Shown: piece after piece, positions 1 through 64,000 of the stretch
Layout of the letters: every line of letters starts with the position of its first letter
How positions within the stretch are numbered: position 1 is the first letter of the stretch
Origin: Patescibacteria group bacterium
GTDB lineage: Bacteria; Patescibacteriota; Microgenomatia; Levybacterales; UBA12049
Direction of reading: 5' to 3'
DNA length: 64,000 nt
Assembly: GCA_038062115.1 (NCBI GenBank)
Contig: JBBTXS010000009.1
Span: 27,681-91,680 of the forward strand
Notes under the pieces: generated by a model
Databases searched by the model: none
What the model saw: only the letters and a program-made list of their open reading frames with translations
Told to the model about the DNA's origin: nothing
Made by a program: the position numbers and the translations under genes

Positions 1-2
1 TG

Positions 3-215
3 GGAATAGACCTTATAAGAGATTGTGACGAGTATACGACATTTGGTATTGGCGGAGAGGAAAAATCTAAAATTTTTAAACATGCAATACTGCGAATCGG
101 AAACTGAAAACAATTTTTCGGCAGATATAAATTAAAGAATGCATAGAAAATCTGGGCAGAATCAGATGGTATTGGCAAAGGAGCAAGGTTTAGTTTTACC
201 CTAAAAGAGGCTTAA
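3..215 (+). pseudogene. Histidine kinase C-terminal (HATPase_c-like) remnant with two in-frame stops
   Basis: Frame 3 reads ...DEYTTFGIGGEEKSKIFKH...RIGN*KQFFGRYKLKNA*KIWAESDGIGKGARFSFTLKEA*. This resembles the HK G1 box and C-terminus. In-frame TGA at 105-107 and TAG at 144-146; the GxGLGL box is lost. Confidence 0.4.
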
Positions 216-225
216 TTAACATTAT

Positions 226-693
226 TCACCTTACCTTCCTTAACATTTTTACATAGTTATAACGGAGTGGTAACTGTTTAAACCTTAATCGCTTATACAG
301 TTGTTGCGCTTTCATGTTTGGGGCTGTTGCTATTACATACATTGCATTACAATCATTATCCTTTGCATGCTTTTCTAACCATGCGATAAAGGAGCTACCA
401 ATACCCTTGTTACGATACTCAGGCTTAACATATAATTCGTCTATCTCTCCATACAAACCACACAGTTCAACGCTAAATGCTTTAATAAATACCGCATATC
501 CAATAATTTCTTGGCCGTATACGGCAACAAACAGTTCAACCCATTTTCTATCAGGCGCAAAACGAAAGAGCTGTTTTATCTTTTCTTTATTAAGCCTGAG
601 TTCTTCTTTATCTTCCTTGTTTAATCCCCGCATTAGATGAACAACTTCTTCTTTTTCTTCAGGCAAAAATTCTCTAAAATAGATACTGTTCAT
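226..693 (-). CDS. GNAT family N-acetyltransferase
   Basis: 155-aa ORF with an acetyl-CoA-binding-like motif (VKPEYRNKGIGSSFIAWLEKHA) and GNAT-typical length. Confidence 0.75.
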   Translation of the reverse strand: MNSIYFREFLPEEKEEVVHLMRGLNKEDKEELRLNKEKIKQLFRFAPDRKWVELFVAVYGQEIIGYAVFIKAFSVELCGLYGEIDELYVKPEYRNKGIGSSFIAWLEKHAKDNDCNAMYVIATAPNMKAQQLYKRLRFKQLPLRYNYVKMLRKVR

Positions 694-712
694 AGAACAA
701 TTTGCATATTTG

Positions 713-837
713 ATACGAGTTTCGCAGTTCTAGTAGAATACCTACATGTCATTCCCGCGAAAGCGGGAATCTATACCAATAATTTATTTATATGGATTCC
801 GTGTCAAGCACGGAATGACAAATGTGCGAAACTCGTG
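713..837. mobile_element. MITE-like element, copy 1 of 2 identical 125-bp copies
   Basis: Terminal inverted repeats ACGAGTTTCGCA/TGCGAAACTCGT. Core 748-819 holds two GTCATTCC...GGAATGAC hairpins. Identical by eye to 46201-46325. Confidence 0.8.
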
Positions 838-889
838 TTTGAATTGTAACACAAATAAAAGAGGTGGAGGAAATAAATAGCAAAAGGTT

Positions 890-1270
890 TTATGCTTTTG
901 CAAACTTTTCTAAGTAGATTTTTACTTCTTGGATAAGGTTGCCGGGTGTAATTTGGCTTTTAATTAGATATCCTTCCCCTAGTTTTAGAGCCATTTTGAT
1001 TTCTTCATCTTTATCAAGATTTGTGAGAAATACGGTGCATTTGTTGGGGTTAATTGGTGGATCACTTTTAATGCGCTTCATTATCTCAAGACCGTCAATT
1101 TTGGGCATTATAATGTCTAACAGTATAAGGTCGTATCCCCCATCTTTTATTCTTTTTAGGCCTTCTTCTCCGTCAACAGCAGAATCAACAATATATCCCT
1201 CAGCTTTTAAAACATCTGCGTAGAGTTCTCTTAAAAATTGATCATCCTCAACAATCAATATTTTAGCCAT
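890..1270 (-). CDS. Single-domain response regulator (CheY-like receiver)
   Basis: MAKILIVEDDQ...LILLDIIMPKIDG...YLIKS receiver motifs. Start moved to ATG 1270 because the longer track ORF (to 1441) runs through the repeat at 1394-1484. Confidence 0.85.
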   Translation of the reverse strand: MAKILIVEDDQFLRELYADVLKAEGYIVDSAVDGEEGLKRIKDGGYDLILLDIIMPKIDGLEIMKRIKSDPPINPNKCTVFLTNLDKDEEIKMALKLGEGYLIKSQITPGNLIQEVKIYLEKFAKA

Positions 1271-1393
1271 ACCTATATATAGAATCGTAGCAATTGAAGA
1301 TATAAATGTCAATAACTTTCTCGAGATAGCGTACCAATTCTCGGTTGCTTTTTTGTTAAAACCTGTTTGAAAAGTAGTTGTTTTTCCTTCTCT

Positions 1394-1484
1394 GTCATTG
1401 CGAACCAGTCCGCAGACTGGTGTAGCAATCTCCAAATGCATGAGATTGCTTCGTCTCCGTCATCTGACGGATCCTCGCAATGAC
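1394..1484. repeat. GTCATTGCGA...TCGCAATGAC nested-palindrome element (subtype I)
   Basis: 10-bp outer stem, central GCAATCTC/GAGATTGC stem and two side hairpins. Same architecture as 30486-30562 and 31263-31343. Confidence 0.8.
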
Positions 1485-1630
1485 AAATACTTCACCTTCT
1501 ATCTTCTGTTAACAGAGGATACTTAAACGATTGTCTCAATATGTCAATCTGAATACAAGGATTTAGCAACCGGAAAACAATACGCTATCTTTCTCAATGT
1601 CCTTGAATACCACATGCAGGTGTAGTATTA

Positions 1631-2029
1631 TTGAGTAAGATGACAACAGTTGATCTTTCTTCTTACAAAAAATTATATCTTCAAACCGCTAAACAGTATA
1701 GCGATATTATATCAAAGAGTTACATTAAAATATTGCGAAACTCTTTGGACAAAGACGCATTGAAAAATATGTATATTAGCGCTCATTCCCTAAAAAGCCA
1801 AAGCCAAGCGATGGGATATGTAAAAATGACGGCTCTAAGTGGTATAATTGAGAAAACTATAAAAAATATTTTGGCCAATAATACTCAAATTCCCAACGAC
1901 TTAATGGTTGTTATTAAAGATGCAATAGAAAATGTTAAGCTTTCGTTGCGAAATATTCAAACAGAAAACAAAGAGAAAGATACAGATGTTATTAGTAAAA
2001 AGTTAGAAGAATATATTAGAAGGCTATGA
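1631..2029 (+). CDS. Stand-alone HPt (histidine phosphotransfer) domain protein
   Basis: ISAHSLKSQSQAMG matches the HPt H-box (AHxLKGxS-like). 132 aa. Its stop overlaps the next gene start (ATGA). Confidence 0.65.
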   Translation: MSKMTTVDLSSYKKLYLQTAKQYSDIISKSYIKILRNSLDKDALKNMYISAHSLKSQSQAMGYVKMTALSGIIEKTIKNILANNTQIPNDLMVVIKDAIENVKLSLRNIQTENKEKDTDVISKKLEEYIRRL

Positions 2030-2394
2030 AAGTATTGTTGATTGACGATGATAGATTTTTCCAAAAGTTCTATTCAGCTAAATTAAGAGAGCAAAACATA
2101 GAAGTTGATGTGGCATCAGATGGAGAAGAAGGCTTGCTAAAAATGCAGAGCATAAATCCAAATGTAGTTTTGCTTGATTTAATCATGCCAAAAAAAGATG
2201 GGTTTTCGGTGCTCGAAGCTCGGCAAATGGATGAAAATCTTAAAAAAATTCCAGTGATTGTTTTTTCTACATTAGGCCAAGAGAAAGATTTAGAAAAAGC
2301 AAAAAACTTGGGCGCAACAGATTATATTAATAAAAGTTTTTTTAATTTTGATGAAATGATGGTTAAAATTAGTAAGCATCATAACATTTATTAA
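2026..2394 (+). CDS. Single-domain response regulator (receiver)
   Basis: MKVLLIDDD...VVLLDLIMPKKDG...YINKS receiver motifs. Translationally coupled to the HPt gene. Confidence 0.85.
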   Translation: MKVLLIDDDRFFQKFYSAKLREQNIEVDVASDGEEGLLKMQSINPNVVLLDLIMPKKDGFSVLEARQMDENLKKIPVIVFSTLGQEKDLEKAKNLGATDYINKSFFNFDEMMVKISKHHNIY

Positions 2395-2403
2395 AACTGC
2401 CCT

Positions 2404-4089
2404 ATGCTTATTACAGATGAACAATTAAAATCGCTAATTTTGCATACTGGCATTACCGATAAGGCGGGTTTCGAAAAAATTGAAAAATATGCCAAAAATG
2501 CAGATATAAGTGTTAGCGATGCTTTGGTTGAGAAGGATATTATATCGGATGAGAATTTAGGTTTACTGATTTCAGATTTTCTAAAATTCCCCTTTGTAGT
2601 TTTGGCAAAAAAAAGTATCCCTAGTGAAGTCTTCCATATAATTCCAGAGAAAATAGCAAGAAAACAAAAAGTAATACCATTTGAGCTCGACGCAAATGGA
2701 GTTAAGCTCGCCATGGCTGATCCTTCTAGTAAAGAAGTGCAAGAAATGATCTCCAAAAAAATAGAAATGCCTGTTATTCCGTTTCTTGCAACAGAACAAG
2801 ACATTTATAACACTCTTCGAATATATAGAAAAAATCTGCAGGCATCCTTTGACGCTATGCTTAAAAAAGAACTTGGGCCAACAGATATCTTGGCTGGCAG
2901 GAATATACCCATAGCAAAGCTTGTTGATCTACTTATTAATTATGCCTATCAAGATAGGGCATCGGATATTCACATAGAGCCAGAGGAAAAATACTCACTG
3001 GTTAGGCTTAGAATTGATGGAATTTTGCAAGATGTTCTATTTTTGCCAAAAACCCTTCACGATCAGATAATAACAAGAATTAAGATTTTATCAAGACTAC
3101 GTACTGATGAACATCTTGCTCCACAAGATGGAAAAATGAGAATGGTTTTCGATAAAGAAGCAATAGACATAAGAGTTTCGATACTACCAATAACAGATGG
3201 TGAGAAAGCAGCACTTAGGTTACTAACGTCAAGGTTTGGAAAATTCTCACTCACTGATTTAGGAATGAATGAAAACGATTTAAAAAAAATTACCAAAGCG
3301 TACAGCAAATCGTATGGTATGATTTTGTCTACTGGTCCTACAGGATCGGGAAAAACAACAAGTATTTATGCAGTTCTTAAAATATTAAACACGCGCGAGA
3401 AAAATATTACCACAGTTGAAGATCCAGTAGAATATAAAATTAAAGGCGTTAATCAGATTAATGTCAACCCAAAGACAAATCTTACTTTTGCAAGTGGACT
3501 AAGGTCCATTCTTAGACAAGACCCAAACATAATTTTTGTTGGAGAAATTAGAGATATCGATACAGCAAGTATTGCGGTTAATGCCTCACTAACTGGTCAC
3601 TTGGTTCTTTCCACCCTTCATACAAATGATGCAGCAACAGCTCTTCCGCGCCTCATAGACATGAATGTTGAACCTTTCCTAGTTGCCTCCACTATAAATG
3701 TAATTATTGCCCAAAGATTAGTTAGAAAAATTTGCGAGATCTGTAAAGCTACACGTCCAATAACCGAGGAAGAACTGATGAAAAACTTGCCTAAAGATGT
3801 AGTCAAAAAACACTTTGGCAATAAGCAAAACATTACAATATACCAAGGAGATGGTTGCAAAATCTGTTATTCTACGGGGTATGCAGGCAGAATAGGCGTA
3901 TTTGAAGTTTTAGAAGTAACCCGAACGATTCGAGAATTAATTGTAAGAAGAAGTGATTCCGATGTAATTGCAGCCAAAGCGATAGAAGAAGGAATGACAA
4001 CAATGCTTGATGATGGATTAGATAAAGTAATAAAAGGTATAACTACGATAGAAGAGGTGCTTAGGGTTACTAGAATAGAACCTATGTAA
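2404..4089 (+). CDS. pilB: Type IV pilus assembly ATPase PilB/GspE family
   Basis: Walker A GPTGSGKTT, Asp and His boxes, C-terminal tetracysteine (CEICK...CKICYSTG), N-terminal T2SSE_N-like region. Confidence 0.9.
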   Translation: MLITDEQLKSLILHTGITDKAGFEKIEKYAKNADISVSDALVEKDIISDENLGLLISDFLKFPFVVLAKKSIPSEVFHIIPEKIARKQKVIPFELDANGVKLAMADPSSKEVQEMISKKIEMPVIPFLATEQDIYNTLRIYRKNLQASFDAMLKKELGPTDILAGRNIPIAKLVDLLINYAYQDRASDIHIEPEEKYSLVRLRIDGILQDVLFLPKTLHDQIITRIKILSRLRTDEHLAPQDGKMRMVFDKEAIDIRVSILPITDGEKAALRLLTSRFGKFSLTDLGMNENDLKKITKAYSKSYGMILSTGPTGSGKTTSIYAVLKILNTREKNITTVEDPVEYKIKGVNQINVNPKTNLTFASGLRSILRQDPNIIFVGEIRDIDTASIAVNASLTGHLVLSTLHTNDAATALPRLIDMNVEPFLVASTINVIIAQRLVRKICEICKATRPITEEELMKNLPKDVVKKHFGNKQNITIYQGDGCKICYSTGYAGRIGVFEVLEVTRTIRELIVRRSDSDVIAAKAIEEGMTTMLDDGLDKVIKGITTIEEVLRVTRIEPM

Positions 4090-4099
4090 ACTTTATAAA

Positions 4100-5155
4100 A
4101 TGAAAACAGAAAATATTTCTCTTTCAAATAAAGATAAGTTAGGTCTTTTAAGCAATCTTTCTACAATGCTGTCTGCTGGAATGCCGCTTCTTGAAACAGT
4201 AGAGGCTTTGCTTGAAGATTCTAAAGGGAGTCAAAAAAAACTATTAGAAACCTTGAGAGGCGATTTAACTCAAGGAAAACACATCTACTTTACATTTTAT
4301 AAATTCCCAAACATTTTTTCCAAAGTTACCACAAATCTTATTAAAGCATCAGAGGAGACGGGAACGTTGGATGTTACGTTAAAAGATATAAAAAACAATA
4401 TGAAAAAAGATATGGAATTTACCGACAAAATAAAGTCAGCTATGATCTACCCAATGTTTGTTGTCATTGTATTTTTTATAGTACTTCTTATGATTCTTAT
4501 AGTAGTGGTGCCTAAAATTGCCTCTGTTTTTTCAAGACTCAACGTTACTTTACCGCTCCCAACCAAAATATTGATTTTTATGTCAAATACAATAGTACAC
4601 AATACAATTCCAGTTATCATATTAACTGCGATTTTTATAATTGGAGTCTATTTTTTGTATAATAAGCAAAAGAAATGGATTCTTGGTATTTTTCTTAAAC
4701 TTCCATTATTGTCAAACTTATCCCGCGATATTGATTTGACTATATTTTCAAGAAGCTTGTATTTACTTTTAAGCGCTGGTATTCCTATATCAACTGCTTT
4801 GGAACTTGCAGAGGATGTTGTATTTAATAAAGATATTGCTATGGCTATTAGACACACCAAAGACCTAGTAATGGGAGGCAAAAAGATTGCAGAAGGTTTT
4901 AAAGATAGAAAGACAGTTTTTCCAACAATAATGATAAGAATTACAGAAGCTGGAGAGAGAAGTGGTTCTTTAGATAAATCATTGGAGGAGGTCTCGGAAT
5001 TTCTGGACTACCAGGTTTCGGGAAGATTAAAAACAGTAACTGCTTTGCTTGAACCGATATTATTAGTAGTTATGGGGGGAATGGTTGGGGGAATGATGCT
5101 AGCAATAATTGCGCCAATTTATGGACTTATTGGCCAGGTAGGAAGTGCTAGATAA
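4100..5155 (+). CDS. pilC: Type IV pilus platform protein PilC/GspF family
   Basis: 351-aa polytopic protein with duplicated GspF-type repeats (ASEETG.L / ITEAGERSGSLD), directly after pilB. Confidence 0.85.
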   Translation: MKTENISLSNKDKLGLLSNLSTMLSAGMPLLETVEALLEDSKGSQKKLLETLRGDLTQGKHIYFTFYKFPNIFSKVTTNLIKASEETGTLDVTLKDIKNNMKKDMEFTDKIKSAMIYPMFVVIVFFIVLLMILIVVVPKIASVFSRLNVTLPLPTKILIFMSNTIVHNTIPVIILTAIFIIGVYFLYNKQKKWILGIFLKLPLLSNLSRDIDLTIFSRSLYLLLSAGIPISTALELAEDVVFNKDIAMAIRHTKDLVMGGKKIAEGFKDRKTVFPTIMIRITEAGERSGSLDKSLEEVSEFLDYQVSGRLKTVTALLEPILLVVMGGMVGGMMLAIIAPIYGLIGQVGSAR

Positions 5156-5704
5156 ATGATAAAAATACATTCTTTAAAACCTTTTGTGTCATTCCCGCGA
5201 AAGCGGGAATCTAGTCCTCGATCTAGTCGAGGATCGATCAAGTCGAGAATGACAAGCGGGTTTTCTTTGGTAGAGTTGATCCTTGTAATGAGCATAATGG
5301 CGACCTTAATTGGTTTGATAACCATTAATTTAGCAGGCATACAACAGAGAGCTTCTTTAACTTCTATTGTCCAAAATCTTATCTCGGATATTAGACAACA
5401 GCAAATAAAAGCAATGATTGGAGATACCGAAGGAAGACCAACTGCTTCCGCATACGGTATTCATATTGACTCTAACCAGTATGTGCTCTTCAATGGTACA
5501 TCATATGATGCTTTGGATCCATCTAACTTTAAAGTCAGTTTGCCAAGTAATATGCAATTTATATCTCCAGGCTCAAATATTATTTTTTCTAGAGTTAGTG
5601 GTGATATTTCTGCTGCCGCCTCAATCCAATTACAGGACACTACGAATAGCAATACAAAGACAATTCAGATTAATAAGTATGGCGTAATAACATCGGTAAA
5701 CTAG
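5156..5704 (+). CDS. Type IV pilin-like protein (pseudopilin); alternative start ATG 5249
   Basis: Prepilin signature MTSG|FSLVELILV (E at +5). The ORF is open from 5156 (GGAAG upstream) through the repeat. ATG 5249 lies inside the repeat terminus AATGAC. Confidence 0.8.
   Translation: MIKIHSLKPFVSFPRKRESSPRSSRGSIKSRMTSGFSLVELILVMSIMATLIGLITINLAGIQQRASLTSIVQNLISDIRQQQIKAMIGDTEGRPTASAYGIHIDSNQYVLFNGTSYDALDPSNFKVSLPSNMQFISPGSNIIFSRVSGDISAAASIQLQDTTNSNTKTIQINKYGVITSVN
5188..5253. repeat. GTCATTCCCGCGAAAGCGGGAATC...GAGAATGAC element (subtype III)
   Basis: Two adjacent hairpins bounded by GTCATT (5188) and AATGAC (5248-5253). Lies between pilC and the mature pseudopilin coding region. Confidence 0.8.
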
Positions 5705-5705
5705 C

Positions 5706-7652
5706 ATGAAAAATTTTCAAAGAGGACAATCTCTTGTAGAGTTATTATTGGCTATTGGTTTAAGTGCAATTTTATTGCCTGCACTACTTACTGGTTTCTT
5801 AGCGTCAAGAGAAGGAAAAGCGCAACATTCCCAAAGAACAGAAGCAGTTTCACTTTTAAAAACAACAGTTGCGGCTGTAAGAAGTGTACGTGAAAAAGCC
5901 TGGGACTCCTTTGCTACAAATGGAACTTTTCATCCCGAAGTTGCTGGGTCTTCATGGACACTTGTTGTTGGAAGCGATACGATAAATGGCTTTACAAGAC
6001 AAGTTGATATTAGCGATGTAAAAAGAGATGTAAATGGAGCTATTGCGTTAGCGGGCACTACAGACACATCAACTAAAAAAGTTGTAATTACAGTATCTTG
6101 GGGAGCACCCTACCCATCTTCTATAAACTCCACCTTGTACATGACTCGCTATTTAGGCAATAATGCATTCCTTCAAACAACAGTAGCAGATTTTAACTTG
6201 GGCACAAGGTCAGCAACAGTAGTAACTAACAATAGCGGCGGAGAAATAACATTGGGACCAGTAGGTCTTCGTGCTGACTGGTGTACTCCTAGTCTTACAA
6301 TTGCTGCTTTGGATTTACCCAAAAGTGGAGTTGCAAATGCATTAACCGCAATTGAGGGCAGAGCATTTGCTGGCACTGGAGACAATGCGTCAGGAATCTC
6401 TTTTGCAAAAGTTTCCATTAGTAATGCAAATCCTCCTGTTTCAGCAATTTCTGCAACATTTGACGGATACAAAACTAATGGAGTTTTTGGCGAAACAAAT
6501 TATGCATATCTTGCAACAGATAATAATTTTAAAGAAATTGTTATTATTGATCTTAATAATATTGTTGCGGGTAAATACCAAGAAGCAGGTTTCTTTAATG
6601 CACCAGGCAATGGTGATGGCAATAGCCTATTTGTTTCTGGAAATACTGGGTATATGATCCATGAGAACGGTGGCAATAAGTTGTATTCGTTCGATCTTTC
6701 TAGCAAATCTGGTTCTCGACCTATTTTAGACCCCGATGGAGTAACACTTGCTGGCGATGGAAACAAAGTATACATTGTTGGTTCTTATGCATACGTTGCA
6801 ACTTCTTCAACCACAAATCAACTGCAGATTTTTAATATTAGCAATCCAAACAATTTAACATTAGAAGGACAAACTGGTTCTCTTAACGATCAGGGGGCAA
6901 AAGACGTGTTTGTGAACTCATCTCAAACTCGCGCATATGTTGTAACCTCTGCGTCCTCTACTCAAAAGGAGTTTTTCATTATTGATGTCTCAAATAAAAC
7001 TAGTCCAGTCCTAGTTAGCGGTGGAAGTTACGAAACAAGTGAAATGAGCCCAAAAGGAGTGACTGTTGTTACCAACAATAAAGCAGTTATTGTTGGGACT
7101 GGTGGGGAAGAATACCAAGTTATAAATATTCAAACTGAATCAAGTCCAACTAGGTGTGGAGGATTAAACGTAGATACTGGAATAAACGGAGTTTCTTCCG
7201 TAGTAGAAGCAGATAGCGATGCGTATTCCTATATTATTACTGGTGATGTAACTGCTGAATTTAAAATTGTTGAGGGAGGGCCGGGTGGACTTTTTGGGAA
7301 CTTGGGAGACTTTACTTCCAGTGCGATTGATGCTGGATACCCATCATCATTTAATAGATTTGACGTATCTGTGATAAGACCAGCCCAAACAGATATTAAA
7401 TTTCAGGTTGCGACTTCTGATCCAGTAGGCGGAAGCTGTAATGGCGCAGCCTATACATTTGTTGGTCCACCAGATGCTACTCCTAGTACTTATTTTGAAA
7501 CTTTGGTAAATGCTGCTTTGACAAATTATAGTTATACAATACCTCTTTCTTTAAGCCCTAAGCGTTGCTTTAAGTATAAAGCATATTTATCGACCCAAGA
7601 CATTGCTTCGGCGCCGACTTTATACGATGTTACTTTGAATTATGCCCCATAG
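5706..7652 (+). CDS. Large pilin-like protein: prepilin N-terminus fused to a repeated beta-propeller-like (LVIVD-like) region
   Basis: N-terminus MKNFQRG|QSLVELLL (E+5). Four or more repeats of the type YAYVATSSTTNQLQIFNISNPNNLTLEG / RAYVVTS..KEFFIIDVSNKTSPVLV. Confidence 0.7.
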   Translation: MKNFQRGQSLVELLLAIGLSAILLPALLTGFLASREGKAQHSQRTEAVSLLKTTVAAVRSVREKAWDSFATNGTFHPEVAGSSWTLVVGSDTINGFTRQVDISDVKRDVNGAIALAGTTDTSTKKVVITVSWGAPYPSSINSTLYMTRYLGNNAFLQTTVADFNLGTRSATVVTNNSGGEITLGPVGLRADWCTPSLTIAALDLPKSGVANALTAIEGRAFAGTGDNASGISFAKVSISNANPPVSAISATFDGYKTNGVFGETNYAYLATDNNFKEIVIIDLNNIVAGKYQEAGFFNAPGNGDGNSLFVSGNTGYMIHENGGNKLYSFDLSSKSGSRPILDPDGVTLAGDGNKVYIVGSYAYVATSSTTNQLQIFNISNPNNLTLEGQTGSLNDQGAKDVFVNSSQTRAYVVTSASSTQKEFFIIDVSNKTSPVLVSGGSYETSEMSPKGVTVVTNNKAVIVGTGGEEYQVINIQTESSPTRCGGLNVDTGINGVSSVVEADSDAYSYIITGDVTAEFKIVEGGPGGLFGNLGDFTSSAIDAGYPSSFNRFDVSVIRPAQTDIKFQVATSDPVGGSCNGAAYTFVGPPDATPSTYFETLVNAALTNYSYTIPLSLSPKRCFKYKAYLSTQDIASAPTLYDVTLNYAP

Positions 7653-7660
7653 AATAATAT

Positions 7661-8164
7661 ATGAAAAATAATAAAGGTTTTACAATTGTCGAGCTGATTT
7701 TATACATGGGTATTTTGTCTGTTCTTCTTTCTATATTGGTTTCCATTTTTGTTACTGCTTTGGATGTCCAGTTGGAATCCGAAGCAGCCTCCAGTGTAGA
7801 GAGAGACGGAACCTATATTTTGGCAAAGCTTTCTTATGATATTCATCGCGCAAGCAGTATAAGTATACCTGCATCTTTAGGTTCGCAAACAAATAATTTT
7901 AAAATAGTGGTTGGGGGCGTAGACTATACTTATGGTTTAGATGGAAGTGAAAATCTTACGCTCAATAATAATTTGGGAACAAATAATCTCAATAGTTATG
8001 ACTCTAAGGTTTCGGGATTATTGGCAAAGCGATTGGGCAATGCTGGAGGAGTTGAAGATACGTTAAAAATCAATTTTACTATCACAAGTCGCACAAAAAG
8101 GACAGGGACTGCGGGATATGAAGCAAAAGATTTTGAGACAAATCTTTCATTAAGGAAACAATAA
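7661..8164 (+). CDS. Type IV pilin-like protein (minor pilin)
   Basis: MKNNKG|FTIVELILYMGIL prepilin signature. 167 aa. Confidence 0.8.
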   Translation: MKNNKGFTIVELILYMGILSVLLSILVSIFVTALDVQLESEAASSVERDGTYILAKLSYDIHRASSISIPASLGSQTNNFKIVVGGVDYTYGLDGSENLTLNNNLGTNNLNSYDSKVSGLLAKRLGNAGGVEDTLKINFTITSRTKRTGTAGYEAKDFETNLSLRKQ

Positions 8165-8544
8165 TGCAAAATCACAAATCACAAAAGGGGCAGGCTTTAA
8201 TTACTCTTATATTTTTTGTTCTTATTGCAATTACTATAACATCTGGAGCAATAATAATGATTGCTGTAAATTCTACGTCTATTGGTAAGTTACAAGAAGG
8301 AAGCATTTCTTACGATGTTGCAGAAGCAGGAATTGAAAACGGTCTTTTGAGATTACTTAGAAACCCAAACTACACTGGAGAAACATTACCAATAGATACG
8401 GCAACAGTGGTTATTACTGTTAGCGGTAGCAATCCCAAAACAATAGTAGCAGTTGGAACAAACGGCAATTTTAAACGAACAGTTCAGGCGCAAATGACTT
8501 ATAGCGGTGGCTATTACACACTTTCGGGTTGGAGGGAAATTTAA
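8164..8544 (+). CDS. PilX/GspK-like minor pilin lacking Glu+5
   Basis: MQNHKSQKG|QALITLIFFVLIAI hydrophobic N-terminus without E5. The start overlaps the previous stop. Confidence 0.6.
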   Translation: MQNHKSQKGQALITLIFFVLIAITITSGAIIMIAVNSTSIGKLQEGSISYDVAEAGIENGLLRLLRNPNYTGETLPIDTATVVITVSGSNPKTIVAVGTNGNFKRTVQAQMTYSGGYYTLSGWREI

Positions 8545-8545
8545 T

Positions 8546-9661
8546 ATGTCTTTAAAAGAACACCCAATTATTATTTTTTTAGATAGAAACGGCTTCATTA
8601 TATACCAAGATACGCTGTCTAATGTTTGGCAATTTCCTTTCTCGCAAGAGCAAGTTCAAAATTTGGATGTAATTAATAAAGAACAGCTTATAAATTTAAT
8701 TGGATCGTTTATTCAAACGAATAAGGTAATTCCAAGTAGCCTTATTATTGTTTTGTCGGATTCGGTTATCTTTCAAAAGGACTTAATTTCTCTCGAAAAA
8801 AATCCAGAATCTAAACAAGAAAGCGGTGAGTCTCAGGTTGATTTCGGTAATAAAGAACAGCAAGAAAAGGAAATTAAAAATTTTTTGGATAATGTGCCTT
8901 TTGAAGAAATTCTTGCAAAAGTAATTAATAATACAAGAATAGTTGCAGCAAATAAAGATTTGCTTGAAGCAATAGTATATCCATTTAAAAAAATGGGGTG
9001 TATTGTTGATGCAATTGTTCCGGGCTTTGTCTACCAGCAATATATCGACTTTTCCGGAGGATTAAGCCAAGATGTCGCAAGAATAGTTTTGCAACAAACA
9101 GATTTACTAAAACTTAGCAACATGTTGACTGATCAACAAGCAATGGAAACTCAACAAGATTCTAACGATCAACCTCAAAGCGTGCCAGAAGAAAAACCCA
9201 GCAATCTTAGACCATATATATTAATAGGTATATTTGTTATTCTGCTTATTTTTTTAGTACTAATGTATCTGAATTCAGACAACACGTCCCAAACGCCCCC
9301 ACATAGCGTTCCAAGTCCAACTGCTGCCTCACGTGAGCCAACAGGAAGCAAAGAAGTACCTATGTCTCCTTCGATAATTGACTTAGAAACTATAAAAATA
9401 ACAATTGTTAGCAATAAAGAAACAGAAATTCTTGCTAACGCTTTAAAAAACCTCTTAACCCAATCAGGATTTCTAAATGTTGCTACAATTGATTCAACAA
9501 ATCCAATTCCCGCAAAGTCGTCTTTGTTATTTGCAAAATCTATTCCAGATGAGACCCGCCAAAAAGTAATTGAAGAAATTAAAAAAATATTTCCTGATAT
9601 TTTAGTCCAAGAAAGTCAAGAGACCGATTTAACAATTGCTATAATTATAGGTAAATCTTAA
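8546..9661 (+). CDS. Bitopic membrane protein of the pilus operon (function unknown; possible assembly component)
   Basis: ATG 8546 preceded by GGAGGG. One TM (ILIGIFVILLIFLVLMYL), an acidic/Pro-rich linker, and a C-terminal region resembling LytR_C-type domains (weak). Confidence 0.45.
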   Translation: MSLKEHPIIIFLDRNGFIIYQDTLSNVWQFPFSQEQVQNLDVINKEQLINLIGSFIQTNKVIPSSLIIVLSDSVIFQKDLISLEKNPESKQESGESQVDFGNKEQQEKEIKNFLDNVPFEEILAKVINNTRIVAANKDLLEAIVYPFKKMGCIVDAIVPGFVYQQYIDFSGGLSQDVARIVLQQTDLLKLSNMLTDQQAMETQQDSNDQPQSVPEEKPSNLRPYILIGIFVILLIFLVLMYLNSDNTSQTPPHSVPSPTAASREPTGSKEVPMSPSIIDLETIKITIVSNKETEILANALKNLLTQSGFLNVATIDSTNPIPAKSSLLFAKSIPDETRQKVIEEIKKIFPDILVQESQETDLTIAIIIGKS

Positions 9662-9756
9662 TGGTATTAAGACTATTTTTTCTATTTAGCCTCAAGTTTC
9701 CCTATTGACAAAAAGATTTCTATATGTCTTAATTAATTTATATTTAAGATTTTACA

Positions 9757-10233
9757 ATGAAATCATCAAGAATTTTTATTAAAAATAGCAAAAAAGGTTT
9801 TACATTAATAGAACTTTTAGTTGTCATAGGAATACTTGCAGTCCTCCTTGCCATTACTCTTATAGCAATTAACCCAGCACGACAATTCTCCCAAGCAAAC
9901 AATACAAAAAGAAGAAGCGATGTTAATGCAGTACTTAATGCTATTAATCAGTATATGGCAGATAATAAAGGTACGCCTCCAGCAGGAATTACTGCTACTG
10001 CAACAGAAATTAGTAATACAGGAGCAAATCTTTGCGGATCACTTATTACTAAATATCTTGCCGCTCTTCCTCGTGATCCTAAAGTACTCAATGGAACTCA
10101 AGTCAGCCCTCCTTGCCCTGCAACTTATAATATAGGATATAACGTTTCACAAGGTGCAGCCGACAACAGGATTAAAGTTGAAACAATCGGAGCCAACGAA
10201 GAACTGGGTGAGCACATCGAGGTTAGCCGCTAG
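9757..10233 (+). CDS. Type IV major pilin candidate, copy 1
   Basis: MKSSRIFIKNSKKG|FTLIELLVVIGILAVLLAI class III signal. TTGACA hexamer at 9705-9710. Confidence 0.85.
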   Translation: MKSSRIFIKNSKKGFTLIELLVVIGILAVLLAITLIAINPARQFSQANNTKRRSDVNAVLNAINQYMADNKGTPPAGITATATEISNTGANLCGSLITKYLAALPRDPKVLNGTQVSPPCPATYNIGYNVSQGAADNRIKVETIGANEELGEHIEVSR

Positions 10234-10329
10234 TGCTAAAATAATTTTGGTATATTTTGATATTATTTTGATATATTGACAAAGACAAAAATGTATGTTT
10301 ACACTTAAGGTATATTGAATTTATTTAAT

Positions 10330-10803
10330 ATGAAAACAATTATAAATCCTAGTAGTTCCCGAAAAGGTTTTACACTAATTGAGTTATTAGTGGTCATAGG
10401 TGTTTTGGCAGTCCTCCTTGCCATTACTCTTATAGCAATTAACCCAGCACGACAATTCTCCCAAGCAAACAATACAAAAAGAAGAAGCGATGTTAATGCA
10501 GTACTTAATGCTATTAATCAGTATATGGCAGATAATAAAGGTACGCCTCCAGCAGGAATTACTGCTACTGCAACAGAAATTAGTAATACAGGAGCAAATC
10601 TTTGCGGATCACTTATTACTAAATATCTTGCCGCTCTTCCTCGTGATCCTAAAGTACTCAATGGAACTCAAGTCAGCCCTCCTTGCCCTGCAACTTATAA
10701 TATAGGATATAACGTTTCACAAGGTGCAGCCGACAACAGGATTAAAGTTGAAACAATCGGAGCCAACGAAGAACTGGGTGAGCACATCGAGGTTAGCCGC
10801 TAA
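10330..10803 (+). CDS. Type IV major pilin candidate, copy 2
   Basis: MKTIINPSSSRKG|FTLIELLVVIGVLAVLLAI. Bases 10408-10802 are identical to 9838-10232. TTGACA at 10276-10281. Confidence 0.85.
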   Translation: MKTIINPSSSRKGFTLIELLVVIGVLAVLLAITLIAINPARQFSQANNTKRRSDVNAVLNAINQYMADNKGTPPAGITATATEISNTGANLCGSLITKYLAALPRDPKVLNGTQVSPPCPATYNIGYNVSQGAADNRIKVETIGANEELGEHIEVSR

Positions 10804-10865
10804 AATATTCTTCTATCCCCGAGCTTGCAATTTTATAGTCAAATTAATACACTAAGATTAAGATT

Positions 10866-11198
10866 ATGATAAGTTTGTATTTAAGACTTCCTTTAATTTT
10901 TCTTAATTTTTGGTTTTTAGAGGCTCCACGTGGGCTTATTGGTTTCTTTGGTTCCCTAAATAAAACGTTTCTTCAATTGTTTTCGCTACCTCTTCTAGTA
11001 ATGACCTATTTTAAACCCTGGAAAAGCGAGTATAGGGAAGGTTTAGTTGGATTCTCGATTGGCATGGGAATATTTATCAAAACTATTGTTATAATTGCTG
11101 ACATTGTTCTATTGTTATTTCTCTTGTCGTTTGAATTAGCTTTTATAGTGGCATTTGTTTTCTGGCCAATAGGAACAATATTGTTATTAACGATTTGA
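10866..11198 (+). CDS. Small polytopic membrane protein, unknown function
   Basis: 110-aa hydrophobic ORF immediately upstream of the Clp-like ATPase. Confidence 0.5.
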   Translation: MISLYLRLPLIFLNFWFLEAPRGLIGFFGSLNKTFLQLFSLPLLVMTYFKPWKSEYREGLVGFSIGMGIFIKTIVIIADIVLLLFLLSFELAFIVAFVFWPIGTILLLTI

Positions 11199-11280
11199 AT
11201 TCTTGAAATTGGAGGTTAGAAGTTCTTGATCTTGATTTTTTGATTCCTTGATGTCTTGAATTCAAGATGTCAAATGTTCA

Positions 11281-13674
11281 ATGTCAAAGGCGTCAAAACC
11301 ATCTAACTTCAAGAAATCTATGACTGAGTACGCTAAAATTTATTATTTCTATCAAATATTAACAATCAAAGCGTTAAGGGTTTTATTGCTGGTTCTATTA
11401 GCATGGTTAGTAATCATTACGCGTTCCCAGATTCCAATATTTATTCTTTCTCTTTTTTTAATGTTGGAGGTTTTCTTCCATTTTAAAATTGCAAGACTTA
11501 CCCCACCCCTTTCTGTTCTACAGAATGATGGTAAAAATATTTATGACTCTTTTACTTTGGAAGCCCTAAGTATTTTTGTATCATCGGCAAATATCAATCA
11601 TTTAATCAAAACCCTTATTCGTAAAAAAGAAATCCAGTTTATTTTGCAGAAAGGAGATTTTACAGAAAAAGAAATTTCTCTACTTGATAATGTATCTACC
11701 GAAGAACTCGCAAGCCAAGCTCTCAGCCTTGCAAAGAACGCAAAAGGCAAGGCAGTTACAACTGCGGATTTGTTTGCGGCATATATTTTGTTTACCGAAG
11801 ATCAAACCAAACTTTTGTTTAACAAAAATCTTAAAAAAGAAGAATTTATGCAAATTCTATATTGGGCACGCGCTACTTTTACTAGCGAGGAAAATAAAAA
11901 ACCTTATAGAGTGAGTTTTTGGGGTGAAGGGATTGGCGAGCAATGGGTTTTTGGTTGGACGATTGAGACAAAAAAATACATGTTGGATCTAACGCCCAAA
12001 GTATTACAAGAAAAACCAATGCTTATTGGAAGAGAGAACGAATACAGACAAACCCTTGATGCCATCTATAAAAATAAAAGTGTTATTTTGGTTGGAGAAC
12101 CTGGCAGTGGAAAAGCCTCGCTTGCTGAAACCTTAGCTTTCGAAAGTTTCGTAGGGCAAATAGAAGGCAACCTTTCGCATCAAAGATTTTATCAGCTTTT
12201 GGTAGACCGTCTTTTGGCAGGATCTTCTGATCAGGGACAATTAGAAAAACGGCTAGATAGTGTTATTGCAGAGATTGCTCACTCTGGTAATTTAATTATT
12301 TTTATTCCAGACATTGAAAATATTTTAGGCGCCTCTACTTTTAATCTTAATTTATCTGGTGTACTTATTCCGTATTTGGAACGCGGTATTATCCGAATAA
12401 TTGGGACGTCTACTCCTGGTGCCTACAAAAGATTTATAGAGCCAATGCGTAGTCTTGTTGATGTTTTTGGAGTAGTAAAATTTGAAGACCCAGACAAAGA
12501 TACCGCACTTCAAATGCTTTTTGATAAAGCGCCTGATATTGAAAAAAGAAGTAATGTCGCTCTAACTTATAAAGCTATTGTTGCAGCTTTTAATTATGCG
12601 GATAAATATCTACAGGGTAGAGTAATGCCAGGCGCTGGAGTAACGCTTCTTGAAGACACTGTTAGCATGGTGAAAATTCAGCGGAAAAATATTGTTGAAG
12701 AGCAAGACGTAATTGAAAAAGTGGAGAGTAAAACAAAAATTGCCATTGGCGTGCCCCAAGCAAAAGAGAAAGAATTGTTACTCCATCTTGAAGATGAGAT
12801 CCATAAACGAATTATTGACCAAGAAGAAGCAGCCTTAGCAATCTCTGAGGGCTTGCGACGAATAAGGGCAGGGCTGCAGTCATCTATAAAACCCATTTCA
12901 TTTTTATTTTTAGGGCCAACAGGGGTTGGTAAAACAGAAACTGCTAAAGCTCTTGCCTATTTATATTTTGGCGGTGAAGACAGAATGATTAAAGTTGATA
13001 TGAGTGAGTACTCAACAAATGAAGGGGTAAAGCGTCTTTTGGGTGGCTTGCCAGACGAAGAAGGACTTACAGATAAAGTTTATGAACACCCTTTCTCATT
13101 GATACTTCTTGATGAATTCGAAAAAGCTGTGCCTTTGATTCACGATTTATTTTTGCAGGTTTTAGATGATGGAAGGCTGACTGATAATAAAGGAAGAACT
13201 GTTTCTTTTGTTAATACAATTATTATTGCCACCTCTAATGCTGCGTCAGAATTTATTAGAGAAGAGATTAGGAAAGGAAAAGTAATAGATAAAAAATTTC
13301 AAGCGGATTTACTTGAGTTTTTACAGACAAACAACATCTTTAAACCCGAACTTTTAAACAGATTTGATGAGATTGTTGTCTTTAAGCCTCTTGGTAGGAA
13401 CGAAATAGTTAAGATTGTACAATTAATGCTTAAGGAACTTTCTAATAAGCTTCTAGAAAAAGATATAACTGTTAGTTTTGATGATAAATTAATTGCAAAG
13501 ATTGTAAAAGAAGGAGTTAATGAGGAATTTGGCGCCCGCCCTCTTCGCCGGTTTATTCAAGATAACATAGAAGATTTAATAGCAAAGAAAATGTTACAAG
13601 ATGAGATAAAACGAGGAAACAAAATCTTATTTTCCACAGACAATGCTAATACCATCACAATAACTGTTTCTTAA
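11281..13674 (+). CDS. Clp/Hsp100-family double-AAA+ ATPase with N-terminal transmembrane segments
   Basis: Two hydrophobic helices at the N-terminus and Clp_N-like repeats. D1 carries GEPGSGKAS / IIFIPDIEN. D2 carries canonical GPTGVGKTE / LILLDEFEKA and the ClpB_D2-small region (ARPLRRFIQ). Confidence 0.8.
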   Translation: MSKASKPSNFKKSMTEYAKIYYFYQILTIKALRVLLLVLLAWLVIITRSQIPIFILSLFLMLEVFFHFKIARLTPPLSVLQNDGKNIYDSFTLEALSIFVSSANINHLIKTLIRKKEIQFILQKGDFTEKEISLLDNVSTEELASQALSLAKNAKGKAVTTADLFAAYILFTEDQTKLLFNKNLKKEEFMQILYWARATFTSEENKKPYRVSFWGEGIGEQWVFGWTIETKKYMLDLTPKVLQEKPMLIGRENEYRQTLDAIYKNKSVILVGEPGSGKASLAETLAFESFVGQIEGNLSHQRFYQLLVDRLLAGSSDQGQLEKRLDSVIAEIAHSGNLIIFIPDIENILGASTFNLNLSGVLIPYLERGIIRIIGTSTPGAYKRFIEPMRSLVDVFGVVKFEDPDKDTALQMLFDKAPDIEKRSNVALTYKAIVAAFNYADKYLQGRVMPGAGVTLLEDTVSMVKIQRKNIVEEQDVIEKVESKTKIAIGVPQAKEKELLLHLEDEIHKRIIDQEEAALAISEGLRRIRAGLQSSIKPISFLFLGPTGVGKTETAKALAYLYFGGEDRMIKVDMSEYSTNEGVKRLLGGLPDEEGLTDKVYEHPFSLILLDEFEKAVPLIHDLFLQVLDDGRLTDNKGRTVSFVNTIIIATSNAASEFIREEIRKGKVIDKKFQADLLEFLQTNNIFKPELLNRFDEIVVFKPLGRNEIVKIVQLMLKELSNKLLEKDITVSFDDKLIAKIVKEGVNEEFGARPLRRFIQDNIEDLIAKKMLQDEIKRGNKILFSTDNANTITITVS

Positions 13675-13716
13675 TTTCCTCTTGCTATTTAAAATATTAG
13701 GGCTTATCATAAATAT

Positions 13717-14211
13717 ATGAGCGAAAAGATGACTGGACACTTGCTCCTTTTTGTTGGGCTTGCCATAATGGTTATTTGTGTTGTAAATATGTTTCTGGTT
13801 TTTACTAACAAAGTAAAACCATTCTCTGTTTTTAATATCTCATCAAATAGTTCCAACGGTTCTTTAAATATTAGTGATATTATTTCGGAGCTTAAAAAAA
13901 ATAGTCCTAATGCTCTTAATCCGGCTACGCTACCAAAACTAGACATTCTTTCCCCAGAAGTTTTAAATCAAACATTAAACTTGTCTAGCCACTTTTTTCT
14001 TATGAGTTTTATATTGGGTTTTGGTTATAAGCTGGCAACATTAGGAACTCAACTTATTCGCACAATTAATGTAAAGCTTAAGTCTCATTTGCTTGAGGTA
14101 ATAAATAACGGCGCTCAGGCTAAGCCTGAACAATCAGAACCCCAATCAACACCTCCCGAACCCGTACAACCGGGAGAACCAGTGCAACCCATACAGACTA
14201 TACAGATTTAA
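13717..14211 (+). CDS. Hypothetical membrane protein
   Basis: 164-aa ORF with an N-terminal TM, a second hydrophobic segment and a Pro-rich tail (PEPVQPGEPVQP). Confidence 0.5.
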   Translation: MSEKMTGHLLLFVGLAIMVICVVNMFLVFTNKVKPFSVFNISSNSSNGSLNISDIISELKKNSPNALNPATLPKLDILSPEVLNQTLNLSSHFFLMSFILGFGYKLATLGTQLIRTINVKLKSHLLEVINNGAQAKPEQSEPQSTPPEPVQPGEPVQPIQTIQI

Positions 14212-14236
14212 GATCCTGAACCAAGTTCAGGATGAC
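14212..14236. repeat. Half-unit hairpin ATCCTGAAC-caa-GTTCAGGATGAC (subtype IV)
   Basis: Matches the left hairpin of the 43979-44034 element and ends in GATGAC. Confidence 0.6.
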
Positions 14237-14257
14237 AAAAAGAGTAAGTTTTTAGCG

Positions 14258-14286
14258 TTGAAAGTTAGAAGCTTATTTGGTATACT
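14258..14286 (+). promoter_or_regulatory. Sigma70-like promoter of nusA (TTGAAA-17-TATACT)
   Basis: Only 9 nt without an SD separate the -10 box from ATG 14296. This implies a leaderless or near-leaderless mRNA. Confidence 0.5.
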
Positions 14287-14295
14287 AGCTCTACA

Positions 14296-15384
14296 ATGCC
14301 AGCAGTACAAAGAAGCGAGTTTTTGTTAGCATTAAATCAAGTTGCCAACGAACGAGGTGTGGATATCTCTATAGTGTTAGACACAGTTAAGAATGCCATT
14401 CTTGCTGCTTATAAAAAAGATCATCCAGGAATAGATATAAAAGATTATACTACAACTCTTGATAAAAATACTGGAGAAGCAAGAATACACTACAAGAGTA
14501 AAGATGTTACGCCTCCAGGTTTTGGAAGAATTGCAGCGCAAACTGCAAGACAAGTAATTCTACAAAAAATAAGAGAGAAAGAAAAAGAAGCAATAATTGC
14601 AGATTATAAATTAAGAATAGGAACTGTAACAAATGGTATGGTTTTACGTTTCGCAGGCCCTAATGTAGTTGTTGACATTGGTAAGGCAGAGGCAATTATG
14701 CCGCCGCTTGAGCAAATTCAAAATGAAAAATACCGCTTAAACCAAAGGCTTGCTGTTTATATTGCTGAAATTAGAGAAGGACCAAAAGGGCAGGACATAA
14801 TAGTTTCAAGAGCAAGTAAAGAGTTATTAATTGGACTATTTAAAAGAGAAGTTCCAGAGGTTGCAAAGGGAAGCGTTAGTATAAAAGGTATTGCTAGAGA
14901 GGCAGGTGTCCGAAGCAAGATCGCGGTTTACTCGAATATGCAAGGTATTGATCCTGTTGGAAGCTGTGTTGGACAGAAAGGTGTAAGGGTACAGGCTGTA
15001 ATTCAGGAATTTGGCGGACTTGAAAAAATTGATATTATTCAATGGAATGAAAACCCAAAAGATTATATTGTGCAGGCCCTTTCTCCTGCTAAGAATGTTC
15101 GGGTTGAGGTTTTGGAAGAGAAAAAAGTAGCGCATGTATTTGTACCCGAACAGGAGCTATCCTTAGCAATTGGAAAAGATGGACAGAACGTTAGACTTGC
15201 ATCAAAATTAACAGGGTATAGGATCGAGATAGAAGGAGAGGAAGAGAAAAAAGAGGCTTCTGAGGTAGAAAAAATTGAAGCAAAAGAAGAGAAAACATTA
15301 AGTGAGAAACAGCCATCAGATCAGACAAGTAAACCTGTATCAAAAAGACAAGCTAAGAAAAAGAAAGAAGAAAAAACTAAATAA
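14296..15384 (+). CDS. nusA: Transcription termination/antitermination factor NusA
   Basis: N-terminal domain, S1 and two KH regions (GIDPVGSCVGQKGVRVQAV; LSLAIGKDGQNVRLASKLTG). Lys/Glu-rich tail. Confidence 0.9.
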   Translation: MPAVQRSEFLLALNQVANERGVDISIVLDTVKNAILAAYKKDHPGIDIKDYTTTLDKNTGEARIHYKSKDVTPPGFGRIAAQTARQVILQKIREKEKEAIIADYKLRIGTVTNGMVLRFAGPNVVVDIGKAEAIMPPLEQIQNEKYRLNQRLAVYIAEIREGPKGQDIIVSRASKELLIGLFKREVPEVAKGSVSIKGIAREAGVRSKIAVYSNMQGIDPVGSCVGQKGVRVQAVIQEFGGLEKIDIIQWNENPKDYIVQALSPAKNVRVEVLEEKKVAHVFVPEQELSLAIGKDGQNVRLASKLTGYRIEIEGEEEKKEASEVEKIEAKEEKTLSEKQPSDQTSKPVSKRQAKKKKEEKTK

Positions 15385-15398
15385 ATTTTTAATTTACA

Positions 15399-15489
15399 AT
15401 TTTCAATTTGAAATGAAATCTAAATTTTTAAAATTTAAATTTTTAAACATTGAAAATTCAATAAAAATTGAAAATTTAGAATTGAAAAT
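15399..15489. repeat. AT-rich array of TTGAAAAT motifs between nusA and infB
   Basis: Direct copies at 15450, 15468 and 15482, plus an inverted ATTTTCAA/TTTGAAAT pair at 15399-15414. Confidence 0.5.
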
Positions 15490-15498
15490 TATTAATGT

Positions 15499-17025
15499 AT
15501 GGTTAAGACAAATACAGACACAAAGCATTCTATACAAACATCCCATTTTTATCCTCCAGTGGTCGCAGTTTTAGGTCATGTTGATCATGGTAAAACCACT
15601 TTATTAGATGCTATTCGAAAAACCAACATTGCTGCTCACGAATTTGGCGGTATTACACAAAGGATTGGAGCATCAAGCGTAAAACATATAACCGAGGGCC
15701 AAGAGAGAAAAATTACTTTTATAGATACACCAGGCCACGTTGCTTTTATGCGTATGCGGGGACGAGGTGTACAGGCGGCAGACTTGGGCCTTTTGGTGGT
15801 ATCAACTACCGATGGAGTAATGCCTCAAACAAGAGAAAGTATAAAACTTCTTAAAGACTCTAAAATTCCTTTTATTGCTGTTATAACAAAATCAGATCTA
15901 CCAGACAAAAATCCAGAAAAGGTTAAGCAACAATTGTTAAAAGAAGAGGTAATGCTTGAGGGTTATGGCGGAGACGTTCCTGTAATTGAGGTTTCTGCGA
16001 AAGCCGCGTCTGACGCGGCGAAAGCAGACACGAATATAAAAGAGTTATTAGAGCTTATCTTGCTTGTTTTTGAACTAAAAAGAGATAATTATTCTATTTC
16101 GGAAAATAATGAGTTTAAAGCAATTGTTATCGAATCAAGACTTGATCAAAAATCGGGACCAAGAGCAACAATTGTTATTAAAAGTGGGTCGGTCTTAGTC
16201 GGGGATGATGTAAAGACAGAGTGGTCAAAAGCACGAATCAGAACTATTATAAACGATCAGGGAGAGCACCTAAATAAAGCATCTGCTGGGGAGGCTGTTG
16301 AGATTTTGGGATTTGAAACTGTTCCTTCTGTTGGAAATATTGTAACGAAACGTCATTCTGGTAATCAGGCAAAGCCTGAACATCCAGAATCTCCTGATAC
16401 GAAAGGCGATTCTGGAGTCCTCTCCGCCAGTTGGCGGGTCGTCCCCAGAATGACGGGTGCTGAAGGTTTATCGCTAGTTCTTTGTGCCGATACATTAGGT
16501 TCTCTTGAGGCAATTGTCAATGCATTGCCAAAAGACATCTCGATAGTTTTGCAAAGAACTGGTGAAGTTTCGCCTGCAGATATTTTGTTTGCTAAATCAG
16601 TTGGGGCAATTGTTATAGGATTTAATATAAAAGTAAGAAACGAGATTGTAAAGCTCGCCACCCTTGAGAAAGTACTTTTTAAGAATTACACAATAATTTA
16701 CGAGCTTATAGATGAGATAAATGACGTGTTGAAAGGAAAACAGCTAAAAGTAGAGGAAGAAATTTTTGGTAAGGCAAAAGTTTTGGCATCTTTTCCCTAT
16801 GAAAAAACAAAAGTGCTTGGGATAACAGTACTGGAAGGAAGGGTTGCTAGAGGAGATAAGGCGAGATTGACTCGAAGAGATGAGGTTATTGGAGAAAGCG
16901 TTGTTTCATCGGTTAGGGTTGGTAAAAATGCTATCTCAAAAGTCGAAAAAGGACATGAGGCAGGCATAATTCTTTCGCCTTTCCTTGACTTTGTAATAGA
17001 AGATATGTTAATATTCCATCATTAA
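15499..17025 (+). CDS. infB: Translation initiation factor IF-2 (short form, no long N-terminal region)
   Basis: G-domain GHVDHGKTTLLD, DTPGH, TKSD, SAK. C-terminal domains conserved. Carries two repeat-derived insertions. Confidence 0.9.
   Translation: MVKTNTDTKHSIQTSHFYPPVVAVLGHVDHGKTTLLDAIRKTNIAAHEFGGITQRIGASSVKHITEGQERKITFIDTPGHVAFMRMRGRGVQAADLGLLVVSTTDGVMPQTRESIKLLKDSKIPFIAVITKSDLPDKNPEKVKQQLLKEEVMLEGYGGDVPVIEVSAKAASDAAKADTNIKELLELILLVFELKRDNYSISENNEFKAIVIESRLDQKSGPRATIVIKSGSVLVGDDVKTEWSKARIRTIINDQGEHLNKASAGEAVEILGFETVPSVGNIVTKRHSGNQAKPEHPESPDTKGDSGVLSASWRVVPRMTGAEGLSLVLCADTLGSLEAIVNALPKDISIVLQRTGEVSPADILFAKSVGAIVIGFNIKVRNEIVKLATLEKVLFKNYTIIYELIDEINDVLKGKQLKVEEEIFGKAKVLASFPYEKTKVLGITVLEGRVARGDKARLTRRDEVIGESVVSSVRVGKNAISKVEKGHEAGIILSPFLDFVIEDMLIFHH
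16384..16454. repeat. Partial CCAGAATC...CCAGAATGAC element (subtype II) inside infB
   Basis: The right terminus CCCCAGAATGAC and internal CCAGAATC/GATTCTGG match 24794-24869. Translated as ...PESPDTKGDSGVLSASWRVVPRMTG.... Confidence 0.65.
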
Positions 17026-17056
17026 AGACGCATCTTTTAGTGTGTAATTTTGCTAT

Positions 17057-17914
17057 ATGGATAGTCTTACGCTACAAAAAATAAAAGACCTCTTAGACAA
17101 AAACAATAAAATTGGAATTGCAGTTAGAAAAAACCCAGGAATCGATGAGATGGGAGCAGCGCTTGCGCTTTACTTAAGCTTGCTTAAGCTGGAAAGGTCA
17201 GTTTATATTTCTTGCCCAACAGCACCAATAGTTGAGGTATCTTCTTTAGTTGGCATTGATAAAGTAAAAACTAGTTTTGATTCTGGGAATTCAGGAGACC
17301 TTACTGTTTCGTTTCCTTATAAAGATGGGGAAATAGAAAAAATTTCTTATACTTTAGAGGATGGATTTTTAAATATTCTAGTAAAAGCAGGAAAGGCCGG
17401 ACTGTCTTTTAATGAAAAAGGGATAAGATATAAAAGAGGAGGGGTAGTAGCAGGAGTGGTTTTTACAATCGGAACCCCAAGACTTTCTGATTTCGGACAA
17501 TTATCTGACGTACAAGCATTAAAAGATACAAAGATTATTAATATAGATAATAATGCCGAAAATCAAGGATACGGTGATATTGTTCTGGCTTCGGCCAACC
17601 TCTCATCCGTCTCTGAACAAGTGGCATCTCTCATATTTTCGTTAGACCTTAAAATGGATGTTGATATAGCACAAAATCTTTTATCGGGGCTAGGAAGTGC
17701 TACAGATAACTTTCAAAATCCAAATACAACTCCATTGGCATTTGAAATGGCAGCAAGCCTTATGAAAAAAGGAGCTGTTAGGATAAGAAGTAGACCTAAT
17801 TCCTTCTTCTCGCCCCTAACACAAAAACAACCTACGGAAAACAAAGAAGATGAGGGTAACCCTCCATCTGATTGGCTCGCACCAAAAATCTATAAAGGTT
17901 CGACCACTTTATAA
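17057..17914 (+). CDS. DHH-family (NrnA-like) protein with degenerate catalytic motifs
   Basis: Position and layout match NrnA, but motif I reads NPGIDEMGAA and the DHH motif reads IDNN. Confidence 0.45.
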   Translation: MDSLTLQKIKDLLDKNNKIGIAVRKNPGIDEMGAALALYLSLLKLERSVYISCPTAPIVEVSSLVGIDKVKTSFDSGNSGDLTVSFPYKDGEIEKISYTLEDGFLNILVKAGKAGLSFNEKGIRYKRGGVVAGVVFTIGTPRLSDFGQLSDVQALKDTKIINIDNNAENQGYGDIVLASANLSSVSEQVASLIFSLDLKMDVDIAQNLLSGLGSATDNFQNPNTTPLAFEMAASLMKKGAVRIRSRPNSFFSPLTQKQPTENKEDEGNPPSDWLAPKIYKGSTTL

Positions 17915-17933
17915 ATTGTGTTATAATACAAAC

Positions 17934-18206
17934 ATGCCACTTACTCCAAAACAAAAACAAAATGTAATAAAACAATTCCAAACTTCAAAAGGTGATACTG
18001 GAAGTCCAGAGGTTCAGGTTGCACTTCTTACAACAAGAGTTAACCGACTTACAGAACATCTAAATCAGCATGACCATGATATACATAGCAGACGCGGACT
18101 TTTGTCTATGATTGCAAAAAGAAGAAGGATTATCAATTTACTTTCAAAAATAGATAAAAAACGCTCCGTATCAATTGAAAAAAAGATAGGACTTAAAGCT
18201 GCATGA
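17934..18206 (+). CDS. rpsO: 30S ribosomal protein S15
   Basis: MPLTPKQKQNVIKQFQTSKGDTGSPEVQVALLT..LTEHL..H.HD.HSRRGLL. Start set at ATG 17934. Confidence 0.9.
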   Translation: MPLTPKQKQNVIKQFQTSKGDTGSPEVQVALLTTRVNRLTEHLNQHDHDIHSRRGLLSMIAKRRRIINLLSKIDKKRSVSIEKKIGLKAA

Positions 18207-18210
18207 ATTT

Positions 18211-20463
18211 ATGACAGAAAAGACCTCGGCTATTCTAGATTTAGATGGAAGAAAGTTAACCATCGAAATAGGACGACTTGCGCAACAATCAACTTCTTCG
18301 ATTCTTGCTCGAATGGGCGATACTATGGTTTTGGTAACAGTTGTTGAGGGAGATATACGAACAGATGTTGATTATTTTCCTTTAACTGTTGAGTATATAG
18401 AAAGACTTTATGCAGGAGGACGAATAAAGGGCAGTCGCTGGGTTAAAAGAGAGGGTCGACCAAGCGATGACGCAATACTTAGTGCTCGTCTAATAGATAG
18501 ATCAATTAGACCACTTTTCCCAAAAGAATACAAAAATGAAGTACAAATAATAGTAACAGTGTTATCTGTGGATGGAGAAAATGCTCCTGATGTGCTCTCT
18601 ATTATTGCAGCTTCCACTGCCCTTGCTATATCTAAAATTCCCTGGCTTGGCCCAATTGCAGGAGTTAGAATAGGATATATAAAAGAAAAAGTCCCAACGA
18701 CCGTCTCAGGGTTAGAATTTTTAATAAACCCAGGAATGACTGAACTTGCGCTTTCGGAATTAGATTTAGTTGTCTCTGGGCTAAAAGACAAGACCATAAT
18801 GATAGAAGCAGGAACAATGCAGGTGCCAGATGAGATAGTTTTAGAAGCCATAAGAAGAGCACAGATAGAAAACTCAAAGATTATTAATTTTATAGAAGAT
18901 TTTGTTAAAAAAGTTGGGCAAAAAAAAGAAGCAATTACCAAAGACACCACTCTTGCAGAACTTATGCAAAAAATTGAAAAATCATATAAGGATGAAGTTA
19001 TGAAATTGGTGAGCGAGCGCGTAAATAAAGAATCGTCTGGGGGCGCAGAAGATCTTATCGATGCAATTTATGATAATGAGCAAATTTCTAATCAAGAAAA
19101 AGCTTTAGATAAAAAACTTATTGCAAAAGCAATTGAACTTGTTTTATATAAGATCATAAGAGAAAATATTTTAAATAAAGGCATTAGGCCAGATGGGAGA
19201 CAGACTGATGAAATAAGAACAATTTCTGCCCAAGTTTCTGTTTTGCCAAGAACTCATGGTTCGGCTATTTTTCAAAGAGGAGACACCCAGGCTTTAACTG
19301 TTGTTACTCTTGGTTCACCAAGGCTAGAACAACGAATAGAATCCCCTGAAGGGGAAGAATCAAAAAGATATATCCATCATTACTCAATGCCTCCATACTC
19401 TCTTGGGGAAACTGGAAGAATAGGTGTTCCATCACGACGTGAAATAGGCCATGGAGCGTTGGCAGAAAAAGCAATAGAAGCAGTTATACCTAAACAAGAG
19501 CATTTTCCTTATACTATTAGAGTTGTTTCTGAGATCTTATCTTCCAATGGTTCAACCTCAATGGCTTCTGTTTGCGGATCAACCCTTGCCTTAATGGATG
19601 CTGGAGTCCCAATAGAAAAAATGGTTGCTGGAATTGCTATGGGAATGGTAACAAGTCGGGAAAAGTATGTGCTTCTGACAGACATAGTAGGTCTTGAAGA
19701 TTTTTCTGGAGACATGGATTTTAAAGTGGCTGGAACAGATGTTGGCATTACGGCAATTCAGCTTGATGTAAAAATTTTGGGCTTAACAATAAACCAGATT
19801 AAAGATGTTTTGGAAAAAGCTAAAAAAGCAAGATTATTTATTTTGGAAAAAATGCAAAGTGTTATATCTTTTCCTCGTAAAGGGGTATCTGGATATGCGC
19901 CAAAGATTGAGCAGATCAATATAACGGTCGAAAAAATTGGGGATTTGATAGGTCCTGGAGGGCGGGTAATTAAAAATATTATTGCTCAAACTGGAGCAAC
20001 AGTTGATGTTGAGGATGATGGTTTGGTAACAGTTTCTGGAACATCAAAGGAAGCAGTAGACGCAGCCATGGACTGGGTTAAAGGAATAACACGCGAGATT
20101 AAAGTTGGCGAAATTTTTACAGGGGAGATAAAAAGGATCCTTCCCTTTGGTGCCTTTATAGAAATATTGCCCGGAAAAGAGGGCATGGTACATGTTTCTC
20201 AGATGGCAACAAAATTTGTTAGAAATCCAAGCGAAGTAGTTTCCATTGGCCAAAAAGTTAAGACTCGCGTTATTGAAATAGATGATCAAGGAAGAATAAA
20301 TCTTTCAATGTTATTAGAAACAGATGCTAGTATTCAAGAGCGACACCATGACTTTGAGAAAAGAATGGAAACCACAAAACCAAACGAACACCCGCTGTCT
20401 AGACAATTTAGAAGAGAACGCACACGAAGACAATCTCCCCGCTTTCGCAAAACCCATTATTGA
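18211..20463 (+). CDS. pnp: Polyribonucleotide nucleotidyltransferase (PNPase)
   Basis: Two RNase PH domains (FSGDMDFKVAGT), KH and S1 domains, 750 aa, follows rpsO as usual. Confidence 0.95.
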   Translation: MTEKTSAILDLDGRKLTIEIGRLAQQSTSSILARMGDTMVLVTVVEGDIRTDVDYFPLTVEYIERLYAGGRIKGSRWVKREGRPSDDAILSARLIDRSIRPLFPKEYKNEVQIIVTVLSVDGENAPDVLSIIAASTALAISKIPWLGPIAGVRIGYIKEKVPTTVSGLEFLINPGMTELALSELDLVVSGLKDKTIMIEAGTMQVPDEIVLEAIRRAQIENSKIINFIEDFVKKVGQKKEAITKDTTLAELMQKIEKSYKDEVMKLVSERVNKESSGGAEDLIDAIYDNEQISNQEKALDKKLIAKAIELVLYKIIRENILNKGIRPDGRQTDEIRTISAQVSVLPRTHGSAIFQRGDTQALTVVTLGSPRLEQRIESPEGEESKRYIHHYSMPPYSLGETGRIGVPSRREIGHGALAEKAIEAVIPKQEHFPYTIRVVSEILSSNGSTSMASVCGSTLALMDAGVPIEKMVAGIAMGMVTSREKYVLLTDIVGLEDFSGDMDFKVAGTDVGITAIQLDVKILGLTINQIKDVLEKAKKARLFILEKMQSVISFPRKGVSGYAPKIEQINITVEKIGDLIGPGGRVIKNIIAQTGATVDVEDDGLVTVSGTSKEAVDAAMDWVKGITREIKVGEIFTGEIKRILPFGAFIEILPGKEGMVHVSQMATKFVRNPSEVVSIGQKVKTRVIEIDDQGRINLSMLLETDASIQERHHDFEKRMETTKPNEHPLSRQFRRERTRRQSPRFRKTHY

Positions 20464-20477
20464 GAACCTCTATCCCT

Positions 20478-23168
20478 TCAATTCTGATAGTGGCACTTTT
20501 TGTACTTCTTTCCTGAACCGCACCAACATTTATCATTTCTTCCCAGCTTCTTTTTTCCTGATCTCTGATTGATAGTTGAACTAACCCCTCTTGCTTCAAG
20601 AGATGGAAAAATTGATGTTGCACCAGCAGCTTGAGTAACCATATGCTGATGTTGAGACATTGGAGTTGGCTGTACCTGAATTCTATAAATTCTATGCACT
20701 ATTTCATCATCAATCCCATTAATTAATTGCTCAAACATTTTGAATGCTTCATTTTTATATTCAACCAACGGTTCTCTTTGTCCATAACCTCTAAGCCCAA
20801 TACCTTGACGAAGATTTTCTACAGCATCTAAATGATCAATCCACAGATTATCTATCGTTGATAACATCACAAGTCTTTCAACTTGACGCATAACATCCTT
20901 GTCCATTTCTTTTTCTCGTTTTTCGTAAATGTCTTTCGACACTTTAGACAAAAAATCTATCTTCTTCTCACCCAAAACAAAACTTCTAAGTTGCTGAGTA
21001 AGTTGTTTTTTGGATTCTTCGTCAAAAGGTATGATTGTTGTAAAATTATCAATTATTTTTTCATCAACCGATTTTCCATCCTCAAATGCTTGTCCAATTT
21101 GCATTTGTACTAAAGTTGCAATAGCAGCATTAATCTTATTTATTATGTCTTTCTTAAGTATTGCTGTATCTTTGTCTTCCAAAATCTTTCTTCGTCTTGT
21201 ATAAATTATTTCCCGCTGTTTATTTAATACATCATCGTATTCAACTAAGTGTTTTCGTATGTCAAAATTAAATCCTTCCACTTTACCCTGAGCTTGTTCA
21301 ATTGCTCTTGAAACAATTCCATGTTGAAGTGGAATATCTTCGGGCATGCTAAGTCTTGTCATAAGATTCGCAATTGTTCCGCCTCCAAAAATGCGCATTA
21401 TTTCATCATCAAGGCCTATAAAAAATCTGGATGCCCCTGGATCTCCCTGCCTGCCGCTTCTTCCCCTTAACTGATTATCTATTCTTCGCGATTCATGTCG
21501 TTCGGTTCCTATTACATAAAGTCCGCCAAAAGAAACTACCTCTTTATGTTTTTTCTCCCATTCTTTCCACTCACTGGTACCTATTTTATCTTTACCATCG
21601 CTGTGTTTTGGCGTATCGCCTCCCAAAAGAATATCTACTCCCCGACCTGCCATATTTGTGGCAACAGTTACTGCATACTTTTCTCCAGCTTTGGCAATTA
21701 TTCTTGCTTCTTGCTCATGATTTTTAGCATTTAATATCTCGTGCTTTATTCCTCGTCTCCTTAAAAGTTGCGAAATTAACTCGTTTTTTTCTATAGAGGT
21801 TGTTCCAACCAAAATTGGCTGTCCTTCTTTATGGGCTTTTTCAATCTCGTTGGCAATTGCCGATAGCTTTGCGCGACCAGTTTTATAAACAGCATCTTGG
21901 TGATCTATTCGAATCATTGATCTATTGGTTGGAATTACTACAACATCAAGCTTGTAGATTTTATGGAATTCTTCTGCCTCCGTTACCGCTGTCCCAGTCA
22001 TTCCCGAAAGCTTTTCGTACATTCTAAAGTAATTTTGCAAGGAAACAGTTGCTAATGTTTTTGACTCTCTTTGGATTACAACGCCTTCTTTTGCCTCTAT
22101 AGCCTGATGCAAACCCTCAGATAATCTTCTGCCAAGCATTAACCTTCCAGTAAATTCGTCAACCAAAATAACTTGACCTTCTTTAACAATATAATCTTTT
22201 TCTTTTTTAAATAATGTACGGGCTTTTAAGGCCGCCTCTAAATGGTAAACTGTGTCAAAGTCTTTTTCGTAGATATTATTTATTCCATAGAGCTTTTCGA
22301 TCTTTGCAATTCCATGATCGGTTAAGTGAGCAGTTCGAAGCTTCTCGTCTATTTTATAGTCTATTTCTGAATTTAATTTTCCAACAAGCTTTGCGTATTC
22401 ATAATATTTTTGAGTTGGCGCCTCGTCTGGAGCCGAAATTATATGAGGGGTTCTTGCCTCATCAATAAGAACCGAATCTACCTCGTCAACTACGGCAAAA
22501 TAATAACCTCGTTGCACTGTTTCCTCTATGTTTTGTGCCATGTTATCCCGAAGATAATCAAAACCAAATTCAGAGTTTATTCCATAAACAATATCAGCTT
22601 TATAGGCTTCTTTTCTATTTATTGGCTTTAAATGAGATAATCTAAAATCCGAATGGTTTTTATCCAAATACTCTAAATCGAATAAAAATGATTGTTCGTT
22701 AATAATTGAGGAAACTTTTAATCCCAAAAGATTAAGCGCTGGCCCCATCCAACCAGCATCGCGGCGAGCCAAATAATCATTTACTGTTACTAAGTGAACA
22801 CTTTTACCAGTTAAGCTATGCAGGTATAATGCCGGAATTGCAGAAAGAGTTTTACCTTCTCCAGTTTTTTGCTCTGCAATTTTTCCTTGCCCTAAAATTA
22901 TTCCTGCCATAAGCTGTACATCGTAATGTCTTTGATTTATGGTTCTTCGTGCAGCCTCCCTTGCCAATGCAAAAACTTCTGGCAATATAATATCTAAAGA
23001 CTCGCCAGATTCTATTCTTCCTCTAAATTCTTGTGTTTTTTTGGGAAAGTCTTTATCTTTTAATTTTTTTACAGTTTCCTCAAGAGCGTTTATCGCAAAA
23101 ACAATGGGGGTAAGTTTTTTAATTTCTTTTTCGTTGGAATCAAAAAATTTATTTAAAAACGAGAACAT
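20478..23168 (-). CDS. secA: Preprotein translocase ATPase SecA
   Basis: MFSFLNKFF... start, DEAD-like motor motifs, C-terminal zinc finger CWCGSGKKYKKCH. Start set at ATG 23168. Confidence 0.95.
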   Translation of the reverse strand: MFSFLNKFFDSNEKEIKKLTPIVFAINALEETVKKLKDKDFPKKTQEFRGRIESGESLDIILPEVFALAREAARRTINQRHYDVQLMAGIILGQGKIAEQKTGEGKTLSAIPALYLHSLTGKSVHLVTVNDYLARRDAGWMGPALNLLGLKVSSIINEQSFLFDLEYLDKNHSDFRLSHLKPINRKEAYKADIVYGINSEFGFDYLRDNMAQNIEETVQRGYYFAVVDEVDSVLIDEARTPHIISAPDEAPTQKYYEYAKLVGKLNSEIDYKIDEKLRTAHLTDHGIAKIEKLYGINNIYEKDFDTVYHLEAALKARTLFKKEKDYIVKEGQVILVDEFTGRLMLGRRLSEGLHQAIEAKEGVVIQRESKTLATVSLQNYFRMYEKLSGMTGTAVTEAEEFHKIYKLDVVVIPTNRSMIRIDHQDAVYKTGRAKLSAIANEIEKAHKEGQPILVGTTSIEKNELISQLLRRRGIKHEILNAKNHEQEARIIAKAGEKYAVTVATNMAGRGVDILLGGDTPKHSDGKDKIGTSEWKEWEKKHKEVVSFGGLYVIGTERHESRRIDNQLRGRSGRQGDPGASRFFIGLDDEIMRIFGGGTIANLMTRLSMPEDIPLQHGIVSRAIEQAQGKVEGFNFDIRKHLVEYDDVLNKQREIIYTRRRKILEDKDTAILKKDIINKINAAIATLVQMQIGQAFEDGKSVDEKIIDNFTTIIPFDEESKKQLTQQLRSFVLGEKKIDFLSKVSKDIYEKREKEMDKDVMRQVERLVMLSTIDNLWIDHLDAVENLRQGIGLRGYGQREPLVEYKNEAFKMFEQLINGIDDEIVHRIYRIQVQPTPMSQHQHMVTQAAGATSIFPSLEARGVSSTINQRSGKKKLGRNDKCWCGSGKKYKKCHYQN

Positions 23169-23199
23169 AGTCAATTTAATTTTAACACAATCTGGGTTC

Positions 23200-23228
23200 A
23201 AAAAAAACCCCCCACCATACGGTGGGGG
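23200..23228 (-). terminator. Rho-independent terminator (CCCCCACC-GTAT-GGTGGGGG + U8)
   Basis: GC-rich 8-9 bp stem followed by an A8 run on the plus strand (U8 on the minus strand), about 30 nt upstream of the secA ATG. Confidence 0.75.
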
Positions 23229-23272
23229 ATTACCAACTGATCAATTGGTAATGCTCCAAATAGCTTACCAAT

Positions 23273-23302
23273 TTATCTCTTCTTCTTTCTTTTCTTTGCC
23301 AT
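23273..23302 (-). CDS. 9-codon polybasic mini-ORF MAKKRKKKR with strong SD
   Basis: GGGAGGTGA (23310-23318) lies 7 nt before the ATG. The ORF is followed by alternative 8-bp helices and the terminator. Coding status uncertain. Confidence 0.35.
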   Translation of the reverse strand: MAKKRKKKR

Positions 23303-23433
23303 TTAAATATCACCTCCCTTTTTTAAGAAGATAATAATATCGTGAATAATTTTTTAGAGTTTGTCAAGTAAAATACCTTGCTTCAAAAATGGGGATTTAG
23401 GCTGCAAAATAAGCAAAAATAATGAAGCGTACA

Positions 23434-24759
23434 TTAGTGTTTTTTTGGCGTTATTTTTTCTAAATTATGCATATATTTTTGTAAAATTTTTGGAATTATA
23501 ACGCAACCATCTTCTTGCTGGTAATTTTCTAAAATTGCAACAATAGTTCTACCAATTGCAAAAGCAGTACCATTTAGAATATGAGCATATTTTTTCTCAT
23601 TTCCATCTTGATATTTAATATTTAATCTCCGGGCTTGAAAATCTGTGGTAGTAGAAATAGAATGAGTTTCTCTATATTTATTCTGAGAAGGCATCCATGT
23701 TTCGACATCAATTGTTTCTGCCGATGGAAACGCTAAATCTTCACTTGCTAATTGCACTAATTGGTAAGGCAGATCTAGATCTTGCATTAAACCTTCTGCC
23801 AAAGACAACATTTTTCGTCTTTCTTTTTCATCCTCATCAGACCTTACGAATTCAACCATTTCCAATTTATCAAACTGGTGAACTCGCAATATTCCTCTCG
23901 TGTCTTTTCCATAAGTTCCTGCTTCCCTTCTAAATGCTGATGAAAATCCAATGTACTTTTTGGGAAGATCATTTGCGTTAAAAACTTCGTCCTTGTGCAT
24001 TGGAACTATTGAATGCTCAGCGGTTCCAATTAAATAAAGAGGGTTTTCTTTTTCTTTCCCCTCATCAACTTCTTCATAATCTGTTACGAGATAATAATTG
24101 TTATGATTTCCTTTTGTCCAATACCCAAGTCCCTCAGTTATTTTATGCTTAATAAGCATTGGAGGAAGAATGGGGATAAAACCTTCTTTAAGAAGCTTCT
24201 CCATTACGAATTGTACTAAGGCAAATTCCAAAAGCGCTCCTTCGTTTTTTAGATAAGCAAAACGACTACCCGAAACCTTTACTGCTCTTTGAACATCAAT
24301 AATATCTAGCTTTTCACCGAGTTCTAGATGATCTTTTGGTGTAAAATCCCAGCCGGAGGCTGGTCGTCCTTTGGACGAAACTTTTTTTATTATTTCAAAT
24401 TTTGATTGGTCTCCAACAGGAACAGTGCTAAGCGGTAAATTTGGAATCTTAAGAAGTTCGTTGCGTAACTCTTCTTCAATTACCTTTAGTGCGTGTTCTT
24501 CTTTTTCTAACTTATCTTTTATTCTTTTTCCTTCTTCTATATTTTTTTTGTCAACCCTGTCTGACGTGGCTGCAGCCGCGTTTGACGCGGCGCGAGATAC
24601 TTTATTTTTCTCTTCTCTCAGTTTCTGAACCGATAATGAAAGCTCTCTATATTTTGAGTCAATTTTTAAAACATGGTTGATGTCAATATCAATACCTTTA
24701 TTTTTCGCAGCTTCTTGAACAACTTGCGGATTTTCTCTAATAAATTTTATATCCAACAT
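23434..24759 (-). CDS. serS: Seryl-tRNA synthetase
   Basis: N-terminal coiled-coil arm and class II motifs (FRREAG..GKDTRG, HILNGTAFAIGRT). Confidence 0.95.
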   Translation of the reverse strand: MLDIKFIRENPQVVQEAAKNKGIDIDINHVLKIDSKYRELSLSVQKLREEKNKVSRAASNAAAATSDRVDKKNIEEGKRIKDKLEKEEHALKVIEEELRNELLKIPNLPLSTVPVGDQSKFEIIKKVSSKGRPASGWDFTPKDHLELGEKLDIIDVQRAVKVSGSRFAYLKNEGALLEFALVQFVMEKLLKEGFIPILPPMLIKHKITEGLGYWTKGNHNNYYLVTDYEEVDEGKEKENPLYLIGTAEHSIVPMHKDEVFNANDLPKKYIGFSSAFRREAGTYGKDTRGILRVHQFDKLEMVEFVRSDEDEKERRKMLSLAEGLMQDLDLPYQLVQLASEDLAFPSAETIDVETWMPSQNKYRETHSISTTTDFQARRLNIKYQDGNEKKYAHILNGTAFAIGRTIVAILENYQQEDGCVIIPKILQKYMHNLEKITPKKH

Positions 24760-24793
24760 AAGCTCAAATTAAAGACTACCTTACCCCAAAGCC

Positions 24794-24869
24794 GTCATTC
24801 TGGCTTGTCCAGAATCTCTTTGAACCATGGAGATTTTGGATGCGCTCGTTCCTCGCTTACCAGAATGAC
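24794..24869. repeat. GTCATTCTGG...CCAGAATGAC element (subtype II)
   Basis: 10-bp outer stem and inner CCAGAATCTC/GGAGATTTTGG pairing. Intergenic between rdgB and serS. Confidence 0.8.
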
Positions 24870-24936
24870 AATTTCGTAACATCAATTAAAAATCCAAAAA
24901 ACCTTTTTATCATTTTAACTTTGTCGTTTTTCATTT

Positions 24937-25560
24937 TTATATTTTATTTTTTAATTTTAACTCTCTTCTTATAATCGGCTTAAGTTTGTTAACGGCGATA
25001 TACCTATGATTATACTTCCTCATCTCACCTTTGGTCAACTCGCCTTCGTGATAGTATTTCTGAATTTCTGGTAAATAAAAAAACGACCGATATGGGTAAC
25101 CATGCAAAAGTTTCATATGTGGTTTTTTGGCTATAATCCCTTCCACTTTTCCCTTCTTACTCCAAACTTTTCCATTTGGAAGCGCCAAAGAAGCAACAAG
25201 TCTAAATGTTGCCTCTCTGTTATTATCTGGTAATTCTTTTGAAACTTTCATCATATGATTTATTAAATCCTCGTCTGTTGCTTCATATCCAAGCCATCTT
25301 CTACTTTTGATCCCAGGTTCATTGTCAATTGCTTTAATCTCGATTCCGCCATCATCTGATATTGCTGGCAACCCACTTTTTTTAGCATAAAACAAAGCCT
25401 TTATTCTTGAATTTTCCTCATACGTTTTTCCCGTTTCCTCAACGTCCTCAGTGATTCCAATATCATTTAGCGATAATAACTTAAATGGCAAATCAGTAAG
25501 AAATTCAGATATCTCTTTTAATTTTCCTTTGTTGGTAGTGGCGATCAAAAGTTTTTTCAT
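24937..25560 (-). CDS. rdgB: Non-canonical purine NTP pyrophosphatase (RdgB/HAM1 family)
   Basis: MKKLLIATTNKGKLKEI motif. Start set at ATG 25560. TTGACA-17-TAATAT promoter-like sequence upstream. Confidence 0.8.
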   Translation of the reverse strand: MKKLLIATTNKGKLKEISEFLTDLPFKLLSLNDIGITEDVEETGKTYEENSRIKALFYAKKSGLPAISDDGGIEIKAIDNEPGIKSRRWLGYEATDEDLINHMMKVSKELPDNNREATFRLVASLALPNGKVWSKKGKVEGIIAKKPHMKLLHGYPYRSFFYLPEIQKYYHEGELTKGEMRKYNHRYIAVNKLKPIIRRELKLKNKI

Positions 25561-25660
25561 TTTAACAATCGTACATTTACATAAAATATTATTACCACAA
25601 AAGTAAAGTGTCAATTATTTTTCTTTATATTGCGCTGTCCTACTATGATACGGCGCAGTA

Positions 25661-26128
25661 TTATAGTGATATATCTTTTTTAACGGAGCTTCTCTTTCTA
25701 TGAACTTTTATCCTTTTACCGATTGCATCGGTAATGATTTCGGGCAGGAAATAGCTTGGGTATCTCTTTTGAAGATCAGACGATATTTTCATTCTATCTT
25801 TTTCAATGTCCGATTCAATCTTCTCAAGATAGCTAATTGCAATTTTTAAACCTTCCCCTCTTGTCTCTAGTATATTGTTTATTCTAGCTATAGTTGAGTC
25901 AGTAACCTTTACATAGTTTCTTATAGCCTGATAATTATATCCCTCAATAAGCATCTTAGCAATTTGTATTCGCTTCGCCAACATCTTCATCTCGGTATGC
26001 GTCAAAAGATCCTTAAGAAAATCTTTTACTTGATCTTTATTCTCTAAAAGAGTAATAATATTCCAAAAATTGTTAAGAAAAAAACCAAGATGTTTTACAT
26101 CAATCTTTATTCTAGAAACTTTAGTCAT
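25661..26128 (-). CDS. TrpR-like (YerC/YecD family) DNA-binding protein
   Basis: LLTHTEMKMLAKRIQIAKMLIEGYNYQAIRNYVKVTDSTIARINNIL resembles the Trp-repressor-related HTH. Confidence 0.6.
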   Translation of the reverse strand: MTKVSRIKIDVKHLGFFLNNFWNIITLLENKDQVKDFLKDLLTHTEMKMLAKRIQIAKMLIEGYNYQAIRNYVKVTDSTIARINNILETRGEGLKIAISYLEKIESDIEKDRMKISSDLQKRYPSYFLPEIITDAIGKRIKVHRKRSSVKKDISL

Positions 26129-26277
26129 ATATTTACTCTAATACAGCGCAGTAATATAGTCAAATAACATTTCCAGTAAACTACTCTCTTTGACCAAGAT
26201 ATTAAACTATATCGCGACCTTCGTGGATCCTTACTCATAAAATTACAGTTCTGTATCAAAAAGAAGTTTGTAGCTAC

Positions 26278-28389
26278 TTATAAACCTAGTTCCTGAGAAA
26301 TTCCTTGCATTGAGGTAAGTGTTATTTCTACAAATTGTGTTAATGGAATTCCTAATTTTTTCTCACATAATTTTATAGTCTCTCTATTTGCTCCTCTAGC
26401 AAATGATGGGGTATTAAATCGCTTCATCACAAATTTAGTATCAATCGATCCTAACTTTCTATCTTTATGAATCAATGCTGCGGCGACAATAATGCCAGTT
26501 AGTTGATCGCAACAGCTAATTGCCCAATCCATATCTGTAACCGGCTCAACACGAGTATTACTATAATTATGCGCTTTAATTGCATGAGCAATTGGCTCGG
26601 GTATAATATTTGGATCTTTTTCAAAAATCAGCAAGCCGTGTCTGTCTAATTTTTTTTCTTTCTGTGCAAGTTCATAATCAATATCATGTAGTAACCCTGT
26701 TATGACCCACTGCTTTTCGCTTGTCTCACTAAAATCATTTGCATGAAGATGTTTATAGATACCCTTCATAGTCGCCTCACAAGCCAAACAATGTTTAATA
26801 AGATTTTTCGATGATATGTATTTTGTTAACAAGCTATAAGCTTCTTTGCGTGTCATTTTTACTTGCTTAGAAATACTATCCAATCCTTTTTCCCTATCTT
26901 TCTTGAGAGCTTTTTTTAGCAGCGATGATTGTTGCTTCATATTTAATTCTGTTCTAAGTGTTGGGAAAAGAATCACTTCTTTTATTGCCCATGTATTTGT
27001 AAAAAACATTGTAAGTCTGTCTATTCCGATTCCAATGCCACCCAATGGAGGCACGCCGTATTCCATTGCCGTTAGAAAGTCTTCGTCTATCTGTTGTGCC
27101 GTCTCTTTATCTGTTCGGGCTATTTTTGTATCTCTTGTAAACCTATCCCTTTGAATTTGTGGGTCTGTGAGCTCCGACCACCCGTCGCATATTTCTTTCC
27201 CGCCAATATATCCTTCGAATCTTTCTACCCACCCTTTTTTACTCCGATGTGATTTTGAAAGAGGGCTTACATCCTCGGGATAATCAATAATCCATGTGGG
27301 CTCATGCAAAAGCTTGGGAATTTTATGTTCAAAAATCGCAAATATAAGTTGTCCTTTTGTTTCTCCACCAGCAAGCTGTATATCAGGGCATTTCTCTTTT
27401 GCATATCTTATTAAGCTTTCTTCCGTTTCTTTACCAATATCCAATCCTAACTTTTCTTTTAGGATTACAGACATTTCTATTCTTGGCCACTTGTTGCCAA
27501 TGTCTGTCTTCTTGTTCTTTACGTCTAGAACTGTGTGCCCGTAAATCTTTTTTGCCAAATGTTTAAAAAGTCCTTCTGCAACATCCATAACTCTTTGATA
27601 GTCTGCATAAGCCTCATACCACTCTATCATTGTGAACTCTGGAAAGTGTGCATGATCTATTCCTTCATTACGAAAGTCTTTACATATTTCATAAACTTTT
27701 TCATATCCACCAACAATAAGCCTCTTAAGATACAATTCGTCTGCAATTCTAAGATATACATCTTGATCTAAGGCATTAACATGAGTCTTAAAAGGTTTTG
27801 CATTTGCACCACCATATAGAGGTTGAAGAGTCGGAGTCTCTACTTCCCAAAAACCAATTTTATCAAGATACTCACGAATACCGCTAACTAGTTTTGTACG
27901 GATATTAAATCTTTTTCTAATCTCTAGATTAAGAAGCAAGTCAAGATATCTCTTCCGATAACGAGCCTCTGTATCTTTTAATCCAAACCATTCGCTTGGC
28001 AACGGCAATATAGACTTAGTTAGTAAAACAAACGAGGTTGGAGCAATTGAGATTTCTCCAGCAATAGTCTTTACAACTTTTCCTTCTACTCCAATAAAAT
28101 CTCCAATGTCCAATAAATTAATAACTTTATATTGCTCATCTCCTAACAATTTTTTCTGAAAGAAAATTTGTATTTTTCCAGTCTCGTCTTTTAAGTCTGC
28201 AAACGCAATATTTCCATGAGTTCGTAAAGAGAATATTCGACCGGAAGTCTTAACAATTTTTCCTTCACTTTTTAAAGCTTCTACAATAGTTTGTTTTTTT
28301 TGATATGAGGCAGGATATGGATCAATACCCAATGCTTTTAGTTTTTTAAGCTTTTCAATCCGTGCACTTCTTAAATCTAATTCTTCCAT
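26278..28389 (-). CDS. lysS: Lysyl-tRNA synthetase (class II) fused to a C-terminal HD-domain hydrolase
   Basis: The LysRS core ends about ...ILFPTLR. After a roughly 25-aa linker comes an HD domain from Met512 (ATG 26854-26856) with LIKHCLA...GLLHDIDYE...AIKAHN (COG2316-like). Single uninterrupted 703-aa ORF. Confidence 0.85.
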   Translation of the reverse strand: MEELDLRSARIEKLKKLKALGIDPYPASYQKKQTIVEALKSEGKIVKTSGRIFSLRTHGNIAFADLKDETGKIQIFFQKKLLGDEQYKVINLLDIGDFIGVEGKVVKTIAGEISIAPTSFVLLTKSILPLPSEWFGLKDTEARYRKRYLDLLLNLEIRKRFNIRTKLVSGIREYLDKIGFWEVETPTLQPLYGGANAKPFKTHVNALDQDVYLRIADELYLKRLIVGGYEKVYEICKDFRNEGIDHAHFPEFTMIEWYEAYADYQRVMDVAEGLFKHLAKKIYGHTVLDVKNKKTDIGNKWPRIEMSVILKEKLGLDIGKETEESLIRYAKEKCPDIQLAGGETKGQLIFAIFEHKIPKLLHEPTWIIDYPEDVSPLSKSHRSKKGWVERFEGYIGGKEICDGWSELTDPQIQRDRFTRDTKIARTDKETAQQIDEDFLTAMEYGVPPLGGIGIGIDRLTMFFTNTWAIKEVILFPTLRTELNMKQQSSLLKKALKKDREKGLDSISKQVKMTRKEAYSLLTKYISSKNLIKHCLACEATMKGIYKHLHANDFSETSEKQWVITGLLHDIDYELAQKEKKLDRHGLLIFEKDPNIIPEPIAHAIKAHNYSNTRVEPVTDMDWAISCCDQLTGIIVAAALIHKDRKLGSIDTKFVMKRFNTPSFARGANRETIKLCEKKLGIPLTQFVEITLTSMQGISQELGL

Positions 28390-28468
28390 AATAAATACAA
28401 CTCTAATATACCATCAATTGCATTAATTTGCCACTTTAATCCTAGTATGAGGATATTCTATTTGCGGC

Positions 28469-29365
28469 CTACTTATTTTTTTGGGGACACGGGGCAAATG
28501 CGCAACTTGGTGGTTGACGCGACACATACGACCCATCAGGACACAACTTCGCCTCCTGCGTACAAACCACTTGATCTTTCTGGTCCCCGCCTGTCGGCGA
28601 GGCAGGGGTGAATTTGAAGGTGGAGAGCATGCCATTAAATATCTCTATTTCTTTCACTGTAGGTAGAGAGCTATCAACATTTAAGCCATCTTTTAGAGCT
28701 CGCATAATACTAAAAGTATATTCGCCATTAACAACCTCAATTATTTCCCAAGATTCTAATGTTATTTTTTGGGCTGGTAATTCTCCAATAGTCACGTCTT
28801 CACAAGGACAACGATTAGTCTTTCCAATAGCAACTTGTATTTCTACGGGTGCTTTTAGGGGTTGTGGGAGAGATGGATCATCAGCGGAAGACGTATCATT
28901 GACCTGACGAGATAATTTGCCTATAGAAGAAGTGTAAAAGATTAAATGGAGAGGGTTACCAGCACTAACCTCTCGATAATCCCAATTTGTTGGATATTTA
29001 ATTTGGAACTTAGGTACGGATGAATTGGCCCTTATGAAGGCATACGTTTTCCAATCTGCAGTTTCCCCGACACCATTCGGTGCAGGGCTGGCACTTGGAG
29101 AGGGTTGGGAAGGCGTTGTTGGGGAAATTGAAGAGGGAGTAGTTGGGGGTGGGGATATTGGTTTTCTTGAAGGTAAGCTACGTACATATATGGTGGAAAA
29201 AATAAGAAGAAATACCAGAATAATTCCTGCTATGATCCAATAATTCGACTTTGCCAGATACCAGCCGGCACCTGGCTTTGCCAGGCGCCATCTGGTGCCT
29301 GGCTTTGGGCTTGCTGGGTTTACTGGTGGTTGCTGAACTTGGTTGTTAACAGCTTGCTCTTCCAT
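28469..29365 (-). CDS. Membrane-anchored secreted protein, distant member of the W-x-T-Y...ILSTF(K/R)F family with Cys-rich tail
   Basis: TM, Pro/Ser-rich linker, ADWKTYAF...FQIKYPTNW, ...MLSTFKFTP, then a CTQEAKLCPDG...CAFAPC extension. Confidence 0.6.
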   Translation of the reverse strand: MEEQAVNNQVQQPPVNPASPKPGTRWRLAKPGAGWYLAKSNYWIIAGIILVFLLIFSTIYVRSLPSRKPISPPPTTPSSISPTTPSQPSPSASPAPNGVGETADWKTYAFIRANSSVPKFQIKYPTNWDYREVSAGNPLHLIFYTSSIGKLSRQVNDTSSADDPSLPQPLKAPVEIQVAIGKTNRCPCEDVTIGELPAQKITLESWEIIEVVNGEYTFSIMRALKDGLNVDSSLPTVKEIEIFNGMLSTFKFTPASPTGGDQKDQVVCTQEAKLCPDGSYVSRQPPSCAFAPCPQKNK

Positions 29366-29509
29366 CTTCAAGATGAGTATAGCACATTTTTAACTGGTTC
29401 ATCTCGATAATTCACCTCTGAGGAGTCCATTCGGCCACCTCCGAGGTGTTGCGAAGGGATGCACCAGACGGTGCGTCCCGAAGCGACTCTTCGGATGGTG
29501 TATGTAAGT

Positions 29510-30478
29510 TTACTCCACAACTTCCATCTCAAGCTCGGGATTAAAACCAAAGGTTTTATAAAATTTTTCTTTTACTTTCTGAATAATAGAATAAACGTCA
29601 TTAAACTTTGCATCACCCACATTTACAATATAATTCGCGTGTTTTTTGGAGACTTCTGCTCCTCTAATTCTATAACCCGAAAACCCAAGCCGATTTATTA
29701 CGTACCCAGTTGATGTCTTGTTATACCACTTATTTACAACCAAATCTTTTATATCTGGCCACTTATCAATAATTTTTTCAACTTCTTCTTTTTTTGTAAT
29801 ATTTTTAAAAACAGACCCGCACGATGGAGAATCCATTGGGTGATTTTTATTTCTGTATTCTATATAAGATAAGTATGTCTCCTTAGCTTGGCCTAAAGTA
29901 CGCTTATTGGCATTATTCAACTTAAAAGAAGAGTTACCAATAATCCAGTTTTTATGTTCTTTAATTAAACTGTCTCTATAATCAAACTGTAACTGCGAAC
30001 CCTTGAGTGCTTTTTGAACAAATTCCCCATTAGCTCCAATTTCAAAAACCTCTATCTTATCAACGCTTTTACCAATTTCTCCCCCAAACGCTCCAACATT
30101 GCCTCGTACTGCTCCTCCAATTGTACTTGGTAATCCTCCTGCCCATTCCAGTCCAATTAGATTTTTTGAAAAACAAAATTGAATTAAATCATCCAAAAGC
30201 ACCGAAGAAAATGCTTCGATCAACCCCGAATCTTTTTGAGTTATTTCGTTTTTAGAAGAAGTTGAGAACCATAAAACCGCTCCATCAAAAAAATTATCAC
30301 TCATCAAAAGATTTGACCCAAGACCAACTGGCAATACTTTCTTGATCTGATTTTTTTTAACAAAATCTAAAGCTTCTAATAAATCAGTTTTGTTCTCTAT
30401 CTTTAATAAATACTGAGCATTCCCACCTATTCTATAATAGAGGATTTTTGAAAGGGAAAAGTTTTTATAGAGTTTCAT
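29510..30478 (-). CDS. murB: UDP-N-acetylenolpyruvoylglucosamine reductase MurB
   Basis: YRIGGNAQYLL, GLGSNLL, FKNP-like and C-terminal MurB motifs. Start set at ATG 30478 (the longer ORF enters the repeat). Confidence 0.85.
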   Translation of the reverse strand: MKLYKNFSLSKILYYRIGGNAQYLLKIENKTDLLEALDFVKKNQIKKVLPVGLGSNLLMSDNFFDGAVLWFSTSSKNEITQKDSGLIEAFSSVLLDDLIQFCFSKNLIGLEWAGGLPSTIGGAVRGNVGAFGGEIGKSVDKIEVFEIGANGEFVQKALKGSQLQFDYRDSLIKEHKNWIIGNSSFKLNNANKRTLGQAKETYLSYIEYRNKNHPMDSPSCGSVFKNITKKEEVEKIIDKWPDIKDLVVNKWYNKTSTGYVINRLGFSGYRIRGAEVSKKHANYIVNVGDAKFNDVYSIIQKVKEKFYKTFGFNPELEMEVVE

Positions 30479-30485
30479 GTCTTTT

Positions 30486-30562
30486 GTCATTGCGAGCGAC
30501 TGAAAGGAGCGTGGCAATCTCTTGTTAATTGTGATTGCTTCGTCGTTCCTCCTCGCAATGAC
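30486..30562. repeat. GTCATTGCGA...TCGCAATGAC element (subtype I)
   Basis: Same termini and central GGCAATCTC/GATTGCTTC as 1394-1484. Intergenic between kbl and murB. Confidence 0.8.
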
Positions 30563-30581
30563 ATGGTTAGTAATTTCATTA

Positions 30582-31850
30582 TTATTTGATGACCTTCAGT
30601 TCCTTTGCGACTTCCTCAAAAGCTTTAAGTCCAAAATCCAAATCTTCCCTGGAATGAGAAGCAGATGGAATTACCCTAATTCTAGATTTTCCTTTTGGAA
30701 CCATTGGAAATTTGATTGGAGTTGCAAAAACCCCATTTTCAAAAAGCTTTGCAGAAAAAGAAACTGCCAAATTTTCATCTCCAAGCATTACAGGCGTTAT
30801 AGGAGTAATGCTTTCTCCAATATCAAATCCTAACTTTTTAAAAGCTTTCTTTATATACGTTGTGTTGTCCCAAAGTTTTTTAACTAACTCGTCTGATGAT
30901 TCTAAAATTTTTACACCCTCTATTAAAGCAGCTGTATCTGGAATGGTTAGGGCGCTTGAGAATAAAAACTGTCTTGCTTTTTGCTTGTAAAAATCAATCA
31001 ACGCCTTTTTTCCAGTTATAAAGCCTCCTATTACGCTAAATGCCTTAGACAAGGTTCCGACTTCTATGTCAACTTGCCCATGAAGACCGAAATGATCAAC
31101 TACTCCTCGGCCTCCCTTTCCCATAACTCCTTCTCCGTGAGCATCATCAACCATTGTTAACGCACCATATTTTTTTGCAAGTTTTACAATATCAGGAAGC
31201 GGAGCCAGATCTCCATCCATAGAAAACACACCATCGGTGACAATAAGAATGAGAGGAGAACTGTCATTGCGAGGAGTCGCAGGCGACGCGGCAATCTCTG
31301 AACTAGATTGCTTCCCCCTCGACAGGCTCGGGGTCGTAATGACAACACGACGTAACCTATCTGCTTCTTTCAGTTTTTCTTCCAAACTCTTAGAATCTGT
31401 GTGTTTATAAATGAATTTGTTTTTAACTTGAGAAAGTCTTACTGCATCAATAATCGAAGCGTGATTTAATTCGTCTGATATTATAATATCCTCTTTATCT
31501 AGAATTGTCTGAATTGCGGCCATATTTGCCAAATATCCGCCAGAAACAACAATTGCAGCATCAGCATTTTTAAAACGAGCCAATGCTTTTTCTAACTCAA
31601 CATGGAGAATATGAGTCCCAGCAAGAGTTCTATATCCTGTGCCAATTCCGTATTTTTCAACCGCTTTTTTGGCTGCCTCTTTCAATCTGTCATTAACAGC
31701 CAATCCCAAATAATGGCTGGAGCAAAAATTAAGCTTTTTTTTACCGCTAATGGTAAGATACGAGCCTTGCCCAGATTCAATAATCTTAGGAGTCGCTCCC
31801 AACTTAACAATGTCTTCTAGTTTTTTATAAAAGTTGTTAACGTTATTCAT
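30582..31850 (-). CDS. kbl: 2-amino-3-ketobutyrate CoA ligase (glycine C-acetyltransferase), with an internal repeat-encoded insertion
   Basis: PLP-dependent alpha-oxoamine synthase motifs (DDAHG, GTLSKA) immediately downstream of tdh. An alternative ATG 31868 lies inside a repeat terminus. Confidence 0.85.
31263..31343. repeat. GTCATTGCGA...CGTAATGAC element (subtype I) inserted in frame in kbl
   Basis: 81 bp (27 codons) translated as ...[28 protein letters not shown]..., just before the conserved [15 protein letters not shown] block. Confidence 0.8.
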
Positions 31851-31863
31851 CTTACGCAAACTC

Positions 31864-31908
31864 GTCATTCTGGCAAGTGATCAGGCGAAGCTTGATCCCC
31901 AGAATGAC
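31864..31908. repeat. Short GTCATTCTGG...CCAGAATGAC element (subtype II)
   Basis: 45 bp with a 10-bp outer stem and one inner hairpin, between tdh and kbl. Its GTCATT overlaps a possible kbl ATG. Confidence 0.75.
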
Positions 31909-31929
31909 GGCGCATACTATATCTTTTTA

Positions 31930-32949
31930 TTATGGTGTAAGAACAATCTTTCCACATTCGCCACTTTTCATAATCTTCATCGCTTCTTCAAATTCAGAAA
32001 GCTTAAATCGATGAGTTATGATTTTTCGCAAATCTACCTTGCCTGAAACCAAAAGCTTTGTCGTATCCTTCCATGTATCCCAAATCATTCTACCAAATAC
32101 TGATTCTATTAATAATTCCTTGTTAATCATATATTTTCCCCAATCGATACTGATATTTTCTTTGGGAATTCCAAAAGCAATAATTTTTCCAGCAATTCTT
32201 ACAGCGTCCAATCCAATTTGAATGCCCAAACGATTCCCGCTCATCTCCAAAACTGCGTCAAAAGTACCGTATTCTTTCTCATCAACCTTGTCTGTTACTC
32301 GATCAAATCCAATTTTTTTAGCGAGTTTTCTCCTATATTCTCTTCTGTTTACTCCAACTACCTCTTTTGCTCCATACGCTTTTGCTACCATCCCAGCACA
32401 AAGTCCAGTTGGGCCAAGACCCATTACCAAAACCTTTTTGCCTTTTACCTTTGCTTTTGTTACTACATTGACAGCATTACCAAGCGGCTCCTGAACGCTC
32501 ATCGCCTCAACAGGAATCTTGGGATTGTTTTTCCAAGTGGTCCGAAGAGGAATAGTGGCATACTCTGCAAACGCGCCATCTCGGCCTATTCCAAAAAGCT
32601 TCATGTTTTCGCAAATATGATAATTTTTAATTTTACATTGATAACAATTCTGGCAAAAAATATGCGTTTCAGAGGAAACAAGATCGCCAACTTTAATATC
32701 AGTTTTTTTCTTGGTATTTATTTCAACAACTTTTCCTACCATTTCATGCCCCATGATTTGAGGAGGCTTGATATGGTCTTCTGCCCATGGAATCCAATCG
32801 TATATTCCAATATCAGTGCCACAAATAGATGCATGAACTACTTTAACTAAAACTTCATCTTTCTTGGGCTTTAGAACTGGAACTCTTTTGACAACAATAC
32901 CCGGAGCAGGATTTTCTTTAACTACAGCAATCATTGTTTTGTTTTTCAT
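31930..32949 (-). CDS. tdh: L-threonine 3-dehydrogenase (Zn-dependent MDR family)
   Basis: HASICGTDIGIYDW, GHEMVGKVVE, a structural Zn Cys cluster (CQNCYQCK) and a GLGPTG Rossmann motif. Paired with kbl. Confidence 0.85.
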   Translation of the reverse strand: MKNKTMIAVVKENPAPGIVVKRVPVLKPKKDEVLVKVVHASICGTDIGIYDWIPWAEDHIKPPQIMGHEMVGKVVEINTKKKTDIKVGDLVSSETHIFCQNCYQCKIKNYHICENMKLFGIGRDGAFAEYATIPLRTTWKNNPKIPVEAMSVQEPLGNAVNVVTKAKVKGKKVLVMGLGPTGLCAGMVAKAYGAKEVVGVNRREYRRKLAKKIGFDRVTDKVDEKEYGTFDAVLEMSGNRLGIQIGLDAVRIAGKIIAFGIPKENISIDWGKYMINKELLIESVFGRMIWDTWKDTTKLLVSGKVDLRKIITHRFKLSEFEEAMKIMKSGECGKIVLTP

Positions 32950-33042
32950 AAAAGTTTGCAGTTCTAATTATAGTAAAAATGGTTACAAAGTCAATTAAAT
33001 ATAAATTTTGATAAAATTAATAAAATGTGTTAAAATTTTAAC

Positions 33043-33702
33043 ATGGTTACTGTTGCCGAAGGCGTTAAAAGGATTATAGAGCGGTCAAGATATTTGCAAG
33101 AAGCTCTAGAAAAAGAGCTTATTAATATCTCTTCACTTGCTCGTTATATAAAACCAGAGCTTGAGGAAATGCTTATTAAAAAAACAAGCAAATCCGCAAT
33201 CATTATGGCTGTGCGACGTGTAACAAAAAAGCTCAAGCCGCGTATTGCCTATAAAAATATATTCAAAACACCACCTGACATGATAATCCAGTCAAATTTA
33301 GTAGAAGTCACTATAAATAAGTCTAAAATCCCGATTAATACCTATTCAGATCTTTTGAAATTAGCTAGATCCCGAACAGAAGGCTTTTTTACCATAACAG
33401 AAGGCGTTTTTGAAACAACCATAATTGTAAGCAGAGATTTATACAAAGATATTAAAACTTTGCTTAAAAAGGAAACAATTGTTGCGGAGTTTTATGATCT
33501 TTGTTCCATTACAGTCAGGCTTCCAAAAGAAGCAATATTTATCCCAGGTGTATTTTATTTTTTCTTAAAATCTCTTGCTTGGGAAGGTATTAATATAATA
33601 GAAGTAGTCTCAGCATATCGTGAATTCACTCTTATCTTAGAGCGGAAAGGCACAAATAAGGTTTTTTCCATACTGCAAGCATTATTTCCACAGAGCATAT
33701 AA
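33043..33702 (+). CDS. Hypothetical protein (possible ACT-like C-terminal fold)
   Basis: 219-aa ORF. The C-terminal ...GINIIEVVSAYREFTLILER... weakly resembles ACT-type domains. Confidence 0.4.
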   Translation: MVTVAEGVKRIIERSRYLQEALEKELINISSLARYIKPELEEMLIKKTSKSAIIMAVRRVTKKLKPRIAYKNIFKTPPDMIIQSNLVEVTINKSKIPINTYSDLLKLARSRTEGFFTITEGVFETTIIVSRDLYKDIKTLLKKETIVAEFYDLCSITVRLPKEAIFIPGVFYFFLKSLAWEGINIIEVVSAYREFTLILERKGTNKVFSILQALFPQSI

Positions 33703-33725
33703 ATTTAATGCAGCAAATATATTAC

Positions 33726-34205
33726 CTAGTGAACGCTAACAATAGTATAGGTAATTTCCCCAGCAGGCGCCTCTACCTTAACTTTCTCGCCAACTTTTTT
33801 GCCAATTAGCGCCTTACCAAGTGGAGATTCGTGAGATATTTTCCTTTCTTTTGGATCTGCTTCCCATTCTCCAACTACTGTAAAAATTGCTTTTTTACCT
33901 TTTGCATGTAACGTTACTGTTGATCCCAGTTTTACTGCATGACTTGGAGCTTTACTATCTTTTATAACAACTGCCTCTTTTAGAAGTTCTTCAAGCTCAT
34001 CGATTCTGCCGTCTATAAAAGACAGCTCTTCCCGTGCTGCCACATATTCAGCATTCTCTGCTAAATCTCCCATATTCCTTGCCTGCGTAACCCGAGAAAG
34101 AATATCCGGCCGCTTTATGTTAGTAAGCTCATCGTATTCTTTTTTTAGCTCGGCCATTCCTTCTTTTGTTAAATAAATTTTTTTGTTATTATCCATAGGT
34201 GCCAT
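33726..34205 (-). CDS. greA: Transcription elongation factor GreA
   Basis: LTKEGMAELKKEYDEL...AENAEYVAAREE coiled coil and a C-terminal FKBP-like domain. SD GGAGGG before ATG 34205. Confidence 0.9.
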   Translation of the reverse strand: MAPMDNNKKIYLTKEGMAELKKEYDELTNIKRPDILSRVTQARNMGDLAENAEYVAAREELSFIDGRIDELEELLKEAVVIKDSKAPSHAVKLGSTVTLHAKGKKAIFTVVGEWEADPKERKISHESPLGKALIGKKVGEKVKVEAPAGEITYTIVSVH

Positions 34206-34258
34206 CAAAAATCCCTCCAGTAACTGCAGTTGAGGGATAATAGATAAAAGCAATAAAA

Positions 34259-34287
34259 AATATATAGTAAAATGCTGCTTTTGTCAA
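34259..34287 (-). promoter_or_regulatory. Sigma70-like promoter of greA (TTGACA-17-TATATT)
   Basis: Read on the minus strand: TTGACA (34282-34287), a 17-nt spacer, TATATT (34259-34264). Confidence 0.5.
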
Positions 34288-34328
34288 TAACCTCTAGTGC
34301 AAACGGCGAGGAAATCGCCTAAAAGGGA

Positions 34329-34545
34329 TTATATAGCCGTCTCCGAAAGATGAATAATCGCAAAAAAAATTTTTCTCAAAGGTTTAGATTGCTCGTTGTT
34401 TAGCCAAAAGAATTTTATTTTTGGATTATCTTTACACAAATATTCAAACAATTGTAAATCATCATCAACATATATCAAGAAGAGCTACTTTGTATTTTTC
34501 TTTAAGAAGTTTTTTGCCAGATGATAACCCAAAAACCCAGCGCCT
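34329..34545 (-). pseudogene. Remnant of an NAD-dependent epimerase/dehydratase N-terminus
   Basis: The minus strand reads GAGFLGYHLAKNFL (Rossmann GxGFxGxHL), then after a 1-nt frameshift EKYKVALLDIYVDDD...AIIHLSE, then a stop. No start codon and no C-terminal two-thirds. Confidence 0.5.
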
Positions 34546-35792
34546 ATTTTACAATCTCGCCTATTTGAAAGGCAATATTTCCATTTGGATAATGAATTGT
34601 TTTCTTTATTAAAAAATCTTTAGCAAAATTGGATTTTGAAAGATAGTCAGGACTTAATGAAAATAATTGCCGTTTCGATGGATCGTAAATATGAGGATCT
34701 CGGAAAAAGTCTCCCATTTTACATTTTGATCGGCAAGTATTTTCTGGATCATAGAAAGAAAGAAATATATGTCCAGCATTAAATTCTCCACTCATGTATA
34801 GCTCGTCATAATTATCCTTTACCGAACGAAAGTATTTCATTATATCCCTTGGCCCATACTGCCAACCCCAAAAATCAGACGAATATAAAGGATATTGAAT
34901 AAAATAAAATTTTGTAAAGAAAACTAAATTTAATAGAATTACAATTATGATTATAGAAACAGGAATATAGCTATGAATAAACTTTTTTGCATGCAATATT
35001 GTTGTCGCAATACCTAAGCTAATAAGTATTACATACAAAGGCGCACCAATAACAGAACGACTGGTAAAGGGAGCCTCTGCAGTAACTGCTCCTGCTATCG
35101 GATAGATAAGAAGCCAATACATAAGTAGCTGTGTGGTTTTATTGTTTTTCATTGTGAGAAAAGTATGTATCAATCCAATTAGTATGAATGGGAGTGTTGT
35201 TATCAATAAAGGCGTTAAACCCCCTACAAAATGTCGTGTAATAAAAGTGGGCTCGCCTGAAATGAAATAAGAAGGAGACAACTGGACAATAAAGTTTTGA
35301 ATAATGCGCAAGACACTTTGTGGAAAAAAAAGTTACATAAATAGTAAACTCAAATCCTGTTCTGTTATAGTGAATTAGCCACGGCATTGTGGCTGTTATA
35401 AAAGCAGTCAGCAGTCCAAAAGAGCGACTTTTCTTAGAACTAATTTCCTTTCCTATCAAATACATTGCAATTATTGTTATTAGACCATAAAGCACTGAAG
35501 GTAATCTTGTACTTAGTTCGTTTAACCCAAGTAAACCAATAAAGGGGATTGTTGAATATATGGCTAATGGAGGACGATAATCTTCAAAAGATTGAAAGAA
35601 TATGGGATAAGAAACGCCATACTCATTTGTTCCTTTTGTAAGTATTGTATAAGCGTTATAACCAATAGATGCTTCATCTGCAAAAAATCCAGTAGGAGTT
35701 TCAGAAAGTTTGTAAATTCTTATGAAAAAACCAAGAAAAACAATAAGTATTAATAATACATAATGTAGTTTAACGTTATTTATCATTCTCAA
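34544..35792 (-). pseudogene. GT-C (PMT_2/ArnT-like) membrane glycosyltransferase split by a frameshift in a T8 tract
   Basis: The N-part (35139-35792, GFFADEASIGYNAY motif) and C-part (34544-35311) are in frames differing by 1. Removing one base of the A8 run at 35324-35331 joins them (...YVTFFPQSVLRIIQNF...). Confidence 0.7.
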
Positions 35793-35874
35793 AAATCATC
35801 ACCTTCGGGTGGTCGTAGATGGTAAACCCACCATAAAGATTTTATAGGGGTTGGGGTTGAAAAACAATAACAAC
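35786..35874 (-). repeat. R1: stub of a GT-C gene 3' end (cassette-boundary repeat)
   Basis: The minus strand encodes ...FFNPNPYKIF..(fs)..IYDHPKVMIFENDK*, with the stop overlapping the downstream GT-C start (ATG 35786). Shares 13 identical nt (ctacgaccacccg) with 38138-38150. Confidence 0.7.
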
Positions 35875-35904
35875 CGCCTTCGGTGTAATACACTACAAAA
35901 AAAT

Positions 35905-35933
35905 TTGACAAATAGAGCATCCTTTGGTACATT
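35905..35933 (+). promoter_or_regulatory. Promoter-like TTGACA-17-TACATT
   Basis: TTGACA at 35905-35910, a 17-nt spacer, TACATT at 35928-35933. Precedes a GC-rich structured segment. Confidence 0.4.
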
Positions 35934-35939
35934 ATAGAT

Positions 35940-36042
35940 GCTCGAAAACGTCCGTATGGTCGCTGCCCCGCTAAAGCGGGGATAGGGCCAGCCAGCCGCT
36001 TAACAATGCTGGGTTGCCAGGTCTAGACAACCTGGTTTTTTT
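35940..36042 (+). ncRNA. Candidate small RNA (about 100 nt) with its own promoter and intrinsic terminator
   Basis: GC-rich island in AT-rich DNA. Hairpins CCCCGC-TAAA-GCGGGG and CCAGC..GCTGG. Terminator CCAGGT-ctagaca-ACCTGG + T7 (36017-36042). No credible ORF. Confidence 0.35.
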
Positions 36043-36616
36043 ATACCTCAATAACAATACTTGTCTTCTTAAAGCGTTTTATAAACTGCAAGGCATACTT
36101 TTCGTTCTCATAAGCTTCCCGCAAAAAACCAGCCATCGCATCAGATAATCTCAGAAAAATGTTCTGTTCGTCTTTCATGCCTCTAATTTTTCTATATCTT
36201 ATCTTGAGCTTCTTCAATTCTCCTCTTACTACGTCTCTTTCTTTATCATTTAGACCGTCAATAATAACGGTAACGGTGTAATTTGTAGTTTCCTTTGCAA
36301 GAACGGCTTTCGCAATTGTAAAAGAGGTTAATTTGGAATATTCCTTTGAAGCCTGGTATGTTGCATAAAAAATACTCTTTCTAAGCTCTTTGACTTGAAC
36401 TAGCTCATCAAGGTACTTTTGTTTAACCTTTTTGGTTGTCTTTTTCCACTTTGACTGCCTTTTACCAGTTATCTCTTCAATCCCTTCAAGTTTTTTCTCA
36501 AGTACTTCTAGTTCACTAATATCTTTAAGGACAACTGCAACCAAAAATAGCTCTCCTTTCGTATCCTGTCCTGTCTCATCGACATAGCAATAAAGTTTAG
36601 TAAGCATCACTGTCAT
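36041..36616 (-). CDS. DUF3800-like protein
   Basis: N-terminal YVDETG and C-terminal LRLSDAMAGFL resemble the DUF3800 signature (DExG ... QxADxxA). 191 aa. Confidence 0.5.
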   Translation of the reverse strand: MTVMLTKLYCYVDETGQDTKGELFLVAVVLKDISELEVLEKKLEGIEEITGKRQSKWKKTTKKVKQKYLDELVQVKELRKSIFYATYQASKEYSKLTSFTIAKAVLAKETTNYTVTVIIDGLNDKERDVVRGELKKLKIRYRKIRGMKDEQNIFLRLSDAMAGFLREAYENEKYALQFIKRFKKTSIVIEV

Positions 36617-36652
36617 TGTAGCAAATATTAGTAATTTTCAGGATAAGCCATT

Positions 36653-36740
36653 TTCTCAAATATCATCACCTTCGGATGATCGTAGACGTAAGCTCGCTAT
36701 AAAGATTTTATAGGGATTGGGGTTGGAAGACAATAGAGAG
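36653..36740 (-). repeat. R2: stub of a GT-C gene 3' end (cassette-boundary repeat)
   Basis: About 80% identical to R1 by eye. The minus strand encodes ..SSNPNPYKIF..(fs)..VYDHPKVMIFEKMAYPENY*. Confidence 0.7.
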
Positions 36741-36805
36741 CGTTGAGGACTTGTGCAGTGGCGAATAACCATTAAAGTTTGGTATAATAAAAAGGGTAAT
36801 ACATT

Positions 36806-37096
36806 ATGACGCAGGCAAATTTAGGTCGAATTAAACGGAAAGTTTTGCCAATTCTTAAAGAGGCAGGTGTTACACGATTCTCTCTCTTTGGTTCCTATGT
36901 GCGTGGAGAGCAAAAAAAAGATAGTGATATAGACATACTTATTGATTTTCCGAGGGGAAAGGGACTTTTTGAGTTTGCTGGATTGCAATTTCAATTGGAA
37001 GATGCGCTGAAAAAAAAGGTTGATTTAGTGGAATATGAATCCTTAAATCCTCTTTTGAAAGAACGTATTTTGGCAGAGCAGGTGCAAATTTTATGA
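36806..37096 (+). CDS. Nucleotidyltransferase-domain antitoxin (MntA-type)
   Basis: GSYVRGEQKKDSDIDILIDF minimal NTase motif. 96 aa. Confidence 0.8.
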   Translation: MTQANLGRIKRKVLPILKEAGVTRFSLFGSYVRGEQKKDSDIDILIDFPRGKGLFEFAGLQFQLEDALKKKVDLVEYESLNPLLKERILAEQVQIL

Positions 37097-37103
37097 ATAT
37101 TTT

Positions 37104-37222
37104 ATGAATAAAGACACAGTTGTTTTTCTTATTTTGGTATAAACTTCAAAACTGTTTGGGATACAGTAATAGTAAGTATTCCTGAGTTTAAGAAGCAAAT
37201 TGAAAAACTCCTCGAAGAATAA
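37104..37222 (+). pseudogene. HepT (DUF86/HEPN) toxin remnant with a large internal deletion
   Basis: MNKDTVVFLILV* (N-terminal codons), then in another frame ...FKTVWDTVIVSIPEFKKQIEKLLEE*, typical of the DUF86 C-terminus. The Rx4-6H core is missing. Confidence 0.5.
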
Positions 37223-37241
37223 AAGTTATAAAAGCGAAATT

Positions 37242-37305
37242 TTCTCAAAAATCATCACCTTCTACTAAAGATTTTATATGGATTGGGGTGGGAAGGCAAT
37301 GGCCA
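37242..37305 (-). repeat. R3: shortened copy of the cassette-boundary repeat
   Basis: Same ends as R1/R2 (TTCTCAAAAATCATCACCTT ... AAAGATTTTATATGGATTGGGGTGG) but lacks the roughly 22-bp YDHP-encoding segment. Confidence 0.65.
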
Positions 37306-37388
37306 AGATGTGATTATAGCTTACAAGGATTTTTAGAGATAACAAGGACTTGACAAGGAGACATTGTTTTCCTTATAATTCATTGTAT

Positions 37389-37643
37389 ATGGCACAGATG
37401 GCGACTATTACTTCGAAAATGCAGCTTACTTTACCCGTATCAATTGCTCGGAAAATTGGCATAAAAAGCGGCCAGAAAGTAACAGTTTCTGAAAAAGACG
37501 GTGATATTATTATTACCCCAGCCGAGCGGCTCGTTAAAGAGCTCGCTGGTTCGCTAAAATACCTTAAAAAGAAAGATAATAAAACACTCGATGAAATAAT
37601 TAAAGAAGCAAAATACACTTATTTTAAATCACATAAAAGATGA
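37389..37643 (+). CDS. AbrB/SpoVT-family antitoxin
   Basis: SKMQLTLPVSIARKIGIKSGQKVTVSEKDGDIIITP swapped-hairpin motif. The stop overlaps the PIN gene start. Confidence 0.75.
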   Translation: MAQMATITSKMQLTLPVSIARKIGIKSGQKVTVSEKDGDIIITPAERLVKELAGSLKYLKKKDNKTLDEIIKEAKYTYFKSHKR

Positions 37644-38038
37644 TGTTTGTAGACACGAATTATTTTCTTCGATACTTAATTGCAGACGATAAAAAGCAAT
37701 ACGAGATTGCAAATCAGTTATTCCTCGATGGCTCTAGAGGAAAAATAAAACTAATCAGTTCAACTATTGTATTTTTTGAAACCTACTGGGTATTAAAATC
37801 ATATTACTCTACTCCAAAAGAAAGGCTGCTTATAACCCTAAAGAGAATATTGCAAATGCATTTTATCAATTTTGGCGAAAGGGACATATTGGAGGAAACT
37901 ATTAGGTTATTTGGGAAGACTACTTTTGATCTTGAGGATTGTTATAACGTTTTCTACGCTAAAACTCATAAAATTAAGAACTTTAAAACGTTCGATGAGA
38001 AATTGATTAAACAGTGGAACAAAGAAACTAAAAATTAA
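37640..38038 (+). CDS. PIN-domain toxin (VapC-like)
   Basis: MMFVDTNYFLRYL... with acidic residues spaced as in PIN domains (D5, E46, D98-like). 132 aa. Confidence 0.75.
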   Translation: MMFVDTNYFLRYLIADDKKQYEIANQLFLDGSRGKIKLISSTIVFFETYWVLKSYYSTPKERLLITLKRILQMHFINFGERDILEETIRLFGKTTFDLEDCYNVFYAKTHKIKNFKTFDEKLIKQWNKETKN

Positions 38039-38047
38039 AACAGAGTT

Positions 38048-38068
38048 TTCCCCAAATATCATCACCTT
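38048..38068 (-). repeat. R4: partial cassette-boundary repeat abutting the stop of the intact GT-C gene
   Basis: TTCCCCAAATATCATCACCTT matches the R1-R3 left end. Together with the last roughly 25 nt of the gene it resembles the R3 form. Confidence 0.55.
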
Positions 38069-39677
38069 ATAGTAGAAGATTCCTTATGTAAGCGTCCGAG
38101 TATTTGCGAACGTTTTTAAAGATTAAAACTGGCGGGTGGTCGTAGCTTTGGAAACTTTCGTCTGCAAAATCATCGCTAACATAGAAAGGATAATTTGTGA
38201 ATTTCTTTACCAATTTAAAGCCTAATTTTTCTTTAAATAATAATTGGTAGAAGTTTGAAGTATATGGATACTGTTTAGGATTTTTTAAAATTGAATAATA
38301 AACTCTGCGGCTCGAAATTACAAAATAATCACTCTGCGACAAAGTTGTTGAAAGGCTTGAGATTTTTTCCAAAGAATCTGGTTCGTACACGGGCAACTGG
38401 ATCATCTGGTACTGTTTGCCTAAATTTGTTGAAAGCATAAGCGGAAGACTATCGTCCCAATGCTCGCCAGCAATAGTAGCTTGAGTAGAGACATTTCGAT
38501 AAATCCATGAAGATGCGGCTATTCTAGTGTGGGGTTTAATATAGATATTAAGATAAAGCATGCCGTTAACGACAATAAAAAATAAAAGGACTAATAAAGT
38601 GGGCTTTTTGAATCTAACTAAAGCTACAGAAGCCCAGAATGATAAAAAAGGAATTAGTAAAACATAGTATCTTGAAAATTTGGCGTACCAAGCTCCGGTC
38701 CACAAAAAGTAAAGAATTGGAAAAATTAGAATAAATAAATACATGTAGCTCTTTTTTTCTTTGAGTTTTTTAAAAATAAGCGCTAAGCCAACAAAAGATA
38801 AAGGCACAGAAATAAAACCAAAGGCGAATGGCAGAATTTTCATTAAAGGATAAAGATAGGGTTTTGTTTGTTCGTAAATTATGGTATAGACTGGTTTATT
38901 TCTCCCGTACACTACATTCTGTTCGTAATTCTGCCTTTCTTTAAAACGAGCAAAGTCTATAATTTGGTATGGGGCTAGAACAGCGCCGAAGATGGCAGAC
39001 GTAAATACAAAAAGTAATATAAAGAAAATTAGTTTTTTTAACTTCTTTTCTTTAAAGAAAAGAAAAACAAAAGATATCATGGGGACAATAAGGAAAGTTA
39101 GTCCAACAATTTTCGTTGCGTAGGACATGCCTATTAAAAGACCCAAAGGAACAAAAAGTAAATAATTTTTATTTTTTACTGCTTTGATGCTTAAAAAAGT
39201 AATTAAAGTTATAAAAAAAATTAGCATGCTTTCTGTTGTGTTAAAGTGAGCATGTTGAATACTGCCAGTAGAAAAAGCAAAAATAAGGGCTGCTATTATG
39301 CCAATCTTTTTATTAAATAGTTCTTTAGATACAAAAAAGATTAGAGGAATAGTTAAAACACTAAATACAGACGACACCAAACGGCTTACAAATAAAAAAC
39401 TTGGGTTTGGGAGAATAGCTGCATGTATTATCTTGTAAATAAATAGAGGAAACGAACCATAAGAGAATTCTTTTGAGTTTAGGGGTGAATCTTTAGACAA
39501 TAAAAGGCTGAATTCTTTTGGTATGTAAATATTTGAGCTGTTGACATATATCCTTTCGTCTGGATGTAAATAATGCCCCTCATCCCAATTTAGACCATAC
39601 AAACGCAAAATTGCGCCAAGTATAAGGATTACAAAAAGCAGTATTTTTTCTTTATTGAAAAAACTAAAACTTTTCAT
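38067..39677 (-). CDS. GT-C superfamily membrane glycosyltransferase-like protein (DUF2298/PMT-like)
   Basis: 536 aa, polytopic, first-loop LHPDERIY motif, C-terminus ...SYDHPPVLIFKNVRKYSDAYIRNLLL. Confidence 0.65.
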   Translation of the reverse strand: MKSFSFFNKEKILLFVILILGAILRLYGLNWDEGHYLHPDERIYVNSSNIYIPKEFSLLLSKDSPLNSKEFSYGSFPLFIYKIIHAAILPNPSFLFVSRLVSSVFSVLTIPLIFFVSKELFNKKIGIIAALIFAFSTGSIQHAHFNTTESMLIFFITLITFLSIKAVKNKNYLLFVPLGLLIGMSYATKIVGLTFLIVPMISFVFLFFKEKKLKKLIFFILLFVFTSAIFGAVLAPYQIIDFARFKERQNYEQNVVYGRNKPVYTIIYEQTKPYLYPLMKILPFAFGFISVPLSFVGLALIFKKLKEKKSYMYLFILIFPILYFLWTGAWYAKFSRYYVLLIPFLSFWASVALVRFKKPTLLVLLFFIVVNGMLYLNIYIKPHTRIAASSWIYRNVSTQATIAGEHWDDSLPLMLSTNLGKQYQMIQLPVYEPDSLEKISSLSTTLSQSDYFVISSRRVYYSILKNPKQYPYTSNFYQLLFKEKLGFKLVKKFTNYPFYVSDDFADESFQSYDHPPVLIFKNVRKYSDAYIRNLLL

Positions 39678-39726
39678 GAATCTTCTTTACACTCTAATGA
39701 TATGTATTATTAGAGTGCTGTTATGA

Positions 39727-41427
39727 TTATCCACCTTCAAGTAGTTGCCTATACTGTTCAGGCAATAATTGCCGATTTTTTTTGAATACTCTAATTACCG
39801 GGTGGTCGAAAACGCTCCATGTTTCTTCAGCTTGTTCATCGGGAAATTCAATGTTTTGCCCAAGCAGTGATAGCCTGGGATACGAATGGACTTCTTTAAT
39901 CTGTTCAAAACCCATTCTTTCCTCAAAAAGCGCATTATAGAAATGCGCAGTTCTTGGATATAATCTTGGTAGTCTTTGATGGTTATAAAAGACTCGACGA
40001 CTCTGTATAAGAAAATAATCTGCTCTTTCTAATCCGGCTGCAATTTCTGCTCGTGTATTTTGGTTTTCTTCAAAATTGTAGAAGTTGAATCCTAAACGCT
40101 TAAAGTTTCCTGCCAGAGGAATATCGATCATATTTCCTCCCTCCACCAAAAAAGTAGATCCCGGCAAAGCAACGGATTCGATCCATTTGGAAGCTGTTAT
40201 ACGGATATCATCATTGGTATAGATTGAGAAAAAAGACATTGTCCAAAGCACTGTACCAAACATAAGAACTCCGCCTAAAAAATAATAAACGGATCGCTGC
40301 GTTTTCTTTGCGAACGTTTGCAAAGAAATGGCTGCAAATATGGCAAAGAAAGGAAAAGTTGGAGCAATAAATCTGGTCCACTTGGCAAAAAGCAAAGCGT
40401 TTGTTAAGAATAAAGACAGAAACGCGAGTATAAGCATAATCAGCTCTATTTTTGGTTTTCTAACAAAATTGATAGCAAGAAATATAATTCCTACGGTTGA
40501 AAACAAGAAAAGAAATGGTCCCAAAGCATAGAGTAAGATCTTTTCTGCTTGAAAAAGAATTGGCATAGTATCTATAAACTGCCTTGTGTAAAAAACAGGA
40601 ATTTTTCCAATAGCAAGTCCTCCTTCGTATTCGAAGTTGCCTCGGAAGTCGGAAAAATCAAGAAAAACATAAGGCGCGACAATGGCAAAAGTTGCAAGAA
40701 CAACGATTATATTTACAAGAGTCAATCCTGTAAATTTTAGCAGTGTTTTAAGAGCCTGCTTTATAAATAAAATCGGTGTTTTAAAAGACAGGTTTTTGGG
40801 ATACGATTTAATAATTATAGCTGCTATTAACGGTAGCAAAAATACAACAGAGCTTATTTTTACGCCCAAAGCAAAGCCTAAAGCAATAGAGGCAAGGATT
40901 AGATATAAAGCTTTATTATGCTTTAGAAATTTTAGTATCAAAAGCAAGGATCCAAATAAAAAGAAAGTTAATGTGGATTCGGGAGTGGCAAAGTGAGCCT
41001 GCTGAATAAGCCCGGGAGTTATGGCTACCAATAAAGCCGCAAAATAAGAAAAACGTCTTTCCATGAAAGACCGGCAGATTTTATAAACAATAATTATGGT
41101 TAATGTGGAAAATAACGCAGAATAAAACCGACCAATTAAAAACGAATTAAGAATTAAGAATTTAGAATTAAGAATGGAAGGAAATAATTTTAATAGTTCT
41201 TGGGTAAAGTAGATTAGGTAAATAGTTACTGTTCCATAAGAGAAAAAATGTGGATGCATTTGGGTTGGAAAAGATAGTTGATTTACAGAACCAGCAATAT
41301 GATACTCATCGGGATGGGTGAATAGACTATTACCCCAATCTAGCTTGTAAAAACGAAGAAAAGCACCAACTATAAGTATACAACTTATTAAGAAAAATAA
41401 TTTCTGTTGTTTGATAAACTGGATCAT
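39727..41427 (-). CDS. GT-C superfamily membrane glycosyltransferase-like protein (paralog)
   Basis: Polytopic, THPDEYHI motif, C-terminus ...SVFDHPVIRVFKK.... ATG 41427 overlaps the upstream stop (ATGA). Confidence 0.65.
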   Translation of the reverse strand: MIQFIKQQKLFFLISCILIVGAFLRFYKLDWGNSLFTHPDEYHIAGSVNQLSFPTQMHPHFFSYGTVTIYLIYFTQELLKLFPSILNSKFLILNSFLIGRFYSALFSTLTIIIVYKICRSFMERRFSYFAALLVAITPGLIQQAHFATPESTLTFFLFGSLLLILKFLKHNKALYLILASIALGFALGVKISSVVFLLPLIAAIIIKSYPKNLSFKTPILFIKQALKTLLKFTGLTLVNIIVVLATFAIVAPYVFLDFSDFRGNFEYEGGLAIGKIPVFYTRQFIDTMPILFQAEKILLYALGPFLFLFSTVGIIFLAINFVRKPKIELIMLILAFLSLFLTNALLFAKWTRFIAPTFPFFAIFAAISLQTFAKKTQRSVYYFLGGVLMFGTVLWTMSFFSIYTNDDIRITASKWIESVALPGSTFLVEGGNMIDIPLAGNFKRLGFNFYNFEENQNTRAEIAAGLERADYFLIQSRRVFYNHQRLPRLYPRTAHFYNALFEERMGFEQIKEVHSYPRLSLLGQNIEFPDEQAEETWSVFDHPVIRVFKKNRQLLPEQYRQLLEGG

Positions 41428-42464
41428 AGAGAAGAAATGCCTCCTCGGGTTTTGATAAAAAGAAGGCATCCTATTGCAACTATGGAGAGGCCAAATATGC
41501 CAGCAATTAGAATCGATGAATTACCAAGTGGCGCTTCGGGAGCAATAGTTGGTAATACTATAACTGGCGTTGGGGAAGGAATTGGAGTTGGGGTTGGCAT
41601 AGAAGTTGGGGTTGGAGTTGGAGTTGGAGAGGGGGTAGGGCTCGCAGAAGGCGTTGCAATGCTTAGAACAATAGAGGAAAAACCTAAAAGAACAGCAGAC
41701 TTAGAGGAAGTCGGCGCAGTTTTTTGCGTAAAATCATAATCGTTGGATAAAGTTATTACTGGAATTGTATTTATTTGTGCTCCTTGGAGCAAAACACTGG
41801 ATTTAAGAACTCCATTTGTAATTATCATTTTAATAACATTGTTTTTGTCAAGAGTTACAGGGGAAGATAGATCTTGGGACAACAAAGAGTTTAATGCCAA
41901 TAAGTAAGTGCCATCGGTTTTAGATAGAGATGAGATCTCTTGTGCTTTAGACACCTTAGCGTATACTAGAGCTTCTTTTGGACTTTCTCCAGTAGGAAGA
42001 ACGATTTTACCTGTGATTGGAGTTTGTGTAATTTGTGTAATTTGAGGTTTTGGTGCAGTTGTTGTTTCGTAAGGCATATTGTTATTTAAAAACGTATTTT
42101 GTCCTGAAGTAATTGTGAAAAAATATTGAGTAGCTGGTTTAAGATAATGCAACGTAAAACTGTGGACTTTATGAGGTCTAATTCCTTCCCCTTGGTCTCT
42201 ATCGTCTAATGCAGTTTGTCCTAAATTTTTATCTGTACCAAAATTCACTGAGCCTATATTTTCTACTTCTGTCGTATAAGACACAGTAAAACTGGTGTCT
42301 AAAATATTGGTAATTTTTACATTTTGTGGAGTTTGTGTGATATCGGCACGACTCACAAAAACAGTACTACTTTTAACAAGTATAGATGTCATTACAATGC
42401 TAGTTCCTATTAAGAGTATACTTAAAAGAGTTGGTATTCGTTTATCCCAAAATGTGTTTCTCAT
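41424..42464 (-). CDS. Surface protein with N-terminal TM, FN3-like domain, Pro/Thr linker and C-terminal TM anchor
   Basis: PQNVKITNILDTSFTVSYTT...YFFTITSG is FN3-like. PTPSPTPTPTPT linker. Ends in a hydrophobic helix plus KTRGG. Confidence 0.55.
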   Translation of the reverse strand: MRNTFWDKRIPTLLSILLIGTSIVMTSILVKSSTVFVSRADITQTPQNVKITNILDTSFTVSYTTEVENIGSVNFGTDKNLGQTALDDRDQGEGIRPHKVHSFTLHYLKPATQYFFTITSGQNTFLNNNMPYETTTAPKPQITQITQTPITGKIVLPTGESPKEALVYAKVSKAQEISSLSKTDGTYLLALNSLLSQDLSSPVTLDKNNVIKMIITNGVLKSSVLLQGAQINTIPVITLSNDYDFTQKTAPTSSKSAVLLGFSSIVLSIATPSASPTPSPTPTPTPTSMPTPTPIPSPTPVIVLPTIAPEAPLGNSSILIAGIFGLSIVAIGCLLFIKTRGGISSL

Positions 42465-42781
42465 GGAGTAATACTTGCTCCACTCGTTGCTGAAGGCTCA
42501 CTTACAGAAGGCGCAGGGATTAGGGTTGGGGTCGGAGTTGGACTTAAGGTTGGGGTTAGGGTTTCTGCTTTTTGAAGTTGGAAGACTGGCACTATTCTCT
42601 CTCTTTCTTTTAAATTAGAGATTGTTTTAGTATCAAAATTTGGACTTATTGGCAAAATGTTGGTATTTAAAGTACCAGATATAGTTGATGTAGCTGAGTT
42701 ATGGTATATATTAAAACCAATCCAAGCTATAACAATTAATGTTACTGGGATTAAAAGAAAAAGAATGTCTTTTTGTTTCAT
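42461..42781 (-). CDS. Small membrane-anchored Pro/Thr-rich protein
   Basis: 106 aa, N-terminal TM, TPTLSPTPTPTLIPAPS tail. Overlapping stop/start codons on both sides. Confidence 0.5.
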   Translation of the reverse strand: MKQKDILFLLIPVTLIVIAWIGFNIYHNSATSTISGTLNTNILPISPNFDTKTISNLKERERIVPVFQLQKAETLTPTLSPTPTPTLIPAPSVSEPSATSGASITP

Positions 42782-43407
42782 AGTTTATAATAAGCTAAAC
42801 CCCGAAGACTAAATCTTAAGGCTCCAGCTTTATCGGCAGTGCTGTCGATAGAAAATGTATCGATACTAATTATTCTCTGCATATTTACTATCTTAGAAAA
42901 AAATGCCGATATATCTTCAAAATTACCACTGCCGCTTAAGGAAAAAGAATATGAGTAATATTTTTTTTCTCCAATATTTTGCCTAAAAAGTTCAACTGCA
43001 AGATTTTGTAAATTAGCAATACGGACATTCGTATTTTTAGCAATAGCTTGAATTTGTGCCAAAAGAAGAGGAACTTCAGGTCTCTCTGGTATCGAATCTA
43101 GCACATATGGAATATCTTCTTGGATGTCCGCATGCTTTTGCTGGAGAACGGAAAGGTTTCTGATTTTTTCCTCAAGACTATGCTCGACAAATTCATTATC
43201 AGATAGTTCTTTTTTTAACCTTACAATAGTTGAAAGTGTTGGATTTATGGCAAACATACCAAATAATGATATGGTTATCAAAGTAAGTATTATATTTGTA
43301 AGTTTTTGCGTTTGTTCATTTTTAAAGTTGGGAAGCGCTCCAAAATATCTAGCTTTTGTAATATCCTTAATGTTTTTGTTTGTAATGAACATATATTTAT
43401 CCAGCAC
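42778..43407 (-). CDS. PilO-like pilus assembly protein
   Basis: Cytoplasmic N-terminus, one TM, a coiled coil and a ferredoxin-like C-terminal region. Follows the PilN-like gene. Confidence 0.5.
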   Translation of the reverse strand: MLDKYMFITNKNIKDITKARYFGALPNFKNEQTQKLTNIILTLITISLFGMFAINPTLSTIVRLKKELSDNEFVEHSLEEKIRNLSVLQQKHADIQEDIPYVLDSIPERPEVPLLLAQIQAIAKNTNVRIANLQNLAVELFRQNIGEKKYYSYSFSLSGSGNFEDISAFFSKIVNMQRIISIDTFSIDSTADKAGALRFSLRGLAYYKL

Positions 43408-43423
43408 CGACTCGGTGCTGGAT

Positions 43424-43954
43424 TTATTGAAAATCAGCTGTAAAACTAACTGTTAAACCACGTGATGGCTTAATTTGTATGTTATCTAGATTTAACCTTC
43501 TTATCTTGGGATAAGTCTTTAAAGAGTTTATGAATAAATTTAGAGAAGATGTATTTTGTGCAATTGCGTTAATGCTTATTCGACTTTCATTCATAACTAA
43601 ATCGCTAAGCGTCAATCCTTCTGGTGCAAAATTTTGTATCTCTTGGAAAATTTTTATTTTCTCAACCCCACTATTGGAGAAAGTTGAAGCTAAAGCTAAA
43701 CGGTCTTGTAAATTACGATACTTATCTTCGCTGTTCTTATAAGACTTTACTATCAATTCTTGCTGTTTTATTTTTGAATGAAAGTCAATAAGTTGCCTAT
43801 CTAAAGAGAACCTGTATAAAAAGGCCAATAAGGCAATTAATTCAGTTATTATGGCCAATAAGCGACCAACTGTGAGTGCCCAAGCTATAAACTTGTCTAC
43901 AAAAGCTCCTTGTTTATTTTTGAGAAGATTTATAGAAAAAGTCTTTTTCTCCAT
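43424..43954 (-). CDS. PilN-like pilus assembly protein
   Basis: N-terminal FSINLLKNK motif (PilN INLLP), one TM, then a coiled coil. Confidence 0.55.
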   Translation of the reverse strand: MEKKTFSINLLKNKQGAFVDKFIAWALTVGRLLAIITELIALLAFLYRFSLDRQLIDFHSKIKQQELIVKSYKNSEDKYRNLQDRLALASTFSNSGVEKIKIFQEIQNFAPEGLTLSDLVMNESRISINAIAQNTSSLNLFINSLKTYPKIRRLNLDNIQIKPSRGLTVSFTADFQ

Positions 43955-43978
43955 ATCAACAGAATTTACGCGTTTTCT

Positions 43979-52766: not shown

Positions 52767-53825
52767 CTATTTCAATACACGATATCGTGTACTTCTTCCA
52801 AGACCCAGTCGTTGGATTTTCTTAAGTCTTAAAAGCTTATTGAGTACTTGGTTTACCGTTGGACGAGCAACATGTGCGTTTTTGGCAATTTCGGCTGGAG
52901 CAGATTCTTCTGCTTTTTGCAAATATTCCCATACTGCAAGCTGTTTTTGGGAGAGAAGCTTTTCAACACTTTCTTCGGAAAGAAAATCAACTGCTATTTG
53001 TGACTGTTTAAGTATTACATTTAAGAAAAAGCTCAGCCAAGGAATAATACCTTCTCTATCAGTGCCGAATGTATTTTGACTTTTTCGCAAAGCCATATAG
53101 TATGCGGGCTTATTATCTTCGATAAGCTTTTCGTGAGAAACATAAGGTGTGTAGAAATACTCCTCCTTGAGGAGTAAAAGATTGGTAAGAATGCGCGAAA
53201 GACGCCCATTTCCATCTTGAAAAGGGTGGATCTTGAGAAATTCCACAAGAAAATTGCCTATTATAAGAAGTGGATGATATTTGCGTTTTTGAAGAGCAGC
53301 TTGGGTCCATTCAACAAGTTCTTGCATCTCTTTTGGAGTAAGATATGCTGGCGTGGTATCAAACAATACTCCTACAGATTGACCTGCATCGTTTACCATA
53401 AACACTTTGTTCTCTTGTTTTTTATACTCGCCTCTGTGTCTTACATCTTTTAAGACATACTTTAAGAGCTCTTTGTGCAAATGCTTTATCGTATTTTCTG
53501 AAAATTTAATCTGTTGCCATGAATCAAAAGCGTTTTGCAAAAGCTCATAATAACTTCTTACTTCCTGTTTATCGCGATCAGGAAATCTTTGAATTTGAAT
53601 TCCTCTCATGAGTTTTTCAATATCTTCATCAGAAAGCCTAGCCCCCTCAATACGAGTAGAGGCACCAGTTGAAGTAACCAAAACAGACCTTTTAAGCCTA
53701 CCAAGAACCTGCGGATTTAATTTTGCACCGCCTATCCATTGGCCTTTGAGTTGGTCAATTTGAGCGATGAGGGTCCAAATCTTTTGAGGAATATTTTGCA
53801 ATCGCTTATCAAATCGATGCTCCAT
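52767..53825 (-). CDS. Fic/DOC family protein with C-terminal winged-helix domain
   Basis: Fic motif HPFQDGNGRLSRIL and a C-terminal wHTH-like AEIAKNAHVARPTVNQVLNKLL. Confidence 0.85.
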   Translation of the reverse strand: MEHRFDKRLQNIPQKIWTLIAQIDQLKGQWIGGAKLNPQVLGRLKRSVLVTSTGASTRIEGARLSDEDIEKLMRGIQIQRFPDRDKQEVRSYYELLQNAFDSWQQIKFSENTIKHLHKELLKYVLKDVRHRGEYKKQENKVFMVNDAGQSVGVLFDTTPAYLTPKEMQELVEWTQAALQKRKYHPLLIIGNFLVEFLKIHPFQDGNGRLSRILTNLLLLKEEYFYTPYVSHEKLIEDNKPAYYMALRKSQNTFGTDREGIIPWLSFFLNVILKQSQIAVDFLSEESVEKLLSQKQLAVWEYLQKAEESAPAEIAKNAHVARPTVNQVLNKLLRLKKIQRLGLGRSTRYRVLK

Positions 53826-53836
53826 AGTCGTTTAAG

Positions 53837-53873
53837 AATCTTATATTTTAACTATATAAGATTATATAAGATT
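53837..53873. promoter_or_regulatory. Inverted plus tandem repeat upstream of fic (candidate operator)
   Basis: AATCTTATAT (53837-53846), a 7-nt spacer, ATATAAGATT (53854-53863), and a second ATATAAGATT at 53864-53873. Confidence 0.4.
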
Positions 53874-53906
53874 TCTATATCAAAATCTATTGCTTATTTA
53901 CGTCTT

Positions 53907-54557
53907 TTATGGGACAAACCGAAACGTGGAGAGGATTTGGTTGTGAAGATCTTTTTCATCTACGCTCGTACGAATTTCATAAAGAAGACCATTATTTGCG
54001 AATAGCGTGTAAAGGTATCCATACCTATCCGTGAGTTGGGTAGCCCTTCTATCATCGACGAATAGTTGATGTTTCTCAAAATCTTCCGTATAGTCATCCC
54101 AAAGATCAGCAATACGCTTATTGAGTGTTTTATTTTTGATAATACCAATCTTGACAAGCAGACCTTGGCACTCATCCCCTCCTGATATCAACATGTATAG
54201 TGCATATGTATAGTAGTACATATCACCTTCACAAAGAAAATTCGGGCCCTCCATTACGTCAAGTTTGCGAAGTTTCCCCCAAAGATCTGTTGTTCGTGGA
54301 TACTTTACCTCAAACCCAAACTCATCGTTTCGGTAGGTTTGCCAGCCCTGCAAATTCTGTTCTTGCAGCTTCTCTCTAATTTCGTTCGTCACGATTGGCT
54401 GGGGCTGTGGTGATGCTATCTGTGGCTTTGGTATTAGTACGTCTTTTTCTATCAGCCAGCTAACATACAATAAAATCGCACCAGCTAAAAGAACAAGAAT
54501 GGTAACAACTGTGATATATTTCCAATTTGTTTTAAGAGAGTTATCAACAAGTTTCAT
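53907..54557 (-). CDS. Family member B: membrane-anchored secreted protein (W-Q-T-Y-R-N-D-E-F-G-F-E...ILSTFRFVP)
   Basis: KTNWKY + TM, Pro-rich linker, conserved N-block and C-block, unique core. The start overlaps the HEPN stop (ATGA). Confidence 0.7.
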   Translation of the reverse strand: MKLVDNSLKTNWKYITVVTILVLLAGAILLYVSWLIEKDVLIPKPQIASPQPQPIVTNEIREKLQEQNLQGWQTYRNDEFGFEVKYPRTTDLWGKLRKLDVMEGPNFLCEGDMYYYTYALYMLISGGDECQGLLVKIGIIKNKTLNKRIADLWDDYTEDFEKHQLFVDDRRATQLTDRYGYLYTLFANNGLLYEIRTSVDEKDLHNQILSTFRFVP

Positions 54558-54952
54558 TCTATTTTCTCCAGCACAAAATCTTTCACACGAAGCGCTGCTT
54601 GGTATGCTTCTTTGGCGTCTTGCATGGAAAATGTTGGATAGTCGCCAGGATAACGGGTAGTCACATAAAAGTCATTAAGGAATACGGCGTCCTTTTTAAG
54701 ATCTTCAAAAGAAGAGTCAATTTTATTGCAGAGTTCCCACAAAGCATCAAGAGCGTGAACTTTCGGATACCATTTCTTCTTGTTAACAAGAAATGCCTTG
54801 AGATACTTTTCTCCCATTTGCTGACAAAGAAAACAGGCAGTATTAGGCGCTCCTCCTTCCTTAAAGATTGCCTCAAGAGAAAGCTCGTCGTCATCTGCCC
54901 TTTTGATCCATTCCTCTGTTTGAAGGTCTATTTGCGTATTCCTATTGCTCAT
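54554..54952 (-). CDS. HEPN domain protein (partner of the upstream NTase)
   Basis: HEPN-like helices including the LNDFYVTTRYP motif (R-x4-6-H-region analogue RYPGDY). Overlaps the NTase gene end. Confidence 0.7.
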   Translation of the reverse strand: MSNRNTQIDLQTEEWIKRADDDELSLEAIFKEGGAPNTACFLCQQMGEKYLKAFLVNKKKWYPKVHALDALWELCNKIDSSFEDLKKDAVFLNDFYVTTRYPGDYPTFSMQDAKEAYQAALRVKDFVLEKIE

Positions 54953-55271
54953 AAAGAACTTGCCCTTTTTCCATAATTTCACGAACAAAAAAGTCGCCTA
55001 TTGCAAGTCTTCTGTCTAGCTCTTTTGGGGTATAAATTAAGAGATCCATCGGTAGAAAGTTATTTCCTATAAGTTTCATGCGTAGCTCTCGCATCCTGTC
55101 AATTTGTCTCTTCCTGCTTTCTTTGACAATAAATAAATCCACATCGCTGTCAGTATGAGGTTTTCCCCATGCATACGAGCCGAAAAGAATAATTTTCTCT
55201 GGCTTGTAGTCTTTTACTATTTTTTCTGTCAACTCTTTGATTTTGGAAGGAAAAGTCTTTGTCATACACAT
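54942..55271 (-). CDS. Minimal nucleotidyltransferase (MNT-type)
   Basis: FGSYAWGKPHTDSDVDLFIV NTase motif. 109 aa. Confidence 0.8.
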   Translation of the reverse strand: MCMTKTFPSKIKELTEKIVKDYKPEKIILFGSYAWGKPHTDSDVDLFIVKESRKRQIDRMRELRMKLIGNNFLPMDLLIYTPKELDRRLAIGDFFVREIMEKGQVLYEQ

Positions 55272-55282
55272 ATCTTACCACA

Positions 55283-56233
55283 TCAGTCCACAAACCGAAA
55301 TGTGGAGAGGATTTGCTGTGTTACATCCTCGAAATCTCCTGAAGGATCTTGAATTTGAAAGATTGCAAGGCCTCCTGTTTGCGGATCATATATTGCATGG
55401 CTTGGCATAAACACACCACTGAGCAGAGCACCGCTTCCCGAAGTCCACCTAGAATTTCTAAAGTATACGTATTGAACTTTTCCATAAGATTCTTTTAAAT
55501 ATTCTTCTGCAAATGTTCTTTTGCCCAGCTCATCCTCTGTTTCTATAGTTGCTAATACTTCTTGTTTGTTTTTATAACCATCTGAATATACTGCGACGAA
55601 TATCCTTAATCCGTTCATATTTCCCCTCTCAAACTTCGGATCAAACTTATCGTAATTCATGATATCAAATGTCAGATCGGTTCGAGGAAAAAACATAAAC
55701 TGATTTGGATACCTCACCTCAAAGCCAAACTCCTCGTTGCGGTAGATACGCCAATTTGAAGTATCTGTCAACGAAGGCTCTGCACTTAAGACGCAGTGAT
55801 TGCTTATGCAGCGAGGATATGGTGTCTCGCATAAAAAATCGCAAACTGGTCCTTGGTAATTCTTACATACATAAGCGTAATCCTCTTCGTATATCTTCTG
55901 ATATGCTTTATTGACAGATGTGCCACACGAACAATCACTACATGCTGTCCCAACCCTTAAACAATCAGCATCAACAGCACATGATTGATCTTCCTGTTGA
56001 ATCACAAGTCCTTTGCTTTTTAGTTTTTCTCGTAACTGGACTCGTGTGTCACAGAAATCAAAGCTACAAAGATACTCATACGTCAAGATTCCTGCGGCGG
56101 AAAGAACGACGGCAATGAATACAACAATCGCAAAAAACTTCCAACTCCGCACTGAGCCTGCCGAAGTGTTTGTTTTGATTATCGCCTTGCTTTCCGTCTT
56201 TTCTTGTATGGGTTGTTGGTTTTGCTGTTCCAT
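55283..56233 (-). CDS. Family member C with a Cys-rich insert before the conserved N-block
   Basis: MEQQNQQPIQEK..., TM, a Cys-rich region of roughly 110 aa, then WRIYRNEEFGFEVRYP ... ILSTFRFVD. Confidence 0.7.
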   Translation of the reverse strand: MEQQNQQPIQEKTESKAIIKTNTSAGSVRSWKFFAIVVFIAVVLSAAGILTYEYLCSFDFCDTRVQLREKLKSKGLVIQQEDQSCAVDADCLRVGTACSDCSCGTSVNKAYQKIYEEDYAYVCKNYQGPVCDFLCETPYPRCISNHCVLSAEPSLTDTSNWRIYRNEEFGFEVRYPNQFMFFPRTDLTFDIMNYDKFDPKFERGNMNGLRIFVAVYSDGYKNKQEVLATIETEDELGKRTFAEEYLKESYGKVQYVYFRNSRWTSGSGALLSGVFMPSHAIYDPQTGGLAIFQIQDPSGDFEDVTQQILSTFRFVD

Positions 56234-56260
56234 ATATGTGCACACCTTCCATGTTCAGAG

Positions 56261-56521
56261 TCAGGTGGCAGACTGCGCTCTTTTAGCTTTACCTTTTTTA
56301 ATCTCTGCCTTTATTTCTTTAAAAAATTTGTCCACCATTTTCCTCATGGTTTCAGCTGAAATATACTTATACATATCATGATTGTATCTACCAAAGAAGT
56401 CAAACCTTCTGCCAGCTCCTAATTCTTTTGTCCATTCAGTATAGGCCTGATGTATCCATTGTTCAGCTTTTTCCTTCTCCCCAAAAGCTGAATACCATCC
56501 AGCGTAGGCGGCAAAACGCAA
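56261..56521 (-). CDS. Hypothetical small protein (only a TTG start is available)
   Basis: 86-aa ORF with a Lys-rich tail and no ATG start. May be truncated. Confidence 0.3.
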   Translation of the reverse strand: MRFAAYAGWYSAFGEKEKAEQWIHQAYTEWTKELGAGRRFDFFGRYNHDMYKYISAETMRKMVDKFFKEIKAEIKKGKAKRAQSAT

Positions 56522-56544
56522 GGAACACGAACTTTACTTAGTTT

Positions 56545-57009
56545 TTATCTTTCGCCATTTAATAATCTCTCAAATGCCTCGAGATTTCCCATCGCGTCGT
56601 TCACCGGATTGTGATCGTGCGGTGTAATACGCAATTTCTTCCACGAGTTTGAATTGTTAAAATCTCCCGTAAGGCCAGCGTAAAAATCGCCTATCCTCCT
56701 TGCCGAGTGGCCGAATGGGTTTTTGCCGATTGTTCTCCAGAAACCATCATTGATCCATTGCCAATCAAAGGCAGGGTTATCGCTCACGAAAATCGGCCTT
56801 TCTCCCTTTGTGATATCCGCAATCCACTTGTCGAATTTCTCAAAAACCTCCTTTTCCTTCGCAGGGTTCTTATCGACCAGTATTCCATGAAATGTCACCC
56901 TTGAGGGATACGCCACAGCACCGAATTCTGTCATCCTTCCCGTGCTCGGAGATTTGCCATCTGCCTCGCAATCTACAAAGATTAAGTTTTTGATATTCTC
57001 ATTTACCAT
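56545..57009 (-). CDS. DEDDh-type 3'-5' exonuclease domain protein
   Basis: ExoI FVDCEADG, ExoII SDNPAFDWQWI, ExoIII HDHNPVNDAMGNLEAF. Confidence 0.7.
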   Translation of the reverse strand: MVNENIKNLIFVDCEADGKSPSTGRMTEFGAVAYPSRVTFHGILVDKNPAKEKEVFEKFDKWIADITKGERPIFVSDNPAFDWQWINDGFWRTIGKNPFGHSARRIGDFYAGLTGDFNNSNSWKKLRITPHDHNPVNDAMGNLEAFERLLNGER

Positions 57010-57086
57010 ATTCTCTGCTCACTCTTGACATTCCTTAGCCAAGACATCATTTACTCCACAAACCCCGAAGTAGAAGCTTCGCTTCA

Positions 57087-57770
57087 CTACGGGGTAAACC
57101 GAAACGTGGAGAGGATTTGGTTGAAGGTATCTACATCTTCCTGCTTAGCAATGTTGTCTGTCTTGAGAACAAAGGTCAATACAGGCCTTTTCTTCATAAA
57201 CATCACGCGTTCGTTGAAGATAAACGGTGGAACATTTGGTATGCCGCTCAAAAGATTTGCAGTGTATCGAATAGCTGGAATGCCTGCAATTTCGACATTT
57301 TCAACTTTCGTGTACTGAACACCGAATCTATCAGTAAAAGTACTGCCTGGGCCCTGATCTTTCAGCGCAAAATATACCCCAAGAAAATCTTTCTCGTACC
57401 GAAGTGAAATCTCCACAGCAACATAAGAGCCACCTTGCTTCTCAAACCGCACAAGGTTTGTTTGTGTCTGCGCTTTCCAACCTTCGGGATACTTCACCTC
57501 AAACCCAAACTTGCCGTTTCGGTAGGTTTGCCAGCCTTCGACGGAGTTTATCCCGAGCGGAGTCGAGGGGCTCAGGGCAGGGATGGGGGTGTCGAGAGTT
57601 TGCGGCTGTGGTGATGGCGGAGGAAGTTGCTGCGTTCTCAACAGCAAAATCCCGCCGACGACAAGGGTTGTGGCGACGATCGCAACAATCGCAATAAATT
57701 TCCAGTTTGTTTTGATTGGGGGTTTGCTTTGTATTTTCTCTTGAATAGGTTGTTGGTTTTGTTGTTCCAT
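57087..57770 (-). CDS. Family member D
   Basis: MEQQNQQPIQEK...KTNWKF + TM, Pro-rich linker, WQTYRNGKFGFEVKYP ... ILSTFRFTP. Confidence 0.7.
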   Translation of the reverse strand: MEQQNQQPIQEKIQSKPPIKTNWKFIAIVAIVATTLVVGGILLLRTQQLPPPSPQPQTLDTPIPALSPSTPLGINSVEGWQTYRNGKFGFEVKYPEGWKAQTQTNLVRFEKQGGSYVAVEISLRYEKDFLGVYFALKDQGPGSTFTDRFGVQYTKVENVEIAGIPAIRYTANLLSGIPNVPPFIFNERVMFMKKRPVLTFVLKTDNIAKQEDVDTFNQILSTFRFTP

Positions 57771-57777
57771 ATTGCTT

Positions 57778-58875
57778 TTATTGCGTTGATGCATCTTTCT
57801 TGCAAATAAAGTCCGTAGTCGTACGCGGATCGGTTGTCCAGTTGGGAGTCTTCTCGCCCCTATTTATAGAATCGTACTTCCCTGCACAACTATAGCAGTT
57901 TGCAGGATCACTAACAGAGCAAACGTTGTACGAACAAGGTGTATTGCTCCCACATCCCAGAAATCCCCAATTCCATTGGGCTTGAGATGTTAGTTCCACA
58001 AACCGAAACGTGGAGAGGATTTGCTTAAGAATGCGGTGGTCTGGTTCGTCGTCCGCGTTATAGTCAGAATCTGTCCAATTTTTGCCAGAGCGCGTAAAAC
58101 CCCTAAGCATAAACTCAATGATACGACTATTTTTATCATCCACCGTATAATAGCGTACGCCGTACTGCCCTTCAAAAAGATAATTGTTGATATAGTAAAA
58201 TGAATTATTCCCAAAATTCCTTTTCAGGAACTCGAAGGACTTGCTAGGAAATGCTTGTTCAAATTGTTTTATAGACATTCCTGATTCTTCTACAGAGGTA
58301 TACTCTTTCAATATATCTTCAACGGTATCTTCCCCCTCCATAGCAATTACAAGAATTACCATCGTCTCAAAGTCTTTCAGATTAGCATCTTTCGTAGTAA
58401 AGAATCCAATGGTTCCATTTGGCCATTCGCCCAATTCCCACTGACTTGCTGGATACTCCAATTCAAACCCAAACTCATCGTTGCGGTAGGTTTGCCAGTT
58501 TGAAGTGTCGGCGTTTTCATTTTCTTCTTTTTTGATTTGTGGGGCTAGTGTAGGATTGACAATAGTTGTTTGCGATTGTTCGATAGGACGACCAGATATC
58601 TAATTAGGATGTAGTTGTTGCCATAATGATACACCTAAATGCCAGCCTTTGATAGGACAATTTACTGCACCAGCCTTGCACAATGCGTTTTGACTTTGGT
58701 AATAAGGAAACGGTGTAAAAAATAACAATGTTATTCCAACTAAAAATAAAATTATAAACAAAATAATCTTACGTTTTTTGGAATGAGATTGGATAGAACT
58801 AGATGATTCAGGCGAAGGGTTAGAAGAAACTTGCGGTTCTGATTGATACATTGTTTTCTGACTTTGATTATCCAT
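57778..58875 (-). pseudogene. Family member E interrupted by one in-frame TAG; carries a C-terminal Cys-rich extension
   Basis: ORF 58603-58875 (TM-containing N-terminus), TAG at 58600-58602, and ORF 57778-58599 (NWQTYRNDEFGFELEYP...ILSTFRFVE + 72 aa) are in one frame. No ATG lies downstream of the TAG. Confidence 0.6.
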
Positions 58876-58921
58876 GTAAACAACATCTTATTTCTCAAAT
58901 CTTTTGTCAATAAGCGTATGT

Positions 58922-59042
58922 GTAACCGTTCAGGATTTGTCAACATATTCCTTGTCATTCCCATGAAAATGGGAATCTATACAAATAATTTTCTGGATTC
59001 CCGCTTTCGCGGGAATGACATTGGAAACTCCTGAACGGTTAC
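58922..59042. mobile_element. MITE with perfect 14-bp TIRs and an 8-bp target-site duplication
   Basis: TIR GTAACCGTTCAGGA (58922-58935) / TCCTGAACGGTTAC (59029-59042). Flanking GCGTATGT at 58914-58921 and 59043-59050. The core is a GTCATTCCC...GGGAATGAC double hairpin. Confidence 0.85.
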
Positions 59043-59107
59043 GCGTATGTTTATTGTAAAAGCTAGTGTCTGTATGTTATATTTGTAGACAATCTATCTT
59101 GCTTAAT

Positions 59108-59980
59108 ATGAAAAAAGTCTTTGTGTTGATTGCCCCACTTTTTATAGCAATAATTGTTTTTGTGACAGTTACTTATTTTTTAAATAAAAATTCAGGCAAA
59201 GGGGCTTTACAGGTAACCTCTGTTCCACAAAGCAATGTCTATCTTAATGGAAAACTAATTGGAAAAACACCACTTTGTATAGGAACAGAAGGGTGCAAAA
59301 CACAAGACATGCTATCAATTGGAGAATATTCAATTAAGCTTGATCCGCTTGAAGGAGACTATACACCATATGATGCAAAAATATCTATAAACAAATCCAC
59401 TCTTACTGTTGTTGATAGAACATTTTTAATCGGCGCATCATCCAGTGGAAGCGTTATAACGCTAACTCCTATTTCCGACAAAAAAGACGCACAGCTTTTG
59501 GTTATTTCTCTGCCGACTTATGGCAATGTATTTTTAGATAGCAACCAAGTTGGAATTACCCCACTTTTGCTTAAAAATCTAACAGAATCAGATCACGATT
59601 TACACATTACAAAAGATGGATACTCTGATAAACTTATTAAAATTAGAACTGCTTTGGGATACAAGTTAACATCTTTAGTTTTTCTTGGAGTAAATCCCAA
59701 TTTTGCAAGTATTTCGGGAGAGCTTCAGATCAAGACTCAAAATACTACTGAAAAAGCAACAAAATCTGCCACTGCATCTTCTCCCAAAATAGTAATTCTT
59801 AATACCCCAACTGGATTTTTAAGAGTGAGAGAGGAGGGGTCAATCAGTTCTTTGGAAATAGCTAGAGTTTTTCCTGGCGAGGTGTATACATTTATTGATG
59901 AAAAAGATGGTTGGTTTAAAATAAAAACTAAAAATGACAAAATAGGTTGGGTAAGCGCTCAATACGCAAAAAAAGAGTAA
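59108..59980 (+). CDS. Membrane-anchored PEGA-domain protein with C-terminal SH3b domain
   Basis: Two PEGA-like repeats (VYLNGKLIGKTPL...; VFLDSNQVGITPLLLKNL..HDLHITKDGY) and an SH3_3-like end (GWFKIKTKNDKIGWVSAQY). Confidence 0.65.
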   Translation: MKKVFVLIAPLFIAIIVFVTVTYFLNKNSGKGALQVTSVPQSNVYLNGKLIGKTPLCIGTEGCKTQDMLSIGEYSIKLDPLEGDYTPYDAKISINKSTLTVVDRTFLIGASSSGSVITLTPISDKKDAQLLVISLPTYGNVFLDSNQVGITPLLLKNLTESDHDLHITKDGYSDKLIKIRTALGYKLTSLVFLGVNPNFASISGELQIKTQNTTEKATKSATASSPKIVILNTPTGFLRVREEGSISSLEIARVFPGEVYTFIDEKDGWFKIKTKNDKIGWVSAQYAKKE

Positions 59981-60031
59981 GTTTATCCGTAGGTGACCTC
60001 CTAATCTACCCCGAGGGTGTACGAGGACCTA

Positions 60032-60976
60032 TTATGGGCTTATGAAGTAGATAATTATGACAAGTAAGATTATCCAGATAAGCACAGTTGCCAATAAGGG
60101 TTTGTCAGACAACAATACTCTTTCTGGGCTTTCGCCTTCGCGCTTTTCGTAAATGTCTTGTAGATATCTCATCAGACCATAAACGACTGGCCCAATAGTA
60201 ATCATGAGCCATTTTCTTTGGAAAAATTCTGGCAGAAAATCTGGGAACAGGATACTAATGCCTAGTTTAAATCCTTTCGGATTCTCTAAAAAGGTAAAAA
60301 GAGAGTACGATATAAAGGTTGAGGTTGCAAAAATGGAGGCATAAACATCAAGAAGTCTTTCTGAGTAATGGGACAAAGATTTTCTTACCGCTCCAATATT
60401 TACATCTTTATTTGTAGAAAGAAGGGTCAGTTCGGATCTTCTTTTGCCAATTGCCAAAAATAGAGAAACAGAGATTACTGTTAGTAGCAACCAAACCGAA
60501 ATATGAAATCCCGAAGCTGCTTCTCCTGCATAAACTCTTAAAATATATCCACTTGCTATGGCTAAGATATCTACAATAGCAATACTTTTTAGGAATATAG
60601 AATAGAGTAGCTGAACCAATAAATACACAATTGCCAGTATAAAAAATCCAAGGTTCACAAATAAGCCCAAAAACAAAGAGACTACTATTAACACTAAGGC
60701 TATTATAAAAGCAAGGAATATAGGTATATCTCTGTTGGCCAAAGGCCGAAATCTTTTAAAAGGATGGAGCCTGTCTTTTTTTATATCAAAAGCGTCATTG
60801 ATTATATAGGTAGCAGATGACAGCATACAAAAAACAATAAATGCAAAGAGCACTTTTTGAAAAATCGTAAGAGTAAAAAGTTCTCCAGAAAAAGTTATAG
60901 CAGCAAAAATGGCAAAGTTCTTAATCCATTGCCTTACCCTAACAAGTTTTAACAGACTAATTAATCTATTTATCAT
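60032..60976 (-). CDS. UbiA-family prenyltransferase, decaprenyl-phosphate phosphoribosyltransferase-like
   Basis: VRVRQWIKNFAIFA and YIINDAFDIKKDRLHPFKRFRPLA are hallmarks of the DPPR synthase subgroup. Confidence 0.7.
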   Translation of the reverse strand: MINRLISLLKLVRVRQWIKNFAIFAAITFSGELFTLTIFQKVLFAFIVFCMLSSATYIINDAFDIKKDRLHPFKRFRPLANRDIPIFLAFIIALVLIVVSLFLGLFVNLGFFILAIVYLLVQLLYSIFLKSIAIVDILAIASGYILRVYAGEAASGFHISVWLLLTVISVSLFLAIGKRRSELTLLSTNKDVNIGAVRKSLSHYSERLLDVYASIFATSTFISYSLFTFLENPKGFKLGISILFPDFLPEFFQRKWLMITIGPVVYGLMRYLQDIYEKREGESPERVLLSDKPLLATVLIWIILLVIIIYFISP

Positions 60977-62027
60977 TTTTATTCCTAATAATAAAATGTA
61001 AAAAAAGTATTGCCCCTCCAACGATTATAAGAAGCATGACAATAGCAAAAAGTTTGGCCCGACTCGATAGCGTTAGTGCAATTGTTCCTAGTATTCCCGA
61101 AAATATCCAATAAAACAAAGCAATACTTCTTTGTTTTATTCCAAGCCCTAAAAGAAGATGATGTAGATGTTTTTTGTCATGCCAAAAAGGAGAACGGCCT
61201 GTTAGTAAACGACGAAAAATTGTAAAAACCCCATCGATCATTGGCACTCCCATTACTAAAATTGCAGTTGCAAGTTTTGCCGAAGACATAATAGAAACAG
61301 TGCTTAGCAATAAATAGACTGCTGTTGCTCCGTAACCTGGGAAAATTTTTGCTGGATAAAAGTTAAAGATTAAAAATCCCAAAGCAGAACCTGCAATTAT
61401 AAAAGAAAGATTTGTGTTAATAAGATTAAACTCATCAAATACTCCAAAACGAAGACTCAAAATTCCGATCACAACTCCAGATATTGCTACAATTCCTGGC
61501 ATTTGTCCATCTACCCCTTTGCTCCAATTAAGCATGTTAATAACCCAAACGATCCAAACAATAGCAATTAGGTCGGAAAGGGCAAAAACAGAATGGATGC
61601 CAAAAAAATCAAGAGAAAGTTTAATAGAATTTAAGTATAAAATTCCACCCATTGGATTAGTTATAAAAGGTATGCTTATTCCGCTTCCAACAATTATTAG
61701 GGCAGTTATTATGTTAATTATAAAACGTAAATACGGAGATATATCAAATTTATCATCTAATACTCCAGTTATAAGGGCAATAAGAGATGCTATAAAAAGT
61801 ACGATAACAGTTTTTGTTATTGGTAAAAATAATATTCCAGCTATTGCAATTCCTATAAAAAGAGGGATTCCACCACCCCTTGGTATTGGCTTTGTATGAA
61901 TCATTGCTGGATGCTTGTGGGTTTTAGGATCATCAAAAAGACCTATTTTTTTAATGAATATTAGAGAGACAGGCGTTGCGATAATTGTTATAAAAAATGC
62001 TGTTATAAAAGGTAAGATGGCAATCAT
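60966..62027 (-). CDS. Glycosyltransferase family 4 (WecA/MraY-like polyprenyl-phosphate sugar-1-P transferase)
   Basis: Polytopic. PIPRGGGIPLF, LDDKFDISP and VDGQMPG motifs. Confidence 0.75.
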   Translation of the reverse strand: MIAILPFITAFFITIIATPVSLIFIKKIGLFDDPKTHKHPAMIHTKPIPRGGGIPLFIGIAIAGILFLPITKTVIVLFIASLIALITGVLDDKFDISPYLRFIINIITALIIVGSGISIPFITNPMGGILYLNSIKLSLDFFGIHSVFALSDLIAIVWIVWVINMLNWSKGVDGQMPGIVAISGVVIGILSLRFGVFDEFNLINTNLSFIIAGSALGFLIFNFYPAKIFPGYGATAVYLLLSTVSIMSSAKLATAILVMGVPMIDGVFTIFRRLLTGRSPFWHDKKHLHHLLLGLGIKQRSIALFYWIFSGILGTIALTLSSRAKLFAIVMLLIIVGGAILFLHFIIRNKNDK

Positions 62028-62028
62028 G

Positions 62029-62382
62029 TTAGGTCACTAATACTACTGTTTTTACAACAAAAAGAAAAGTTAATGTTGTTACAACAAAAGTAGTTATAGC
62101 AAGCATTCTGGATACGAGTGGCATTTTTTGATAAAGTAATACGGAAATAAATAAGTTAAGAATAATAATCAACCAATCAATTAAGATAGGAATAAATATT
62201 GTTAAGGTTATACCTAATCTTTGTTCTCCCCAGGGAAGTTGATTGAAAATAGGTATAAAAGGAGAAAGATTTCTATATGTTAACAAAACGTAAAAAAAAG
62301 TAAGAAGAGACAAAATACAAGCGCCTAAAAATCCAAAGCGAGCAGTTTTATCGCCTCTTATATCTTTAAAGAATTCTTTCAT
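62029..62382 (-). CDS. Small polytopic membrane protein
   Basis: 117-aa hydrophobic ORF that overlaps the upstream gene end. Confidence 0.45.
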   Translation of the reverse strand: MKEFFKDIRGDKTARFGFLGACILSLLTFFYVLLTYRNLSPFIPIFNQLPWGEQRLGITLTIFIPILIDWLIIILNLFISVLLYQKMPLVSRMLAITTFVVTTLTFLFVVKTVVLVT

Positions 62383-63904
62383 AAATTAGTGCGTTTCCGA
62401 TTTTAATCCTTGGAAAATATCCAGACAAAGAGAAAGGGACAGTGTGTTGATCGGGCATAATTACAATAAACTTTGGTTTTACTTTGCTTATGCTATTTTT
62501 TGTATTTAAAATGCCATCTTTGTAACCAGTTATATGGTAGGCAACCACATATTTCCCAGGAGGAAGAACACCCACCATTTTATAGACCTGGGGATTATTT
62601 CCCCAAATAAATATTGAGTCATTCTTCCTAATCTTGGGTTTAAGAAAAAGTGCTATTTCATAATCTATTGGTGTTTTTTTGTCAAAAAAAGTTTCGTACG
62701 AAGTGATTGATTTTTTGTCGGCAATAAACATTATAAAATTTTTATAATAAGCAATTGATTTGTCAAAAAAATGGAAATTGCTAAATACAAATACCATTGC
62801 TATAAGTAAAAACAAAGTTATAATTTTTTGATATTTTTTATCCCAAAATATTAATCCCAAAATTAGCGAAAAACTAGGCAATAGAACCAATAGATAATGG
62901 GGGAATGGACGCTTAGCAAAAAACGCATTAAAAAGAGAAAATGCAAACCAGATAAGTATAAAAATTGTTGTTAAAGAAAGTATTTTTCTGATTTTAAAGA
63001 TATATAAAATAAAGACAGAAAGAAAAACAGCTTTTAACAAAAGAAGCCCCTGAGGTATCAAAAATTTGTTCCCATAGCCAACATAACCCACATTTTGTAT
63101 AAATGTTGCTTGCAAAAAATCTTTAAGACCACCGTTTATTAAAAAAAATAAAGTTGTTAAGATAATTGGAGCAATAAACCCAACTGATACTGAAATTATT
63201 TGATTTTTAATATTTTTGATATTTTTAAGAGATAATCTTTTGCCAAGACGAACAATAGCTACAAAGACAACAAATGCAGTAAAATCAAATATCGCTACAA
63301 CTTTAAAGAGAAAAGCAAAACTTAAAAGAAGACCAGCGGACAAAGGTATTAAGTAGTAAGAGTAAGTATTAAGCATTAGGTATGAATAAGAAGATTTCTT
63401 GTGAGACGATGTTTTATGTATTGACCTATCACGTGTTGTGTAAAGAATCAAAAGAGCTGATGTAATGACAGGAAGAAGCATAAAGTTTTCTGCATTTGCA
63501 ATATTGCCCTCAATTAAAGGAAGACCAAAAAGAATAGCAAAAATAACAGTTACAAAGTAACAAATTTTTAGTCCGCCAGCTGGCGGACTAAAAAGCTTTT
63601 TTGCAAGGAAGAAAAAAACCAATATAGATAAAAGCCCAGCAATTAATGATGCTAGCTTTGTTGCAAATTGATCAGAATTAAAGACAGAATACAATAAATA
63701 AATAAAAGGTGGCTTATTATCCCAAATATCTCTATACAATAATCTGTCATTCTTTATAGCATTTCCTAAAGTTTGGTATACGCCCTCATCGCCGTACCAG
63801 TAGGGTTCAAAAAGAGAAGGAAGGCGAAGAAGAAAAAAGAAAAATAAAATAATTAACATGAACCATGTAGTTTTGTTTTGTTCAAGGCGATCCAAAATTC
63901 TCAT
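62366..63904 (-). CDS. GT-C (PMT_2/ArnT-like) membrane glycosyltransferase-like protein
   Basis: 512 aa, polytopic, first-loop YWYGDEGVY motif, soluble C-terminal region. Confidence 0.55.
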   Translation of the reverse strand: MRILDRLEQNKTTWFMLIILFFFFLLRLPSLFEPYWYGDEGVYQTLGNAIKNDRLLYRDIWDNKPPFIYLLYSVFNSDQFATKLASLIAGLLSILVFFFLAKKLFSPPAGGLKICYFVTVIFAILFGLPLIEGNIANAENFMLLPVITSALLILYTTRDRSIHKTSSHKKSSYSYLMLNTYSYYLIPLSAGLLLSFAFLFKVVAIFDFTAFVVFVAIVRLGKRLSLKNIKNIKNQIISVSVGFIAPIILTTLFFLINGGLKDFLQATFIQNVGYVGYGNKFLIPQGLLLLKAVFLSVFILYIFKIRKILSLTTIFILIWFAFSLFNAFFAKRPFPHYLLVLLPSFSLILGLIFWDKKYQKIITLFLLIAMVFVFSNFHFFDKSIAYYKNFIMFIADKKSITSYETFFDKKTPIDYEIALFLKPKIRKNDSIFIWGNNPQVYKMVGVLPPGKYVVAYHITGYKDGILNTKNSISKVKPKFIVIMPDQHTVPFSLSGYFPRIKIGNALIYERIL

Positions 63905-64000
63905 AGTTTTTCGGTAACTTTATACTCCAGTCTTTTTCCTAGCATAAGTTGCGTATGCGAAATTAGGGCTGGGAGTGTCGAAAGAAAGAATCCAACAATT

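What the first reader, a model, noticed from the sequence alone, without database searches (positions are those of the whole stretch)
35786..38068. Integrase-less cassette array: four direct copies of a GT-C gene 3' stub delimit three small TA/defence-type cassettes
R1 (35786-35874), R2 (36653-36740), R3 (37242-37305, lacking about 22 bp) and R4 (38048-38068) share one orientation and are about 80% identical by eye. Read on the minus strand, R1 and R2 encode ...NPNPYKIF...(I/V)YDHPKVMIFE.... This matches the C-terminus of the intact GT-C gene at 38067-39677 (...SYDHPPVLIFKN...), including a 13-nt identical run (ctacgaccacccg). R1 still carries a stop that overlaps the ATG of the next GT-C gene (35786), as expected if R1 is the original 3' end. 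R4 sits at the present 3' end of the intact gene. The three intervals hold a DUF3800-like gene plus a candidate sRNA, mntA plus a deleted hepT, and abrB/PIN. This is the pattern left by serial site-specific integration into the 3' end of a gene (attL-island-att-island-attR), as known for tRNA-targeting islands. Here, however, the units are only 0.5-0.9 kb and no recombinase is in the window. On the minus strand the repeat also reads as a TATAAA box plus AAGGTGA SD plus ATG, so it could double as a portable expression signal.
Basis: partly seen in the sequence, partly recalled or inferred. Interest (0 to 1): 0.8.

Follow-up and report, generated by a model that had tools for sequence, protein, structure and literature searches.

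The report
Integrase-less gene cassette array in Patescibacteria
Three small toxin-antitoxin or defence-type gene cassettes sit one after another in a groundwater Patescibacteria genome, each bounded by a copy of the last ~45 bases of a glycosyltransferase gene plus an outward promoter; the same cassettes and repeats turn up in other metagenomes in other orders and next to empty sites, so this looks like an undescribed family of recombinase-less mobile cassettes.

Summary
The repeats are real: R1-R3 are 83-89% identical, and a 16-nt core occurs four times in one orientation. The cargo calls hold for DUF3800 plus an sRNA, MntA, and AbrB/PIN.

The stubs do derive from a GT-C (PMT_2) gene 3' end, but not from the neighbouring 38067 gene, whose own C-terminus is ancestral. 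They copy the end of a paralogous "type C" family (...ADESFTVYDHPKVMIFEK*) that has no gene in the window.

Other metagenomes show:
- type C genes with empty sites;
- type C genes followed by one or more cassettes, each ending in the same stub;
- arrays holding the same AbrB/PIN and DUF3800+sRNA cassettes in a different order, next to other cargo (HigBA-like, AbiE, an AAA_14/DUF4143 ATPase, HEPN).

The "NPNPYKIF" part is not coding. It is a conserved outward promoter-like element (TTGnnn-17/18-TAAAAT) shared by cassettes with unrelated cargo.

No recombinase was found in the window or in any array locus, and the repeats are not attC-like.

Best reading: small cis-mobilizable cassettes that recombine Campbell-style at the conserved GT-C 3' end, using a recombinase supplied in trans or host homologous recombination. 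The window holds an orphaned array joined non-canonically (R4) to a paralogous gene. This is a new variant of a known kind.

The parts
35786..35874 (-). R1, the distal repeat. Stub 35786-35826 reads on the minus strand as TTTACC ATC TAC GAC CAC CCG AAG GTG ATG ATT TTT GAG AA = FTIYDHPKVMIFE. Its frame ends in a stop just after the ATG (35786) of the next PMT_2 gene. Outward promoter-like element: -10 TAAAAT at 35839-35844, -35 TTGTTT at 35862-35867.
36652..36740 (-). R2. Stub 36652-36692 (VYDHPKVMIFEKMAYPENY*); the tail EK(I/M)AYPENY* travels with the DUF3800 cassette in L023 and L026. Outward promoter-like element TTGTCT-17-TAAAAT at 36733-36705.
37241..37305 (-). R3. Only the right half of the stub is kept (AAGGTGATGATTTTTGAGAAA, 37241-37261). 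Promoter-like element TTGCCT-17-TAAAAT at 37299-37271. The TTTACC...CCG half of the stub is missing.
38046..38068 (-). R4. Right half of the stub only (AAGGTGATGATATTTGGGGAAAA), fused to the TAA stop of the type B GT-C gene. The break is at the same position, |AAGGTG, as in R3. What follows is homologous to the PIN-side cassette junction of L026, L031, L056 and L057.
35875..36651 (.). Cassette 1. An sRNA of about 105 nt on the + strand (35938-36042; promoter 35905-35933; terminator 36016-36036) and a DUF3800 gene on the - strand (36041-36616). The same unit is found in L023 (complete), L026 (DUF3800 truncated) and L025 (partial).
36741..37240 (+). Cassette 2. mntA-type nucleotidyltransferase at 36806-37096 (Pfam NTP_transf_2; PADLOC PDC-S09).
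37306..38045 (+). Cassette 3. A TTGACA-18-TATAAT promoter at 37350-37379, abrB/MazE-fold antitoxin at 37389-37643 and PIN toxin at 37640-38038. Homologous cassettes lie beside GT-C 3' ends in L026, L031-43, L056, L057 and L061.
38067..39677 (-). Type B GT-C (PMT_2) gene, intact, with its own ancestral C-terminus (...QSYDHPPVLIFKNVRKYSDAYIRNLLL*). It is not the source of the stubs.
39727..41469 (-). Type A GT-C (PMT_2) gene (...SVFDHPVIRVFKK...). In L036-43 its ortholog is itself a cassette target.
34544..35786 (-). Type D PMT_2 gene downstream of the array, split into two overlapping ORFs (an apparent frameshift). It is the ortholog of L008 5657-7147 and of L031 2309-3871, the latter likewise sitting directly downstream of a stub.

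Best explanation
The region is an array of three small (0.6-0.9 kb) recombinase-less mobile cassettes. They belong to a family found in Microgenomates-type Patescibacteria.

Each cassette consists of three parts:
1. A copy of the last roughly 45-100 nt of a conserved GT-C/PMT_2 glycosyltransferase gene (type C, ...ADESFTVYDHPKVMIFEK*). This serves as the attachment or homology site.
2. Self-contained toxin-antitoxin or defence-type cargo. Two of the window's three cassettes and the sRNA have their own promoter-like signals; the cargo lies on either strand.
3. An outward-facing sigma-70-like promoter (TTGnnn-17/18-TAAAAT) next to the stub. This could keep the downstream glycosylation gene transcribed (inferred).

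How it works:
- A circular cassette recombines Campbell-style with the 3' end of the resident gene.
- The gene then continues into the cassette's copy of its tail, for example ...EKILF* for the PIN cassette and ...EKIAYPENY* for the DUF3800 cassette.
- The original 3' end is left behind as a stub beyond the cassette.
- Repeated events stack cassettes, and recombination between stubs reshuffles or deletes them.

The enzyme is not on the cassettes. I think a site-specific recombinase supplied in trans is somewhat more likely than host RecA. It would act at the shared core GTCTAYGACCACCC-GAAGGTGAT, which contains a CACC-CGAA-GGTG palindrome.

The window's array is orphaned. No type C gene is present, and the proximal junction (R4) fuses half a site to the stop codon of a paralogous type B gene. 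A secondary deletion or transfer event probably caused this.

Shown: the anatomy, the homology, the empty and occupied sites, and the different cassette order elsewhere.
Inferred: circular intermediates, the identity of the recombinase, promoter activity, and whether the cassettes are still mobile.
For: Repeats and their origin:
- The repeats are non-random.
- The stub peptide matches the invariant C-terminus of a large GT-C family. That family gave 1300 hits, and the listed ones end ADESFTVYDHPK(V/I)MIF.K plus a short tail.
- It does not match the adjacent gene's conserved tail.

Other loci:
- A metagenome scan for the coding pattern found full-length type C genes and also short orphan stubs in L022, L023, L025 and L026.
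- L022: a type C gene end, then an AAA_14/DUF4143 cassette, a stub, an AbiEii cassette and another stub.
- L026: four stubs bounding PIN/AbrB, HTH+Gp49 and sRNA+DUF3800' cassettes, with a HEPN fragment upstream. The order differs from the window's.
- L023: an AbiE-like cassette, a stub, a complete DUF3800+sRNA cassette, a stub, then the next gene.
- L031, L056 and L061: a type C gene, the PIN/AbrB cassette, then a stub.
- Empty sites occur in L021, L044 and L046-55.

Linkage of arms:
- The left arm of the stub travels with the cassette. It reads VPINNQ(T/I)ADESFT in both L056 and L061 and differs from the host gene.
- The right arm is the host's own tail.
- Each cassette type carries its own tail after the core.

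Type A site:
- The same PIN cassette sits at a type A gene in L036.
- There, homology between the stub and the target starts exactly at GTCTTTGACCACCC, the only stretch shared by type A and type C.
- This argues for a short defined crossover region.

Other observations:
- R3 and R4 both break at CCG|AAGGTG, the centre of the CACC-CGAA-GGTG palindrome.
- The promoter-like element is conserved in more than 12 stubs with unrelated cargo.
- Substitutions among 17 stubs fall 21/10/52 on codon positions 1/2/3. The stubs were therefore recently coding, or have exchanged with coding ends.
- PIN identity (75% to the L036 group, 59% to the L031 group) runs against type A identity (61% and 64%).
- The cargo is of TA or defence-candidate type.
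Against: - No recombinase was found in the 64-kb window or in about 100 kb of array-bearing loci. The probes there were sequences recalled from memory, so sensitivity is limited.
- No circular form or strain-level presence/absence polymorphism could be tested. All contigs of the window's population, and of the L036 population, are identical across the array.
- The attL at the type A site (L036) carries a complete type A tail, not the type C tail that a simple crossover at the shared core would give.
- In L061 the attL keeps the host-like RVIIFKK. The crossover position is therefore not fixed, or gene conversion has acted. This fits homologous recombination as well as it fits a site-specific enzyme.
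- The left boundaries of the stubs form a nested series (-33, -21, -9, 0, +15 nt) that could simply reflect decay by deletion.
- The window itself lacks the cognate target gene, so its array may be a dead relic.
Confidence: 0.68

Rival explanations
1. The anatomy is the same, but the cassettes move only by host homologous recombination. RecA-mediated single crossovers would act between the 45-100-nt stub on an excised or taken-up circle and the resident gene end. Flanking-homology replacement after natural transformation would spread cassettes between relatives. No dedicated site-specific recombinase would exist.
For: - The repeated segment is always homologous to the local target over its whole length: type A stubs at a type A gene (93% identical over 84 nt) and type C stubs at type C genes.
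- The apparent crossover position varies between loci (L056 against L061).
- No recombinase was seen anywhere near the arrays.
- The locus lies beside PilN/PilO genes, which are type IV pilus assembly components. Such pili are used for DNA uptake in naturally competent bacteria (own knowledge).
Against: - The PIN cassette moved between type C and type A targets, which share only about 14 nt. The type A stub keeps what looks like a type C-derived left arm up to exactly that core (left-arm match about 9 of 12 by eye, suggestive only). That is too short for efficient RecA recombination (own knowledge of minimal homology lengths).
- R3 and R4 break at the same nucleotide.
- The 30-nt core is nearly invariant among non-coding stubs from different metagenomes, while functional genes vary there at synonymous sites.
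Confidence: 0.3
2. The array is a static relic. It was assembled once in an ancestor or donor and inherited or transferred as a block. The repeats now matter only as promoters or ribosome-binding signals, if at all, and the cassettes are no longer individually mobile.
For: - The window has no cognate target gene, and R3 and R4 are half sites.
- One cargo gene is deleted or degraded in L026 (DUF3800 truncated). hepT may be deleted in the window (unverified).
- All contigs of this population show the same arrangement.
- G+C of the array (0.353) equals that of the window (0.359).
Against: - The same cassette types occur in other orders, with other neighbours and beside different downstream genes.
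- Empty sites are common.
- So the family as a whole has moved as single cassettes, even if this copy is now inert.
Confidence: 0.15
3. The stubs are deletion remnants of a tandem array of full-length GT-C paralogs, into which TA genes were inserted independently.
For: Several GT-C paralogs do stand in tandem at this locus: types A, B and D here, and A-C-PMT_2-D in L044.
Against: - All stubs are the same terminal roughly 45 nt. They are 83-89% identical to each other, whereas the intact paralogs share only about 30% protein identity.
- No relative shows full-length genes at the repeat positions.
- The same stub plus promoter unit bounds unrelated cargo in other genomes.
Confidence: 0.03
4. A degenerate integron, that is a cluster of attC sites lacking an integron integrase (CALIN).
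For: An array of 0.6-0.9 kb cassettes separated by similar repeats in one orientation, with TA cargo typical of chromosomal integrons (typical cargo from own knowledge).
Against: - R1-R3 do not fold as single-stranded hairpins better than shuffled sequence (z from -1.9 to +0.1).
- No conserved RYYYAAC...GTTRRRY boxes are present (reading).
- Two of the three cassettes, and the sRNA, have promoter-like signals of their own, and the genes lie on both strands.
- No IntI-like gene is present.
- The repeat is demonstrably a gene 3' end.
Confidence: 0.02

Closest known systems
Tandem accretion of integrative elements at a gene 3' end, including cis-mobilizable elements (CIMEs) that keep attL and attR but have lost the integrase (ICESt1/ICESt3 family at fda; reviewed in PMC5704250)
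   Same: - Direct repeats that copy the 3' end of a protein-coding target gene flank each unit.
- The units stack in tandem.
- They lack their own recombinase and would depend on one supplied in trans.
- The most distal repeat is the original gene end.
   Different: - The units here are 0.6-1.4 kb and carry single cargo modules. They are not decayed multi-kilobase ICEs or IMEs.
- No integrase-bearing parent element has been found.
- Cassettes with unrelated cargo share a common promoter-plus-stub backbone.
- The hosts are Patescibacteria, and the target is a GT-C glycosyltransferase gene.
Tycheposon arrays in Prochlorococcus genomic islands (bioRxiv 10.1101/2020.12.28.424599)
   Same: - The host genome is streamlined.
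- Successive integrations at one site leave elements separated only by partial copies of the target gene.
- Degenerate remnants accumulate.
   Different: - Tycheposons carry tyrosine recombinases and target tRNA genes.
- Here no recombinase is present, the target is a protein-coding 3' end, and the units are much smaller.
Integron gene cassettes and CALINs
   Same: - Cassette size.
- One repeat per cassette, all in one orientation.
- TA-type cargo.
- The recombinase is not on the cassette.
   Different: - There is no attC hairpin, no IntI and no attI.
- Two of the three cassettes and the sRNA carry promoter-like signals of their own, plus an outward one.
- The repeat is coding-derived.
Xer-dependent modules (IMEX elements; pdif modules of Acinetobacter plasmids). 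Comparison from my own knowledge.
   Same: Small modules, often TA, without a recombinase of their own, bounded by short recombination sites and thought to be moved by a host enzyme.
   Different: - pdif sites are 28-bp dif mimics in alternating orientation.
- Here the sites are direct repeats, are derived from a gene end, and show no resemblance to dif.

Membership tests
Tandem site-specific integrative elements / CIME-type accretion at a gene 3' end | Each unit is flanked by direct repeats that copy the 3' end of the target gene. | tested here: met
   Stubs read FT(V/I)YDHPKVMIFE and match the type C GT-C C-terminus. The 16-nt core occurs four times in one orientation.
Tandem site-specific integrative elements / CIME-type accretion at a gene 3' end | The target gene stays intact, with its 3' end supplied by the element. 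| tested here: inconclusive
   Met in related loci L022, L031, L056 and L061, where the gene reads through into the cassette tail ...EKILF*. Not met in the window: no type C gene is present, and R4 is a half site fused to a type B gene.
Tandem site-specific integrative elements / CIME-type accretion at a gene 3' end | Empty target sites exist in related genomes. | tested here: met
   L021, L044/45 and L046-55 have a single site and no stub downstream.
Tandem site-specific integrative elements / CIME-type accretion at a gene 3' end | A cognate integrase, on the element or elsewhere in the genome, catalyses excision and integration. | tested here: not met
   No tyrosine or serine recombinase in the window or in the array loci. 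The rest of the genome could not be searched.
Tandem site-specific integrative elements / CIME-type accretion at a gene 3' end | Circular excised forms and strain-level polymorphism. | not testable with these tools
   This needs read mapping of the Hainich H51 runs. The assembled contigs of this population are identical across the array.
Integron / CALIN | attC sites: imperfect palindromes that fold as single strands, with R''/L''/L'/R' boxes. | tested here: not met
   Folding z-scores range from -1.9 to +0.1 for R1-R3 on both strands. No conserved GTTRRRY/RYYYAAC boxes.
Integron / CALIN | An IntI integrase with attI and Pc next to the array (not required for a CALIN). | tested here: not met
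Integron / CALIN | Mostly promoterless cassettes in one orientation. | tested here: not met
   Cassette 3 and the sRNA have strong promoter-like signals of their own, and the genes lie on both strands.
Xer-dependent IMEX / pdif modules | Bounding sites are dif-like (two 11-bp Xer arms and a 6-bp spacer), usually in alternating orientation. | tested here: inconclusive
   The repeats are direct and derived from a gene end. By eye they do not resemble the dif consensus I recall. The dif site of this lineage is unknown, and no formal test was made.
VapBC-type TA (AbrB/MazE-fold antitoxin + PIN toxin) | Adjacent small antitoxin and PIN-domain toxin genes that overlap and share a promoter. | tested here: met
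   PF04014 (1.1e-08) and PF01850 (2.2e-10), a 4-nt overlap, and a TTGACA-18-TATAAT promoter.
MNT/HEPN (MntA-HepT) TA | A nucleotidyltransferase antitoxin followed by a HEPN toxin. | tested here: inconclusive
   MntA is met (PF01909, 1.1e-17; PADLOC PDC-S09). HepT is not detectable: only about 125 nt follow the gene, and the fragment gave no meaningful Pfam hit.
DUF3800-IX RNA motif (Rfam RF02968) | A covariance-model score at or above the gathering threshold (36.8 bits). | tested here: not met
   The score is 16.8 bits at 35940-35988. There were no hits at E<=1 in L023, L025 or L026 when searched whole. Supporting context: the match lies beside a DUF3800 gene, the CCGUAUGG loop and the CGAA/UAGG flanks agree with the consensus, and one pair is compensatory across four loci.

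The most novel reading that the evidence does not exclude
Patescibacteria of the Microgenomates type may have an integron-like gene-capture platform of independent origin. A chromosomally encoded or otherwise trans-acting recombinase, not yet identified, would recognise the conserved coding sequence at the end of GT-C glycosyltransferase genes (core GTCTAYGACCACCC-GAAGGTGAT). It would insert, excise and shuffle individual 0.6-1.4-kb defence or TA cassettes. Each cassette brings a replacement gene tail and an outward promoter, so the glycosylation operon is not disturbed.
Probability: 0.3. Interest if true: 0.8.

Novelty: new variant of a known kind. Interest (0 to 1): 0.62.

Why it matters
Patescibacteria have tiny genomes and few recognisable mobile elements or defence systems, and how they exchange accessory genes is poorly understood.

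A family of recombinase-less mini-cassettes would be a concrete route for turnover of defence and TA genes in this radiation. These cassettes target a highly conserved gene end, stack in arrays and carry their own read-out promoter.

The finding also gives a defined DNA site (about 30 nt) and a set of empty and occupied loci. With these, one can search for the responsible recombinase and test cassette mobility directly.

There is a practical consequence too. These arrays probably break metagenome assemblies at glycosylation loci: most homologous cassettes found here sit on contigs of 1-8 kb.

Tried and rejected
- Exact repeat pattern in 185,579 species genomes (TATAAAATCTTTA-N4-34-AAGGTGATGAT): three hits, all in other lineages. 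The one inspected, L011, lies inside a Fur-type gene. The window's own species is evidently not among the representatives.
- Viral contigs scanned with two stub patterns: nothing.
- Plasmid and phage collections searched with the whole array in blastn distant mode: no match.
- Rfam at gathering thresholds on the window: nothing. No tRNA or tmRNA either.
- attC-like folding of the repeats: rejected.
- The idea that R1 is the end of the GT87-like gene that precedes the type D gene in L008: rejected. That protein ends ...KEKTINA*.
- The idea that the stubs come from the 38067 gene: rejected.
- Recombinase search with tyrosine and serine recombinase sequences recalled from memory, plus Pfam on 26 window ORFs: nothing.
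- A more distant PIN homolog (55% identity, L058) lies in an unrelated context without stubs. The association with GT-C ends therefore holds only for the closer clade.
- hepT remnant: not verifiable by Pfam.

Full report
**Source and observation.**
The window comes from a Patescibacteria MAG from Hainich groundwater well H51. Its GT-C protein is annotated [quoted passage not shown] and lies on contigs of up to 158 kb.

The repeats are real:
- The 16-nt core CAAAWATCATCACCTT occurs exactly at 35790, 36657, 37246 and 38053, all on the + strand. Even allowing 2 mismatches, shuffles give a mean of 0.23 matches.
- A second motif, AAAGATTTTATANGGNTTGGGGT, occurs three times, against 0 expected.
- R1-R2, R1-R3 and R2-R3 are 83%, 86% and 89% identical. 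R4 matches only the first 20 nt.

Pfam confirms the cargo:
- DUF3800 at 36041-36616 on the - strand.
- An MntA-type nucleotidyltransferase at 36806-37096.
- An AbrB/MazE-fold antitoxin and a PIN toxin at 37389-38038.
- Three PMT_2 (GT-C) genes around them.

The candidate sRNA has a TTGACA-17-TACATT promoter and a terminator. No tRNA, tmRNA or Rfam family at gathering score lies in the window.

**What the repeats are.**
On the minus strand, R1 and R2 read (I/V)YDHPKVMIFE. [YFW]DHP occurs only four times in all six frames of the window: in R1, in R2 and at the C-termini of the two intact GT-C genes. Homology to a GT-C C-terminus is therefore secure.

The donor is not the adjacent 38067 gene.
- More than 60 orthologs of that gene (50-80% identity) all end ...FQSYDHPPV.IFKN followed by a tail of about 17 residues, as the window's gene does.
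- Its own motif lies 45 nt upstream of R4.

I scanned metagenome contigs for DNA encoding YDHPKVMIF(E/D). It returned two kinds of hit:
- Full-length PMT_2 genes ending ...ADESFTVYDHPKVMIFEK.. (L014, L021).
- Short orphan stubs in L022, L023, L025 and L026.

I call this paralog family type C.
- It is large: 1300 hits at E<=1e-60, named by their sources as Levybacteria, Portnoybacteria and others.
- Its C-terminus is almost invariant.
- By BLASTP the window holds type A (39727-41469), type B (38067-39677) and a frameshifted type D (34544-35786), but no type C gene.

**Comparative anatomy.**

| Locus | Layout along the GT-C strand |
|---|---|
| L022 | type C gene end, AAA_14/DUF4143 ATPase cassette, stub, AbiEii (+AbiEi-like) cassette, stub |
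| L026 | four stubs bounding a HEPN fragment, sRNA + truncated DUF3800, HTH + Gp49 (HigBA-like) and AbrB/PIN; then an epimerase gene |
| L023 | AbiE-like cassette, stub, complete DUF3800 + sRNA cassette, stub, start of the next gene |
| L031-35, L056, L061 | type C gene, AbrB/PIN cassette, stub |
| L057 | stub, AbrB/PIN cassette, stub, type D gene |
| L036-43 | the same AbrB/PIN cassette behind a type A gene, followed by an 84-nt stub of the type A 3' end that overlaps the start of the next gene |

- The L026 order is not the order in the window.
- Empty sites, meaning one site and no stub downstream, are seen in L021, L044/45 (one protein on 24 contigs) and L046-55 from Hainich H52.
- Relatives carrying the window's type B gene have no cassettes after it.
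None of these loci has full-length paralogs at the repeat positions.

**Structure of a cassette.**
- Comparing the same cassette in different places shows that the sequence after the core travels with the cassette. The PIN cassette carries ...(E/K)K(I/T)LF* overlapping the PIN stop. The DUF3800 cassette carries ...EK(I/M)AYPENY*.
- The left arm of the stub beyond a cassette also travels with that cassette. It reads VPINNQ(T/I)ADESFT in both L056 and L061, unlike the host genes there. The remainder of that stub is the host's original tail.
- This is the layout expected from Campbell-type recombination between a circular cassette carrying one copy of the gene end and the resident gene.
- Directly next to the stub lies a conserved element, (T)ATTG(T/C)T followed by 17-18 nt, TAAAAT and CTTTA. 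It is present in more than 12 stubs whose cassettes carry unrelated cargo.
- In the window this element is the "NPNPYKIF/TATAAA" part of R1-R3. The promoter scan picks it up in R2 and R3 as TTGTCT/TTGCCT-17-TAAAAT.
- It points out of the cassette, towards the stub and the downstream gene. I infer that it is an outward promoter that offsets the polar effect of insertion. This has not been tested.

**Recombination site and enzyme.**
- The non-coding stubs keep GTCTACGACCA(C/T)CCGAAGGTGATGAT(A/T)TTT almost unchanged across metagenomes. Functional type C genes vary there at synonymous positions.
- Substitutions among 17 stubs fall 21/10/52 on codon positions 1/2/3. The stubs were therefore coding recently, or keep exchanging with coding ends.
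- The type A stub in L036 starts its homology to the type A gene exactly at GTCTTTGACCACCC. That is the only stretch that types A and C share. It is preceded by a left arm that looks type C-derived (about 9 of 12 by eye, suggestive only).
- In the window, R3 and R4 both break at CCG|AAGGTG, the centre of a CACC-CGAA-GGTG palindrome.
- These points favour a defined crossover region and hence a site-specific enzyme.
- Against that, the attL in L036 carries a full type A tail, the attL in L061 keeps host-like RVIIFKK, and the left boundaries of the stubs form a nested series. These are as easily explained by homologous recombination, gene conversion and decay.
- No tyrosine or serine recombinase was detected among the window's ORFs. 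I used phmmer with probes recalled from memory and Pfam on 26 ORFs. None was found in about 100 kb of array-bearing loci either.
- The repeats do not fold like attC sites.
- No phage, plasmid or viral contig carries the site or the cassettes.

**The window's own array.**
The order along the GT-C strand is:
- type A
- type B
- R4 (half site)
- PIN/AbrB
- R3 (half site plus promoter)
- MntA
- R2
- DUF3800/sRNA
- R1
- type D

R1 keeps the frame's stop overlapping the type D start, as do the distal stubs of L031 and L036. It is the original distal end of a type C gene.

Types B and C both follow type A in different genomes, so they are positional alternatives.

The array therefore reached, or was left at, a type B gene through a secondary event. 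That event was either a deletion of a type C gene or acquisition of the array with its downstream flank from a type C genome. One end point lies in the centre of the site. This step is inference.

**Comparison with known systems.**
- The nearest described situations are tandem accretion at gene 3' ends with integrase-less cis-mobilizable elements (PMC5704250) and tycheposon arrays separated by partial tRNA copies (bioRxiv 10.1101/2020.12.28.424599).
- The present units differ in several ways. They are single-module mini-cassettes that share a promoter-plus-stub backbone. No parent element is known. The target is a GT-C glycosyltransferase gene, and the hosts are Patescibacteria.
- They work like integron cassettes but fail the defining attC and IntI tests.
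- A study of horizontal transfer in groundwater (aquifer) Patescibacteria does not mention cassettes, direct repeats or glycosyltransferase targets (PMC12455944). A search for Patescibacteria with integron and attC found nothing relevant.
- I rate this a new variant of a known kind, with moderate-to-high interest.

Noticed in passing
window 35938-36042 (+); also L023 205-312, L025 4436-4540, L026 13867-13970: The sRNA next to DUF3800 is almost invariant in four loci. It gives a sub-threshold match to Rfam DUF3800-IX (16.8 bits against 36.8). The CCGUAUGG loop and the CGAA/UAGG flanks agree with the consensus, and one stem pair is compensatory. It is probably a divergent member of the DUF3800-associated RNA motifs.
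   Followed up: partly
window 34544-35786 (-): The type D PMT_2 gene downstream of the array is split into two overlapping ORFs (215 and 255 aa) relative to its 496-aa ortholog in L008. This is a frameshift, and so either a pseudogene or an assembly error. The same split is called in contig L001.
   Followed up: partly
L022 1290-1360, L026 11990-12060 and 14370-14440 (minus strand): A palindromic insert of about 62 nt (CCCCGCACC...GGTGCGGGG; DNA folding z about -2.9) sits inside some stubs, between two copies of TTTACC, like a miniature inverted-repeat element with a 6-bp target duplication. Its right end (GGTGCGGGG) persists in the sRNA-side stubs, and a remnant (GGTGGG) in window R1.
   Followed up: partly
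L025 2120-2748 and L057 750-1300: Nearly identical RelB-like/YafQ-like TA pairs lie just downstream of the PMT_2 gene that follows the array (type D in L057) in two unrelated contigs. No stub-like repeat was seen there. This may be a second insertion hot spot at the end of that gene.
   Followed up: no
window about 46600-47341 (+) and 52767-53825 (-): Further TA or addiction-type genes occur elsewhere in the window. A MazE-fold/PIN_3 pair lies between murJ and lepA (called in L001), and there is a Fic/DOC-domain protein. Neither was checked for flanking repeats.
   Followed up: no
L015, L016, L020, L027, L028, L029 (marine metagenome contigs, G+C 0.43-0.46): The same YDHPKVMIFE motif lies in the middle of open reading frames of about 1500 aa. 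These align with the window's type A GT-C protein over their first roughly 600 residues (about 26% identity) and carry about 870 further residues after the motif.
   Followed up: no
L026 13969-14235: The DUF3800 gene of this cassette copy lacks its N-terminal roughly 100 codons. Cassette cargo therefore decays in place while the flanking stubs and the sRNA stay intact.
   Followed up: partly
L006 2505-3002: An IS200/IS605-type Y1 transposase gene lies near the glycosylation locus of the closest relative (type B protein 80% identical). That relative has no cassettes after its type B gene.
   Followed up: no
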